A program made the position numbers and the translations under genes. This document shows, one piece after another, positions 1 through 64,000 of a DNA stretch of 64,000 nucleotides. The notes under the pieces are model-generated. The model made no database searches. It saw nothing but the letters and a program-made list of their open reading frames with translations, and was not told where the DNA came from. This stretch comes from an uncultured Chloroflexia bacterium (GTDB lineage: Bacteria; Chloroflexota; Anaerolineae; B4-G1; SLSP01): contig CAVVUS010000024.1 of NCBI GenBank assembly GCA_963751345.1, positions 64,001 through 128,000 on the forward strand, given 5' to 3'. The first letter of the stretch is position 1, and every line of letters begins with the position of its first letter.

Positions 1-787
1 TAGCATCGGCTGCTGGGCCATCCGATCCGCGATGGCCCGCGGCGACTCCCCACGGATATTCGCCACCAGCATATAGTGATCCAGGGCCCTCAGATGTGCT
101 TCGGTGAACTCAAGCAGGGTACGGGCAATGCTCAACACCTCGGGGCGAGCGCGCAGGGCGGCGCGGTTGGCAATCAGGGCTGCCTGTGAGTGCAGGATCA
201 CGCCATCTTCGAGCGGCTTGAGCCGGTTGTCCCGAAGGGTCTGCCCGGAAGCAACAAGATCGACGATACAATCCGCGTGGCCAAGCGCAGGCGCGACTTC
301 GAGCGTTCCCTCGGCGTAGACCAATTCAAAGGGGCCAAGCCCGTGCTCGATGAGGAAAGCTGAGGTCAGATTCGTGAACTTGGTCGCCACACGCAAAGGG
401 CGGTCCCACGACCGAGCTGTAGCGGTCAGGTCCGCCAGCGTACGAACGTCGGTCCATGCCTCAGGAACTGCTACGGCAAGCCGGCAAGCGCCAAATCCAA
501 GCGCCTCGTGAAGGATCAGGATCTCGCCTTCGTCTCCGCCGTACTCCTGAGTGACGTCGAGCCCTGTCACACCGAAATCCACGCTGCCATCGCGCACGCT
601 GACCACCGTGTCCGTCGGTCGCTGGAAGATCACGGTCAGGCCCGGGAGCGCGGGAATCGAGGCCTCATACTGTCGCGGATTGGGCTGGTGGATCTTGAGG
701 CCACACGCAGCCAGGAACTCCAGTCGTGTCTTCAGCCAGGCGCCCCTTGCTGGGCAGCGACAGCCGGATCTCGCTTCGTTCGGTCAT
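1..787 (-). CDS. hisG: ATP phosphoribosyltransferase, long form (3' end beyond window; one indel near 723)
   Basis: Manual translation from ATG 787 (SD AGGAGG): MTERSEIRLSLPSKGRLAEDT, then after one extra base LEFLAACGLKIHQPNPRQYEASIPALPGLTVIFQRPTDTVVSVRDGSVDFGVTGLDV; further on the strand encodes VATKF and IVDLVASG-type HisG motifs. Missing from the ORF track. Confidence 0.92.
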
Positions 788-802
788 AGCTCCTCCTAAA
801 TG

Positions 803-831
803 AAAACCCCCCGGTCCAATCCGGGGGGTTT
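803..831 (-). terminator. his attenuator terminator
   Basis: Transcript AAACCCCCCGG-ATTGGA-CCGGGGGGTTTT followed by CATTT, immediately before the hisG SD. Confidence 0.88.
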
Positions 832-870
832 GTTGTTCTGGTTGATCTGCTCAGCCCTGGCGAGGTCTCG

Positions 871-957
871 CTACGTAAGCGAAGCCACACCTCCCGAATC
901 GGGTGGTGTCCCCTTCGCATGATGATGCAAGCGGCGAACCTTTCCTGGCGCGTTCAT
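871..957 (-). CDS. his leader peptide, 28 aa
   Basis: ATG 957 to TAG 871 encodes MNAPGKVRRLHHHAKGTPPDSGGVASLT with three tandem CAT codons, upstream of the terminator and hisG. Confidence 0.85.
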   Translation of the reverse strand: MNAPGKVRRLHHHAKGTPPDSGGVASLT

Positions 958-1029
958 AGTGAAAAGAGTACCATAGTTCGTCTGCGTGTCAAGGCATCAG
1001 CAGCCTTGCGAAGGTTCAGAGAACGGTAC

Positions 1030-2019
1030 CTACGGCACCATCAGAACCTTCTTGACCCCCTCCAGTCCCTGCTCGATCATCTCCACACCCCGCGCGAAGT
1101 GCTCGAGCGGCAGATGGTGCGAGACGAGCTCCTTCACCCGGACTTTGCCCGAGGCCAACAACTCCACGGCCTGGTAGCAGTTACGCAGCGAAGTGTAGGA
1201 GGAGCGAATCGTCAGGCCTTTCTCAAAGATGGCGAACGCGTCGAGGCTCAACGCACCATCTCGTGGCGGGACGCCGAAGAGCAGCACCGTCCCCCCTTTG
1301 CGCGCCACGGCAACCGTTTGGGCCATAACCGGAAGCGCACCCGTCGCATCGATGACGACGTCATAGCCATCTCGATCCAGGTCGCTCAGATCCTGCGTCC
1401 ACGCTCGAGCACCTAGCGCCTTGGCCAATTCTCCACGCGCGGATTGGCGCTCCAACACCGTGATATCCGTGGCTCCGCGAAGCCGGGCCACTTGCAGCAG
1501 CAACAGACCAATAGGGCCCGCACCGAGCAGGGCGATCCGATCGGCCATACGAATGTCGGCTCGCTCGATACCGTGCACGACACAGGAGAGTGGCTCCATA
1601 AACGCGGCCTCGTCATACGGAAGCGCCCCGATGTCAAAGACGACCTTCTCGGGAGCGACCACGTACTCGGCCATCCCACCGGCGCGTGTCACGCCTACGG
1701 CCTGCCAATTCAGGCAGAAGTTCTGCCGGTTGTTAAGACAGTTGACACAGTTGTCGCATGCGATGTTCGGCTCGACGGCGACACGGTCACCAACTCGGAA
1801 CCGGTGCACGCGTTCCCCGACCTCCACCACCTCGCCGGCGAACTCGTGACCGGGGACGACGGGGTAACCTCCAAGATACTCACCCCGGAAGATATGAACA
1901 TCGGTGCCGCAGATGCCGCAGGCGGCCACCTTGACCAATACTTCGTCCGGCTCCGGCGTGGGCATCGCGACATCAACAACGCTCATCTCGTTAGGTTGGT
2001 GAATTGTTAAGGCTCTCAT
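1030..2019 (-). CDS. Zn-dependent alcohol/polyol dehydrogenase (MDR family)
   Basis: CGICGTD, GHEFAG, structural Zn motif CDNCVNC...C, Rossmann GAGPIG; SD GAGGT. Confidence 0.92.
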   Translation of the reverse strand: MRALTIHQPNEMSVVDVAMPTPEPDEVLVKVAACGICGTDVHIFRGEYLGGYPVVPGHEFAGEVVEVGERVHRFRVGDRVAVEPNIACDNCVNCLNNRQNFCLNWQAVGVTRAGGMAEYVVAPEKVVFDIGALPYDEAAFMEPLSCVVHGIERADIRMADRIALLGAGPIGLLLLQVARLRGATDITVLERQSARGELAKALGARAWTQDLSDLDRDGYDVVIDATGALPVMAQTVAVARKGGTVLLFGVPPRDGALSLDAFAIFEKGLTIRSSYTSLRNCYQAVELLASGKVRVKELVSHHLPLEHFARGVEMIEQGLEGVKKVLMVP

Positions 2020-2065
2020 ACCACCTCGGCTATGGATCGACTATGATCAGCTAATAAAGGGCGGC

Positions 2066-3002
2066 CTACATCACCAGCCGCTCGTACAGCAGCTCTTGGC
2101 TGAGATTCGGGCAGACCGTGTCGCGGCATGTGAGGGTCTGGGTAGCGGCGGCCATGCCCAGACGCACGGCTTCCTCAGGGGAGACGCCCTCTAGCAGCCC
2201 ATAGGCTACGGCTGCAGTCAGCGCGTCGCCGGCGCCGGTCGGGTCGACGACGTCCACTGCGAAAGCCGGAATGCGCCCGCTCTCTTCGGACGTCGCGTAG
2301 TACAGCCCGCCGGCGCCAAGGGTAATGACGGCAAGCCTGACACCCGCCTGAACGAGCGCCCGCGCACCCGCGCTGATCGCCTCCTCATCCTCCAACGAGG
2401 TGCCCAACAGAGCTTCGGCCTCGTCGCGGTCCGGCGTGATGGCCGTGAGTCCTGAGAGATACGGATTGAGCCGGTGCGCGAGCAGTGCGGCGGTGGGATC
2501 TGCACAGACCGGCACATCGTACTGCACGGCCAGGCGGAAGAGCGTCTTCAGCGTCTGGGGCGAGAGATTCGCATCGACGCAGACCATATCGGCCTCACGG
2601 ACCAAGCGTCGAAGACGATTGAGATAGCCCGGCGTGATTTCGTGCACGATCTCCATGTCGTCAAAGGCGACCTGCAGATGCTTCTTGCTTGTCATAGAGC
2701 GCGACGTATGAAGCCGTCGGGTGTTCGGTCGACACGATAGCGTCATCTGTGTGGATACCCAGATCGCCGAGTTGACGCAGTAGCGCGTGGCCCCACCAGT
2801 CGTCGCCTACCGCTGTGATCAGATGTACATCAGCCCCCAAACGCGCGAGGTTCTCGGCGATGTTGCGCGCGACCCCGCCCCACCCCCAACGAATCTCACC
2901 CGGATTGGATCGCGCCGGCTCTATCGTAGCCTTCCGAGGGCGCACCTTCAGATCCAAGCCGGCAGCGCCAAGCACCAACACGCGATGTTCGCCGTCGTTC
3001 AT
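2066..3002 (-). CDS. PfkB-family carbohydrate kinase, pseudouridine-kinase-like (indel near 2685)
   Basis: N-part from ATG 3002 has GGVARNIAENLARLG and AVGDD; C-part has DPTGAGD. The two frames join at LYDKQ/KHLQVAFDDM. ATGA overlap with the upstream gene. Confidence 0.85.
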
Positions 3003-3976
3003 ATCGAATCTTCCTCTCTCAGCAAGATGCGAGGAATTCCTACCAGGCCCTGACCTGAGGACCACGGAGCCCCTGAAGCATCCTGAGCATAGGGCTGGAA
3101 CTCCACGCGCCCATCACTTCGACGCACAAACGGCCTCTCTGCGGTTAACACGAGTTCGTCCGCCCCGGAGCTGGGACCGGTCACCTCGACAACCAGAAGA
3201 TCTCCCTTCCTACCCTGACTCCACAATGTCCCACGCTCCGGGATGCGGATCGCAACGTAGGGCGCAAGGGGACGCAAATAGGGAAACGGTAGCTCACCCA
3301 ATTGCAGCGGTACAATCGTCGGAGGGAGGTATTGGACCAGGATCTCACCGGGTATCCCGACCCAGGTCGTCCTGATGGCGACCACGTCAGTTCGGATGGG
3401 GACACGGTTGACGAACTCATAGACCGGGAGAACCGCGACAACCTCGCCGGGTGATAGCGATTCCTGCACCTCAAGTAACTTTGCCATCCAACGTGCAGCG
3501 CTGCGACAGTCCGCGACACGTCCCGGATTCTCCTCGAGTCCCCAATGACGTTGGCTCTCATCCAGGACGTGCTGGGCATAGGCAAAAGTCTCCACGACAC
3601 GCTCCGTCGCCTGGAGGGAGAAATGGATCACACCCTCTTGATAGACGGCAATTGCCTCGTTGTAGCGAGCTACAGGAGACACCTGGAGTTCCAGCCGACG
3701 CAGGGCGTTGCGAATACAGGCCAGCCCTTCCTCCCACCTCATCAGGCATCGAAACGCTTCAGCCTCATACAGCAAGGCGAGCGCCTGCCCATAGCGATCG
3801 AAGGTGTGCTTTGCCATGTCGAAAGTGCGCTCAGCCTGAGCCAACACGACATCATAGGCCCCAACGTCAAGATGATCCCCGAGTTGGTGAAACCGATCTG
3901 CGAGAGGTTGCGGGACCGCCTGCAGGTCCAGCAAGTGAGGCAGTGCCAAATCCTTCGGCAACGAGATCCAGCGCAT
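2999..3976 (-). CDS. Hypothetical protein with helical TPR-like N-half and beta-rich C-half
   Basis: ORF track 2999..4030; likely start is ATG 3976, 11 nt after the upstream stop. Helical A/L/Y pattern (YGQALALLYEAEAF, YNEAIAVYQEG). Confidence 0.65.
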   Translation of the reverse strand: MRWISLPKDLALPHLLDLQAVPQPLADRFHQLGDHLDVGAYDVVLAQAERTFDMAKHTFDRYGQALALLYEAEAFRCLMRWEEGLACIRNALRRLELQVSPVARYNEAIAVYQEGVIHFSLQATERVVETFAYAQHVLDESQRHWGLEENPGRVADCRSAARWMAKLLEVQESLSPGEVVAVLPVYEFVNRVPIRTDVVAIRTTWVGIPGEILVQYLPPTIVPLQLGELPFPYLRPLAPYVAIRIPERGTLWSQGRKGDLLVVEVTGPSSGADELVLTAERPFVRRSDGRVEFQPYAQDASGAPWSSGQGLVGIPRILLREEDSI

Positions 3977-3986
3977 TTGATGTGAC

Positions 3987-5363
3987 CTAAGCCTCGGTCT
4001 TCTCGGGGCTGCCCGGCAATTGCTTGTCACGCACCTCCGCTTGCGTCACATCCTCCTGCTGGACCGCATTGACGGCCCGAATCAGGTTCTCGGCCTCCTC
4101 ATAGAGCTCTTGCTGGGCCTTTGGACTCCGGTCACCCATCGCGTGGAGAACTTCCATAAAGCTGGCGATAATCAGCTGCGGGGGCACAAACAGTCCGTCA
4201 TTGCGTAGAGACTGCACTTCCTCCAGCACACGGTTGACAAACGTGACTTGGGCCTCGAAACGCGCGGCTTCTGCAAGCTGCTCGTGTGTCGTCTCGGCCT
4301 CCATAGCGTATCGGTCAACCCCTTTCTGGAGCTTCGCCTGCCAGAACTCCAGCCATTGTCGGGAGATTGCGTCTTCAGCGGGGCGAACGGTGGCGAGTTC
4401 CACACGCTCGACAATCACGCCCCGCTCCTTGCCCTTGGATCGCACCGCTGACTCGATCTCATCCTCCAGGTCGGACACAAGCTTGGGGGTCGCGGCGGCC
4501 CGTGGTGGCCCCTCATCCCCCTCCAACCAATACTGGGGGTTAAGCAACTCATCGAGCCGGTGCTGCTCCAGAACGTCGCGGACAGTGGCCTCCAGTACAT
4601 CGCTCGCCATGCCTGAGACCCAATCCACGACCCGTCCCCGGCCTTCAGGCTTGCGCACGCACTGCGACGTCGTCACATAGAAGACGGCCTCCTCCGAGTA
4701 ACCAAAGAGACGATCGCGAGCTACCCCGACTGTCGGAGACAGCGTACCATCCTTCGCGAGCGGCGATTCGGCGTAGCCCGGCGGAGCGATGCGACACACG
4801 AGCGTGGACTGGCAGAGTGCCGGGATTCCGTCTCGCGTGACAAACTCGACCGTCAGCGTGCGCCGCTGCGGACGCAGGTCCACCACACTCCAAACCCGCT
4901 CGAATGACTCCAGGTCGTGCATTCCCGGACCGAGAATACGATGAAGCATGCCCAACCGGCTGGTCACGACCACATTGTTGAGTTCCACGTTCAGCTTCGC
5001 CGGCCCGCCAATCTTGTGCACAATAGGAGGACCGTCGAGATCCGCCTGACCGGCCTGCACCCGAAGGACCGGTGCTCCAGCCAACACACCTGCCCCGAAA
5101 GTCAGATGTGCGACCAGACCGGCAGCCTCCTCAGCGCTCACATCGTGCAGATCCTGGATGTATTGGCGGAGGACGCGCACCATCTGCCACGCCGATATCG
5201 CCAGAGCTACACCGAATCCAACGACCAGAATCAAGAAGTTCACCTGATCCGACGCAGTGATGGTGTAACCGGCCTCGCTCCAGAGCACGATGGGTAAGGA
5301 GGCTGCGAAGGCAAGGAACAGCGCTCCAATGGCCAGCGGCACGAGCAGCTTCGACAGGCTCAA
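3987..5363 (-). CDS. SPFH/Band-7-like membrane protein B
   Basis: Two N-terminal TM segments; RILGPG, VVDLRPQRR, TRDGIP motifs; C-terminal Ala/Glu coiled coil. TTG start overlaps the upstream stop. Confidence 0.78.
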   Translation of the reverse strand: MSLSKLLVPLAIGALFLAFAASLPIVLWSEAGYTITASDQVNFLILVVGFGVALAISAWQMVRVLRQYIQDLHDVSAEEAAGLVAHLTFGAGVLAGAPVLRVQAGQADLDGPPIVHKIGGPAKLNVELNNVVVTSRLGMLHRILGPGMHDLESFERVWSVVDLRPQRRTLTVEFVTRDGIPALCQSTLVCRIAPPGYAESPLAKDGTLSPTVGVARDRLFGYSEEAVFYVTTSQCVRKPEGRGRVVDWVSGMASDVLEATVRDVLEQHRLDELLNPQYWLEGDEGPPRAAATPKLVSDLEDEIESAVRSKGKERGVIVERVELATVRPAEDAISRQWLEFWQAKLQKGVDRYAMEAETTHEQLAEAARFEAQVTFVNRVLEEVQSLRNDGLFVPPQLIIASFMEVLHAMGDRSPKAQQELYEEAENLIRAVNAVQQEDVTQAEVRDKQLPGSPEKTEA

Positions 5364-6982
5364 CTTTCCTCCCCAAGATCGGAGGGTCCGCCGATTTGCT
5401 CGTAGAGATGTCTCAATGTGGGCAAGGCTGACTCGGGCAGCATGCGCTGCACCTCGGGCGCACCTGCAATCCGGATCAAGCTACTGAGCATGTAGTAAGC
5501 CACCAGATCACGCTGCATAGTATCACCCGTCGCCTGAACCCGCCGGCTGGCCTCTTCGACCATCTCGACCAGAAGTTTCTCGCGGGCCTCCTGTCTGATC
5601 TTTTCGAGAGCCGAAAAACGCTTGCGCTCAACAGCAGCATGCCAGTCCATGACCTTGATAATGAAGCGAGACTTCCACGCCTCAACGTGTTGTTCGATCA
5701 CACCCCGATTCAGAGGCTCAATTGGCCCACCAACCCTACCACCGAAGACATCGAACCCCCGAGACGCCAGAGTCTGCCGCACGGATCTCCAAACGAGTTC
5801 GCCAATCGCAGCCCGTGTCAACGCATCGCCCAACTCCCGGGCTGGTGCAAGTGACAACGCGGCTTCCAGCCGACGGTGCGTCTTGAGCAACTCGCCCTGC
5901 GCATTGACATTCGTCCCACCGGACGCATCGCCTATGGACGCCCCGCCGATAATGCCATCGTAAAGCTGCTCCAGGCTGTAGAACGAGATAGCCTGCTCGA
6001 GCTTGTGCGACGCTACTTTCGTCGGCAGATCTTCCCACGGCTGCGGCACATTTGCGTCCAGTGGGCTGCGACCGGTGGGATCGACTTCCTCGGCAAACAG
6101 TATCTGCAGGATATCCCGTTGGTTTCGATAGGGCCAAGGTTCGTTCAGCCGGATCTGCCGGTGCCCACGACTGACCCTGAAGTAAGACGAAATGGGAACG
6201 CGCACCTCTATGCCATCCCGCGTAATCGCGTCGACAGACGTAGTTCGCACCTGGTTTCGCAGATCCACAACGCGATAAGGCGACTCCCCTGGCCCGGTAA
6301 GGGCTACTCCGGGCCCCACGACACGCCCAATCTGCGAACCGGATCTCAGGATCACGACGTTCTCTGGCTCCGTAATCAGCAGTCCGGATCCCGTTCCGGC
6401 CCAGGGATTCCCTTCAATCCTCGTATGGACCAGCCCCTCCTCGACGACCCATGCGGGCTTCGGCACCCCCGTAAAGAAACCCAACAACATGCCGAGTGCC
6501 TCACGGGACCGATCCTGTATGCCCGGGGCCAGGGGCACAACCGCGGGCGCCCATGTCGACAGCAGCCAGATGGAAAAGAGAGGCGGCATAACCAAGGAAA
6601 CCGAGCAAAGGCCAAGTCTAGCGTACGAAAGACCCGGTGTCACCAGGGCATAGGCGAGGATACCAAGGGTCGCGACGAGAACAAACCCCAGCGCAAACGC
6701 TGAGACTATCTTGTGGCGCCATAGGAATAGCGCATAGCAGCTCAGAGGGAGAAAGATGCTCAGGAGAGCAATATGGACCGGGGAAAGCTCCAGGATTCCC
6801 ATCCATAGGAGACCCGGGATAACCCAGAGCGTCGGCCCCCAGATCCAGACGAGCACATTGGCCGCCGGGCCACCAAACGAGGGCGCGGATTTGGAGGTAG
6901 GAAGATGCTGGCGCAGATACCGGTTCAAGAGAGCGGTGCCCCCAAGATACACCACCAGCAATCCTACCCGCACGGCGACCAT
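5360..6982 (-). CDS. SPFH/Band-7-like membrane protein A with multiple N-terminal TMs
   Basis: ATG 6982 with SD GAGGAG; about 5 hydrophobic segments, then RVVGPG, VVDLRNQVR, TRDGIEV. Paralogous to the next gene. Confidence 0.78.
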   Translation of the reverse strand: MVAVRVGLLVVYLGGTALLNRYLRQHLPTSKSAPSFGGPAANVLVWIWGPTLWVIPGLLWMGILELSPVHIALLSIFLPLSCYALFLWRHKIVSAFALGFVLVATLGILAYALVTPGLSYARLGLCSVSLVMPPLFSIWLLSTWAPAVVPLAPGIQDRSREALGMLLGFFTGVPKPAWVVEEGLVHTRIEGNPWAGTGSGLLITEPENVVILRSGSQIGRVVGPGVALTGPGESPYRVVDLRNQVRTTSVDAITRDGIEVRVPISSYFRVSRGHRQIRLNEPWPYRNQRDILQILFAEEVDPTGRSPLDANVPQPWEDLPTKVASHKLEQAISFYSLEQLYDGIIGGASIGDASGGTNVNAQGELLKTHRRLEAALSLAPARELGDALTRAAIGELVWRSVRQTLASRGFDVFGGRVGGPIEPLNRGVIEQHVEAWKSRFIIKVMDWHAAVERKRFSALEKIRQEAREKLLVEMVEEASRRVQATGDTMQRDLVAYYMLSSLIRIAGAPEVQRMLPESALPTLRHLYEQIGGPSDLGEES

Positions 6983-7110
6983 GGCTCTTCTCCTCGTATC
7001 CGGCAGACCCACATCAGCGACCTGGCATACAGGCCTGGCGACCACTTTATCACACATTGCGGAAAAAGACGAGGATTGCAGGCATAGCCCGCCGTAGATC
7101 TGCGCGAACC

Positions 7111-7138
7111 TTGCCAAGACCATGAAAGAGGGTAGAAT
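7111..7138 (+). promoter_or_regulatory. Putative sigma70 promoter of folC-lon
   Basis: TTGCCA-N16-TAGAAT about 70 nt before the folC ATG. Confidence 0.5.
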
Positions 7139-7209
7139 CTCGCACTGGTTCACAGCCAATTCTCAGCTTTATCATCCACCCAACCAATAGACTCTGGCAA
7201 GCGAAAACT

Positions 7210-8583
7210 ATGAAATACCATGATGCCTTGCGCTATCTATATGGACTCGTCGACTACGAAAAACGTAGAATCGAGCGGTACACGCCACGGGAGTTCAAGC
7301 TCGAACGCGTCGTCCACCTGCTGGATCTACTGGGAAACCCGCACAGAAGCTATCCGACGCTGCATATTGCCGGCACTAAGGGCAAGGGGTCGGTCTCATC
7401 GATGTTGGCGAGCGTCGCCAGGGCCGGCGGACTCCGCACAGGACTCTACACGTCGCCGCACCTGCACACTTACCGGGAACGCATGCAGATCAACGGAGAG
7501 CCGATCTCCCGCACCATGATGGCCGACCTCGTCGAAGAGATTATGCCCGTCGTCGAACAAGTCCCGGAGGTCACGACCTTCGAGGTAACGACAGCCGTCG
7601 CCTTTCTCTATTTCGAGCGCGAACACGTGGACCTGGGCGTGATGGAGGTGGGACTCGGCGGACGGCTGGATGCGACCAATGTCATCACGCCAGAGATCAG
7701 CGTCATCACCTCGCTCAGCCTCGATCATACGTACCTGCTCGGCAATACCTTGGGGGAGATCGCCTACGAGAAGGCCGGCATCATCAAACCGGGCATCCCC
7801 GTGGTGACGGCTCCGCAGAAACCGGAAGCCCTTGAGGTCTTGCGGCGGATCGCTGCCGAGCGGTCCGCTCCGCTAACCACCGTAGGCGAGGACTGGACGT
7901 GGTCTCCGGTGAGTCGCTCCTGGGATGGACAGTCGCTGCGGGTGGAGCATCCGGCAGCCGCCTCTCTCTTTGAGGGGACCTATAAGGTCGCGCTTCTCGG
8001 CGACTTCCAACAGGAAAACGCGGCGGTGGCCATCGCTGCGACGGCGATGCTCCACGAGCAAGGGCACCCGTGGGCCAACCCCGATACACTGCGCGCCGGC
8101 CTCCAGGCCGTCCGATGGCCGGGGCGTATGGAGGTCCTGAACCACGAGCCACCCATTGTCGTTGATTCTGCCCACAACCCATATTCCGCGGAGACGCTGG
8201 TTGCATCGCTCAAGAGCTGGTTCCCCGACACAACCTGGGTGCTGATTTTCGGAGCTTCCAGCGACAAGAACATCAAGGATATGTTGAAGGCGCTGCTGAC
8301 GATCAGCAAGCACGTCATCGTTACGCGTTCTTACCATCCCCGCGCGGCCACACCCTATGATCTCGCCGATCTGTGTGCTGATCTCGGCCATGGTGCCGAG
8401 ATTGCGATCAATCCAAAGCGTGCACTCGAACAAGCCACCCGCAGACTTGAGCCAGGCTATGGGATCATTGGCACCGGCTCGATTTTCCTGGTCGCGGACG
8501 TGCGCGAGGCGTGGGCACATAATGCGGAGTTGGATCTTCCGATGGGCGACTGGGTCGATGAACCGTGGGAGCGAGAACGTTGA
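7210..8583 (+). CDS. folC: Folylpolyglutamate synthase/dihydrofolate synthase
   Basis: HIAGTKGKGS, TSPHL, EVGLGGRLDATN, EKAGIIK, WPGRME, DSAHN. Confidence 0.95.
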   Translation: MKYHDALRYLYGLVDYEKRRIERYTPREFKLERVVHLLDLLGNPHRSYPTLHIAGTKGKGSVSSMLASVARAGGLRTGLYTSPHLHTYRERMQINGEPISRTMMADLVEEIMPVVEQVPEVTTFEVTTAVAFLYFEREHVDLGVMEVGLGGRLDATNVITPEISVITSLSLDHTYLLGNTLGEIAYEKAGIIKPGIPVVTAPQKPEALEVLRRIAAERSAPLTTVGEDWTWSPVSRSWDGQSLRVEHPAAASLFEGTYKVALLGDFQQENAAVAIAATAMLHEQGHPWANPDTLRAGLQAVRWPGRMEVLNHEPPIVVDSAHNPYSAETLVASLKSWFPDTTWVLIFGASSDKNIKDMLKALLTISKHVIVTRSYHPRAATPYDLADLCADLGHGAEIAINPKRALEQATRRLEPGYGIIGTGSIFLVADVREAWAHNAELDLPMGDWVDEPWERER

Positions 8584-11085
8584 TGGATTGGGATAAGCTG
8601 CCTCTGTCCCCGGAGGATTTCTTCGGGGATGCATTTGACGCCGGCCCAAGCGAAGATGGCCCCTTTCAGGCCATTGTGCTTCCCTTACGCGACCTCGTGG
8701 TCTATCCGCAGATGGTCACGCCGCTCTACGTAGGACGCGAACGGTCGCTCCAGGCTATGGCTACCGCGGTCGAGGAAGACTGGCCCGTCGTCGTGATCAC
8801 GCAGCGCGATGACGATCAAGAGGACTATCCCGATGCGGAAGATCTCTACAGCGTCGGCACGGAGGTTGTGATCGCACGCTCGATTCGGCTGCCGGATGGC
8901 AGTACGAGTGCGATTGCACAAGGGGTAGGTAGGGTGCGGGTGCTGGACGTCATCCAGGAACGGCCTTACATGGTGGCCACCTTCGAGACGTTGCCCGAAC
9001 CGGCCGAGAACTCGGCGCTCACGGAAGCACTCACACGCGCCATCCTGGCGATGTTCGAGAAAGTAGTCGAACTCAATCAGGCACTGCCCGAGGAAGCCTA
9101 CGTCTACGCGATGAACATCAACGCCCCAGGGCAGCTGGCCGACGTCATCGCGCAGATCATCAATCTGCCGACCGACGCCAGACAGGTGCTCCTGGAAACG
9201 CTCAACGTCACGGAACGGCTGCAGAAGATCAGCACTCATCTGGCCCAGGAACTTGACGTGCTGGAGCTCGAAAACCAGATCCACACGACGGTCCAGGAGG
9301 AAGTCGACAAGAGCCAGCGGGAGTATTTCCTGCGCGAACAGATGCGCGCCATCCAACAGGAGCTAGGCGAAGTCGATGTGTTTTCGCGAGATCTCGTGGT
9401 GGTTCGCGAGCAATTGGCCAAGGCATCACTGCCGGACCATGTACGAGAGCGGGCAGAGGAAGAGCTGAGACGTCTCTCGATGATGCCGAGTATGGCCCCC
9501 GAGGTCGGTATCATCCGGACGTATCTGGATTGGTTGTTGGCTCTCCCGTGGCGCACGGAGACCGAGGACAACCTCGACATTTCGCATGCCGAGCGGGTGC
9601 TGGAGTCGCAGCACTACGGCTTGCCCAAGGCCAAGCAGCGCATCCTGGAGTACATCGCGGTCCGGAAAATGGCGCCCGTGAACGAGCAGAGCACGATCCT
9701 CTGCTTTGTCGGGCCGCCCGGTACCGGCAAGACATCGCTCGGCCGGTCGATCGCCGAAGCGTTGGGCCGCGAGTTCGTGCGAGTCTCACTCGGCGGCGTC
9801 CGAGACGAGGCCGAGATCCGTGGGCACCGCCGAACCTACATCGGGGCTCTCCCCGGGCGCATCCTGCAGACGATGCGACGTGCAGCGACGGTCAACCCGG
9901 TCTTCATGCTGGATGAGGTGGACAAGATCGGGTACGATTTCAGGGGCGACCCTTCCTCCGCTCTGCTGGAGGTACTGGATCCGGAACAGAACTACGCGTT
10001 CTCCGACCACTACCTGGAGATACCCTACGACCTGTCCAAGGTGCTCTTCGTGGCAACGGCCAACGTCCTCGATACCATTCCGCCCGCCCTCGAGGATCGG
10101 ATGGAGGTCATTGAGTTTCCTGGCTATACGGAACTCGAGAAAATCGAGATCGCCAAGCGCTTCCTGATACCCCGGCAGATCGAGAAAAACGGCCTGACGG
10201 ACATGCCACCGCAGTTTCCAGGGACCACGCTGCACGCGCTGATTCGCCAGTACACGTATGAGGCCGGTGTACGAAACCTCGAGCGCGAAATCGGAAGCAT
10301 CTGCCGCAAGGCCACGCGCAGACTTGCCGAGAGCAAGCAACCTATCCGCACCATCACGCTCAAGTCGGTCGAACGTTATCTCGGCCCGCCGCGGTTCCAG
10401 GAGGAATCGCTTGAGCCGGAGAACGCCGTTGGTGTGGCAATGGGACTGGCCTGGACGGCCAACGGAGGCGATTTGCTGCCGGTTGAGGTAGCGCTCGTCC
10501 CGGGCAAGGGCGGCCTGACTTTGACCGGACAGCTGGGTGGCGTGATGCAGGAGTCCGCGCAGGCAGCGCTTACCTATTTGCGCTCTCGGGCTGAGGTGTG
10601 GGACATCTCGACAGAGTCCTTCGACAAGACGGACACGCATATCCACTTTCCCGAGGGTGGTATTCCCAAAGGACGGCCCTTCAGGCGGCATCACGATCGC
10701 TACCGCTCTCATCTCCGCCTTCACCGGGCGTCCGGTGCGCAGAAACGTGGCGATGACCGGAGAGATCACGTTGCGCGGTCGCGTGCTGGCGGTCGGCGGC
10801 CTCAAGGAGAAACTCCTTGCAGCTCATCGCGCCGGCGTGGCGAAAGTCCTGCTGCCGGCCCGCAACCGCAAGGACATCCAGGAGATTCCAAGGGAGATCC
10901 GCAGACAACTCGAATTGGTCTTCGTCGAGACGATGGATGAGGTCCTCGAGGAGTCTCTCGTTGCGCTATCGGCAGGCGCCGCAGACTCCTTAGGTTCGCC
11001 TCCAACAAACAAACGGGGCGCACCAAGAGGTGTGCCCCGATTGCTTATATCGTCCGTGTACTGCTTGTCAGTAATTCGGCTTTAG
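8583..11085 (+). CDS. lon: ATP-dependent Lon protease (indel near 10669; true stop may be near 10993)
   Basis: Lon N-domain LPLRD, Walker [28 protein letters not shown]. After an extra base in CCCAAAGG the frame continues PKDGPSGG (catalytic Ser) and GGLKEK (Lys). Confidence 0.93.
11007..11047. terminator. Probable bidirectional terminator between lon and hpf
   Basis: CGGGGCGCACC-AAGA-GGTGTGCCCCG; the minus strand continues TTTGTTTGTT. Confidence 0.6.
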
Positions 11086-11622
11086 AACGCCGTAGTCTCC
11101 GTCCTCTCGCCGATACACCAGGCTCAGCCGCCCGTCTGCCGCATCAACAAAGAGGAAGAAGTGGTGTCCCAGCAGCTCCATTTGCTCGATCGCTTCCTCC
11201 GCCAGGATGGAGCTCACTTCGAACTCCTTGACCCGCACGATGCTGGGAGCTTCCTCTTCAGCCAGTTCTGTCTCGATTTCCGCCGCAACCGTTGGCGCGC
11301 TGGGAGCCTGACCACGCCGCATCGTGCGCTGGCGCCCCTTGTAGCGCTCCACCCGCCGGGACATCTTGTCCATCACCGAATCCACGGCGGCGAAAATGTC
11401 ACCCCCGCGTTCCTCGGCCCGCAGAATGGCCTTGGGAACGTAGATGGTGATCTGAGCCACCATACGGCGAGCGTTGTCTCTTGCGTTACTTTCGGAGAGG
11501 TCAACTCGGATACTGTCAAGGTTCGGCAGGTACCGCTGAAGCTTTGAGACCTTGGCCTCCACATAATCGCGAAGCCGTTCGGTCAACTCCAGGTTACGAG
11601 TGTAAATCTGCAGCATTTCCAT
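11068..11622 (-). CDS. hpf: Ribosome hibernation promoting factor, long form
   Basis: ATG 11622 with SD AGGAGG; LTERLRDYVEAKVSKL, LRAEE...AVD, EEAIEQMELLGHHFFLF, VYRREDGDYG. Confidence 0.95.
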   Translation of the reverse strand: MEMLQIYTRNLELTERLRDYVEAKVSKLQRYLPNLDSIRVDLSESNARDNARRMVAQITIYVPKAILRAEERGGDIFAAVDSVMDKMSRRVERYKGRQRTMRRGQAPSAPTVAAEIETELAEEEAPSIVRVKEFEVSSILAEEAIEQMELLGHHFFLFVDAADGRLSLVYRREDGDYGVLKPNY

Positions 11623-11654
11623 AGTTTGAATCCTCCTTGTCGCTAAGATGGGTG

Positions 11655-12383
11655 TCAGACGGCATGCGACAGGGTAAATGCGTTCACCGTCCTGGCACCT
11701 TGGGCGAGCAACGCCACAGCACAAGCATCCAGAGTGGCCCCCGTCGTGGCCACGTCATCGACCAGCGTCACGCACATTCCTGAAAGGTCTCGGCTCTCAG
11801 AACACAGGAACGCATCTCTCACATTTGTCCAACGCTCGTGAGGCTTCAACCGGGCCTGCGACTTGGTCGATCGAACTCGAAAAAGCAGGAACTCGTCCAA
11901 TGGCAAAGCAATGCGTGAAGCCAACTCTCGTGCTAATAACGTGGACTGATTATATCCACGTTTTGCCTCTCGATCAACATGCAAGGGCACGGGCACCAGG
12001 AGGTCACCCGTGAAACGAACTTGACGCCAGGCGTCGGCCATGCGTTGACCCAGAGGGTGGGCGACGCCCCGGCCTCCTCTATACTTTAGTGCATAGATGG
12101 CATCCCGGATTTGGTCCTGAAACACGTACACCGAATGGATAGGGGCGACGTGGAGCGGCGCAGCACGACACCGCATGCAGATACCGTGGCCATCCCAGGC
12201 ATTCCCGCACCGTGGACAGACGGCGCGGGCGGCAAAGGGAAGCTGCTCTGCGCAGGAGTCGCAGAGCCAAGTCTCGACCCTGCCACACACGACGCAACGC
12301 GGGGGCAGAACGAGATCCAGGAGGTATGGAGTGAGGTGTCTGATGAAACGGGTGCCGTGGTTCACACGTCCCACATCAGCCAA
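11655..12383 (-). CDS. comF: ComF family protein (double zinc ribbon plus phosphoribosyltransferase)
   Basis: Four CxxC pairs, LKY, VPVPLH...RGYNQS, LVDDVATTGATL. Confidence 0.93.
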   Translation of the reverse strand: MADVGRVNHGTRFIRHLTPYLLDLVLPPRCVVCGRVETWLCDSCAEQLPFAARAVCPRCGNAWDGHGICMRCRAAPLHVAPIHSVYVFQDQIRDAIYALKYRGGRGVAHPLGQRMADAWRQVRFTGDLLVPVPLHVDREAKRGYNQSTLLARELASRIALPLDEFLLFRVRSTKSQARLKPHERWTNVRDAFLCSESRDLSGMCVTLVDDVATTGATLDACAVALLAQGARTVNAFTLSHAV

Positions 12384-12391
12384 CGTCCCTC

Positions 12392-13327
12392 CTAGAAAGT
12401 GCCGAAGACCCCGGAGTCGCGGATCTGAAGCAGGGCCGGCCCGAGAAGTACAATCAGGATGGTGGGGAAGATAAAGAAGACCAGGGGAATCATCATCTTC
12501 ACCGGGGCTTGCCGGGCCTTCTCCTCAGCACGCTGGCGGCGCTTGAGCCGCATCGTATCAGACTGGATGCGCATAACTCTGGCCATGCTGACGCCCAACT
12601 GATCGGCCTGGATGATTGCCGCGGTGAAACTGGTTACATCCGGAACGTCCATGCTGTTGGCCATATTACGCAGCGCCTCGCGGCGCAACTTCCCCAACTG
12701 CATCTCCTGGACAGTACGTGAGAACGCGCGACTTAGCTCATTATCCCACTTCTCGGCCACCTTTTGCATGGCGGCATCGAACCCCAATCCGGCCTCGACA
12801 CAGATCGTCAGCAGGTCGAGCGCGTCCGGCATCGCCTTCATGATCTCGTCCTGGCGTTTCTTGATCTTCGATCCCAGCCAAGTGCCCGGAAGCAGATACC
12901 CCAACCCAAACGCGACGATGATGATGAGCAGCTTCTGGCCAAAAGGAACGGAGGACGCAAAGACCACCAGAAGCGACGACACCCCAAGGACCAGTGCGCC
13001 ACCGATCCGATAGGCCAGAAACTGCGCCGGTCTGACCTTATGGGCGATTCCGGCAAGTGCCAGCTTGTGGCGGACCGTTTCCAGCGTGTTTTGAGGCGTG
13101 AATCGCTGAACGAGCTGGCCCAGTGCTGCAACCATTGGAGCGAGAACCCGCTGGCTGAAAGGCCGGGAGAGCTCAATCTCCTCAAGTGTGATCGACTGCC
13201 CCATCGCGGAAAGCTCGTTGAGGCGATCTTCGATTGTCTGGGATGACCCACGTCCGCGTACCACGGCAAGTGTGAGGAGCCCGCCTACAAGTACGAGTGC
13301 CCCAATAATGAATACCGGTAGCATCAT
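12392..13327 (-). CDS. tadC: Tad pilus platform protein TadC
   Basis: PDALDLLTICVEAGLGFD, IIQADQLG, RRQRAEEKA, PVKMMIPLV. Confidence 0.92.
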   Translation of the reverse strand: MMLPVFIIGALVLVGGLLTLAVVRGRGSSQTIEDRLNELSAMGQSITLEEIELSRPFSQRVLAPMVAALGQLVQRFTPQNTLETVRHKLALAGIAHKVRPAQFLAYRIGGALVLGVSSLLVVFASSVPFGQKLLIIIVAFGLGYLLPGTWLGSKIKKRQDEIMKAMPDALDLLTICVEAGLGFDAAMQKVAEKWDNELSRAFSRTVQEMQLGKLRREALRNMANSMDVPDVTSFTAAIIQADQLGVSMARVMRIQSDTMRLKRRQRAEEKARQAPVKMMIPLVFFIFPTILIVLLGPALLQIRDSGVFGTF

Positions 13328-13333
13328 CCCTCC

Positions 13334-14284
13334 TCAGACCTCGATACTCACGATTTTGTTGATCGTGAAGTACCCGATGACAATCAGCACCAGGGAGATC
13401 CCCAGCATCAACCAGCCACATGGGTCGGTGAACAGCGGGCCGATGAATCCCGGGTTGATGAGGTAGATCACCAGACCGAGTACGAAGGGAAGACCTGTGA
13501 TGAGGTAACCGGTATAGCGACCTTGAGAGGTCAGCGTCCTGATCTCCCCCTTGATCCTGACCCGCTCCCGGATCGTGAAACTGATGGCATCCAGTACCTC
13601 CGCTAGATTGCCGCCGACCTCGCGCTGAACGCTCATCGCGGTGATAATGAGGTCCATGTCTGCACTAGGCATGCGCCGCAAGAGGTTTGCCATCGCGGTG
13701 TCAAACGTGATGCCGAGTTGCAGTTCCAATACAACTCGACCGAATTCCTCGGAGATTGGCTCTGGCATCTCATTCCCGATAACTTCAAGCGCCTGGACTG
13801 TACTGTAACCGGCGCGGAGCGAGTTGACAATGAGGTTGAGGGCATCGCTCAGTTGACCGTTGAACTCATTCAGACGCCGGCTCTTGCGAACGCCCAGGTA
13901 GATCCTAGGGGCGAAAAAACCGATGATCACGCCGACTGGAATCAGTATCGTCCGGTGGATCGCATAGAAGAGCAGGCCCAGCAAGAGGGCCAACAGCAGC
14001 GAGAGCACCAGGAACTCACCCGCGTTCCATTTGAGGTTTGCCTGCGCCAATTGGGTTGCAAGGTTCTGCGCGAAACTCCGACCCTCAATCGCGCGGTTCA
14101 CGGCCGAGCTGACGAAACCCTCGCGAGGAGACTCTGGCTTGTCCTCAGCCTCGGCCTGACGCTGGGAACGTCGGCCCAAGCGCTCCTCAACGAGGGCTTG
14201 CCCTGTAGGTTTCGAGGCAAGTCCAACGACCAGGAGGACGACAGCCAACAGAAGCACAGCACCGATCATGATTATGGGGCTCAT
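13334..14284 (-). CDS. tadB: Tad pilus platform protein TadB
   Basis: ATG 14284 with SD GGAGG; QLSDALNLIVNSLRAGYS, QREVGGNLAEVL, IRERVRIKGEIRTLTSQGR. Confidence 0.92.
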   Translation of the reverse strand: MSPIIMIGAVLLLAVVLLVVGLASKPTGQALVEERLGRRSQRQAEAEDKPESPREGFVSSAVNRAIEGRSFAQNLATQLAQANLKWNAGEFLVLSLLLALLLGLLFYAIHRTILIPVGVIIGFFAPRIYLGVRKSRRLNEFNGQLSDALNLIVNSLRAGYSTVQALEVIGNEMPEPISEEFGRVVLELQLGITFDTAMANLLRRMPSADMDLIITAMSVQREVGGNLAEVLDAISFTIRERVRIKGEIRTLTSQGRYTGYLITGLPFVLGLVIYLINPGFIGPLFTDPCGWLMLGISLVLIVIGYFTINKIVSIEV

Positions 14285-14347
14285 GCCAAACCAACCTCCC
14301 TCACTCTGGATATCTCCAGCTATGAGAACAGCCACCTCGCATCCGGG

Positions 14348-15748
14348 TCAGAACCGCATGCGCTGACCGACACCGAAGATTGAGGGAGAAAGGTGAATGC
14401 CAGCTTGCTCAATGCGGTCCATGAACTTCGGACGTATACCAGTGGGACGGAGCTTACCGATGACGCGACCATTCTCAAATCCACTTTGCTCGAACTTGAA
14501 GACTTCAGCGGTCGTGATGACGTCGCCCTCCATCCCCTGAACCTCAGTGATGGAAACCACGCGGCGCGTTCCATCACGCAGACGCTCCAATTGCACGATG
14601 AGGTCAATTGCTGCGGCTACTTGCTCGCGGATGGCACGGTGGGGCAAGTCCATTCCTGCCATCAGAACCAACGTTTCCAGGCGGGAAAGTCCATCACGCG
14701 TGTTGTTGGCGTGGATCGTCGTCATACTGCCCTCGTGGCCGGTATTCATTGCCTGCAGCATGTCCAGGGCCTCACCGCCCCGACATTCGCCCACGATGAT
14801 GCGATCGGGCCGCATTCTCAGGCAGTTTATCACGAGGTCGCGGATCGAGATCTCCCCTCTCCCCTCCACATTGGGTGGCCGGGATTCCAACGTGACCACG
14901 TGCTCCTGACGAAGCTGGAGCTCTGCCGCGTTCTCAATCGTGATAATCCGGTCTTCCGAAGGAATGAAAGCGGACAGAACATTCAGGAACGTCGTCTTGC
15001 CGGTACCCGTGCCGCCGGAGACGATGATATTGACCGCTGCGACAACGGAGGCCCGCAGGAACTCGATGGATTCCTCAGTTATCGTACCAAACCGTATCAG
15101 ATCCTCAACGGTGAGAGGTTTCCTGGAGAACTTCCGGATCGTCAGAATGGGACCCTGCAAGGATATCGGAGGAATCACGGCGTTGACCCGTGAGCCATCT
15201 TTGAGACGCGCGTCAACCGTAGGGCTACTCTCGTCGATGCGGCGTCCGAGTGGTGCCACGATGCGCTCGATGATGCGCATCAGATGCTCATCGGACTCAA
15301 ATGTGACGTTGACACGCTCGATCTTGCCGCTGCGCTCGACAAAGATCTTCTTGCCGCCGTTGACCATAATCTCAGTGATGGACTCATCTGCCAGAAGTGG
15401 CTCCAGGGGACCCAGGCCTAGGATCTCTGCGACGATGACCTCGAACAGCGTATCCCGCTCGCGCCGACCCAGGATGATGCTCTCTTCCTGGAGGATCTCA
15501 TCGTACATATTCTTGATGGTCTGCCGAACTTCATCGGTACGCGACACATCCATCGCCGGATCCATCTCGGCAATGAGCCGGTTCTGGACTCTGTTCTTGA
15601 GGTCCATATAGGCATCGCGAGCCTGGGGCACCGGTCGCCGCTGAACACCTCGGTCCGCAGATTTCGGGGACCTCGATTGCGACGAGGTATCCTCACTCCG
15701 ATCCGATACATCCGACGGCCTCTTCTCAATCCTGCGCAAGAGAGACAT
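14348..15748 (-). CDS. cpaF: Tad pilus assembly ATPase CpaF/TadA
   Basis: GLGPLEPLL, VDARL.DGSRVN, GGTGTGKTT, LRMRPDRIIVGECRG, AMNTGHEGS. Confidence 0.95.
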   Translation of the reverse strand: MSLLRRIEKRPSDVSDRSEDTSSQSRSPKSADRGVQRRPVPQARDAYMDLKNRVQNRLIAEMDPAMDVSRTDEVRQTIKNMYDEILQEESIILGRRERDTLFEVIVAEILGLGPLEPLLADESITEIMVNGGKKIFVERSGKIERVNVTFESDEHLMRIIERIVAPLGRRIDESSPTVDARLKDGSRVNAVIPPISLQGPILTIRKFSRKPLTVEDLIRFGTITEESIEFLRASVVAAVNIIVSGGTGTGKTTFLNVLSAFIPSEDRIITIENAAELQLRQEHVVTLESRPPNVEGRGEISIRDLVINCLRMRPDRIIVGECRGGEALDMLQAMNTGHEGSMTTIHANNTRDGLSRLETLVLMAGMDLPHRAIREQVAAAIDLIVQLERLRDGTRRVVSITEVQGMEGDVITTAEVFKFEQSGFENGRVIGKLRPTGIRPKFMDRIEQAGIHLSPSIFGVGQRMRF

Positions 15749-15785
15749 AACTCACCTCAACAAGCATCACACGATAGTCTGCAGC

Positions 15786-17076
15786 TTACAGCAAACGGCC
15801 CAATCCGGCGTGCCGCTGTGGATCGAGATCGGGCTGCTCTTCCTCCACGGCGGCATGGACCCGGTCGTGGACCTTTCCGGCCAATGTTACGACGCCCTGT
15901 CCCAGCAGAGTCCGGCTGCCTTTCGTCATCACGGGTTCTCCCAGATTGGCAGCCCGCAGTGCGGTGCGCTCGTCCATGGGAATGTGGGCCAGGGCCGGCA
16001 TCATTGCCCTTTCGATAGCCTCGGGCTGGATTCCCATCCGCTTGTTATCCACGCCGTTGATGACTAATCCCACCTTAGTGATATCATAGTTCAGCTTACG
16101 GAGCAGGTCCACGAACAACCTGGCGCCCCGAATCTCCGGGATCACCGGACGTGTCACAATCAGAAGCAAATCGCTCATATCCATTGCAGCCAAGAGCACA
16201 TCATCGACTTGGTGAGCGGTATCAACGACGATGTAATCAAACAAAGGACGCGCGAAGCCCAGGATGGCTCGGAAACGCGTGTTGGCACCGCTCTCCTCCG
16301 TCCCCCCCTCGCGGAATATCTCGGCCTCTTCGGGCGACATCGGCGCCGTCAAGACCCTGACACCCGAATCGTGAGTCACCACAATTGAGTTCATCAGGTC
16401 GGGATCAAGATCAGACGCGTGCGGGGCGAGATCCGCCAGCGTACGCCCAGGTTGGAGTTTCATAAAGACGGAGACGTCGCCGAACTGCAGATTCCCGTCT
16501 ATGAGACATATCTTGGATTCGGGACCCAGCTTGTTCTGCAAAGCGATGGCCAGATTCACCGCCAGGGTTGTGCACCCCGTTCCCCCCTTGGGGCTATAGA
16601 GCGTCACGATCTTGGCCTCAAGCGGGCTAGCCGGCTGTCCGGGCGCAGCGTCCGCCTGCGCCGGCCGGGAGCGGGCCGAGTGGCCCAGTGCCCATCTTCT
16701 GCTTCAGCTGGTAGGCCCGATGGATAGCATCCATCAGCTCGTCTGCCCCAGGGGGTTTCGTGAGATAGTCTCGGGCGCCGGCCATCATTGCGCGCCTGAG
16801 GTAGTCGGTCTCGCCCTGGACAGAGAGCATGATCACTTGCACCGTGGGGATTACCTCGATCACCTTGGCCGTCGCAGCGATGCCGTCTATCCCCGGCAGG
16901 TTAATGTCCATCAGGATCACATCGGGGAAGGCCTGGGAGACGATCTCGACCGCTTCTTCCCCGGTTGATGCCAGAGCCACAACCTCCACATCAGGATCAA
17001 ACGAGAGCAGTTTGCGTAACTGCTCTCGCGTCTCCGCAATATCGTCAACAATCATTACCCTGATGCGATCCGCCAT
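15786..17076 (-). CDS. cpaE: CpaE/TadZ-like protein: receiver domain plus MinD/ParA ATPase (indel near 16662)
   Basis: REC motifs IVDD, LMDINLP, YLTKP; after one extra base the frame continues AQADAAPGQPASPLEAKIVTLYSPKGGTGCTT. Confidence 0.88.
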
Positions 17077-17088
17077 AGCCAAGCCTTC

Positions 17089-18186
17089 CTATTGCTCTGG
17101 TGGAATCGCCGTCGGTTCCGGCAAGACCTCCAGCGGGGGATGGAGTGACACCGGCCCAACAGGATCAACGGGCATCGCGTCCGGCAACTGGTACCTATCG
17201 AGTATATACCTGAACCAGATTGGCTGAGTCTGAAGTACCGTACCCGTCACGCCGGCCGGTCTGAGCGCCAGATCCAGGTCAGCGCCCATCTCATAGAGGT
17301 ACTTGAGTACGAGGGCATCCTCTCGCGTCACCAGCAACGTTATCAACTCAACATCACGCGCCTCCGGCTGGATCGGTACAGGAGTGGGTGCGGCTTCCGG
17401 ACCACCCAGGGCTGCGGTCGCAGGCTGTGGAACTGGGGTAGGCGCCGCTTCCTCCTGCCATATCCCAATGTGCCAAACCTCGGCGTCCTGAACCGTCATC
17501 TGGACGAGCAATGCAGGATCCGCTGCCGGCTGGCCTTCTGAGGGATAGATCGCCGCCCACTTGCCGTTCGGAAGCAGCTCGAAATCTCCGAAGGGACTCG
17601 TCTGCGCGACATCCTGCTCGCCGCCGCTCTGGAGATACGTAAACTGCCTGACGCCCGTATCGACGAAGTCCGTATAGACAGGGGCCATCTTCAGAGCCGC
17701 GAGGACATCTACCCGATCTCCGGGCTCCAGTGCCCAGCCAACCGCGCCCTGGGTATCGATAGGAATGGCATACGCCACCCGGTCCTCAGGCTCGAATAGG
17801 GCGGCCGCTGATCCCGACACGGAGAGCATTCCCCCCGGCCCAGCCACCATATCGGGCAAGACCGGCATGCCGCGCGGGATCTCCAACCGTGCAAACTTGC
17901 CATCGACCTCATCCAGGGAGGTATAGTACTCCACAGGCAGATTCTCGACCGGCCACGCTTGAAGTGCGATCGCGTTATCCTCAACGCTGACCCGCATACC
18001 TCGCGGTATGCTCTGGATTGCGACCACGATGTCTACCGTCTCAACGGGAACAGACACAGGGGTCCCCTCCGCGGGCTGCTCGGGCGCGCCCGGCGAGCGC
18101 TGCAAGAACAAGTACGCGGCCCCAGCAATTGCGGCCAAGACGATCAAGACCAATGCGAAGATAACCAACCCTCTGTTCCCACGCAT
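17089..18186 (-). CDS. cpaB: Flp pilus assembly protein CpaB/RcpC (SAF domain)
   Basis: N-terminal TM, VVAIQSIPRG, LEPGDRVDVL, TLLVT.EDA, LALRP; SD AGGAGG before GTG/ATG region at 18186. Confidence 0.85.
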   Translation of the reverse strand: MRGNRGLVIFALVLIVLAAIAGAAYLFLQRSPGAPEQPAEGTPVSVPVETVDIVVAIQSIPRGMRVSVEDNAIALQAWPVENLPVEYYTSLDEVDGKFARLEIPRGMPVLPDMVAGPGGMLSVSGSAAALFEPEDRVAYAIPIDTQGAVGWALEPGDRVDVLAALKMAPVYTDFVDTGVRQFTYLQSGGEQDVAQTSPFGDFELLPNGKWAAIYPSEGQPAADPALLVQMTVQDAEVWHIGIWQEEAAPTPVPQPATAALGGPEAAPTPVPIQPEARDVELITLLVTREDALVLKYLYEMGADLDLALRPAGVTGTVLQTQPIWFRYILDRYQLPDAMPVDPVGPVSLHPPLEVLPEPTAIPPEQ

Positions 18187-18232
18187 CAGGACCTCCTTTG
18201 GGCGACGGCTTTACCACATCATGAATCAAGTT

Positions 18233-18252
18233 ATCAGTTTGCGCAAACTGAT
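18233..18252. promoter_or_regulatory. Perfect 20-bp palindrome, candidate operator of the tad-comF operon
   Basis: ATCAGTTTGC|GCAAACTGAT lies between a minus-strand TATAAT (18281-18286) and the cpaB start. Confidence 0.6.
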
Positions 18253-18436
18253 GCCAAACACTACAAGAGCAGTACGTTTAATTATAACCTATTTTAGACA
18301 AACGTGATAGGGGAAGTATCACACAATATCAGCCTATCGACTCACGAATCATTGTATCATAGCCGGAATGACAGCACAACCACCGGAAGTGACGGATGCG
18401 TGTCATGATGACAACGATCGGCCATCAGGCGCGGGC

Positions 18437-18465
18437 TTGACGCTCCAGTACGCTGCAGCTATAAT
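18437..18465 (+). promoter_or_regulatory. sigma70 promoter of ftsY-prfB
   Basis: TTGACG-N17-TATAAT. Confidence 0.75.
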
Positions 18466-18531
18466 CCCAGCCGACATTCAGCGTATGGAGGCGGTCCGGG
18501 ATGTGGCTCGCCTGAGAGGGACAACGACGGG

Positions 18532-19431
18532 ATGAAAAGCATCTTCGAAAGCCTCAAGAAAACACGCAACACGGTCTTCGGCCAGATCGTCAACCTGCTG
18601 GGTGCAGGAGAGATCACCGATGAGACGTGGGAGGACATCGAAGCACTTCTGATTCAGGGCGACGTCGGCGTTGAGACGACGCTCGCTCTCGTCGAGCGCC
18701 TACGCCAGCGCGTGGAAGAAACGGGCATTTACCGGACGCAAGGGCTCCAGCAGGTTCTGCGCGAAGAGATGATCGCGTTGTTGCCCAAAGCAGAGCCTCT
18801 CAACCTGAAGTGGCCACTAGCGGTGATTCTTATCGTGGGCGTTAACGGGTCAGGAAAGACCACCAGCATTGGCAAACTTGCGTCGCAGTTCAGGGCGCAA
18901 GGTAAGAAGGTCGTGCTGGCTGCGGCAGATACGTTTCGCGCTGCGGCTATGGATCAATTGAAGATCTGGGGAGAGCGCGTTGGCGTACCGGTCGTCGCGG
19001 GTCCCGAGGGAGGAGATCCTGGCGCCGTGGTCTTTGACGCTATGAAATACGCACAGGCCCACAACGCCACCATGCTGATTGTGGATACAGCGGGGCGGCT
19101 GCATACTCAGCACAACCTGATGTCTGAGCTGGAGAAGATACAGAGGGTCATCTCACGGCGGATTGCCTGGGCCCCGCACGAGACCTTCTTGGTCCTGGAC
19201 GCGAGCACAGGGCAAAACGGGATGATCCAGGCCCAGCAGTTCCTCGAGGCCGTGAAGGTCACCGGCATCGTCTTAGCCAAGCTGGATGGCAGCTCAAGAG
19301 GTGGGATGGTGCTCTCTATAGGTCATCAACTCAACTTACCGGTTCGTTACGTGGGAACCGGCGAACAACTGGAAGATCTTGCGCCCTTCGATCCCCAGGC
19401 TTTTGCCGACGGGCTATTGGGCGCCCCATAG
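18532..19431 (+). CDS. ftsY: SRP receptor FtsY (short, NG domain only)
   Basis: GVNGSGKTTS, DTFRAAA, DTAGRL, KLDG, GTGEQLEDL. Confidence 0.96.
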   Translation: MKSIFESLKKTRNTVFGQIVNLLGAGEITDETWEDIEALLIQGDVGVETTLALVERLRQRVEETGIYRTQGLQQVLREEMIALLPKAEPLNLKWPLAVILIVGVNGSGKTTSIGKLASQFRAQGKKVVLAAADTFRAAAMDQLKIWGERVGVPVVAGPEGGDPGAVVFDAMKYAQAHNATMLIVDTAGRLHTQHNLMSELEKIQRVISRRIAWAPHETFLVLDASTGQNGMIQAQQFLEAVKVTGIVLAKLDGSSRGGMVLSIGHQLNLPVRYVGTGEQLEDLAPFDPQAFADGLLGAP

Positions 19432-19474
19432 ACACGATGATATATCGACCAAACCAAGAAATGGAGCAGCACAA

Positions 19475-20564
19475 ATGAGTGACTTAACCGATCGACTCGA
19501 AAACCTGGCGTCCCGGGTGGAAGCCATATGGAGGCGTCTTTGACTTACCTGCACGCATCCAGGAGCTCTCTGCACTAGAGCAGCAGGCCGGTGACCCCGA
19601 TCTCTGGAACAATGCCGATAGTGCCCGCCAGCTACTCCAGAGACTCTCGTCGCTCCAGGAGGAAATCGGGTACTGGACAAAGCTCCGACAAGGGGTCAGC
19701 GACGCTGTAGAACTCGAGTCCATGGGGGACGAAGAGTTGGCCGAGGACCTTGAGCGGGAAGCGACGCGCCTTGAGGCCGAGGTCGATCAGGCCGAGTTCC
19801 GACTGATGCTCTCAGGAGCGCACGATCGAGGCAACGCGATCCTGGCAATTCACGCCGGGGCCGGAGGTACAGACTCACAAGACTGGGCCAGTATGCTGCT
19901 GAGGATGTTTCTGCGTTGGGCGGAGAGGCGGAAATACAAGACCGAGATCCTGGACTCGATGGAAGGCGAAGGGGCAGGGATCAAGAGTGTGACGGTTGGG
20001 ATCACCGGGCAATATGCCTACGGTTATCTCAGATCGGAGCGCGGCGTTCACCGGCTCGTGAGGCTTTCTCCGTTTGACGCTGCACATCGCAGGCATACGT
20101 CGTTTGCGCTGGTTGAGGTGTGGCCCGATATAGAGGAAGAGAGTGAGATCGAGATCGACCCAACAGATCTGCAGATCGACACGTTCCGCGCTTCATCGGC
20201 GGGCGGACAGCATATGCAGAAAAACGAGACTGCGGTCCGAATTACCCACGTTCCTTCCGGACTGGTCGTTTCATGTCAGAATGAGCGGTCTCAGACTCAG
20301 AACCGCGAAACGGCGCTGCGCATACTGAAAGCGCGCTTGATCCAGATCCAGGAGGAAGAACGTCGGAAGCAGATCGATAACCTGAAGGGGGAACACGTCG
20401 ATGCTGGATGGGGCAACCAGATCCGATCCTACGTCCTGCATCCTTATCAGATGGTCAAGGACCACCGCACGGACTATGAGACCGGCAATATCCAGGCAGT
20501 CCTGGACGGCGATCTAGACGCCTTCATGGAAGCGTATCTGCGTCATACACCCAGCGAGAGTTAG
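19475..20564 (+). CDS. prfB: Peptide chain release factor 2 with programmed +1 frameshift
   Basis: ATG 19475 gives MSDLTDRLENLASRVEAIWRRL, then CTT TGA C; the +1 frame is open and joins ORF 19722..20564 with SPF and GGQ motifs. Confidence 0.97.
19530..19544 (+). promoter_or_regulatory. prfB autoregulatory frameshift cassette
   Basis: Internal SD GGAGG, 3-nt spacer, CTT TGA C: the canonical RF2 signal. Confidence 0.95.
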
Positions 20565-20594
20565 CCGCTTACACGTGTTTCGTTTTGGCCATGC

Positions 20595-20656
20595 GAGTGT
20601 CCAGGCGGGCGCGAACCACCCGCCGCTGATGAAACATGACGCGTTGACAAACACTC
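20595..20656 (+). ncRNA. Hammerhead-like (type III) fold with non-canonical core
   Basis: GAGTGT/ACACTC stem, GUC site, GGCGGG/CCCGCC hairpin, CTGATGA, 3-bp AAC/GTT stem, then GACAAA instead of GAAA. Confidence 0.3.
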
Positions 20657-20674
20657 ATCACAGGGGAGGTAGCA

Positions 20675-21916
20675 ATGGCTGGTAAGCAGAAGAAACCGAC
20701 TGTAGGCTCGGGCGGAAGCAAGTCATCTGGCAAGTCGCGTCCGACGTCATCTCCATCAAACCGCGTCATTTCGTCTCGCATATCCTCCACACCGTCCAAC
20801 GCGAAACCGAGAATGTCGACCTATAAAGCACCCCAAGCTCCGACCTATTCTTCTGTGAGCCAGACAGATGAAATGGCTGCGCGTCTGGCTTCCGTCCGTA
20901 GCGACTATGAGCGCGTGGCCGGAGCAGTCGCGCTGGCCACGCTCGTTGACGCGTTGGAGAATGTGACCAGTAACATCGACAGCGTAAGTCGCAGCCTTGC
21001 CGACGTCCGGGCACGGGGATATCGCTTTGGCCGCGATTGGGAATCTCAACTGCAGACACTTCGCGAACGGTGGCCTCAACAACGCATAGAGACCACGCGA
21101 CTTCTCGAAGGGCAGCGTCGGGTGCTGAACACTGCAGCCCGCGATATCGAAACGTTGCTGCAGCGGGCCAGCCGGGACAGCAACCTGGTCGGCACCGCCG
21201 AGAGCCGCGTTATGGACCTGCAATCCAACATCAGCAGCGCCGAGAGGAGGATTCGCGGCACTTTCGACGGGATCCAGGAACAGGCATCTGCGCTCCAGCA
21301 GGAAGTCGACCGGGCCGGGCTTCTGCTCAATGCCCTCGACAGCGCCTGCTTCGACCTGCTTCCCGACGAACACGGGGTGGCCGTGTGCGAAGCTGCCTGG
21401 ACCAGCGACCAACAGCAACCGGAAGGTATGCTCTTCCTCACGGACTCCCGCCTGATCTTCGAGCAACGCCAGGAAGTGGCCAAGAAGAAGGTCCTCTTCA
21501 TCACGACCGAGAAAGAGCTCATTCAGGAGAAGCTCTGGGAGGCGCCGATCGGTGCCGTTGACGACCTGGAGGCGGAGGACAAGAAGTCGTTCCTGCGCCG
21601 GCAGGAGATGCTCACGCTGCGGTTCAGCGAGCGCACCCGGGAGTTACCGGGTGACATCACGCTCCAGCTTAAGGACGCCGACAACGAGACGTGGCGCAGC
21701 CTGATCCGCAGCGCGAAGAGCGGCCAGATCGACGGCGAGCGCTTCGGCGCGCCGGCGCCCGAGGAGAAACTCGCCGCTGCGGTCGAGCAAGAGGCAGCCG
21801 AGCCGGAGAAAGAACTGCCGACGGTATGCCCGAACTGTGCAGCCCCCCTGCCCGCCATCTTCAAGGGCATGAAGCAGGTGACCTGCGACTACTGCGGCAC
21901 GACCACCAATCTCTAG
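20675..21916 (+). CDS. Hypothetical protein: Ser/Lys-rich tail, coiled coil, PH-like beta domain, C-terminal zinc ribbon
   Basis: SD GGAGG; heptad-rich middle; GMLFLTDSRLIFE; CPNC...CDYC. Confidence 0.75.
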   Translation: MAGKQKKPTVGSGGSKSSGKSRPTSSPSNRVISSRISSTPSNAKPRMSTYKAPQAPTYSSVSQTDEMAARLASVRSDYERVAGAVALATLVDALENVTSNIDSVSRSLADVRARGYRFGRDWESQLQTLRERWPQQRIETTRLLEGQRRVLNTAARDIETLLQRASRDSNLVGTAESRVMDLQSNISSAERRIRGTFDGIQEQASALQQEVDRAGLLLNALDSACFDLLPDEHGVAVCEAAWTSDQQQPEGMLFLTDSRLIFEQRQEVAKKKVLFITTEKELIQEKLWEAPIGAVDDLEAEDKKSFLRRQEMLTLRFSERTRELPGDITLQLKDADNETWRSLIRSAKSGQIDGERFGAPAPEEKLAAAVEQEAAEPEKELPTVCPNCAAPLPAIFKGMKQVTCDYCGTTTNL

Positions 21917-21966
21917 GTAGGCCCACCGAACCGGGGCGTAGCAGAGTCCCGGACAGTCATCACATT

Positions 21967-23436
21967 ATGGATCTCTTGCGCGAAGTCAGCGCCTATATCG
22001 AACGCCACCAGCTCATCGAGCCGGGATCGTGCATCGTGGTAGGTGTCTCCGGTGGCCCCGATTCGGTCACGCTGCTGCACTTGCTGAGACGTCTGGCGGA
22101 ATCCTGGGACCTGCATCTGCACGTGGCCCATCTTAACCATAGCATTCGCGGCGCAGCCGCGGATGAGGATATGCGCTTTGTCGGGCAGTTAGCCGAATCG
22201 GCGGGTCTCCCATGCACGACGGAACTGATCGACGTGCCCAACCTGGCCGACCGGGAAGGCCTGGCACTGGAGGAGGCCGCTCGCAGGGCAAGATACGCAT
22301 TTCTGGCCCGCGTCGCACAGGCGGCCGGGGCTCATACGATCGCTGTAGGGCATAATGCGGATGACCAGGCCGAGACGGTGCTGATGCATTTGTTGCGCGG
22401 CGCCGGGCCCGCGGGGCTTCGCGGGATGCTGCCCGCCACGCGGATGCGGGACTATCGCATGCTCTCCCTGGGCGACAAGCCCCTCGCCGACCTGGTGCTG
22501 ATCCGACCGCTCCTCAACACACCACGCGCCAATATCGAAGCCTATTGCAGCGAAGAAAACCTGCAGAGTCGATTCGATCGCTCCAACCTGGACACGACCT
22601 ACTTCCGCAACCGGCTGAGACACGAGGTGTTGCCGGATCTGGCGAAGATCAGCCCAAGGATCTCCGAGCGACTGCGCAACTTGGCTGAGGTCGTACGTGC
22701 TGACTATCGGTTGCTCCAGGAATTCGTCAGTGTCGCACACGATACGCTGCTGGTGGCCGACCATCCAGATGCACTCGTCTTCGATCTCGCGCGTTGGCGG
22801 GAACAGCCTCTCGCGATTCAGCGCGCTCTGGTCCGGAGATCAGCCTATAGACTCCGCCGCACCTTGCGGGATGTGGATTTCGAGCACGTCGAGCAGGCCG
22901 TGGATGTGGCTCAACGTGGTGGCACCGGTGCGCAGGCCGTTCTCCCGCACAGTCTGGAGTTGACCGTAGGCTATACCACGCTCACGATCTCCGAGGCGGG
23001 CGCCCTGCACCTACCGTCGGAACGCCCATGGCTTGAGTCCGGAGACCAAATGCGGGTCGCCGTTCCCGGACTCACACCGCTGCCCGGGGGCTGGACGCTT
23101 CGGGCCGAGGAAACATCCACGTGGGACATTGAGGCGGTCACCGAGAACCCCAACCCACTTGCTGCATGGATAGACGCCAGATCCCTCGAACCCGCGCCCC
23201 TGTTGCGCACGCGCGAAGAGGGTGACCGCTTTGTTCCCCAGGGCATGCAAGGATCTGAGGTCCGCCTGAGCGATTTCCTGATCAATACGAAGTTGCCGCG
23301 ACCGTGGAGGGACCATCTGCCCCTGTTGGTCTCGCAAGGCCGCATCCTGTGGGTGGCCGGCCTGCGGCTGAGTGAGAATGCACTCGTGCGGCCCGAAACG
23401 ACGCACGTGGTTCACTTACGTTTCTATGGCTCGTGA
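21967..23436 (+). CDS. tilS: tRNA(Ile)-lysidine synthase
   Basis: VSGGPDS PP-loop, HLNHSIR, EEAARRARY, GHNADDQAET, RPLL, RNRLR, TilS C-domain; start ATG 21967. Confidence 0.95.
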   Translation: MDLLREVSAYIERHQLIEPGSCIVVGVSGGPDSVTLLHLLRRLAESWDLHLHVAHLNHSIRGAAADEDMRFVGQLAESAGLPCTTELIDVPNLADREGLALEEAARRARYAFLARVAQAAGAHTIAVGHNADDQAETVLMHLLRGAGPAGLRGMLPATRMRDYRMLSLGDKPLADLVLIRPLLNTPRANIEAYCSEENLQSRFDRSNLDTTYFRNRLRHEVLPDLAKISPRISERLRNLAEVVRADYRLLQEFVSVAHDTLLVADHPDALVFDLARWREQPLAIQRALVRRSAYRLRRTLRDVDFEHVEQAVDVAQRGGTGAQAVLPHSLELTVGYTTLTISEAGALHLPSERPWLESGDQMRVAVPGLTPLPGGWTLRAEETSTWDIEAVTENPNPLAAWIDARSLEPAPLLRTREEGDRFVPQGMQGSEVRLSDFLINTKLPRPWRDHLPLLVSQGRILWVAGLRLSENALVRPETTHVVHLRFYGS

Positions 23437-23494
23437 TCGGCTTGTATGTATGATAGGAGACTCTCACCATGACAATGCACCCTCCAGGATTGAG

Positions 23495-24157
23495 ATGACA
23501 AAACACCTGGTCCTGGTTGCAGGCAACATCGGCGCCGGAAAGACCTCTCTTGCGGAGCGTCTGGGCACACGATTGGGTTGGCATGTTGCCTATGAGTCCG
23601 TGGACGACAATCCCTATCTCAGTGACTTCTACGCAGATATGCGGGCGTGGAGTTTCCACCTGCAGGTCTTCTTCCTCGGGCACCGGGCCAGGCAGCAGGA
23701 GGTACTTGCCGCGCTGGACAGATCTGCCATTATAGATCGTAGTATTTATGAGGATGCTCACATCTTTGCACGAGCGCTTCACGAGTTGGGCGACATGTCG
23801 GAAAGAGACTATCAAGCGTACCGGGCTCTGTACTCGCTGGTCATCTCAAAGCTTCCACGCCCCGATCTTCTGATCTATATCGAAGCCGGCACACATACCT
23901 TGCGTTCACACATTACCAAACGGAGCCGTGACATGGAGTCGGGCATCACCGACGCCTACCTCGACCTGCTTGGACATTTCTACGATGAATGGATTCACAC
24001 CTTCGACCATTGTCCGGTTCTGACTGTGCCCGGCAACAATCTCGACTTCGTCCGCTATCCCGAACACCTGGAGATCATTGCCGAACGCGTTGTGGACAAG
24101 TTGGCAGGCAAGGAGGTCGTCCGGTTTCCCACCCCGGCAGGGCTAGATGGCAGTTGA
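23495..24157 (+). CDS. Deoxynucleoside kinase (dGK/dCK family)
   Basis: GNIGAGKTS, YESV.DNPYL.DFY, DRSIYED, R.R..E lid. Confidence 0.92.
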   Translation: MTKHLVLVAGNIGAGKTSLAERLGTRLGWHVAYESVDDNPYLSDFYADMRAWSFHLQVFFLGHRARQQEVLAALDRSAIIDRSIYEDAHIFARALHELGDMSERDYQAYRALYSLVISKLPRPDLLIYIEAGTHTLRSHITKRSRDMESGITDAYLDLLGHFYDEWIHTFDHCPVLTVPGNNLDFVRYPEHLEIIAERVVDKLAGKEVVRFPTPAGLDGS

Positions 24158-25505
24158 ACCAGGCGAACCACTAAGCGAACGAGAGCTGGAGATCACGGAA
24201 CTTGTCTCCGAAGGGCTGACAAACCGAGAGATCGCCGAGCGTCTCTACCTCAGCCATAACACCATCAAGGTACATCTCCGCAATGTCTTCACCAAGACGG
24301 GTGTTGCGTCGCGGACCGAGCTTTCCATGCTTGCGGTTCAGGAGGGCTGGATCACCGTCCCCGGGCTCAACGAGGAACCCGGTGACACGCCCACCGGCGC
24401 CGAGGACGCTGACACATCCGCGAAACCCGAGACGGAGGCACTGCCGGCGTGGCCCTGGCAACGGTGGGGCGCGCTGGCAATCGGCATTAGCCTGGCCCTC
24501 GTCGTGCTTCTACTGCCGCAACGGGGCTCGGCACCCGCATCGGCAGCCGGCCCGGGTGATGTGTTCGGATCTGGGGAGACGTCCGCAGGTGTATCCGCCC
24601 CGGCATCGGAGAACGGCTGGGAGGAACTAGCGCCGTTGCCCGTTCGACGCGCCGGTATGGGGACGGTGGCCCTGGATGACCGGATCTACGCCATCGGCGG
24701 TATGACCGATGCCGGGGCCAGCGGTCGCGTCGATATCTACGACGTTGAGTCGGACCAGTGGCATGAGGGACAGCCACGTCCCGCCGAACTGGCGAACATC
24801 GATGCAGCAGCCTTGACGGAGGGCATCCTCGTCCCCGGCGGCTGCGAAGACGATACACAGTGGACCCCTAGCGCCATCGTAAACCTCTATGACCCCACCG
24901 ATGATACCTGGTCGCAGGTGGCGTCGCTCCCCACACCGCTGTGCGCGTATGCACTCACGGTCTACAAAGACCAAGCCTATCTCTTCGGCGGGTGGGACGG
25001 CGATGCGTACCGTGCAGTAGCATTGGCTTATGACCCAGAGGAGAACGCGTGGCACAGCCTCGCCCCGCCTGCACAGGCCCGCGGTTTTGGCGCGGCAGCG
25101 GCGCTGGAGGATCGCATCCTTTACGTAGGGGGCTACTCCGATGGCCAGGAGTGGGGCACCTGCGAGATGTATTTCCCGGATGCTGACACGTGGGAGAGCT
25201 GTCAATCTATGCTACAGCCCCGGGGAGGACTGAGCTTGACCGCCATCGGAGGCCGTGTCTACGCGATTGGCGGAGGGTGGCGCACGCCGCTGGGATTCAA
25301 CGAGCGCTACACGCCGTCGACGGGTGAGTGGAGTGTCGTGGAGACTCCGATCGTGGGCGAGTGGCGGAATCTGGGTGCGGTCGCTTCGGACACCTCAATC
25401 TACGCCATCGGCGGTTGGAGCGACACCGGATTCCTCAATGGCACGTACACACTGGCGATCATGCCGTGGCGTGTCTTTATCCCCGGCACGTTCCGGACGC
25501 CATAG
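24147..25505 (+). CDS. LuxR-type HTH, single TM and Kelch beta-propeller protein
   Basis: LSERELEI...GLTNREIAERLYLSHNTIKVHLRNVF; TM ALAIGISLALVVLLL; about 6 Kelch repeats (IYAIGG...YD...W). Confidence 0.88.
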   Translation: MAVEPGEPLSERELEITELVSEGLTNREIAERLYLSHNTIKVHLRNVFTKTGVASRTELSMLAVQEGWITVPGLNEEPGDTPTGAEDADTSAKPETEALPAWPWQRWGALAIGISLALVVLLLPQRGSAPASAAGPGDVFGSGETSAGVSAPASENGWEELAPLPVRRAGMGTVALDDRIYAIGGMTDAGASGRVDIYDVESDQWHEGQPRPAELANIDAAALTEGILVPGGCEDDTQWTPSAIVNLYDPTDDTWSQVASLPTPLCAYALTVYKDQAYLFGGWDGDAYRAVALAYDPEENAWHSLAPPAQARGFGAAAALEDRILYVGGYSDGQEWGTCEMYFPDADTWESCQSMLQPRGGLSLTAIGGRVYAIGGGWRTPLGFNERYTPSTGEWSVVETPIVGEWRNLGAVASDTSIYAIGGWSDTGFLNGTYTLAIMPWRVFIPGTFRTP

Positions 25506-25520
25506 GACAAGGCCGCCGGA

Positions 25521-26540
25521 CTAGGTAAGCTGCAGCCCCGGATCGATATCGAGATCCCAGCCCCCGCGATCGCCGGCCCGGAAGCGGTAGAACCCGGCGG
25601 CCGCAATCATCGCTGCATTGTCCGTGCAGAGAATCCGCCGCAATGTGTAGACAGGCACCGGGACCTCCGCTCGCGCCGCAGCCTGCAACGCGCTATTCGC
25701 GGAGACGCCTCCGGAGAGCAAGACAGCGTTGACGCCGAACTCCTTGGCCGCCCGTGCCGTCTTCTCCACCAGCACATCCACGACCGATTCCTGAAAAGCC
25801 GCGGCCATATGAGCGTTGAGGGTATGTGGCACGGGCCCCGTGTATTTCTGTAGGATTCTCAGCACTGCGGTCTTTAGGCCACTGAAGCTAAAATCGTAGG
25901 TCCCCGGCAGCCATGCCCTGGGGAGGTCGAAAGCGCTCGCATCACCCTTCTTGGCGGCCTGTTCGATCGCTGGGCCACCGGGGTAGCCCAGCTTGAGCAT
26001 ACGCGCGACTTTGTCAAAAGCCTCACCGGCAGCGTCGTCAAGTGTTCCACCGAGGCGTTCATATCGGCCGTGATCGTGTGCCAGGACAAGCTCCGTGTGG
26101 CCGCCGGACACGATCAACACGATGAGCGGGAATCTCAGCTTACCATTGGCGCTTCCCTCTGCGCCCGTTTGGAGCCAATGGGCATAGAAATGCCCTTCCA
26201 GATGGTTGACAGGCACGAGCGGCAACCCCTTAGCAAGCGCAGCTCCCTTGGCGAAGTTCAGGCCGACGAGCAGCGATCCCGGCAATCCGGGACCGTACGT
26301 TACGGCAATCGCGTCGAGATCATCCCAACCGACATGTGCAGCGGAGAGGGACTCGTCCACGATGGGCACGATCGATTCGACGTGCATACGGGACGCTAAC
26401 TCAGGGAAGACGCCGCCATACTGGGCATGCAGCTCGGCTTGCGATGCCACCACGTTGGAGAGAATCGTGCTTCCACCTTCGACCACGGCGGCTGCCGTCT
26501 CGTCACACGACGTCTCGATCCCCAGAATCCGAATCGCCAT
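25521..26540 (-). CDS. tsaD: tRNA t6A threonylcarbamoyltransferase
   Basis: GIETSCDET, GGVFPELASR.H, NHLEGH, SGGHT, DDAAGEAFDK, CTDNAAMI. Confidence 0.96.
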   Translation of the reverse strand: MAIRILGIETSCDETAAAVVEGGSTILSNVVASQAELHAQYGGVFPELASRMHVESIVPIVDESLSAAHVGWDDLDAIAVTYGPGLPGSLLVGLNFAKGAALAKGLPLVPVNHLEGHFYAHWLQTGAEGSANGKLRFPLIVLIVSGGHTELVLAHDHGRYERLGGTLDDAAGEAFDKVARMLKLGYPGGPAIEQAAKKGDASAFDLPRAWLPGTYDFSFSGLKTAVLRILQKYTGPVPHTLNAHMAAAFQESVVDVLVEKTARAAKEFGVNAVLLSGGVSANSALQAAARAEVPVPVYTLRRILCTDNAAMIAAAGFYRFRAGDRGGWDLDIDPGLQLT

Positions 26541-27806
26541 TCAGGCTTCCTTCCCCCAGGGTGTCCCATCCATCGGCACCACCAGGTCATAAGGCATGCT
26601 GGTGAGATTGTGAATCTCGCCGTCGTCCGCAATCCAGAGAACGTCCTCGAGACGACACCCGATGCCCCTTTCGGGATAGTAGAGACCCGGCTCGAAAGCA
26701 AAAAGGTGCCCGGGAGCCAGCAGCGTCGTGTTATTGGCATCGTCCCGAAACCATGGGGCCTCGTGAATATCCAAGCCCACACCATGGCCGAGCGTGTGCA
26801 CATACCCTTGCTGGACGGTGGGATCATCAGCAAGTGTGGGGTGACCCCTTGCGCTGAAAAAAGCGCACGTCAACTGCTGGTAATGGCGAGTCTCCTCACC
26901 CACGTGAATTTGGGCCATGATCGTCTTCAGACAATCGAGCACGTCCCGATGCAATCGTGCAGCAGGTTCGGGCGCATAGCCCAGGCAGAATGTGCGTGTC
27001 AGATCGTAGAAATAGCCGCCCCCCACCTCGCGGGGAAAGATGTCAAACACAATCGGCTCCCCCAGGCGCATTGGCGCATCTACGGTGCCCCGGCTGTGCG
27101 GGATGCCGGCGTCGGCCCCCGTCGAGAAGATAAAGCCCTCGGGGTCCTCCAGTCCTTCTGCTGCAATGAGGCCCATGATGTGGTTGTGAACGTCGCCAAC
27201 TTTCAGCACACGTCCCGTGGCCGTGTGCAAAATCTCATCGGCATCCACGGTGTGCGACTGCAGGAACGCCACGGTCTGCCACACCACATTGGAGGTTCGA
27301 CGGCCGACATCTCGAATGCGGTCGACCTCGTCAGCATCCTTGGTCGCCCTGGCCTGCCGGATAACGTCCTCCTGGACCTCGCCGACGATCTCGACATCCG
27401 GGACAGCAGCATTGAGTGCTGAGAGAAAAACGTAGGCGTATCCCTGATCCAGGTAGCCGTAGCACCCGACCCTTCCGATTACTCCGAGATCCTCAAAGAT
27501 GCGCCGGTAGTAGGCTACGGAGGCAGCCAACTCATCCCCCTGGCACTCCTTCAGGAGGTCACCGTAATTGTAGCGCGTCGTGAGAACGACCGGATAACCG
27601 GTGCTGGCCGCCGAGGCACGATCCATCGGCCCCACGAGGAGCGTCGGCACCTCCCCTCGCTTCTTGATGAGAACAGCCTGCGTCAGGTGTGCGCCATTGA
27701 GGAGATAGATCAGAGGAGGATTGCCAAGCACTTTGCCCCGCACCAGAATCGCATCCAGGTCGCGGTCAGCCATCAATTGGTCGAGATCACTCTTCATCAA
27801 GCGCAC
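26541..27806 (-). CDS. M24 family Xaa-Pro aminopeptidase
   Basis: IPH, DIFP...DLTRTF, HTLGHGVGLDIHEAP, EPGLY, RLED. Confidence 0.9.
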   Translation of the reverse strand: MRLMKSDLDQLMADRDLDAILVRGKVLGNPPLIYLLNGAHLTQAVLIKKRGEVPTLLVGPMDRASAASTGYPVVLTTRYNYGDLLKECQGDELAASVAYYRRIFEDLGVIGRVGCYGYLDQGYAYVFLSALNAAVPDVEIVGEVQEDVIRQARATKDADEVDRIRDVGRRTSNVVWQTVAFLQSHTVDADEILHTATGRVLKVGDVHNHIMGLIAAEGLEDPEGFIFSTGADAGIPHSRGTVDAPMRLGEPIVFDIFPREVGGGYFYDLTRTFCLGYAPEPAARLHRDVLDCLKTIMAQIHVGEETRHYQQLTCAFFSARGHPTLADDPTVQQGYVHTLGHGVGLDIHEAPWFRDDANNTTLLAPGHLFAFEPGLYYPERGIGCRLEDVLWIADDGEIHNLTSMPYDLVVPMDGTPWGKEA

Positions 27807-27970
27807 CTTTCAAGTCGCGGACGCCGCTTTGCCATCAGAACTCACCGTCATTGTGCCATAAGCAACGAAAAACGCAACGGTCAGCCAAGGCGAGGCTATC
27901 GCATCTGACGACTGCCCACGCAAAACCCTGTCAAGGGTCCGGAACCCTTCGCAAGGTTTGGATTATGAGA

Positions 27971-27999
27971 TTGCGGTTTGGCGCAAATCTAGGTATACT
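27971..27999 (+). promoter_or_regulatory. Putative sigma70 promoter of der
   Basis: TTGCGG-N17-TATACT, 20 nt before ATG 28020. Confidence 0.55.
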
Positions 28000-28019
28000 G
28001 CGTAGTAATGAGAGATACT

Positions 28020-29414
28020 ATGCAGAAGCCGCTGGTCGCTATCGTCGGACGCCCAAACGTGGGCAAGTCAACCCTATTCAACCGCATGGTGGGGGAACGC
28101 AGGGCGGTTGTGAGTGATATCCCGGGGACAACGCGGGATCGTATCATTGCGGAGGCGGAGTGGAACGGCCGTGATTTCCTGGTCGTCGACACGGGGGGAA
28201 TCGAGATCCGTCCAGCGAGCGTAGAGTCGGGTGCACGTCCGCTTGAAACGACGCCCCTGCTGGAGGACTCAGAGGATTTCATCCCCTTGATTCGAGCACA
28301 GGCCGAACTGGCCATCGACGAAGCGGACTTGATCCTCTTCCTCACCGATGCGGCATCCGGCCTCACATCGGCAGATCGCGAGGTTGCAGACCTGCTGCGC
28401 AGATCCAAGAAGACGGTGTTTCTTATTGCCAACAAGGCGGAGAGCACAGCCCGTGAACTGAACGCGTTCGAGTTCTACGAATTGGGTATGGGTGAAGTCT
28501 ACGCAATATCTGCGATTCACGGTAGCGGCATCGGTGATCTCCTCGATCTCATCGTAGACGCCCTCCCGTGGAACGAAGAACCCGAACCGGACGAGAGCGA
28601 TGATGCTGTTCGCGTCGCCATCATCGGACGACCCAACGTCGGGAAATCCTCTCTCCTGAATCGACTGCTCGGCCAGGAGCGGGCGATCGTGAGCCCGGTT
28701 GCCGGGACAACTCGCGATGCCGTGGATACCGCGATGGAGTGGGAAGGGCAGCGCTTCATTCTGGTCGACACGGCGGGTATTCGCCGCCGGGGGAAGATCG
28801 ACAAAGGGGTAGAGAAGTGGAGTGTCCTGCGCACGGCTAGGGCGCTACAGCGAACGGATGTGGCGCTTCTGTTGATCGATGCCACAGAGGGGATCACTGC
28901 GCAGGACGCGCACATCGCCGGTATGACGGTTGACGAGGGCGTGAGCGCCGTAGTCCTCGTCAACAAGTGGGACGCAGTCGACCCGGAACTGCGCCAGCTC
29001 CGGCAGGATATTGAAGACCACATTCGGGAAGAACTGAAGTTCCTCAGCTATATTCCCCTGCTTTTCATCTCCGCACTGACGGGGGCGGGTGTACAGGACG
29101 TTCTGCCCACAACCCAACAGGTCGTCGAGGCAAGATACCAGCAGCTTCCTACCGGGCTGCTCAACGAGGCGATGCAGCAGGCAGTCCTGGAGCACTCCCC
29201 CCCCAGCAAAGGGGGGCGGCGCCTACGTATCTTTTTCGTCAATCAGGTCGACGTCGCACCGCCTCACTTCGATTTCTCCGTCAACGATACCAAACTGGTG
29301 CACTTCTCCTATCAGCGTTACCTCGAAAACCGCATCCGCGAGGTCTATCCATTTCCCGGAACGCCGATCCTTATGACGTTCAAGGGTCGTCACTCAGACG
29401 AAGATAGCGGGTAG
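28020..29414 (+). CDS. der: Ribosome biogenesis GTPase Der/EngA
   Basis: Two G-domains (GRPNVGKS twice, GTTRD twice, DTGG/DTAG, NKxD) plus KH-like tail Y.RYLEN.IR. Confidence 0.97.
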   Translation: MQKPLVAIVGRPNVGKSTLFNRMVGERRAVVSDIPGTTRDRIIAEAEWNGRDFLVVDTGGIEIRPASVESGARPLETTPLLEDSEDFIPLIRAQAELAIDEADLILFLTDAASGLTSADREVADLLRRSKKTVFLIANKAESTARELNAFEFYELGMGEVYAISAIHGSGIGDLLDLIVDALPWNEEPEPDESDDAVRVAIIGRPNVGKSSLLNRLLGQERAIVSPVAGTTRDAVDTAMEWEGQRFILVDTAGIRRRGKIDKGVEKWSVLRTARALQRTDVALLLIDATEGITAQDAHIAGMTVDEGVSAVVLVNKWDAVDPELRQLRQDIEDHIREELKFLSYIPLLFISALTGAGVQDVLPTTQQVVEARYQQLPTGLLNEAMQQAVLEHSPPSKGGRRLRIFFVNQVDVAPPHFDFSVNDTKLVHFSYQRYLENRIREVYPFPGTPILMTFKGRHSDEDSG

Positions 29415-29423
29415 CCATAGTCT

Positions 29424-32400
29424 ATGTGCCCTGTCGGTTCAGAGCTCAGGATTGAGATAAGCAAGGTCGGCAACAAATACGTCGCGGTCACGGCACAGGG
29501 CGACGGACAGGTTATCCTGAGGAATGAGTTTCAGCACGACTCGTCGGGCCCGCGTGACCTCCGGCCGACGTGGCTTCTTGCCGACAACGATCTTGCCGTA
29601 TCGGAGGATCCGCGCCAGGCGCGACGCGATGTTCGCGGCAAACCGAATCCCACGCGTGCCTCAACAGACGGTCGACGTCTATACCGGTATTTGTTCGGGA
29701 AGGGCAAGGAGCTTCGTGCGTACCTGGTAGAGCATCGCGCGGATGGTCCCGTTTACCTCACCCTTGCCATCGACCGCGAGGCCAGCTCTCTGTGGCGTCT
29801 TCCTTGGGAGTATCTGTTCGACGGCAAGGAATACCTATCTCTCAGCGGCAATATGCGCATCAGCCGCCGCGCCTCAGGCACCCGCTCGCTGATCCTCCAG
29901 CCGTCGACGCTGCCGCTTCGGGTGCTTGCCGTCATCGCGAACCCCGAGGACCAGGCGTCGTTTGACGTCGCCGCCGAATCGACCATCCTCCAGGAGTCGC
30001 TTGAGGATCTCATCAGCCAGGGGAAACTCGATCTGGAGATACTGGCCGAACCTACGAGTTCCGCACTGCTCGAAGCCGTACGGGCGAAGGCCCTATCAGG
30101 TTATCCATTTCATAGGCCACGGCGTCTATCACCTGGCCCAGCATGAGGGCTTCCTGTGCCTTGAAGATGAGATCGGCAAGACGGAACTCGTCAGCGGCGC
30201 ACAACTGCCGCGTTTCCTGGAGGCGAGCCTCTACGCATGGTCGCCACGGCTCTGCCTCCTCTCCACCTGTCAGAACGCACAGGTAGGCGTCTTTGATGCC
30301 TTTGCCGGCGTCGCCAGCGGGCTTCTGCAGCATGATTTCCCCGGCGTACTGACCGTTCCCGCGGGGATGGAGGCGTCCGCCGCGTTAGCCTTCTATAAGA
30401 CGCTGTACGGGGCTCTTGCCAGAGGCGACAAGCTCGTGGACAGTTTGCATGAGGCCCGCATCGCCCTGAAAAAACTGGATGAGGCATACGCTCTCGATCA
30501 ACAGCGGGTTAATTGGGGCCTGCCTGCTCTCTATCAACGGGCGCCGGACCTGCAGTTGGTCGATCCGGAGATTCCGGGTGAGAGCGCAGAAGGTGCGGGC
30601 GCTTCACCGCTCGTCGACACCGGCGCCCAGGTGATGCTAAAGCCGGTCATCGGCCGTAGGCAAGAACTCCAGGCCATCCGCAAAGCGCTGAAGGCCGGCG
30701 CCACAGTTTTCGAGATCTGGGGCAGTGAAGGCATTGGGAAGCGCGATCTGATGTTGCACCTGTTGCCGCGACTGAGGGCAAAGCCCAGTGCATCGCTCGT
30801 CGTTCATTGTCGTGAGGCCATCGAACCTCTCTCCGTGCTGGAAGATATCGCCGAGTTCTGGCGAGATGCTGCTGGCGACCCCGAGGACGAGGCAGCGGAT
30901 ATGCTGCTTGACCCGCGTCTCAATCCGCAGGAGCGTGCGCAGGCAGCCCAGAAACTCAAAGCGAAGAAACGATTTGTCTATTTGTTCGATGGGGTCGATG
31001 CGTGGTTTGACGACCCATCGCAGGCGCCGGGCTCGATCCAAGATACCATACTGCGAGAAATCCTGCTTGGCTTGTTGAGCGTGCCGAGCAGATCCACCTT
31101 CTTCTTCACGGGAGCGCGGCGATGGCAAGATCTCGCCAGGCTCGATACGGAGAACCGGCGCGAAATCCATCTGCCTCTCCTTCCGCTCCAACCATCCATT
31201 CGCCTGATGCACCAATGGCCCGAGCTCCGCCAGATCCCTCTCAGTGATAAGGAGGCCATCCACTGGCAACTGGGCGGCCACCCTATGGCACTGCAACTCC
31301 TGGCGGGGCTGCTGTATCTCGGTGAGGATCTCAACGCGCTTCTCGAATCACCCCCGGTCGCCGAGCGGTCGACAGAGGCGTGGATGACCTACTTGATCGA
31401 GGAGATCCTGGGACATCTTGATCCCGGAGAGTACGATGTTTTCAGGACCCTGGCGGTCCTTAAGCGACCGTTCTCGGCCGCTACAATCTCCGACCTCACA
31501 CCGGTCGCAGCCCAACACACAGGCGCCCTCGTAGAGAAGTGGCGACGTCTCGGGCTTATCGAGGAAGCTCACCCCGATCCCGCAGTTGCCGAGCGGTTCG
31601 TCGTGCAGCCCACGGTTCAACGCCTGATCCAGGGCCGGATGACGCCCGACGAGATCCGAGTACTTCATCGTCAGGCGGCTGCCTACTACGGGGCTCCACT
31701 GATTGACGCAGCTCGGCGGCAGGTATTGGCGCGAAATATCACGGCCTGGTCCCCGGAAAGGATCACGTGGCTTGCGCGCGACGAGAACGGCATCCTGGGT
31801 GTCTGGCTACGACAACCCGATGAGGCCACCCACCCACCCCGGATCGTTGAGCGCGCCATGGCGTGGGAGTACCATCTGGTTGCGGCTGGCGACTTGGAGG
31901 GTGCAGCCCACATCGCACGCACGCTGGCGCCGGAGCTCAACCGCCGGGGACAACGTGACCTTGCACGACGCCTGCACGAACGCGCCGCCAGCAGCGACTG
32001 GGACTATGGATTTGCGGCAACTGTTGCCGACCGTGTCGAAGAGCCCACCTCTGACCGTCTCCACCATGCGCTCCGGGTCTATCTGGAAGTCTATGAGTCG
32101 ATGGACCCAAAGGAAGGCGGTCGGCAGCGCGCCCACGTCCTTATGCGTGCTGGCAGCCTCTACCAGCGTCTGGGAAACCGCGATGCCGCTATCCAAAGCT
32201 TCAAATCAGCACTTGGTATGATGCGAACCGAGAAAGATGAAGAGGGCGAAGCCGAGTGTCTCTATAGGCTGGCGACGACCTATCGGGAAATGGCCGATCC
32301 CAGGCAAGCCCTTGTCTACAGCCAAGCTGCCATTGAACACTACGAGGCCCTCACCTATCCCTATGGCCTGGCTGCCGTGAAGCGTGAGCAGGGGCATATC

Positions 32401-32727
32401 CTCAAGGAACTGGGACAATTCGAGTATGCCTTGGGACGTTTTGCCGCAAGCCTGCAGCTATGCCGGGAGTTGGATGACCGGCAATGCATCGCCGAGAATC
32501 TGACTGAGATTGGCCTCCTCTTCGAGAGATTGGGCCAGACAGATATGGCCATCCAGGTGATCGAGGAAGCTCTTAACCACTACGAGTACCTGAAAAGCCC
32601 CGAACACGGCCAGGTCCTCTCACTGCTTGAGCAGCTCTATGTCAGGCAGCAGCGTCTCAACGACGCCTTGGCCAAGTTCAGCACTGCCAAGCAGAGCCCC
32701 CTCCCTAACCCTCCCCAGGGAAGGTAG
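29424..32727 (+). CDS. CHAT (caspase-like) protease - STAND-like NTPase - winged helix - TPR protein (indel near 30083)
   Basis: LPWEYL and PLRVLAVIANP; after one extra G, VIHFIGHG (His 30118) and LSTCQ (Cys 30268), WGLPALY; IGRRQEL, GSEGIGKR, YLFDG, GGHPMALQL; C-terminal TPRs. Confidence 0.85.
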
Positions 32728-32746
32728 TGGTCCGGAGGAGTTGCTC

Positions 32747-35700
32747 TTACGGCCCTACGATGAGGGTGCCCACGCGCGCTCGATCATCCGCGATCCGGGT
32801 CCCTCCCTCGTACAACGGCAGCCGCACCCCGCTAGCGGCATCGTAGAGCCCGACGTAAAGATCGTAGGTCCCGGCAGGCGCAGCACCGCCGAGTTCAAAG
32901 CTGTGCGCGTCGACGATGATTTCACCCGCGACCCACGTCATCGTCGGCGCCATTCCCTCATCTGGCCAGGCATCCGATTGGCCCCAAACCCGCCCATCAG
33001 GAGCCACGGCGTGAACAAAGACGGTGTAGTCCGCCGTGGCCTCACCCAACACGCGCCAATAGAGCGTGACCGTCAGAGCCGCACCGGGCCGCACGTCATT
33101 GGCCGAGATATCGGCGCCGATCAGCTGCGCCAGATCATCCGCGGTCACCGTGGACGCCCACTCCGGCATCCCTGGCAACTCAAAGCTATGCGAGCGCTGC
33201 ACAATGCTGACATCGCCCAGATAGAGACGGGATAGTGCTGCATCGTCGACAGGCCAGACATAGGCTGCGCAGGATGCTGCAGGCAGCGACGGCGACACAC
33301 GAGGCGCAAATCGCACGACGTACCGATATCCCACGGGCCATGTCGCCGGATCGTCCGTGGGCCACGTGAGAATGCCCCCATCTCCGCGCCGGCCCGCGCA
33401 GACAAGTTCCCAGTTAAGTGCCGCGGGTACCGCACCATCTTGGCGTTCCAGGCCCAGCGCAAAGCCCATCGTCCGGCCCGCCTGGAGCTGCTCGGCGGGC
33501 GGCTCATAGCCGATCACACGCAGACCCGGCCAGACCGCTCCGCTCGGCTGGGCCAGGTCAAGCCCGGGCGCGGGATGGGGTGCCGGCAGCACTTTGACCT
33601 CGCCAAGCGCCAACTCCGTCCCCCCGAAGGCGCCATTGGATTGGGTATATCCCAACCACCCATCGGCACCGGCCAGACCCAACACTAACCGGTAGGTGCC
33701 CGGCGGCAAGGAGAGCGGAATCGACGCATAAGACTCAGCATCGGTGATTTCCTTGACGGGCCATGCCTGCGCAGGCCAGTCCCAGTCGTTCAGCGCTCGC
33801 CGCCCACCCTCGGTCCAGACAATATCGTCCTGGCCCGTCTCGTCGCGAAGGGCCAGGTAGGCAGTGAGTTCGCCCAATCGGGTCTGTGGCTCCCAGCGCA
33901 ACCGTACGATCAAGGGGTCTGGTGCCTGGACCTGATCGGGCCAAGCAGCGGAGATCAGGTCCACGGCTCCTGCGAAGCGCCCGAAATAGGGCAACGCTGG
34001 CGGCATAGGTGAAGTCCTGGTACACATCTCGCTCTGGAAGCCGAGCATCGAATCTTCGGGCTCGCATACGAGCGATCCGTCCGCCAACGCTGCGTCCATC
34101 ACAGCATGGATCTGCACCTCGGTCAGCGGATAGCACTGCGGCGCATGAAGCCACACAAAGGCGTCGCCGGTCTCGATACGCCCTTCAAGCCACGCCTGGA
34201 GCCGGGTGGTGTCCGTAACCGGGGGAGCCGCGTCTAACGGAAGACCCGGAAGAGGGCCAGGGGCAATAATGGGCCACCGCGATGTTGGAGCCGGCGAGCG
34301 TACATAGACCTCAGCCTGCCGCCGTCCCGCGGCCCATACGTCATCCAGAAGCTGATAACCCTCTGGCGCATACGGAGCGATCAGCAGATCCGTACACCCT
34401 ACCTGTTCGTCGGCCCACGGCCAGGTCTTGCCCGCGAAGATCCCTGCTGTCCCGGGTACGTTCTGTGTCATCAACGTCAACGAAGGCGCCTCAGGCGAGG
34501 GCAGAAGATCGTTGAGCTTGTGGGCGGCCAGTCCCGACGCCTCGCCCCATCCCAAGGGAACGACATACTGAGCCAAACCCGGCCCTCCAAAAAGGGGATC
34601 GGCGTACTGCAATGGGACGACGGCGACCCACGCCCACGGCAACAAGAGGAGTGCCAGCAGGCCTTGGCGCCACTTCCGCTGGACGCGACGCCAGCCAAGC
34701 GCTGCGACGATCGTCAGCAGCGGGACGACGGTGAGCACGTAGCGGTCGAACTTCTTGCCGGCAATTGTGATGGCGACAAGATAGGTGACGGCCGGGAGCA
34801 GACCCCACCAGGCCAACGTTGCCGGTTTCGAGTCGCTCGTGCGGCCTGGAGCGGCCCGTCCAGCCCAGAGTCCACGCCCAGCGGAGACCGCCAGAGCGGC
34901 CAACCCAAGTAATACCGGCGTTGTCAGACGAAAGAGCAGGACCACAAGGTAGAACCAGGGACCCGGATTGGTGCTCGTCTCGCCGGCGAAAAACACCGGT
35001 CGGAGCCCGATCCCCTCGTGGTAGGTCACAGCAGAGATGAGTGAGCGAACCGCCGATGAGGTGTCGATCCACGCCGGAGGATATAGAACCACGAGAAAGA
35101 CGAGGGTCAGGACCGCAAGGAGCCCAACGCTCACGATCCGCTTCCACAAAGGTCCTCTCCAAAGCACCAGGACGGCGACGGCCAAGCCGGGGGCAGCCAG
35201 TAATCCCAGCATCTTCGTCAGTCCTGCAAGCGCCAGGAGGAGTGCTGCACCAGGCCAGCGAGAGAAGCTGGGGTGCAAAAGCCGCAGGGCCTGGCCCCAG
35301 AATGGAAGCGAGGCGGGATCGCCAGCAGCACCGCTAACAGGACGAAGGTCGCCTGAAGCGCGTCGGTGTGTAGCAAGCCGGCATATCCTGAGAAGAACGG
35401 GTCGAGTGCCAGGAACAGCGCCAGCAGCCGAGCCGTCTTTTCTCCCAGCCTGCTTCGCCCGATCACGTAGGCGAGGGCCAATCCGGCAGAGGCAACGATT
35501 GCGACGGAGATGCGACCGGCGGCGAGAAAGTAGACCAAGTGCGGAAATGCAGCGCTGTTCTCCGGAGCGAGGTCGGCGATGTGGGAGATCCAGTCCAGAT
35601 GCACCGCAGCTTTCGCCGGGGAGATGCGCTCCGTGACCCATGCCCCAAGCGCGCCCAGGGCCATCGTCGTCATGCCGGGATGTCCGGTCTGGGGTATCGC

Positions 35701-35880
35701 GGTCAGGTCGCCCGCCCTAAGCGCTTCCAGCAGCCGCAGGCTGCGCAAGACCCATATCGGCTCGTCGGGCGTGACATAGAGGCCCAGCGGCATCAGGCGT
35801 ACGAAAAGCGCCACGACGAATATCGCGGCGCTCAACCGGCGGGGCCAGATCGATGATCCGTTCTTGGTCAGGCGCCCCAC
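32747..35880 (-). CDS. GT-C (ArnT/PMT-like) membrane glycosyltransferase with extracellular beta-sandwich repeats (indel near 35300)
   Basis: GTG 35880; TPDEP.W, GHPG, LALDPF, LHTD, LTK, KFDRY and many TMs; C-terminal LYW...DYTVFVH...W..GE...D...G.Y.L.VGLY repeats. Confidence 0.78.
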
Positions 35881-35881
35881 T

Positions 35882-36850
35882 CTACTCCTCGCGTCTGATC
35901 GCGTAGATCGGCTTGTTCTGCACCTCGAAATACGTCCGGGCCTGGACTTCGCCCAAGAGCCCCATAACCAGGAACTGAACACCGAGAATCATCAGCAGGA
36001 TCGCAAGTGACAGCAGCGGTCGATTTCCGATATCCACGCCTGTGGCCAGCTTGAGGACCGCGAGATAGAGGCCGAGCAAGAAACCGACGCCGCCACTGAT
36101 CAAACCGGCCAGGCCAAAGAGCTGCATCGGCCGCGCCATATAGCTCAGCAGGAAGGAAACAGTCAAGAGATCCAGTACCACGCGCACGGTCTTCGTGAGG
36201 TTGTATTTCGACTTACCGTAGGTCCGTGGGCGATCGTTCACAGCCACTTCGGCGATCCGAACCCCCAGGCCCGAGGCCAGGGCCGGTATGAAGCGATGCA
36301 GCTCGCCGTAGAGGTTCACATTCTTGGCCACGTCACGATGGTAGATCTTGAGCGAACAGCCGTAGTCGTGAAGTGCAATCCCCGTAGATCTGCCGATGAT
36401 ACGATTCGCCAACATCGAGGGCAACCTTCGCGATAGGAGTGGCTCCTTGCGCTCCTGGCGCCAGCCGCTGACGATATCGTAGTCGCCCTCCTCCATCACC
36501 TTAAGCATCGGGCCGATATCCGCGGGATCGTTCTGACCGTCAGCATCCATCGTGATGACGTAGAGGCCACGGGCAAGGTCGAAGCCGGCGGCGAAGGCCG
36601 CCGTTTGGCCGAAGTTCCGCCGAAAGCGGATGATCCGGAGGTGCGGCTCCTGCGCTTTCAGCTCCCGCAGAATCGCAACGCTATCATCCTTGCTCCCATC
36701 ATCGACGGCGACAATCTCATAGGTCCGGCCGATGGACTGTAGAGCAGCGGATAGTTCGGGGATAAAGAGCTGTAGGTTCCCTGCCTCGTTGTAGATGGGC
36801 AGAACGATGGATATATCCAGTTCGGGGTCTCCGACGTGCTTCTCTGTCAT
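35882..36850 (-). CDS. GT2 polyprenol-phosphate glycosyltransferase (ArnC/DPM-like)
   Basis: P.YNE, VDDGSKD, RNFGQTAA, MDADGQNDP, DYGCSLK, ELHRFIP, two C-terminal TMs. Confidence 0.92.
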   Translation of the reverse strand: MTEKHVGDPELDISIVLPIYNEAGNLQLFIPELSAALQSIGRTYEIVAVDDGSKDDSVAILRELKAQEPHLRIIRFRRNFGQTAAFAAGFDLARGLYVITMDADGQNDPADIGPMLKVMEEGDYDIVSGWRQERKEPLLSRRLPSMLANRIIGRSTGIALHDYGCSLKIYHRDVAKNVNLYGELHRFIPALASGLGVRIAEVAVNDRPRTYGKSKYNLTKTVRVVLDLLTVSFLLSYMARPMQLFGLAGLISGGVGFLLGLYLAVLKLATGVDIGNRPLLSLAILLMILGVQFLVMGLLGEVQARTYFEVQNKPIYAIRREE

Positions 36851-36927
36851 TCAGCCTACTTTCCGATCGAGAATCAGTGCCAACCCACGTGTTCTACCAC
36901 GAAGGGAGCAGCAAGCAACTGCCACGC

Positions 36928-36955
36928 TTGACAGACCTCCCAAGGAAGCTATAAT
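36928..36955 (+). promoter_or_regulatory. Consensus sigma70 promoter of rpmG
   Basis: TTGACA-N16-TATAAT. Confidence 0.8.
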
Positions 36956-37038
36956 GCCTGGGCATAAAGAAGTGACAGATCTGTCGGCTGATTGTCCACG
37001 AGCAATGACTCAGCCTGGAATTATGAGGAGGATGGACT

Positions 37039-37200
37039 ATGGCAAAGAAGGGCGCGCGCATTCTGGTCAAGATGAAGAGCACCGAGAGCGGACATATGTA
37101 CTACACGCAAAAGAACCGCCGCAATGACACCCAGCGGCTGGAGCTGCGCAAGTACGATCCGGTGGTCCGCCGACACGTTATCTATCGCGAGACGAAGTAG
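37039..37200 (+). CDS. rpmG: 50S ribosomal protein L33, cysteine-free form, 53 aa
   Basis: [53 protein letters not shown]; SD GAGGAG; below the ORF-track cutoff. Confidence 0.96.
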
Positions 37201-37243
37201 TCTCTCGCTCTGCCATCTGACCTAGGTCAAGTCGGACCTATCG

Positions 37244-37275
37244 CCACGGTGCTCTTTCTGAGCACCGTGGTTTTT
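37244..37275 (+). terminator. rpmG terminator
   Basis: CCACGGTGCTC-TTTCT-GAGCACCGTGG-TTTTT. Confidence 0.88.
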
Positions 37276-37392
37276 CGTACTTGGGGCATGGTCATTTTGG
37301 GCTATAACAGTATAATATATATAGCTTATAGTAGCCCGTGATGGTGGGCCAATCCATCAAGACATCAGCATCATAATGAGGAAGTGCCAATA

Positions 37393-39934
37393 ATGACAGA
37401 AACCAGAACGACATCCAAAGGGCAGAAGGCAACTGGACATACCGGTGCAAGGCATGACTTGTGCTTCGTGTGTCAACCACGTACAGAAGGCGTTGAGTCG
37501 CGTAGATGGTGTCGGGCAGGTCAACGTTAACCTAGCGACGGAAAAGGCTTCCTTGTGGTTCGATCCCAAAGTCACCACCGGTGATCTGGTCAAAGCAGTG
37601 CGCGACACCGGCTACGATGTAGCCACGGAGTCAATGGATCTAGCCATCGGCGGGATGACGTGCGCATCGTGCGTGGCTCACGTACAAAAGGCGCTGAGCA
37701 AGGTCCCGGGCGTGATCGACGCCAACGTCAACCTTGCTACAGAGCGAGCATTCGTGACGTTCGTTCCCGGGGCGGCGGGCCTGGTGGACTTCACGGCCGC
37801 GGTAACCGATGCGGGTTACGAAGTTGTCGCCCGGGTAGACGACGAAGCATTGCAGGGCGAAGCCGCTCGTGACATCGACGACGAAGCCGAGCAACGTATG
37901 GCTGCAGCACGCCGTCGGATGTGGACTGCATGGGCATTCACGATAGTCGTTATGCTCTGGATGCTTCCGGAGATGCTGTTCGGCATCGCCTGGCCAAACG
38001 GTGTCGTCTTCAATCTCGGCATGATCGTGCTGGCGCTGCCGGTGCTTTTCTGGGTGGGGCGCAAGACCTACAGCAGCGGTGTTCGCGCCGCACTGCACGG
38101 CTATGCCAACATGGATACGTTGATTACCCTGGGCACGGGTGCATCCCTGCTCACAGGTCCGGCCTCTTTCTTCGCGCCCGTGGCCAACTATGCGGGCGTC
38201 TCCGCCATGATCATGGCCTTTCACCTCACAGGACGATACATTGAGGAGACGGCCAAGGGGCGAGCTTCTCAGGCAATCCGCAAACTCCTGGAACTAGGAG
38301 CCAAGACGGCGCACCTGGAACGCGACGGGTTGGAGGTTGAGGTACCGATCGAGCAAGTGCAAATCGGCGATCTGATGATCGTGCGTCCCGGCGAAAAGAT
38401 ACCGACCGACGGGGTGGTAGCTAGCGGTGAGAGTGCTGTCGACGAATCAATGGCGACAGGTGAGTCCATGCCCGTGACAAAACGAGAGGGGGACGAAGTC
38501 ATCGGTGCTACCGTCAACCAGGAAGGGCTTCTCAAGGTCAGCGCAGCACGGATCGGCAAAGACACCTTCTTGGCGCAGGTCGTCAAACTTGTGGAGCAGG
38601 CACAAGGCACGAAGGTGCCGATCCAGGCCTTTGCTGACAAGGTGACGGCTGTCTTTGTGCCGATCATCATCGCGATTGCGGTGCTGACGTTCCTCTCGCG
38701 CCTGATCTTCCCTGAGGCGACGCGGTCGCTGACCGCTCTCGGGGCTTTCCTTCCCTGGGTCAACCCGAACCTGAGCACGCTAACCCTGGCGATCGTGTCG
38801 ATGGTCTCCGTCTTCGTGATTGCATGTCCCGTGCGCCCTGGGGCTGGCAACCCCTACGGCCCTGATGGTGGGGAGTGGTAAAGGCGCGGAGCACGGTATC
38901 CTCATTCGCAGCGGGGAGGCTATTCAGACGCTGAAGGACGTCAAAATCGTGATCTTTGACAAGACGGGCACGATAACCAAAGGTAAGCCCGACGTCACAG
39001 ACATCGTGGCACTTCCCACGCCCGACAACAATGGGGCGGGCGTGAATGCCGAGACGCAATTGCTGACCTGGGCGGCAAGCGTGGAAAGAGGGTCGGAGCA
39101 CCCCCTAGGCAGGGCCATTGTGGGACGTGCCCAGGCGGACGGCCTGACGTTGTCCGAGCCCACAGTGTTTCGTGCCATCCGGGGCAAGGGCGTCATCGCT
39201 AACATCGACGGTCACGAGGTCCAGGTCGGTTCGCGCAGGATGATGGAGGAAGCCGGAACGCCCATCACAGCGCTCGTGTCGACCGTCGCCGACCTCGAAG
39301 GAAGCGGCAAGACTGTTATGCTCGTCGCCGTCGACGGTGAACTCAGAGGCCTCCTCGGCGTCGCCGACACCCTCAAGGAGGATTCGGCGGACGCAATCAA
39401 AGAGCTCCGCCAACTCGGGATTCAGACAGCTATGATCACCGGCGACAATGTCCTTACGGCCGAAGCCATCGCCAGGCGCGTCATGATCGACCACGTCGTG
39501 GCCGAGGTGTTACCCGATGGCAAGGTCGACGAGGTTCGGCGCCTCCAGGATCGGTACGGTGTCGTCGCCTTCGTCGGTGACGGCATCAACGACGCGCCGG
39601 CTTTGACACAGGCGAATGTCGGCATCGCCATCGGCACAGGCACGGATATCGCCATCGAGGCCAGCGACGTGACGCTGGTCCGCGGCGCGTTGACCGGTGT
39701 CGTGGAGGCAATCAACCTTAGTCGGGCCACCTTCCGGAAGATTCGCCAGAATCTCTTCTGGGCATTCTTCTACAACGTCATCATGGTCCCGTTGGCCCTG
39801 ATGGGATGGATGCACCCGCTGCTGGCCGAAGTAGCGATGGCGACCAGCTCCATCACCGTCGTCACCAACGCGAACCTTTGAAGAGGATCAATATCCGTCC
39901 GGATTACGCAGTCAAGGAAACATCCCTGGGATAG
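37393..39934 (+). CDS. copA: Cu(+)-exporting P1B-1 ATPase (indels near 37429, 38830, 39878)
   Basis: Two GMTCASC domains, TGES, CPC (split by an indel), [19 protein letters not shown] and MATSS motifs; corrected end ...[24 protein letters not shown] 39934. Confidence 0.92.
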
Positions 39935-40018
39935 CGGGGACCAAGGCTGCAGTCGTAGTTGGGCCATGATTGTGGCTTGATGTGTAGACGTCACCTATAG
40001 TGTGGGAGACCATTAGCG

Positions 40019-40551
40019 ATGGCGAAACACTGGAGCAGTCGCAGAGGGAGACGCCGACAGACGTTGGCCGTGCCGTTTGTTCTCGCAGCGGCGGCCATCG
40101 TGGCGCTCGGGCGCACTGATCTACGAGGCTGCTCGCCCAGAGCCGGGTCGGGCCGATGCCGGACTTGGGCCACCAGCATATCCTACCCCCCGGAACGATC
40201 GACTTCTACAACTCCACCCCACCCACCTCCGGCCCGCATTACGGGTCATTGGCACCGTGGGGCATCCACACGACGCCGATACAGAATGAGCTGCAGGTGC
40301 ACAATCTCGAGGATGGTGGGTGTTATGGTCCAGTACAATTGCCCGGAGGGCTGTCCCGGACGTCGTGGATCAACTTACGGCGATCGTCAGCCGGTACGAC
40401 CAGCAAGTGATCCTGGCACCCTACCCCGGCATGGCCGTGAAGATCGCCCTCACGGCATGGGGACGCATCGAGACCCTCGACACCATCGATGAAACCAAGA
40501 GTCGTAAGGTTTATCGAGGCTTATCGAGGGATCTACCACCACACAGGTTAG
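40019..40551 (+). CDS. DUF3105-like membrane-anchored protein (several indels)
   Basis: Fragments in different frames: N-terminal hydrophobic segment, YNSTPPTSGPHY, VHNLEDGG, VQYNCP.GC, APYPGM..KIALTAWGR. Confidence 0.7.
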
Positions 40552-40687
40552 TGCAGTCACACTGCATCGGTCTTTACGGTGACCGGTCGACCGGTTCTGC
40601 AGGAAGCCACGAGTAAATCAGGCCCACGGCTTTGCCTTCTGCGGATTCGGGGCTAGACTGACGTAGACATCCGAAGGCGGATGCAAA

Positions 40688-40718
40688 CGGGGCGCACAAG
40701 CTGCGCCCCGTATTCTTC
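40688..40718. terminator. GC hairpin, probable terminator
   Basis: ACGGGGCGCA-CAAGC-TGCGCCCCGT followed by ATTCTT; preceded by CATCCG-AAGG-CGGATG. Confidence 0.5.
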
Positions 40719-40744
40719 CATTACCCTACTTAACGAGGTCATTT

Positions 40745-41970
40745 ATGAAGCGACTCTTGCGAGCGGCTCAATTTCGACACGACTATCTGGACCCAGTACT
40801 TGATCTTCCTGGCCGTCTCGGGATTCATGCAGCGGTTCGGCCAAGGTCTGCTGAATGGTGCTCGCACCAATTTCTTCATTGACACGCCTAGGGCTGAGCG
40901 GGAACCAGGTGCTATGGCTGGAGGGAATTCGCGAGATCCCCGGCTTGGCGCTGATCTTTATCGCTGCGCTGACGATGCGCCTCCCGCTTATCATATCGAA
41001 CAGCCGCTGCGATCTCATCACCGGCATTGGCTATGGGCTTTACGCATTCGTGCACTCATACACAGTCGCTTCTGGCCGTCGCCATAGGTGCGAGCCTGGG
41101 TCTCCATATGTGGATGCCACTCAACAGCTCGCTCGCCATATCACTGAGTCCCAAGGGGCGTGCCGCTAGCGTGATGGGCATTCTCAACGGTGTCGGTTCG
41201 CTCGCCGCGATTGTAGGTATGGGTGCCCTGGCCCTCGTCTCAAAGATCGCCGGCGAGATCCCTTTGACCGCATACTACCTTGTTGGGGGCGGCTTTATCG
41301 TTGTCGCCGGCTTGCTGGTCCTCCGCATTCCTCCCACCGCCGGGGCCACAGCAGAGGCTCCCCCGCGCATGCTCCTCAAGGGGCGTTACTGGCTCTACTA
41401 CGTCCTCACCTTCTTTCAGGGCTCGCGCAAACAGGTCCTCAACACCTTCGGCATGTTGGTTCTGGTGGATACCTTCAAACTGCAGGTGTGGCAGATCAGC
41501 CTGATTCTCGTAGCGAGCAGCGTCGTCAACCTTGTGGGCTCTCCCTATCTTGGCCGCCTGATTGATCGCTTCGGCGAGCGGAAGATGCTCACGGCGAGCT
41601 ACACGATCCTGACGCTAGGCTGCGTCGGCTTCGCCACCGTCGGCAGCGTGCCGGTTCTGATCCTCTGCTGTTGGTGATCAAGTTGCTCGTGACGATGGAG
41701 ATGGCACTCAATACCTACGTGTACCGCTTCGACGCCTGCAGAGGAACTGACCCCTACGCTCAGCGCGGGTATCAGCATCAACCACGTCACCTCCGTAGCT
41801 ATGCCGCTGGTGGCCGGCGCCGTCCTACCGCTCGTCGGCTACGAAGGCATCTTCCTGGGCGCAGCGGCCTTGATCCTGGTGTCGATCCCGTTCGTCTTTG
41901 CCATGGAAGGCAACAGGACCCGCCACCCAGGCCCTGCCGATGGCAGCCCCATACGGCCGCAGGAGGGTAG
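40745..41970 (+). CDS. MFS transporter (at least 4 indels)
   Basis: Hydrophobic fragments LEGIREIPG, RYWLYYVLTFFQGSRKQV, GRLIDRFGERK (MFS motif A) and SAGISINHV lie across frames. Confidence 0.75.
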
Positions 41971-42002
41971 CTAGGGGAGACCAAGTGCACCCCATAGAGA
42001 GT

Positions 42003-42819
42003 ATGATGATTAACGCAAACTACGTCGTGGGAACCCACGATATCGCCTTTGTCGTCTTGGATACCCTCCGGTACGATGTCGCCAGGGATGACGCTGAGAG
42101 CGGGCCGAACGCCCAGTTTGGCCGCCATCCTTCCCGATGGCCAGTGGGAGATGCGACACACGCCGGGGAATTTCACCTATGCCGCACATCACGCCTTTTT
42201 CGGCGGCTTCCTGCCCACGCCCGCCACGCCTGGGCAACACCCACGCCTCTTCGCCGCACGCTTCCCGGGGAGCGGCACGACCACAGAGATCACCTATGCT
42301 TTTGACGCGCCGGATATCGTCACCGGCCTGGCAAACGTCGGCTACCATACCCTGTGTATCGGGGGCGTGGATTTCTTCAACAAACTGAGCCCCCTGGGGA
42401 GCGTTCTCCCCGGCCTCTTCGCAGAGAGCCATTGGGATCCTGAACTCGGCGTGAGCGGCCGCCGCTCCACGGAGTATCAGGTCCGTCTGGCAGCCCGGCG
42501 ATTGGAGGAGATCCCGCGCGCCCGGCGGGTCTTCCTGTTCCTCAACGTGTCAGCGATTCACCCACCCAACCACTTCTACCTACCGGGGGCCAAAGAGGAC
42601 AGCCTGGAGACGCAAGCAGCCGCACTCGCCTACGTCGACCGCCATCTTCCGACACTCTTTGCGGCGCTCCGCCGCCGCGGTCCAACGCTCCTGATCATCT
42701 GCTCCGACCACGGCACCGCCTACGGAGAAGACGGATACTGGGGCCACCGCCTCAGCCATCCGGTCGTCTGGACCGTGCCCTACGCGGAGCTTATCCTACC
42801 CGGCGCGATTTCCCTCTAG
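42003..42819 (+). CDS. STM4013/SEN3800-family sulfatase-like metallohydrolase (indel near 42085)
   Basis: [27 protein letters not shown], then AGRTP...[24 protein letters not shown] and [17 protein letters not shown]; family recognised from memory. Confidence 0.8.
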
Positions 42820-43994
42820 AGCGAAATTCGCCCGGGAGGTGGGAGTCGCCGCAGCCGCTCCATCGCCTCCCGGATCCGGTCGGTCGGGGCCGTGGCAGAG
42901 ATACGGACGTAGCCCGTCCCTGACGGACCGAAGAAGGCACCGGGCGCCACCGCCACCCCGGCCTGTTCCAGCCACCGGCGGGCCAGCACCTCCGAGCTCT
43001 CGCCCTCCGGCACCGCCGCCCAAAGATAGAGTGCAGCCCGCGGCAGCGAGGCATCGAGCCCGACCGCGGTCAAGCCCTCGGCCAGGATCTCTAGCCTGCC
43101 ACGATAGATGGCGTTGCGCTCCGCGATCCAGGCAGGTTCGATAGCCAACGCCCGTACGGCAGCTTCCTGCAGAGGATGGAACATGCCCGAGTCCACGTTG
43201 GATTTGACCTGGGCTAGGGCAGCGAGGACGTCGGCGTTACCCACGGCCATGCCCATACGCCACCCGGCCATGTTGTAAGTCTTGGAGAGTGAGTTGAACT
43301 CGACGGCGACATCCTTCGCCCCCTCGACCTGGAGGACGCTGGGTGCCTCGTAGCCATCGTAGGTCACGTCGCAGTATGGGGCATCAAAGCACAGGAGGAT
43401 GTCGTGGGCGCGGGCGAAGGCCACGGCTTCCTCCAGGAACGCGAGGTCGGCTACCGCTCCCGTGGGGTTGTTCGGGTAGTTGAGCCAGATCATCCTCGCC
43501 CGCGAGAGGGCCTCCGGCGGAATCGCGTCCAGATCGGGGAGGAAGTTGTTTGAGGCGACCAATGGGAACGTCGCGACTTCGGCACCGGCCAGCAGTGCGC
43601 CCATCGTGTAGGGAGCATAGCCGGGGTCCGGCACGAGCACGACGTCACCTGGACCCACACAGGCCATGGCAAGGTTGACGATGCCCTCCTTGGATCCCAT
43701 GAGCGGGACGACCTCGGTCTTGGGATCGAGGCCCACGTTGAATCGGCGTGCGTAGTATTCCACCACCGCACGCCGCAGGGATGGCAGCCCTCGATAGCCG
43801 GAATAGCCGTGATGGCTGGCTTCGTGCGCCGAAGCGCACAGCGTCTCAATAACGTCCGCAGCGGGAGCAAGATCCGGATTGCCGATATCCAATCGAATCA
43901 CGTCCACACCTCGCTGCTGGACCCGACCGATCTCGGCCGCCCAGATGGCGAAAGGATACGGGGGAAGTGTAGCCAACCGCTCAGCTATTCTCAT
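42816..43994 (-). CDS. Class I/II PLP aminotransferase (LL-DAP aminotransferase-like)
   Basis: ATG 43994; [37 protein letters not shown]. Confidence 0.88.
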
Positions 43995-43999
43995 AATAC

Positions 44000-44462
44000 C
44001 TATCCATCCTTTTGGTTGCGATCCCGCAGGACACCCGAGGAGTGCCTGCAGACCGAGTTCATAACTACGCCAGCCAAAGCCGCTGATCTGGCCAACGCAG
44101 ACAGGGGCAATCAGCGAGGTATGCCGAAAAGCCTCCCGCGCGTGGACATTGGAGAGATGAACTTCAACGGCGGGGAGCGCTATGCCGGCAATCGCGTCCC
44201 GCAGCGCTACGCTCGTATGGGTGTAGGCCCCCGGATTGATCAGTACACCGTCCGCCCAGTCCATCGCAGCGTGAAGCGCATCGATCAGCGCGCCCTCACC
44301 GTTGGCCTGCAGGATTCGCAGATCGGCGCCAATCCGCTCAGCCGCTTGCCTCAAGCGGTCGTCGATCTCGGCAAGCGTGACACTGCCGTAGGTGTCGGGC
44401 TCGCGACGCCCCAGTAAGTTGAGATTCGGACCATGCAGCACAAGGATCTTGAAGGTAGTCAT
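44000..44462 (-). CDS. aroQ: Type II 3-dehydroquinate dehydratase (apparent read-through from an extra G near 44035)
   Basis: [30 protein letters not shown]. Removing one G gives ...[12 protein letters not shown] with TAG at 44000. Confidence 0.9.
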
Positions 44463-44547
44463 AGATCGGTTTCCCTTTCATCTATACTACGCCAGGGTGA
44501 TCCGCGAAAGTAATCCGATGGACCCGGCCAAGAGAGCTCGGCCAGCC

Positions 44548-46140
44548 TCAATCCCCAGCACGGGCGCCCAACTCGACCAGCACCGAACGCACCAGTTCCT
44601 CAGGCACATCGCGCACGATCTCGGCCCTGCCAATCTCGTAGGGCAATATCCAGCGTAGTCCGGCTCCCTGGCGCTTCTTGTCGTGCCGCATCGCCGCCCA
44701 TATCTCGTCCACGGGCCAGGGCGGGCACGTTATGGGCAGCCCCGCGGACCGCAACGTCGCCGCGATCCCGTCAGACAGGCGCGGCACGGCACGCCCCAGC
44801 GATTCGGAAATCCGAGCCGCTACCACCATGCCGATCGAGACCGCCTCCCCGTGACGCATTCCATAGTGGCTGAGCTGCTCGAGCGCGTGGCCCGCCGTGT
44901 GGCCCAGGTTGAGGACGGCACGGCGACCACGCTCGAAGGGATCCTCCTGGACGATATCAATCTTGACCTGGATCGAACGGGCCAACATTGCGGGCGTGAT
45001 TCGCATGGCATCCTGCCGCCGCACCGCCGCCGCCAGCTCTTCATAGAGCAAGGCATCGCCGATGACACCGTGTTTGATGACCTCTGCCATCCCGGAGCGA
45101 AGCTCTGCCTCGGGCAGCGTCTCAAGAACCTCCAGGTCGACGAAGACGACCTCCGGCTGCTTAAAGGCACCGACCAGGTTCTTGCCCTGGGGCAGGTCGA
45201 CGCCGGTCTTGGCCCCGACGCTGGCATCGGTCATGGCTAACAGCGACGTGGGCACCTGAACAAAACGCACGCCGCGCATAAACGTGGCAGCAGCAAACCC
45301 CGCAATGTCACCGGTCACGCCACCGCCCAGGGCGAGGATCGTGCCACTCCGGTCGAGATCGCCTTCGAGCAACTGATCATAGAGTCCGCGCACCGTCTCA
45401 GGCGTCTTGTAGTCCTCTCCATCCGGCAGGGCACAGATAAAGGACGAGAATCCGGCAGCGGCCAAGGCATCGCTGACCGGTCCTGCGTAGAGCGGCGCCA
45501 CCACGTCATTCGACACGATCGCAACGCGCGTCCCTGTCGAGATGCCCGCAGCCCGTATGACGCCCCCAAGATAGCCGAGCGTATCGCGACCGATGTGGAT
45601 GTCATACGCTCCACCCGGATAGGAAACACTGAGCGTGCGAACGTGGGCCAGGTTAGCCACGGCCTCGGCGACTTCGGAGAGCGATCGCCCCTTCGTATCA
45701 AGCTGCCACGGGATCGACGCGTAGGATTCCTCACGAGCGGACAACAGGCGCTCGGCATCGTCGCGGCGCTCGGGACCGGAGAGAAGCGGACGATCTTCGG
45801 CCTCGCCGACCCTACGCAGGATTTCGTCGACGTCCGCCCGCAGGCAGACGATCGTGGAAGAGCGCGCCCACGCCGCACGGTTCACAGGGCTCACAAGCGC
45901 TCCCCCGCCGGTAGCCACGACCAGCCCACTGCGCGCACCCAACTCCCGGCAGAGCGCAGACTCCATCTCCCGGAAAGCAGGCTCACCGTCCTCCTCGAAG
46001 ATGCGTGAGATGGGCTTGCCTGATCGCACCTCGATCTCGGTGTCCATGTCGATGAAGGGCCGATCCAGCCTCCGTGCCACCTCGCGTCCGACCGCGGTTT
46101 TCCCCGTCCCCATAAAGCCGGTCAGCACCAGGTTATCCAT
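44548..46140 (-). CDS. aroB: Shikimate kinase - 3-dehydroquinate synthase fusion (AroK-AroB)
   Basis: GFMGTGKT, GEPAFR..E, ATGGG, RPLL; then GGGVTGD, MRG, PTSLLAM.DASVG.KT, KNLVGAF, LNLGHT.GH, HGEAV. Confidence 0.93.
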   Translation of the reverse strand: MDNLVLTGFMGTGKTAVGREVARRLDRPFIDMDTEIEVRSGKPISRIFEEDGEPAFREMESALCRELGARSGLVVATGGGALVSPVNRAAWARSSTIVCLRADVDEILRRVGEAEDRPLLSGPERRDDAERLLSAREESYASIPWQLDTKGRSLSEVAEAVANLAHVRTLSVSYPGGAYDIHIGRDTLGYLGGVIRAAGISTGTRVAIVSNDVVAPLYAGPVSDALAAAGFSSFICALPDGEDYKTPETVRGLYDQLLEGDLDRSGTILALGGGVTGDIAGFAAATFMRGVRFVQVPTSLLAMTDASVGAKTGVDLPQGKNLVGAFKQPEVVFVDLEVLETLPEAELRSGMAEVIKHGVIGDALLYEELAAAVRRQDAMRITPAMLARSIQVKIDIVQEDPFERGRRAVLNLGHTAGHALEQLSHYGMRHGEAVSIGMVVAARISESLGRAVPRLSDGIAATLRSAGLPITCPPWPVDEIWAAMRHDKKRQGAGLRWILPYEIGRAEIVRDVPEELVRSVLVELGARAGD

Positions 46141-46753
46141 CAGCCACCCCCAATCCCGCCTCCGGGGGAAAAGCACACGCGACCACGCTCGCCACGTCGC
46201 GAAGCCAGGTAGCCCTCTGCTCCGGCGTGCTGGTCACGATGACGCAGTACATCCGGCGATCGAATGCCCGCACTCCGCAGAGATCGAAAATACACCGACG
46301 CCAAAGACCCTCGAGGGGATCGCCGAAGGCCTCGCGCTCGCGCGGCTCCGGCGTGTTCGAGGTATTGAAGACCAAAGCCGCCTTTGCCCGCAGGAGGCCC
46401 ACCGGCACCCCATCGCCCGTGTCGCCTTCCAGGAACTCATAGGCGATCCCTGGACGGATCACGCGATCGATCCATCCCTTGAGAATCGCGGGCGGCTGTC
46501 CCCACCAATTAGGGTGGACGACGATAATCCCATCCGCTTCTGCCACCTCGCGACAATGCCGTTCGATCACAGGATCGAGCACCGCAGCCTTCGGGATCTC
46601 CTCGTACGGCAGGATCGGATCGAAACCCTCGGCATAAAGATCGTGGTAGGCTACGGCGTGTCCGTTCTGCTCAAGCGTCGCCGCGGCGGTCTCCGCGATG
46701 GCATGGTTGAAGCTCCCGGGTCTGGGATGTCCGAGAATGAGGGATATCTGCAA
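46133..46753 (-). CDS. Flavodoxin-fold NAD(P)H-dependent FMN/quinone oxidoreductase
   Basis: GHPRPGSFN, DLY.EGFDP, HPNWWGQPPAILKGWIDRV. Confidence 0.88.
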   Translation of the reverse strand: MQISLILGHPRPGSFNHAIAETAAATLEQNGHAVAYHDLYAEGFDPILPYEEIPKAAVLDPVIERHCREVAEADGIIVVHPNWWGQPPAILKGWIDRVIRPGIAYEFLEGDTGDGVPVGLLRAKAALVFNTSNTPEPREREAFGDPLEGLWRRCIFDLCGVRAFDRRMYCVIVTSTPEQRATWLRDVASVVACAFPPEAGLGVADG

Positions 46754-46771
46754 CGGCTGTCTCCTGTCCGG

Positions 46772-48070
46772 TCAGAACAACGCGAACGCCCGCGGATCGA
46801 CGGCACCTGCCTGGTGCACGAGCATCGCGTTCATCAGCTCGACGGCCATGCGTGACTCCAACGTAATCCCCGCGCGCACGCCCACGCAGGGATCGTGGCG
46901 GCCCTTCTTAAGCCGGAACTCGATCTCCTCCAGGTCCTTACGTACGGAGAGTTGTGGTTTCTGGATGGAAGATGTAGGTTTGAAGGTCACGCGACACACA
47001 AGGGGCATGCCGGTGGTGATCCCACCCAGAAGCCCGCCGTGATGGTTCGACTGAAATCCAGCGGCCCTGATAGCATCGTTGTTCTCACTGCCGCGTCGGT
47101 CCGCCACCGCAAACCCGGCCCCTACCTCGCACGCCTCCGCCGCGTTGAGCCCACCGAGGGCCCCCATCAGCCGCAGCTTGAGGCTCTGGTAGAGCGGCGT
47201 ACCAGCCAGCGGCGGCACGTTGACGGCCACGACCTCCACCACGGACCCGATCGAATCATCCTCGGCGCGAACCTGCTCGATCAGATCGCCGGCTTGCTGG
47301 GCAAATGCAGGATCAAGGCTCGGGATCGCAGCCTCAGTCAAGATGCGTTCGAGCTCGTGGAGCCGGGCGCCGGGTACCGGCGTCCTCTGCGTATGGTCAA
47401 GGACCAACCTTTCGACCTCTTCAGCGAGGGTGCGGGAGGACTTGAGAGAACCGACCTGGAGCACCGAGGAGAGAAAGACCGTTTGGAAGTGTGTTTCCAG
47501 AAAAATCCGCGCCACGGCGCCGCCAATAACGTCCGAGATCGTCGCACGGTAACTCGCCCGGCCTCCACCACGGGGGTCCGCAGTTCCGCGCGACTGGTAA
47601 TACTTGAGGAGGTCGGCGTGGCCCGGCCTGACCTCACCCGCCGAGCCGGTGAACTGTGCATAGTCAGCCGAGCGCTTCGAGGAGGAGAGCACCACAGCAG
47701 CGATCGGCTCGCCTGTCGTGGTGCCCTCCTCATATGTGCGTGCTCCCGCAACTTCAGCCGGTGCGATCAGCTCCGCTTCGCCCTCTGGTGGGAGGCTGGG
47801 AAAGTAGGGCTCTGAGACAAGCCCGGGTCCCGCTAACAAGCGCTCCAGGTCGTCATCGTACAGCCCTGAGAGCAGCAAGACCTGGTCCACCTCGCTCCTG
47901 GAGGTGCCGTAGCGGCTGCCGCCCGGCCGTCGCCGGTCCAAATAGCGCTGGATCTCACGACGCGTAAGACGGAGTCCTGCCGGGCAGCCAAAGACGATCG
48001 TCGTATAAGCAGGCCCGTGCGACTCACCCGCGCCCGCCACGCCAAAGAGCGGCCCTCCAAGGATTTCCAT
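46772..48070 (-). CDS. aroC: Chorismate synthase, divergent, with insertions
   Basis: GESHG, LDRRRPG, TTGEP, RPGHAD, RGGGR.S.R, GGLLGGIT.G, KPTSSI, GRHDPCV. Confidence 0.92.
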   Translation of the reverse strand: MEILGGPLFGVAGAGESHGPAYTTIVFGCPAGLRLTRREIQRYLDRRRPGGSRYGTSRSEVDQVLLLSGLYDDDLERLLAGPGLVSEPYFPSLPPEGEAELIAPAEVAGARTYEEGTTTGEPIAAVVLSSSKRSADYAQFTGSAGEVRPGHADLLKYYQSRGTADPRGGGRASYRATISDVIGGAVARIFLETHFQTVFLSSVLQVGSLKSSRTLAEEVERLVLDHTQRTPVPGARLHELERILTEAAIPSLDPAFAQQAGDLIEQVRAEDDSIGSVVEVVAVNVPPLAGTPLYQSLKLRLMGALGGLNAAEACEVGAGFAVADRRGSENNDAIRAAGFQSNHHGGLLGGITTGMPLVCRVTFKPTSSIQKPQLSVRKDLEEIEFRLKKGRHDPCVGVRAGITLESRMAVELMNAMLVHQAGAVDPRAFALF

Positions 48071-48073
48071 AGT

Positions 48074-49399
48074 CTATGCCACAAGACGAACGAGATGGTA
48101 CTGCTTCTTTCCCCGCCGCAGGACGACATACCGCCCCTCAAAGGCATCGGAGACCGTCAGGCTTCGATCGCTATCAGAGACCTGTACGTTGTTGACGTAG
48201 ACCCCGCCATTGCTCAGGAGCCGCCGCGCCTCTCCCTTCGAGCGGGTGAGGCCAAGCTCATCAAAGAGATCGACGACAGAGAGGCCGGCGCCCTCCAAGC
48301 GAGACGTCGCGAGGTCACTCGATGGCACGTCGGCAAAGATATCGGAGATGTCTTGGGCGTCGAGTCCCGCGATTTCGCCACCGAAGAGCACCTGCGAGGC
48401 CTGCTCAGCCTTTGCCAGGGCCGTCTCGCCATGGGTGAGCCGCGTCATCTCCTGCGCAAGCGTCCGCTGTGCCTCTCGCCTCTCCGGGTGCTCTGCCAGC
48501 TTGGTTTCGAACTCGGCAATCTCCGCCTGATCCAGCCACGTGAAGTATTTCAGGTAGGGGATCACATCGTCATCGCCCTGGTTGAGCCAGAATTGGTAGT
48601 AGCGGTAGGGTGAGGTCTTCTCGGCGTCCAGCCAGATCGTGCCGCGCTCCGTCTTTCCGAGCTTGTTGCCGTCGGCACCGGTCACCAATGGGTAGACGAG
48701 GCCATAGGCCCGTGTCCCACGCGTCCGCCGGATCAACTCGACCCCCGCGGTGATATTTCCCCACTGGTCGCTGCCGCCGGCCTGCAGGGTACAGCGATGA
48801 CGGTCGTAGAGCTGCTGGAAATCGTAGGCTTGCAGCAGCATGTAGCTGAACTCGGTGTAGGAGATGCCCTCCTCACGCTGCAGTCGCGTCTTGACCGAGT
48901 CCTTGGCCGTCATGTAGTTGACGGTGAAGTGTTTGCCCACATCGCGCAGGAACTCCATCATCGAGATCTCAAGGAGCCAGTCGGCGTTGTTGACGATCCG
49001 CGCCGCATTATCCTTGGCCTCAAAATTCAGGAAGCGCGCTAACTGTCCCTTAATGGCCTCCACATTGGCCTGGACCTCGGCAGCTGTCATCAACTGTCGC
49101 TCGTTGGCCTTACCGCTTGGATCGCCGATCATGCCCGTACCGCCACCTGCCACCGCGATCGGCGTGTGCCCGAAACGCTGCAGCCGGGCCAGCCCCATCA
49201 GTGCCAGTAAGTTGCCGACCTGCAGGCTGTCGGACGTTGGATCGAAGCCAATATAAACGGTGACCTTTTCCGATGCCAAGACCTCCGGCAGGCCTTCGGT
49301 GAAGTCGTAGACCAATCCTCGCCACCTGAACTCATCAAACACGCCCTGCGTGAGCACCGTTTCACCTGTCATGGGTCTCCCTTCGCTCTTGTCTGCCAT
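48074..49399 (-). CDS. tyrS: Tyrosine--tRNA ligase
   Basis: [46 protein letters not shown]-terminal S4 domain. Confidence 0.96.
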
Positions 49400-49402
49400 T
49401 GT

Positions 49403-50407
49403 TCATCCGTCCGTTCCACGCCTGTCGGCCAACGCTCGCATAGAGACGTCGCGCATCTCCCGCGTCGTTCGCTCCACATCGAGTCCAGCATCCAACCATA
49501 GCGCCAGCGCCAGGGCGCCCTGTCGTGCCAACATGCCCAACCCGTCGATCACCCGCGCGCCGCAACGCCGGGCGTGCCGCAGGAGCCGGGTCTCCAGCGG
49601 ATTATAAACGAGATCGAAGACCGTCAAATGCTGCGGGAGGGGAATGCGATCCGGCCAGATGCTTTCCTCGACGTGCGGCCACATACCCACCGTCGTCGCA
49701 TTCACCAGCAGATCCACCGTCTCCGCGGCGGCGGCCAGATTCTGCGGATCCAGCGTCAGAGCACCCAGACGCCCATTGCCAATACCCGCACCGTGCAGGT
49801 CCGCAACCAATCCTTCGGCGCGGGCCAACGTCCGGTTGAGCACGTGGACCTCGGCCATCCCCGATGCCAACAACGCGTAGACGACTGCGCGTGCAGCCCC
49901 ACCCGCGCCAACCACCAGGGCCCTTCCACCGCCTGCGGGGTCATAGCCGCCGGCCCTTAGCGACCCAACAAAGCCTGGCACATCCGTATTGTAACCGTGG
50001 AGCGTTGACGTCCCACTGCTCTGCCGCCTGACCACAATGGTATTGACAGCGCCTAAGGCCGCAGCCTCAGGAGCGATCTCGTCCAGCAACCCCATGACGG
50101 CCCTCTTGTGCGGCACGGTCACATTGATACCTCGAAATCCAAGTGCCCGTATCCCGCGTATCGCGTCTCCGACCATCCCGGCGGGTACGGGCAAGGGCAC
50201 GTAGCACCAATTCAGATCGAGGCGGTGGAGGGCAGCGTTGTGCATCGCAGGTGACAGGCTGTGAGCCACCGGCCAACCGATGACCCCCACGAGCTGCGTT
50301 GCGGCGTCAATCCGGCCCCTATCTGCATCTCCTTCTACCGTCGGAACATAAGAGGGAGAACACCCGGCTGCAGGCGCGGGGTGAGGGCCGGCAGCCTCAC
50401 TCACCAT
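49403..50407 (-). CDS. aroE: Shikimate dehydrogenase
   Basis: HSLSPAMHN, NVTVPHK, AVNT, NTD, GAGGAARA, NRT, DLVYNP, GLGMLARQG. Confidence 0.94.
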   Translation of the reverse strand: MVSEAAGPHPAPAAGCSPSYVPTVEGDADRGRIDAATQLVGVIGWPVAHSLSPAMHNAALHRLDLNWCYVPLPVPAGMVGDAIRGIRALGFRGINVTVPHKRAVMGLLDEIAPEAAALGAVNTIVVRRQSSGTSTLHGYNTDVPGFVGSLRAGGYDPAGGGRALVVGAGGAARAVVYALLASGMAEVHVLNRTLARAEGLVADLHGAGIGNGRLGALTLDPQNLAAAAETVDLLVNATTVGMWPHVEESIWPDRIPLPQHLTVFDLVYNPLETRLLRHARRCGARVIDGLGMLARQGALALALWLDAGLDVERTTREMRDVSMRALADRRGTDG

Positions 50408-51830
50408 GGCGCAGCTCCGCCCCCAGCATCGTCATCGTCTCCGCGAAGCCAGGGAACGAGTCCGGGATACATTCGGCTCCCATGACCTTCGTCTTCCCCC
50501 TCGCAATCAGTCCCGCGACGACCAGGGCCATACCCAAACGGTGATCTCCTTGGCTGTCCACTTCGGCGCCCTGCAGCCGCGTCGGCCCTGCCACGACAAA
50601 GCCATCCGGCCGAGGTTCGATCTCAGCCCCTAGCTTGCGGAGCTCCATCACTACCGAAGCAATCCGATCGGTCTCCTTCACGCGCAGCTCCGCCGCGTCG
50701 CGGACCACCGTCGTGCCCTCTGCCTGGGTGGCCAAAACGGCAAGGATTGGGAACTCATCGATCATCCTCACCACGATATCCCCACTCACCTCGGCGGCCA
50801 TAAGGCCGGAAGCGCTCGCCGTCACGTCCGCGACGGGCTCCCCGCCCTGTTCGCGTACGTTGTCCACGGTCACGTCGGCTCCCATCGAAAGCAGGACCTC
50901 CAACAGACCGGTACGAGTTCGGTTGACCCCGACCCCCAGGAGGGTCACCCTGGCACTTGGGATACACAGTGCGGCAGCCAGCAGGAACGCCGCGGAAGAG
51001 AAATCACCCGGGACGACCCAGGTCAACGCCCGCAGATAATCGATGGCCCCAGGATCAAGCCTGGCGGTGACGGCATCGAACGCTATCGCCAAGGTGCTCG
51101 CTCCGCCCTCCGAGGAAACCGCCGCCAGTCTGCCGGCGCTGGATGAGGATCTCTCGCCGGTCTGCCTGAGCGCGATCTGCGCCATCAGCATCCGCTCGGT
51201 GTGATCCCGAGCCGGGCCCGGAAGCAGTACGTTGACCGGCCCATCGGCATACAACCCGGCGAGCAGAATCGCGCTCTTGACCTGGGCGCTTGCCACCGGC
51301 AGCACGTGATCGGAGCCCCTCAGGGGGCCCCGTCCCCGGATGAGCAGCGGAGCGTGACCCTCCGTGTCCGTGATGTCGGCGCCCATCTGCCTCAGCGGCT
51401 CCGTGATGCGACGCATCGGCCGGCGCAGCAACTGGGACTCCCCTGTAAGCTCGGAGTCAAAGGACTGCCCTGCCAGGATGCCCGAGAGCAGGCGCATCGT
51501 CGTCCCGGAGCGCCGGCAGTTGAGTGGACGATCGGGCGCCACCAGACCATGGAGCCCGCGCCCTTTGATCTGCAGGCGTGGGCCATATCCGGGCGTCGCC
51601 ACGGCGCCGACCGAGGGCCGATCTACTTGAGCCCCCAACTGCCGGACGCAGTCCAGCGTTGCCAGGCAGTCTCCGGAAGGCAGAAACCCCTCGACGACGC
51701 TCGTCCCATCGGCCAGGGCAGCAAGCATCAGTGCGCGATGGGAGATCGACTTGTCTCCCGGCACCGAGACCGTCCCCTCCAGCGTTGCGGACCCGCTAGC
51801 GCCGAATCCCTGAACGATCAGCCAAGTCAT
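50397..51830 (-). CDS. aroA: EPSP synthase (class II)
   Basis: PGDKSISHR, SGTTMRL, RPM.R, SAQVKSA, RDHTE, IDEFP, RVKETDR, DHR. Confidence 0.95.
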   Translation of the reverse strand: MTWLIVQGFGASGSATLEGTVSVPGDKSISHRALMLAALADGTSVVEGFLPSGDCLATLDCVRQLGAQVDRPSVGAVATPGYGPRLQIKGRGLHGLVAPDRPLNCRRSGTTMRLLSGILAGQSFDSELTGESQLLRRPMRRITEPLRQMGADITDTEGHAPLLIRGRGPLRGSDHVLPVASAQVKSAILLAGLYADGPVNVLLPGPARDHTERMLMAQIALRQTGERSSSSAGRLAAVSSEGGASTLAIAFDAVTARLDPGAIDYLRALTWVVPGDFSSAAFLLAAALCIPSARVTLLGVGVNRTRTGLLEVLLSMGADVTVDNVREQGGEPVADVTASASGLMAAEVSGDIVVRMIDEFPILAVLATQAEGTTVVRDAAELRVKETDRIASVVMELRKLGAEIEPRPDGFVVAGPTRLQGAEVDSQGDHRLGMALVVAGLIARGKTKVMGAECIPDSFPGFAETMTMLGAELRHGE

Positions 51831-52701
51831 GGGAACATCTCCTTGCGCGTGTCCCTGATATAGGACAGCGTCTCACGCAGCGCGGCTTCATCTCCATCCT
51901 CAACCAACTGGATAAGACGTCCCAACTCGGCGGCGCAATGTCGCGCGGCCTTCACGACCTCGTCGCGGTTTGTCGTGAGGATATCGACCATCATCGTGAC
52001 GTCGCTGCCTGCCACGCGCGACGTGTCGCGATACCCCCCTGCGACGATCTGCCAGGCCAGGGGATCGGTCGATGTTGTGGCATCCGCCGTGCTCACGAGC
52101 GCGCAGGCAAGTAGGTAGGGGAGATGGCTCACCGTACCCACGAGATAGTCCTGACGCTCGCCGTCGATGACCAGTGGGGTTGCTCCCGCGCTCCGCACCA
52201 GGGCTTCCCCCAGACTCAACGCTGCCTCCGACGTCCGAGGAAGCGGAGACAGGATGAACGTGCGGCTCTGAAAGAGCGTCGGATCCGCAGCTTCGATACC
52301 TGAGGTCTCCTTGCCACACATCGGGTGCCCACCCAGGGGCTGTACGTGATCGGGTAAGCCGTCATCGCCTCAAGAACCTTCTCCTTGGTGCTGCCCAGAT
52401 CGAGAAGGAGCGAACCCTCTCGCAGCCACGGGCCTATCTCGCCCAGCAGCCTGATAATCGTGCGGACCGGCGTCGCCAGAATCGTAATATCGGCCTCCGC
52501 GACCCCTTCCTTCAGGTCCAGCACGCCACGATCGACAAAGCCCCGGCGCAAGGCGGCCTCCAGGGTCTCAGGGCTGCTGTCTACACCGATAACCTGTGCA
52601 CAGTGACCACGCAGCGCGCCCGCCAAAGAGCCGCCCATCAAACCAAGGCCCACAACCGTGACCACAGACTGTGAAAGAGGTTTCATCTCCAACGACGCCA
52701 T
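51827..52701 (-). CDS. tyrA: Prephenate/arogenate dehydrogenase (missing base near 52357)
   Basis: [23 protein letters not shown] across the frame break, [15 protein letters not shown]. Confidence 0.9.
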
Positions 52702-52714
52702 ATCTGTCGCCGCC

Positions 52715-53729
52715 CTATATCTTTCGTCCGACAGCAGCGGCTATCGGCCGGAGCGAATCCATGAGTTCGGCGAAACGTTCCAGCTTGAGAGACTGCCCTC
52801 CGTCCGAGAGCGCCTCCTCTGGCCGCGGATGGACCTCGATAATCAGGCCATCCGCACCAGCCGCGATGGCTGCCCGCGCGACCGGACTTACCAACTCCCA
52901 GTGTCCGGTCCCGTGGCTCGGATCGACAAGGACGGGTAGATGGCTGAGCTGCTTAAGCAAAGGTATCGCACTGATGTCCAGCGTATTGCGTGTGTAGGGC
53001 TCAAAGGTCCGGATGCCTCGCTCGCAGAGAATCACGCGATTGTTGCCGTGTGACAGGATGTACTCCGCCGACATCAACAACTCCTCGATCGTCGACATCA
53101 TGCCCCGCTTCAAGAGGACGGGGCGCTGAGACTCACCCACGGCGTGCAACAGTGCATAGTTCTGCATACTCCGCGCGCCAATCTGCAGGATGTCGGCGTA
53201 GGTCGTGACCAGCGGCACCTGTTCGGGAGACATCACCTCTGTCACTATCGGAAGGCCGGTAGCCTCTCTTGCCTCGGCGAGCAGCTTGAGTCCTGTTTCA
53301 CCGAGACCCTGGAAACTGTAAGGAGATGTGCGAGGCTTGAACGCCCCCCCGCGTATTGCGTGAGCGCCGGCAGCCTTCACCGCTTCTGCGGTTTCCATGA
53401 GCTGGCTCGGCACTCTCGACAGCACAGGGACCAGCCATCACGATCACTTGCTCACCACCGATAGAAACGCCGTTGATCGGGAAAACGGAGTTCTGCGGAT
53501 GGAATTCACGACTGGCCAACTTGAAGGGCCGCAGTACCGGAACGGTGCGCTCCACACCCGACATACGGTCGATCTGCTCGTGATCGATCGGGCGCCCATT
53601 GCCAATGACACCGATAATCGTGCGCTCCTCGCCTTCGGAAAGATGGACCTGGCATCCCATCTGCTCCACGCGAGCCGAAACGTTGGCGATCTGTGCCGCC
53701 GTTGCTCCGTGCTTCATAATGATAATCAT
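52715..53729 (-). CDS. aroF: DAHP synthase type I-beta with N-terminal regulatory domain (indel near 53405)
   Basis: [22 protein letters not shown]; then [36 protein letters not shown]. Confidence 0.92.
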
Positions 53730-54610
53730 CTCCCCTCCCCCACATTAGCCTCTGTAACAGCACCGTCCCATCTCCACACCTCATCAACCATCGGCGTCGT
53801 CGCCGCCGGGTAAGAGCCCAGCATCTTGACGAACGATGCATGGCGCAGCAACCCCATCAGCGCCGCCTCAGCCGCCAGATCCTGGCAATGCCCCTCGAAG
53901 TCGAGATAGAAAGTGTAGCGCCAGGGCTGATTCAGGCGCGGGCGCGACTCGATCTTGGTGAGGTTGATGCCTCGGTTGGCGAATTCGCCCATGCATTTAT
54001 ACAGTGCCCCGGGGCTGTGACGCGTGGAGAAGACGACCGACGTTTTCGTGCGTTGGGCTCGGGGCGGATCATCCGTGCCCATGACGAAGAAGCGTGTGTA
54101 GTTGAAGTGGAAATCCTCGATGCCCGGATCCAGGATCTCCAACCCGTACATCTCGGCCGCCAGTCCACTGGCGATCACGGCCACGTCCGGCTCGGGGTTT
54201 TCGGCCAAGTCCCGGGCACTGCCTGCGGTGTCAAATGCCGGCTCCGGCTTCAGTTCGTAGCGAGACAGGTACCGCTGGCACTGCGCCAGAGCTTGGGGAT
54301 GGGATCTCACACGGCGTATGGCCGCGCGTTGGGTTCCGGGCTGCGCCATCAGCATGTGGCGAACACGCAGGATGACCTCTGCGTTGATCCGTAGATCGCG
54401 CTCCAGGAGCAGCTCGTAAGCGCCTGCAACCGAACCGGCAACCGCGTTCTCGACCGGCAACATGGCGTAGTCAACTCGGCCGGCCTCGACCTCCGGGAAC
54501 ATGTCCTCCAGCCCACGACAGGGCAACGTCTCAACGTCCGAGCCAAAATACTGGCGGATGGCCTCCTCTGAATAGGCGCCCGCCACCCCCTGAAAAGCAA
54601 CGCGTGTCAT
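53726..54610 (-). CDS. pheA: Prephenate dehydratase with ACT domain
   Basis: AFQG..GAYSE, PVEN..AG.V, SHPQALAQC, NYTRF, NLTKIESRP. Confidence 0.94.
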   Translation of the reverse strand: MTRVAFQGVAGAYSEEAIRQYFGSDVETLPCRGLEDMFPEVEAGRVDYAMLPVENAVAGSVAGAYELLLERDLRINAEVILRVRHMLMAQPGTQRAAIRRVRSHPQALAQCQRYLSRYELKPEPAFDTAGSARDLAENPEPDVAVIASGLAAEMYGLEILDPGIEDFHFNYTRFFVMGTDDPPRAQRTKTSVVFSTRHSPGALYKCMGEFANRGINLTKIESRPRLNQPWRYTFYLDFEGHCQDLAAEAALMGLLRHASFVKMLGSYPAATTPMVDEVWRWDGAVTEANVGEGR

Positions 54611-54981
54611 ACTCTCCCCCTCTTCAGATCCGGTCTCAACTGCACTGCATCTCGCAAATAGACATGGTTGATCTCTGCCGGCGCGCGATCCGTGTTCCAA
54701 TGAACCAGCACCCGAACGCAGCGCGGAAGGCTCCCCTCTACCCGCATCTCCTGCATACAGAGAAGGGGTGTTTGCGTCCAGCCCATCTCTCGCGCGACTA
54801 CCGCAGGATAGACCGCATCCAGGTCGGGCGTCGCCGTAAAGATCACGCTGGTAACATCCTCGACTTCCACCCCGTTCTCATCAACGACGGCCATCAACAG
54901 CGTGCGTGTGGCCTGAATAATGGCGTCCACTGTGTTTTCCGGCACAGTGATGGCGCCCCGAATGCCACGACATCGAACCAT
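54607..54981 (-). CDS. aroH: AroH-class chorismate mutase
   Basis: CRGIRGAIT, FT.TPDL.A.YPA..AR, PLLCMQEM, CVRVL, YL..A..LRPDL. Confidence 0.94.
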   Translation of the reverse strand: MVRCRGIRGAITVPENTVDAIIQATRTLLMAVVDENGVEVEDVTSVIFTATPDLDAVYPAVVAREMGWTQTPLLCMQEMRVEGSLPRCVRVLVHWNTDRAPAEINHVYLRDAVQLRPDLKRGRV

Positions 54982-55003
54982 AACAATGCCCCCTTCCAGA
55001 TAC

Positions 55004-55037
55004 AAAAAAGACGTGGAGCCGGTCGGCTCCACGTCTT
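55004..55037 (-). terminator. aro operon attenuator terminator
   Basis: Transcript AAGACGTGGAGCC-GACC-GGCTCCACGTCTTTTTT, about 22 nt before the aroH ATG. Confidence 0.92.
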
Positions 55038-55062
55038 GGGTTGCTTTGGGGATTCTACTGAC

Positions 55063-55167
55063 CTACATCGCCCTCCCGGCAACGCAAAGTGGCCGACCCT
55101 GGGTGGGGCGGCTAAAATAGAAGGTATACATGTAGGTTTTTACAGATTCTCGACTGTGATCGGTCAT
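55063..55167 (-). CDS. Tyr/Phe leader peptide, 34 aa
   Basis: ATG 55167 to TAG 55063: MTDHSRESVKTYMYTFYFSRPTQGRPLCVAGRAM; 5 of 7 consecutive codons are Tyr/Phe. Confidence 0.87.
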   Translation of the reverse strand: MTDHSRESVKTYMYTFYFSRPTQGRPLCVAGRAM

Positions 55168-55187
55168 AGATACTCAGCCTTAGGTGA

Positions 55188-55226
55188 CGATTAGTACAAT
55201 ACTAATCGCTTCGCGAGACTTGTCAA
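55188..55226 (-). promoter_or_regulatory. aro operon promoter with overlapping inverted repeat
   Basis: Minus-strand TTGACA (55221-55226)-N16-TAGTAT; perfect CGATTAGTA-N3-TACTAATCG (55188-55208) covers the -10 and start region. Confidence 0.65.
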
Positions 55227-55252
55227 GTGCAAATTGCAGTCCGGCGACAACG

Positions 55253-55645
55253 TCACCCGCTAACGCGCTGCAGGGCCTCCAGCGCGGACGTCAGGGCATC
55301 ACCCATTGTGCGCAACATCGTTTCCCGCGTCTTCAGCGCTTGGGTGACCATCGACTGGTGAATGTCCCACACGGCGCGATCGACCTGATCGTTGTTGTCA
55401 ACGGGCAGACAGACCGTCGTGTCGCAGTCGAAATCCACGCGCGTGTACGCCCGCAGTCGCAGTTTGTCGGCGAGCCCGGGATCCAAAAGGTTCAATCCAC
55501 CATCTGCTAGCATCTTGATCTGCGCGCTGGGCGTGGTGAAGGTCCGGACCTCCAACGTACTGATGTCGCTCACAAATGTCTCCGCCTTAGATGCCAGATC
55601 TTTGGTGAACTTCTCAATTGCGTTTCTCAGATCGCTCTCAGCCAT
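55253..55645 (-). CDS. Hypothetical 130-aa protein, stand-alone copy of an unnamed domain (domain X)
   Basis: ATG 55645 with SD GAGGAGG; TLEVRT, LRAYTRVDFDCD, WDIHQSMV..A...R. Confidence 0.8.
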   Translation of the reverse strand: MAESDLRNAIEKFTKDLASKAETFVSDISTLEVRTFTTPSAQIKMLADGGLNLLDPGLADKLRLRAYTRVDFDCDTTVCLPVDNNDQVDRAVWDIHQSMVTQALKTRETMLRTMGDALTSALEALQRVSG

Positions 55646-55707
55646 TCCTATCCTCCTCATGGATCCTTCGAGAATACGTATGCATCCTCAAGGCAACGGA
55701 TACCGCT

Positions 55708-56553
55708 CTAGCCGGTCAGCACACCATCCGGCAAGTGCTCGAACTCGGACAACACGTCGCGGACGTATTTGTACACCGCAGGAATTAACAATATCTGCCC
55801 TCCCGGCACGGATGCCTTGAGTGCCAGGTCTAGCGCCCCGGTGGTCACAACTGAGATCAGTCGCAGTAACGCTCGACGGGACGCCAACGCCAGCTTCACG
55901 TCTTCCAGATGGAGCGCCATATCGAGAGCCGTCAGCCCGATCGACCAAGCCGTCTCGTAATCGCCGGTCCAGTCCACGGTGGTGATCGCAATCAGCTTAT
56001 CGTCGATCCGCGTCTCAACACGGGCCCAATGCTCCACAAGCTGGCGGAGCTGCGTAAGAAGCGCGCTTGTCGCCTCGATCCGCCCGACCTGTAAGGCGAG
56101 CTGACCATACGGCTTCACCTGTTGAGCCTCTCCAGAGAAGGCTGTCACGGACCCGGCCAGCGCGGTGACCTCGGCGAGCAGCTCACCATCGTGTCGCAGA
56201 ACGACCTGTCCGCCGTAGGAGGCCACCGGGCTCAGAGCGCCCAGATGCTGCGAGATGAGGTCCAACTCCTTCATCCGTCGATCAACGATCGCCAGTTGAT
56301 CGTGCAATACCCGCCGGGTCTCTCTTGTGGCAGCCGGATGGCGCACCCGCCACACCATCCCATCGAGAGGACCGTCAGCCGCGTAAGCTGCTGGCTCCTC
56401 GGGTACAAATGCCGTCCCGGGCGCGTCCGCCGTCCGAGGCGCGTCCGCCGTCTGAGACGCGTCCGCCGTCCCAGGCGCCAGGTCCCACACACCCAGTGGG
56501 TCCTGACCGTCAGGCAGCGCGAATCCCGACCAGTCGTACGTCGATGCACTCAT
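55708..56553 (-). CDS. Hypothetical 281-aa protein with divergent domain X and a hydrophobic C-terminal hairpin
   Basis: ATGA overlap with the upstream gene; ARVETR, AITTVDWTGD, LH...V..A...R, then LLRLISVVTTGALDLAL and ILLIPAVYKYV. Confidence 0.75.
   Translation of the reverse strand: MSASTYDWSGFALPDGQDPLGVWDLAPGTADASQTADAPRTADAPGTAFVPEEPAAYAADGPLDGMVWRVRHPAATRETRRVLHDQLAIVDRRMKELDLISQHLGALSPVASYGGQVVLRHDGELLAEVTALAGSVTAFSGEAQQVKPYGQLALQVGRIEATSALLTQLRQLVEHWARVETRIDDKLIAITTVDWTGDYETAWSIGLTALDMALHLEDVKLALASRRALLRLISVVTTGALDLALKASVPGGQILLIPAVYKYVRDVLSEFEHLPDGVLTG
56411..56476. repeat. 18-bp in-frame tandem repeat, about 3.7 copies
   Basis: GCGTCCGCCGTC(C/T)(G/C)AG(G/A)C at 56423, 56441 and 56459 plus a partial copy; encodes TADASQ/TADAPR/TADAPG. 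Confidence 0.9.
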
Positions 56554-59007
56554 GCCGAACCGATCTTCAGACTATCGAGGAGACGCGTCGCGAGTTCCGC
56601 CATCGTAGCCAAGAACTTAGATCGGCTGTCCTGGGCCTCCTCAACCATCGATTTGTGGATCTCCCATAGAGCGATATCGACCTCGCGGTCGCTGTTCTCG
56701 GGCACGTAGACCTCAAGGTCGCCGTCAAATGCCACCCGCGTGAGCGCGCGAAGCGTAGCAGGGTAATCCGCATGCGTCTCCAGGGCTGCCGCTACCCGTT
56801 CGATATCGTCGGTCGAGTAGGTTTTGACATCCAACGTCACAATATCCTCGGCTGCGTGACCCAGCGAAGTCGCCAACTGATCGGTAAAGGCACGCAGCGA
56901 ATCCCTCAGCCTCTCAAACTGATCCGCCAACCCAAAGGCCACAGCGACCTCAGCGTCGGACATCGCCGCGATCCCCGACACGGAAGGGCCAGGCTCCCGC
57001 GACTTGGGCTTGAGTTCAGCCTCCGCCCATGGTCGAGCGGCGCGGTCCACAGGCGCCGTCACGATAGGAACCTGGCCTTGCTCACTAACCGACGTCTCCA
57101 TAGCTTCAGGAGCGTAGACTTCAGCTTCCGATGGCTCAGCCGCGGGGATCGGGGGCGGCACGGGATAAGCCGCGTCTTGAGTCACCAGCTCCGGCACTAC
57201 GAGAGATGGACCGCCCTGGAACTCCTCCGTCGAGGTGGCTGTCTCTTCCTCCTCGGGAGACACCGGCTGCTCCCGGCTCACTTGCTCCTCCGCTCCCTCG
57301 ACTTCCGGCTCCACCGGCTCCTCGTCCTCAGCGGGCACCTCCGGGTGCCTCGGGTTCAGGCACCGTGATCGTGCCGGCGTCGGGACCCTCCTCAGACGGC
57401 GGTTCGGGAGGCGCAAAGGGAATGCGTGCCGCCGGGTCTCCTATGACCACATAGCTTCGGGCATCGTTGTTGGCCGTCCATCGATTGGCAAGCTCATAGT
57501 CGTCCATATAGCCGGGATCCCACTTTAGCTCCTCGAGATCAGCACTCAGATCGGAGCTCAACTCGGCGTAGCGCATATCGAAACTGGTGTCGGTCGCGAG
57601 CCCGACCGGCTCGCCGTTCATCAGCATGCGCATCGCGGTGACAAACGACTGGTTTGTCATGCGCCCGGTTGGGGAGATGAAAGAGTAACCCCACGCCCGC
57701 TCCACGTGCCCCAGCACGGCCAAGGCGCCCTGTCTGAGCATCTGCTGCGGTAGTGCAGCCGTGAACCCCCGCGGGGCAATCTTCTCCCTTACCTTGAAGG
57801 CCTGCGCTGCGAACTGATCTAGTTGCGGCGTACCCGCGCCATAGCAGGCGAAGAAGAACGCCATCATGCCCAACAAGTCAGCATCTTCGGCGATGTCCTC
57901 GCCGGCGAAGTAGTAGTCTCTCAGGACGTCTCGACCAACACCCGGCCAATCCTGGCACAACAAAGCGCCCTGTTGCCGCAACTGTGCCGGATGTCCGGCA
58001 GGAAACTCAATCCCGTGGCTGGCACTGAAGAGCAGCGCCGGCGTCTGCGCAGGGTCACCGCCAAGGAGCTGTGTGAGTTGGTCGTGTGTGGCCAGGCCCT
58101 CACCCATATAGGGCGGGTGGATATCCCAATCATCCACCAACCCAAGCTCGAAATCCCGGGCCGCTATCGTGAGATTCTCGTACAGGGGCTGGACCAGATA
58201 CTGCGAACTCAACTTGGTCGCCTTGTCCCCCGGATTCTCCGGGGCGAAGAAGGCAGCGCGCCTCGGGAGGGCGATCTGTCCCGTCTCACACGCGACGACG
58301 TTCTGCGCATACCGGGCATACGCCTCGATGTCGGTCCCGAAATCCAGGCGGCCCACCCCACGCATCACGTCGATTTGGTACTGGAAACGGTAGGGTATCT
58401 CCTCGGGCGTGCCGATCAGGAGCACGTAGAATGGCATCTCCTGGGGGTCGACCAGTCCCGGCCCGACGCCGAGACGCTCGAACACCTGATCCTTACGCTC
58501 GCCGGCCCGGTACGCGTCCCCCCCCTCGTACATGCGAAAGAGATCCCCAGCCTGTTCATGTCGCAGGTCTAGCAGCGGCTGAAGCGCATCCTTGATCTCC
58601 TCCCGCACCCGCGGGTGCATGTCGGCGGGGAACATCACGGCCCACCCCACATCCTCCACGCGCGAGGGATCACCGGCCCCGGGCTTGACCGGATAGGGCG
58701 TGCGTGTCGCCGCCTTGAATCTCAGTTCCTCAAGGCGGACGGCGTCGTGCGACTCCTCAAGTGCAGACTGGACATCTGTGACCCGGGTCAGACGGTCCTC
58801 GAGGCCGGTGAGCTCTGCAAGCTGCCGCTGTCGATCGACGAATTCGCGGTAGTCCTGAGGAATAGGCTTCCCCTGGATGAGCCGCGCCAACTGCTGCGGT
58901 GAAAGCGGTGGCTGTCCATAGTTGCCAGTGACAGCATTGATCCCGTTGAAGACCAAGCGAGAGGGCTCGTCATCCTCTTCAGGAAGCGCTCTCAACTTAT
59001 CGGCCAT
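56550..59007 (-). CDS. Clan CD (C25/caspase-like) cysteine protease, Pro/Glu linker and domain X (probable single gene; indel near 57342)
   Basis: LVFNGIN..TG.Y, PFYVLLIG.P..IPY.FQY..D, VGRLDF, LLFSASHG (His 58015-58017), FFACYGAG (Cys 57844-57846), [16 protein letters not shown]...GDP. Removing one base gives PEPEAPEVPAEDEE and joins ORF 56550..57416. Confidence 0.75.
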
Positions 59008-59042
59008 GTTCAGTCTCCTTTCGACCGGAGCTAACCATCAGG

Positions 59043-61308
59043 TTACGCCTGTTCCGTCGTACTACCGAGGCGGACCACAGGGACGCCACGAAGGCGTACC
59101 GCTGGGTCACCGACGACAATGTAGCCTCGGGCGTCGTTGTTTGCCGTCCACAGCTCGGCGAGCCTGATACACATCCTCCACCGATGGGGGATCCCCAATC
59201 TGATCGTAGAGATAGGTCAGCTCGGTGGCAATCGCAGCATAGCGCATATTCATGAAATCCAGCGCAGACCCTACCGGGTGGCCGGCAAGCAGTCGTTCGA
59301 TCACACTCGCAAAGACCTCAACGTGCTCACGCTTCCGGCCTTCCATCCCCCCGGGCCGGCTGGTGACATCAGTGAGGAAGGAGAGACCCCAGGCGCGCTC
59401 CACGTGCCCGATCACGGCCAATGCCCCGTGGTCCTTGAGTGCCAGTATCGCCTTCGGAAGCGCCGCAACGAATGGGTTCTCGGCAATCGACGTCGCCCGC
59501 TCCTTGAACTCAGCTCGGTGATAGGCATCAGTCTGCGGGGTGCCCGCACCGAAGCACGCAAAGAAGAAGAGGATCATTCCCCTGAGGTTGACAGCTTCGG
59601 TGACGTCCGATGCCGAAAGGTAGGCCTCCGGCGGGACGTAGCCCTTGCGGCCACTCCAGTTTTGGCAGAGAAGCGATCCCTGCAGATTCCGCTGTCGTGG
59701 ATCATCCGGCGCAAACTCCAAGCCGTGCGTCGCCGTAAAAAGCAGCGCCGGCGGGGGCGTCAACTGGAGGATCTTCAGGAGGTTCGCCTTCGTCGCCTTG
59801 GCCGGGGCAATTCGTAGGATCTGCCAAGGGGACCCCACTGCCCTTGCCCTGAAATGCTGAGCAAGCGGCGCAATCAGATGGTCGGACGTCAGCGCCGTGG
59901 CCTCATCTCCAGGGTGTTCCGTCCCAAAGAAGACGACCTGGGAGTTAGGTGTCGCTGCCGCCGCTGATTCCTCCTCAACAGATACAACGTTCAGCGCATA
60001 GTTCCGGTAAGCCGTCAGATCATCGCCAAAATCCAGACGGCCTACCGCGTATTGAACGTCCAATTGGTACTGGAAGCTGAACGGGATGTCGTTTGGGTCG
60101 CCCACCAGCAACAAATAGTAGGGGACGCCTGTGGCGCGTGGATCTGCCGGGTTTGCCGCGTCGGCATTGCGTGGTGGGCGCCTCAGAAACATGCTGGCAG
60201 TATCACCGGAACGGTAGCCGTGCCGTCCCGCATAAACGCGGTAGAGGACACCGGCCTGGCGCTGGCGCAACGCCAAGAGCGGAGCCAGGGCCTTCTGGAT
60301 GATCTGGCAGTGATCCTCCGGCATCGAGGCAGAGAAAACGATGCCCCAGCCGGTCTGCCCGATCTGCATAGGATCCACCCAGGGGACCGTGCCCAACTGC
60401 CCGGTCACGCTGCGCCTCAGCTCGTCGAGCCACGCACGCATCGCATCGATAAAGTCGGACTGGCGTAGAGGCTGCCTGGCGCGTCGAAGCGCCGTTAACA
60501 CGCTGCGGAGCCCGGCGACGATCTCGTGCCACGAGTCGAACGCATCCGCCCTCGACAGCGCCGCCAGCCGCTCGCGCGGTTCGGACGCCGAGGGCCGTCC
60601 CTCGCTCCGCAGACCCCCAAGCGTTCCGAGCACATAGACCAACATCCGGAGCGGCCCGGCAATTGCATCGGTGCCCGGCAAGACCTTGAGGGACTCCACC
60701 GGCAGCTCGTCCAGGGCCCAACAGAACTCGTCGATCCACGGCGAACGCAGGACGCCCTGCTTGTCCAGAGGACCTGTCGCACCCTCGCTTAGGTACGTCT
60801 TCCGAACCGCGGCCAATGCCTGATCAAATCGCGATTCGAGCGTGCTGCGGAGCGTCGCCGAATTGGCATTCTCCTGGTCAAGCAACCATTGTGCGAGCGC
60901 AGCACCCTGCCCTCCATTGAGCAACCTGACGATGCGGACGAGGGTGTCCACCGGCTCTTGCTTGAGCTTGCTTGCCAGCACAGCGACATCCCCGGCGAGG
61001 GGTTTGCCCTGCCCGCCTAAGAGGATCGACAAAAGACGGTGGGCACTGTCTACGTACCAGACATTGCGCGGGCGAAGCTGCCCGCCCAGTAACTTGAGAA
61101 TATCCTGTGCCAGGAACTCGACAATTGAGAGGATCTTCCGCTCGCTAGTCGCCCGAACCATCAGTTCCCGCTGCAACTCACGAAGCTGGCGGGCGGTGTC
61201 ATAGCGGTCGGTCAAGACGTGATCGGCGAGGGTCTCGACCGTCATAGGCTGGAGCCCATACGCGCCTGTCACGCCGTTGACGCCGTTGAAGTAGAGTTTC
61301 TCGGTCAC
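59043..61308 (-). CDS. Clan CD (C25/caspase-like) cysteine protease with a large helical N-terminal insert (indel near 59163)
   Basis: GTG 61308; [39 protein letters not shown] (His 59725-59727), FFACFGAG (Cys 59554-59556), GHVERAW. Corrected tail [24 protein letters not shown] ends at TAA 59043. Confidence 0.8.
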
Positions 61309-61457
61309 GACCCTCTCTCGTCACTGATGATTATGCCGGGCCCGATCCACGTCATCAATCGACGCGTCCGTCGGGCTCCCTATGAGCAGGTGCAGGACAC
61401 GGGACCGTGCGGCCAGAGGCGACACGAAACTATGCTGACGCAGCCGAAATCGTTAGC

Positions 61458-61486
61458 AGTATAGCACACCAATCATACCAACGCAA
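61458..61486 (-). promoter_or_regulatory. Putative sigma70 promoter of the protease operon
   Basis: Minus strand TTGCGT-N17-TATACT with a TG extension (TGCTATACT). Confidence 0.6.
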
Positions 61487-61546
61487 CGGACGGTGCGAGA
61501 AGGTTTCGTGACAGACTGGGGGCAACAATTGCAGACCTCACGAATC

Positions 61547-61575
61547 TTGTCTTATCATCTCAGTTATGTTATAAT
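61547..61575 (+). promoter_or_regulatory. sigma70 promoter of nusA
   Basis: TTGTCT-N17-TATAAT with extended -10 TGnTATAAT. Confidence 0.72.
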
Positions 61576-61602
61576 GCGTTCAGAACCAGTATATGGGATA
61601 CT

Positions 61603-61630
61603 GAAAAGTGGGGCGAGCCCCACTTTTCTT
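61603..61630 (+). promoter_or_regulatory. rimP-leader-like attenuator hairpin
   Basis: GAAAAGTGGGG-CGAG-CCCCACTTTTC-TT between promoter and nusA; AGTGGG/CCCACT core as in the rimP leader. Confidence 0.72.
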
Positions 61631-61671
61631 CGTAGAGAGCATTTGGGGGAAATGGGGAGGCAGAGTCTTAT

Positions 61672-63717
61672 ATGAAGAGCGAGTTCGCCCTAGCCTTTAA
61701 CCAGATCTGTGCTGAATACAGCTTGCCAAGAGAGGTTGTGCTGGACGCAGTCCGCGCCGCCTTGGCGACCGCGTTCCGGCGTGACTGGAAGGTTCCGGCC
61801 ACGCAAAACGTGTCCGCAGAGATCAACCTGGAGACAGGGTTAGCGCGTATCTACATAGAGCGAACGGCGGTTGAGGAAGTAGTAGATCCTGACATCGAGA
61901 TCCCGCTCAAAGAAGCTCGCCGCAAGAAGGCCAATGTGCAGTTGGGTGACATCGTGTTGGTTGACGTCACACCCCAAGATTTTGGTCGTATTGCCGCGCA
62001 GACCGCAAAGCAGGTTATTACGCAGCGTCTGCGGGAAGCGGAACGTGAAAGCCAGTTCAACCGATTCAGCCGGCAGGAAAACGAGATCATCATCGGCACC
62101 GTCCAGTCGGTCAACCCGCATGGCGTGACCCTGCATCTGGAGCGGACGGAAGAGGCCCACATGCCGAGGCGCGAGCAGATTCCGGGAGAACGTTACGTTC
62201 TGCACCAGAAGATCCGCGTCTACGTGCTGGAGGTTCGTCGAACTTCTCGGGGCCCGGAGATCATCGTCAGTCGCAGCCATCCGCTGATGCTGCGAAGGCT
62301 GCTGGAACTCGAGGTGCCTGAGATCCGCAATGGGCAGGTGGAGATCAACGCAGTTGCCCGAGAGGCCGGCACCCGAGCGAAAGTTGCGGTTTCGGCCCGA
62401 CAGGCGGGTATCGACCCGGTCGGTTCCTGCGTGGGGATGAGGGGGATCCGCATCCAGACGATATCCCGCGAATTGCACGGGGAACGCGTCGACGTCGTCG
62501 AGTGGAGTGAAGATCCCGAGCACTTCATCACCAATGCATTGAGCGTTCCCGCTATCGTCTGTGTCACGCTGGACGAGAACAACCCCGGGGGCCGAACAGC
62601 CTCCGTCGTCGTGATGGATGACCAGCTTTCGCTGGCGATTGGGCGTTCAGGGCAAAACGCGCGACTCGCCGCCAAGTTAACGAATTGGCGGATTGATATC
62701 CAGGGCGGTACGGAAGCCGCCATCTGGGCACTGGAGCAGGTGAACCATACACCCGAGCTGTTGGATGCGTTGAAGGGTGAGGCGACCCTAATCCCACGTC
62801 TGGCTACGATTATGCGGACGCACGAAGAGGATCAATATCCGTATACCGACGAGGAACGGCACATCATCGGGTCCGTTGTCAAGGCGGTACGGCAGGCGAT
62901 CATCGCGCGCCGAGAGGCCGAACGGCCCGGATCAGTCCAGACGCGGGCACGGCAGCATGCCCAACGCAGGGCCGAAGCGGAACGCGTCAAGGCCACAGAA
63001 GTAGCTCATGCACGGGTACCAAGAGGTGCCTACAAGGTACCTCTCAGCGATCTTGAGTTGTCCAAGAAAGTCTATACGCACCTCATCACGAATGGCCTCA
63101 AGAATGTGGGCGAGGTGATGGAGAGAATGGCTGTCGGCGACGAGGCCCTGCTGATGCTTAACGGCGTCGGCGTAAAGGCACTTCGGGAGATCAAGCAAGC
63201 CGTTGATGAGAGTGGGCTCGGTCTGCTGGATCAAGAAGAGCCCGAGGGTGACGGAGCCGCCGTAGCCGAGGCCTTCGCAGACGAAGGCCTCGCAGACGAA
63301 GCGGGAACAGACGACGGTCTTGCGGAGAGCAGCGAAGAAGCGGAAGCTCCATCCGAGGAAGCCGAGACGGCGGAACCGGAGGTGGGAGCGGAGACACAGA
63401 TCGTTGAAGAAGCTGCCGAGCCGGTCGATGGAGCCGCGAGCGCGGAGTCCGATGAAAAGGTGTTGGAGGAGGAGGCTACGCCGGCTGTTGAGGCGTCTCC
63501 TGAGCTTGCTGAGATCGCGGCGAACCTTGAGGGGGTCCTCTTCGAGGAACCTGAGGATGAGGAACTTGAGGAAACCAGCCCATCCGGTAGGACACGGAAG
63601 GGGCGAAAACGCCGTCGCACCGTGGTGTATGATGACGCTACCGGCGAGACTTTCGTCATGCGAAAGCATCGCAGCCGCACCACAGACTCGTGGGACGAAT
63701 ACAGCGAAGATTTTTAG
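61672..63717 (+). CDS. nusA: Transcription factor NusA with extended C-terminus
   Basis: FGRIAAQTAKQVI.QRLRE, S1 domain, AREAG.R.KVAV, GSCVGMRG, LSLAIGRSGQNARLAAKLT; then an alpha-CTD-like segment and an acidic tail. Confidence 0.96.
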   Translation: MKSEFALAFNQICAEYSLPREVVLDAVRAALATAFRRDWKVPATQNVSAEINLETGLARIYIERTAVEEVVDPDIEIPLKEARRKKANVQLGDIVLVDVTPQDFGRIAAQTAKQVITQRLREAERESQFNRFSRQENEIIIGTVQSVNPHGVTLHLERTEEAHMPRREQIPGERYVLHQKIRVYVLEVRRTSRGPEIIVSRSHPLMLRRLLELEVPEIRNGQVEINAVAREAGTRAKVAVSARQAGIDPVGSCVGMRGIRIQTISRELHGERVDVVEWSEDPEHFITNALSVPAIVCVTLDENNPGGRTASVVVMDDQLSLAIGRSGQNARLAAKLTNWRIDIQGGTEAAIWALEQVNHTPELLDALKGEATLIPRLATIMRTHEEDQYPYTDEERHIIGSVVKAVRQAIIARREAERPGSVQTRARQHAQRRAEAERVKATEVAHARVPRGAYKVPLSDLELSKKVYTHLITNGLKNVGEVMERMAVGDEALLMLNGVGVKALREIKQAVDESGLGLLDQEEPEGDGAAVAEAFADEGLADEAGTDDGLAESSEEAEAPSEEAETAEPEVGAETQIVEEAAEPVDGAASAESDEKVLEEEATPAVEASPELAEIAANLEGVLFEEPEDEELEETSPSGRTRKGRKRRRTVVYDDATGETFVMRKHRSRTTDSWDEYSEDF

Positions 63718-63856
63718 CACGATTGAATGTCCGATGATGACCCTTAGGGTGAGCCCTGTCGCGACACCTGGAGTTCTGCCAGGACACGAATTGCCATGCT
63801 GAGACGACTGCGACTACGATAGAGTAGCTTTTCGCAGGATCTCTCTGTCTTAGGTG

Positions 63857-63891
63857 ATGGGACGCCGAAGGGTTTCTGGCGTCCCATTTTT
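63857..63891 (+). terminator. Terminator downstream of nusA
   Basis: ATGGGACGCC-N11-GGCGTCCCAT-TTTT. Confidence 0.8.
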
Positions 63892-63962
63892 CGTGTCGTC
63901 TTTCGAGCCGACCATCAGACATCAATTGACACGCATGTGCGTAGACAAGATGAGTACTTACT

Positions 63963-64000
63963 ATGGCGACGAAACAGAAGGCAAAACCAAGGCAGAAGCA
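63963..64000 (+). CDS. 5' fragment of a basic protein, possibly YlxR (by synteny only)
   Basis: MATKQKAKPRQK... runs off the window; position after nusA. Confidence 0.35.
   Translation, partial: MATKQKAKPRQK

Follow-up and report, generated by a model that had tools for sequence, protein, structure and literature searches.

An unnamed C-terminal domain in three adjacent genes of Chloroflexota: a candidate docking module for a C25-like peptidase

Three adjacent genes of an uncultured Chloroflexia bacterium raise the question of why a single unnamed domain, here called X, should occur on a predicted cysteine peptidase, on a partner protein of 281 residues (p281) and as a free protein. The genes lie in the window, the 64,000-nucleotide stretch of DNA that was analysed (Table 1). 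A first-pass annotation had likened this arrangement to the logic of CARD, Death and EAD adaptors. The reading preferred here, given about an even chance, is that X represents an unnamed docking module that would tether the peptidase to p281 within a three-gene cassette acting in a defence or cell-death pathway.

Table 1. Features of the X cassette and the adjacent peptidase gene in the window
Feature	Coordinates	Strand	Basis
Free domain X gene	55253..55645	-	130 aa plus stop; ORF list and homologue alignment
p281, cassette partner, 281 aa	55708..56553	-	ORF; 34 homologues
C-terminal helical hairpin of p281, residues about 227-273, conserved VPGGQ turn, moderately hydrophobic (predicted)	55735..55875	-	AlphaFold2 and alignment
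Divergent third X within p281, residues about 138-247	55813..56142	-	hhalign with controls, HMM cross matches, secondary-structure order, own clade
Domain X at the C terminus of peptidase C25B, AFGL motif ahead	56553..56939	-	BLASTP and hhalign against free X
Linker between peptidase domain and X, acidic, proline-rich, variable in length	56940..57342	-	Alignment (variable, gapped)
Single extra base splitting C25B from linker and X	57343..57343	.	DNA alignment to the closest relative, G002
C25B, C25-like (clan CD type) cysteine peptidase part, 559-aa ORF	57328..59007	-	Similarity to Peptidase_C25 relatives
C25A, paralogous C25-like peptidase without X	59043..61308	-	38% identical to C25B, E = 2e-84

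All three copies of X are encoded on the minus strand, at positions given beforehand. From its first ATG, the free X ORF covers 55253-55660 (135 aa); its real start is placed at M6, which gives 130 aa, because all 51 homologues, mostly of 130 aa and with identities of 45 to 97%, align from that residue. The second copy occupies residues about 160 to 288 of a 288-aa ORF at 56550-57416. BLASTP aligns it with free X at 44 identities in 126 positions (35%, E = 1e-18), and hhalign gives 99.4% (E = 9.5e-22); by sequence, free X and the C-terminal part of the upstream ORF are clearly paralogous, and the close alignment proposed for them holds. The AlphaFold2 model of X (pLDDT 84.9) has the elements H4-27, E30-37, a loop, E63-71, E76-79 and H90-129, so X is predicted to be a module of ~115 residues in which a sheet of three strands is flanked by one helix at the N terminus and a long one at the C terminus.

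At E values of 1e-3 or below, X matches 570 representative proteins, each standing for a sequence cluster. It is a C-terminal module, its match ending within 15 aa of the C terminus in 145 of the 146 relatives listed; one match outside Chloroflexota taxa is a Haliangium protein. X belongs to no Pfam, NCBIfam, PADLOC or PHROGs family at the thresholds used (NCBIfam yields only sub-threshold noise), and its assignment to a known enzyme family, which would have spoken against an adaptor, was not found in these collections. Foldseek searches of the PDB with the X model give no usable match (best E value, 0.62), which does not prove the fold novel. The wide VIA-align search returns helical hairpins only (best Z, 7.6), again with no usable match and no proof of a new fold, and the ESM Atlas yields nothing usable for X or p281.

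The second copy of X had been described as the tail of the upstream gene, with the domain thus placed on the protease. This is correct for the relatives, in which a single gene reads through from the peptidase across the linker into X; here the tail forms a separate ORF because one extra base near 57343 cuts the peptidase ORF. At this site, the coding strand has a run of three C, compared with two in G002, and the peptidase-X frame is unbroken in all 21 genomes of the same genus (712 to 897 aa, versus 296 aa here). The extra base is probably an assembly error; among the contigs listed for comparison, none spans 57343 or 52357. Programmed frameshifting was considered and dropped, because three further frame breaks of one base each occur within 7 kb, two of which interrupt aro genes. 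A further extra base, at 59166, puts the last ~40 residues of C25A out of frame; it is absent from an independent contig, and the displaced frame (59043-59165) encodes a conserved 14-residue motif. C25A also has an additional N-terminal region of ~250 aa.

Neither C25A nor C25B matches any Pfam family, and C25 is not matched even at E values up to 1. However, C25B is 39 to 56% identical to X-bearing relatives, and several of these exceed the Pfam cut-off for Peptidase_C25 (PF01364, gathering score 23 bits): the homologues L024, L025 and L027 score 23.1, 25.0 and 30.7 bits, with matches that cover the C-terminal part of the catalytic domain. In clan CD and C25 peptidases, the catalytic His and Cys lie in His-Gly and Ala-Cys motifs that follow hydrophobic strands. 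C25B contains the corresponding motifs LFSASHG and FFFACYG, with H331 and G332 conserved in 32 of 32 aligned rows and C388 in 31 of 32 (Ser in P0156), suggesting that His331 and Cys388 are the catalytic residues. Sequence and profile searches of the PDB with the peptidase found nothing relevant among solved structures. C25B has no N-terminal hydrophobic stretch, because its strongest hydrophobic window is at residue 378.

Every one of the 21 genomes of the genus has X fused to a peptidase, and the fusion also occurs in families f2, f4 and f21 and in the metagenome homologues P0053, P0056 and P0057. The partner domains of X were listed by scanning 60 of 150 listed X proteins, with the longer ones chosen. 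Of these, 26 have a Peptidase_C25 head at E values of 1e-3 or below (18 reach 23 bits), one a CHAT domain and one a C39_2 domain with SH3_3; the remaining 32 have no match. In all three loci that retain X, the C39-SH3-X gene precedes genes for a p281 homologue and free X; five more distant C39-SH3 relatives have neither X nor p281 nearby. The peptidase head in front of X is swappable among C25-like, CHAT and C39-like (plus SH3) domains.

The third copy, which had been proposed as a weaker likeness within the 281-aa protein, is the most divergent. BLASTP finds no match between p281 and the other two copies (E values of 2.1 and 3.5), and the first profile comparison by hhalign gave only 5.3%. 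The support climbs with the diversity of the profiles, to 58.3% (P = 9.7e-5) and then 87.0% (P = 4e-6, 99 columns), and the three independent profile pairs return one register, in which LRAxT.v.fDGD of X is aligned with L.AlT.VdWtGD of p281, followed by H, V, A and R; this is the register that the first-pass annotation had proposed. The score of 43.2 compares with a best of 20.7 among 100 column shuffles, again 20.7 among 100 block shuffles, and 14.7 and 13.6 for reversed profiles. HMM-to-sequence searches give reciprocal matches: the X profile recognizes one of six p281 homologues (E = 9.9e-5), and the p281 profile recognizes four of five X domains in four loci of family f2 (E = 1.8e-6 to 2.4e-5). 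The AlphaFold2 model of p281 (pLDDT 79.3) shows H149-174, E177-183, E186-193, E199-203 and H209-247, the same helix-strand-strand-strand-helix order as in X. A chance likeness among helix-rich sequences, with X merely duplicated, would fit the blank BLASTP result, the weak first comparison, the failure of the X profile to cross-match in five of the six loci, the lack of any X/p281 cross match in three C39-type loci, and the long branch (1.91) that leads to the p281 copies, which form their own clade in the tree (support 100/100). Against the shuffled and reversed controls, the reciprocal matches and the identical order of elements, such a coincidence is considered very improbable. Taken together, BLASTP, hhalign and the HMM cross matches place one domain on the protease, the 281-aa partner and the free protein, as the first-pass annotation had it.

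Homologues of p281 share the N-terminal DPLGIW, WTGD, H215, R226 and VPGGQ. The predicted hairpin consists of helices H209-247 and H252-273, with G239, A240, L243, G251, G252, Q253, L255, L256 and P258 invariant. Its Kyte-Doolittle maximum over 19 residues is 1.40, which is borderline hydrophobic, versus 1.92 in the homologue P0087. p281 has no match in Pfam (gasdermin families included) or PADLOC. The best hits in fold searches, V-ATPase subunit D in the PDB (Foldseek E value, 0.12) and a wide VIA-align hit with a Z of 5.2, are not usable, which does not exclude a shared fold.

The three genes form a cassette, [peptidase-X][p281][free X], that recurs in another class of Chloroflexota. The stop codon of C25B-X overlaps the ATG of p281 as ATGA, both here and in L030. 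In a sample of 301 genomes of the phylum, 18 genomes encode X and 16 encode p281, each of the latter having two X copies; these genomes are kin, mostly from a single family (f21), so that the counts are not independent. The cassette is patchily distributed (18 of 301 genomes, 6 of 172 genera): all 21 genomes of the genus and 14 of 18 of f21 have it, and, within the same order, none of three other genera of the same family and none of eight genomes of f3 does. In the window, it sits between nusA and aro genes, and the same flanks are found in G002, G011 and G010. Compared with G002, free X is 97% identical, C25B 94%, PheA 94% and NusA 89%. Free X and C25B thus evolve about as slowly as their housekeeping neighbours, which is unusual for a conflict system. 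An origin from a phage or mobile element was dropped, given the housekeeping flanks and the absence of PHROGs matches.

In three genera (G025, G027 and G046), a gene for an nSTAND1-WD40 protein lies directly upstream of the cassette on the same strand, at distances of 6, 105 and 15 nt, and the cassette is operonic with this gene and with a CHAT-SIR2 gene. Such an nSTAND1-WD40 gene adjoins the cassette in 3 of the 11 neighbourhoods annotated by Pfam or tblastn. This STAND subtype is encoded in 10 of the 301 genomes, namely 10 of 16 cassette-positive and none of 285 cassette-negative ones, with the reservation that these genomes are kin. In G271 and G303, it is found next to CHAT-SIR2 at a locus distant from the cassette. 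X is absent from the STAND protein itself: in the nSTAND1-WD40-adjacent loci, the X profiles match only cassette proteins. The genome of the window (93% complete) has no nSTAND1 at E values of 1e-10 or below.

For X as a docking module, the scheme would be as follows. The three paralogous X domains may assemble with each other and might thereby tether a cytoplasmic cysteine peptidase, whose X sits on a long flexible linker, to p281, whose divergent X is followed by a hydrophobic hairpin and which would probably serve as a scaffold or effector directed to the membrane. In some lineages, an nSTAND1-WD40 sensor, encoded together with a CHAT-SIR2 effector, might act upstream of the cassette. From what is observed at these loci, namely the homology of the three X copies, the peptidase fusion, the conservation, the gene co-occurrence, the swapping of heads and the STAND adjacency, we infer physical binding by X and its stoichiometry, membrane association of p281, proteolytic activity and a role in defence or cell death. 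A predicted complex of the C25B X tail and p281 residues 120-281 with free X scored 0.31 against a mark of 0.32 and counts neither way. It is the architecture that suggests an adaptor: the shared domain, co-travelling genes, swappable heads and nSTAND1-WD40 operons agree with the CARD/Death/EAD logic originally proposed, whereas the absence of X from the STAND protein and of nSTAND1 from the genome of the window does not. X might also polymerize, and the free copy might serve as an amplifier or decoy, as the first-pass annotation conjectured. A bolder version, offered only tentatively and with considerable doubt, is that X is a new adaptor fold on which an execution complex is built from a peptidase of the C25-like, CHAT or C39-like kind, p281 as the partner that inserts into the membrane, and free X as a regulator. 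The nSTAND1-WD40 sensor, together with CHAT-SIR2, would fire this complex. The result would be an undescribed bacterial cell-death pathway, CARD-caspase-like yet built from unrelated parts, that is fixed and chromosomally stable in some filamentous Chloroflexota.

Two other readings compete with docking. X might be cargo, if the peptidase cuts both its own linker and p281 at an [FY]-G-[LI] motif just ahead of X, so that the released X-type domains join free X, which needs no cutting, in an active product such as a membrane-active or filament-forming assembly. A motif of the form [FYW]G[LIVMF] is indeed found within 40 aa upstream of the fused X in 63 of 120 proteins, compared with 38 of 315 control windows; hhalign places the same position in p281, where homologues from f21 read ASFGLRDE, and free X begins exactly at helix 1, without the motif. 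The long and variable linker and the hydrophobic hairpin that follows X in p281 would also suit such a release. On the other hand, the motif is missing from 57 of the 120 fused forms, and p281 of the window itself reads AFSG at that position. The cargo reading is judged unlikely; the cleavage on which it turns is a proposal, compatible with docking.

An equally modest likelihood is assigned to the view that the cassette encodes a cellular protease complex, passed on vertically in filamentous Chloroflexota and serving housekeeping or development, with STAND genes next to it by coincidence. Its fixation in the genus and frequency in f21, the syntenic nusA-aro position in the window and three other genomes, conservation similar to that of the housekeeping neighbours, the lack of PADLOC or PHROGs matches and the lack of nSTAND1 in the genome of the window all fit this picture. 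It is harder to reconcile with the patchy distribution in the phylum and the absence from related genera and from f3, with the swapped heads, with the operons that join the cassette to nSTAND1-WD40 and CHAT-SIR2 in three genera, and with the restriction of that STAND subtype to cassette-positive genomes.

Several known systems resemble the X cassette in part. In the apoptosome and inflammasome, CARD/Death-fold adaptors work with caspases; the likeness is that a clan-CD-type cysteine peptidase and its partners have a non-catalytic module in common, which suggests that X, too, may recruit by like-with-like contacts. However, Death folds are six-helix bundles located N-terminally of the caspase, whereas X is predicted to be an alpha/beta domain of two helices and three strands and is found at the C terminus. 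Gingipains (C25) are secreted virulence proteases. Relatives of the window peptidases pass the Pfam cut-off for this family, and the His-Gly and Ala-Cys motifs are kept; in contrast to gingipains, C25A and C25B of the window themselves lack a Pfam match, and C25B, with no hydrophobic stretch at its N terminus, shares its operon with partners that look cytoplasmic. Bacterial gasdermin-protease and CHAT-protease defence operons place a caspase-like protease beside a small partner with a hydrophobic segment, sometimes together with repeat or NTPase sensors, an arrangement shared by the cassette. Unlike the gasdermin operons, the cassette includes a partner, p281, with no match in Pfam or PADLOC and no clear one among solved folds, and the shared X has no counterpart there.

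The closest parallel is to the effector-associated domains EAD1 to EAD11 of NTP-dependent conflict systems (Kaur et al., eLife 2020, PMC7159879); nSTAND1 was named in a later paper (Kaur et al., eLife 2021, PMC8195603). As described in these papers, EADs resemble X in being small domains that an effector (here, the peptidase) has in common with other products of its operon, as seen in the window and in the f2, f4, f21 and C39-type loci. Different effector domains are fused to one adaptor, the hosts are multicellular or filamentous bacteria (for X, Chloroflexota and the one Haliangium protein), and the operons occasionally (for X, in three genera) include a STAND NTPase with WD40 repeats and CHAT and SIR2 effectors, which makes the association of X with an NTPase-centred conflict system a possible one. 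The words "gingipain" and "C25" are absent from the main texts of PMC7159879 and PMC8195603, and full-text literature searches retrieved no description of the cassette or of a C25-linked adaptor. Compared with the classical EADs as those texts present them, X is absent from the NTPase or core protein, does not match Pfam or any named EAD or Death-like family by sequence, occurs as three obligatory paralogous copies per cassette and often stands, with its cassette, alone among housekeeping genes.

In animals, cell death and inflammation depend centrally on adaptor domains that recruit proteases to their partners; the bacterial counterparts of these domains are known mainly through comparative genomics. 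X contributes a sizeable family here, with its 570 sequence clusters outside Pfam, NCBIfam, PADLOC and PHROGs and with no clear match to a solved fold. Since three proteins carry one X each, recruitment of like by like is directly testable. The cassette links C25-like peptidases, which to our knowledge have so far been known as secreted virulence factors, to cytoplasmic STAND-type systems.

The interval between nusA and the aro genes is filled by five minus-strand open reading frames, two of which encode paralogous C25-like cysteine peptidases (C25A and C25B; 38% identity across 469 residues, E 2e-84). None of the five reaches a family in Pfam, NCBIfam, PADLOC, or PHROGs, and no named family in these collections matches the roughly 115-residue domain X. 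Of the loci examined, only those from the window's genus contain C25A, which has no X. An extra, helical-looking N-terminal region of about 250 residues (residues about 50 to 310), which matches no family, separates its shared FNG(I/V)N..TG.YG motif from the peptidase domain. NusA, 681 aa in all, has a long acidic C-terminal extension.

Features of the cassette, its flanks, and related loci (window positions unless a locus of a relative, L, is named)
Feature	Position	Strand	Remark
nusA	61672-63717	+	flank of cassette
C25A	59107-61308	-	733-aa ORF
C25A extra N-terminal region	59900-61200
C25B	57328-59007	-	559-aa ORF
Linker + X copy 2	56550-57416	-	288-aa ORF
AFGL motif	56930-56945
p281	55708-56553	-	281-aa ORF
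Free X	55253-55660	-	135-aa ORF
Chorismate mutase gene	54607-55032		first of flanking aro genes
Frame break	59166		one extra base, C terminus of C25A
Frame break	53406		DAHP synthase gene
Frame break	52357		prephenate dehydrogenase gene
CHAT-SIR2/nSTAND1-WD40 region	L021:1194-6766		upstream of peptidase-X
CHAT-SIR2/nSTAND1-WD40 region	L023:9983-13992		upstream of peptidase-X
CHAT-SIR2/nSTAND1-WD40 region	L027:7250-11836		upstream of peptidase-X

The first-pass annotation described X as triplicated in adjacent genes, and profile comparisons confirm this, including the third copy. The free protein and the C-terminal stretch of the 288-aa ORF (about 129 residues) are 35% identical (E 1e-18), and the profiles of these two copies match at 99.4%. 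Residue six of the small protein is where its alignment with all 51 homologues begins, so that its real product is 130 aa long, the length first proposed. BLASTP finds nothing between the 281-aa partner, p281, and either X copy. Profile comparison recovers the register originally suggested, with support that grows with profile diversity, from 5.3% for the first pair to 58.3% (P 9.7e-5) for more diverse profiles and 87.0% (P 4e-6, 99 columns) with homologues from another class of the phylum added. The real score is 43.2, versus 20.7 for the best of 100 column shuffles, the same value for the best of 100 block shuffles, and 14.7 and 13.6 for reversed profiles. An X HMM directly matches one of six p281 homologues (E 9.9e-5 among 29 ORFs), and a p281 HMM matches four of the five X domains in four loci of family f2 (E 1.8e-6 to 2.4e-5); three C39-type loci give no such cross hits. 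AlphaFold2 models of X and p281 share the order helix, strand, strand, strand, long helix; in X, strand 1 is followed by an additional loop of about 25 residues. In a tree of 58 rows, built after thinning that removed two thirds of the metagenome rows for p281, the p281 segments form a single clade (100/100) on a long branch. We regard the third copy as genuine, though old and divergent. Two well-supported groups of free copies lie among the fused ones, the window type and the type of f21, f4, and the C39 loci; judging from this tree, free X may have arisen twice or diverged strongly.

The proposal that X sits on the protease is also borne out. In all 21 other genomes of the genus, C25B and the second X copy share one open frame of 712 to 897 aa that ends with X; the corresponding frame in the window has 296 aa. 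Three metagenome homologues of the 288-aa ORF (P0053, P0056, and P0057) likewise run continuously from a C25B-like domain through an acidic, proline-rich linker into X. Alignment to G002, the closest relative (C25B proteins 94% identical), shows that a short C run near position 57343 is one C longer in the window, and there are three further single-base frame breaks within 7 kb. Displaced C25A frame 59043-59166 still encodes the last 40 or so residues, including a conserved 14-residue motif. Prephenate dehydrogenase and DAHP synthase (51827-52701 and 52715-53729) each appear as two overlapping ORFs, split by one base that differs from G002 (52357 and 53406, respectively). The extra base at 53406/7 is absent from independent short-read contigs of near-identical strains in all three runs with cover, and the one at 59165 in the one such run with cover; none of the listed independent contigs bridges 57343 or 52357. 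These data suggest that the window assembly carries indel errors. Given the intact frames in relatives, the nearby frame breaks, and the independent contigs, the C25B/X split is most likely an assembly error, or else no more than a recent, private mutation.

Searching 1.84 billion representatives with an X profile retrieves 570 proteins at E ≤ 1e-3 and 288 at E 1e-10. Judging by source names, the family has members in Anaerolineae and Chloroflexaceae, plus one in Haliangium. In 145 of 146 newly listed proteins, the match stops no more than 15 residues short of the C terminus. Among 60 of 150 listed X proteins, picked from the longer ones and scanned for fused partners, 26 have a Peptidase_C25 head at E ≤ 1e-3 (18 of them reaching the 23-bit cutoff), one has a CHAT head, one has Peptidase_C39_2 plus SH3_3, and 32 match no family. 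His331-Gly332 is invariant across 32 aligned peptidase-X proteins and Cys388 is found in 31, matching the clan CD pattern; a sequence search of solved structures gave no match to the peptidase domain.

The conserved order [peptidase-X][p281][free X] is shared by the window's genus, families f2 and f4, and 14 of 18 genomes of f21, which belongs to another class. In a sample of 301 genomes from the phylum, 18 have X and 16 have p281, and every one of these 16 carries two X copies. In Anaerolinea-type MAGs (L030:6001-8920, L031, and L032), the C25-like domain gives way to a C39-like peptidase plus three SH3-like repeats, and in 3/3 loci retaining X the C39-SH3-X gene has a p281 homologue and free X behind it; neither is nearby in five C39-SH3 relatives that are more distant. 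In genome G027, peptidase-X with its STAND gene (L023, contig G027:C22) and the p281-X pair (L040, contig G027:C109) lie on different contigs, which makes the pair the tightest unit and suggests that cassette parts can work in trans.

In three genera (G025, G027, and G046), the peptidase gene has an nSTAND1-WD40 gene (nSTAND1 is defined in PMC8195603) immediately upstream in the same orientation, preceded by CHAT-SIR2 in G025 and G027. This STAND subtype is found in 10 of the 301 genomes, all 10 among the 16 cassette-positive ones, a count that overstates the case because the genomes are kin; in G271 and G303 (L042 and L043), the subtype, with CHAT-SIR2, is distant from the cassette. The window's genome has no nSTAND1 at E ≤ 1e-10, and its cassette is slow-evolving and has housekeeping genes on both flanks. 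In the window's genus, a purely housekeeping role is conceivable.

p281 has a conserved N-terminal DPLGIW motif, then a stretch predicted poorly, three long helices, and the X-like domain (alignment and AlphaFold2). Next comes a helical hairpin, strongly conserved and turning at VPGGQ, whose hydropathy (1.40 here, 1.92 in one homologue) is borderline for membrane insertion. Ahead of X, 63 of 120 fused forms carry an [FY]-G-[LI] motif, versus 38 of 315 control windows. The motif, AFGL in the window, sits immediately before helix 1 of fused X and aligns with the equivalent point of p281 homologues; free X is without it. The motif may be a cleavage or a docking site. If it is cleaved, X-type domains might be cut free at [FY]GL and themselves be the product, the main rival to the best-supported reading, in which X is a docking module; the two are mutually compatible.

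The operon logic of the cassette, with X on a protease, on p281, and on a free protein, resembles that of effector-associated domains (EAD; the adaptor concept is described in PMC7159879), which partly supports the earlier view of X as a possible homotypic adaptor. Polymerisation of X and a role of the free copy as amplifier or decoy would be further, hypothetical features. The terms "gingipain" and "C25" occur in neither PMC8195603 nor PMC7159879. As a docking module, X would let the three paralogues assemble with one another and so tether p281 to the cysteine peptidase; in some lineages, the tethering would act downstream of a STAND sensor.
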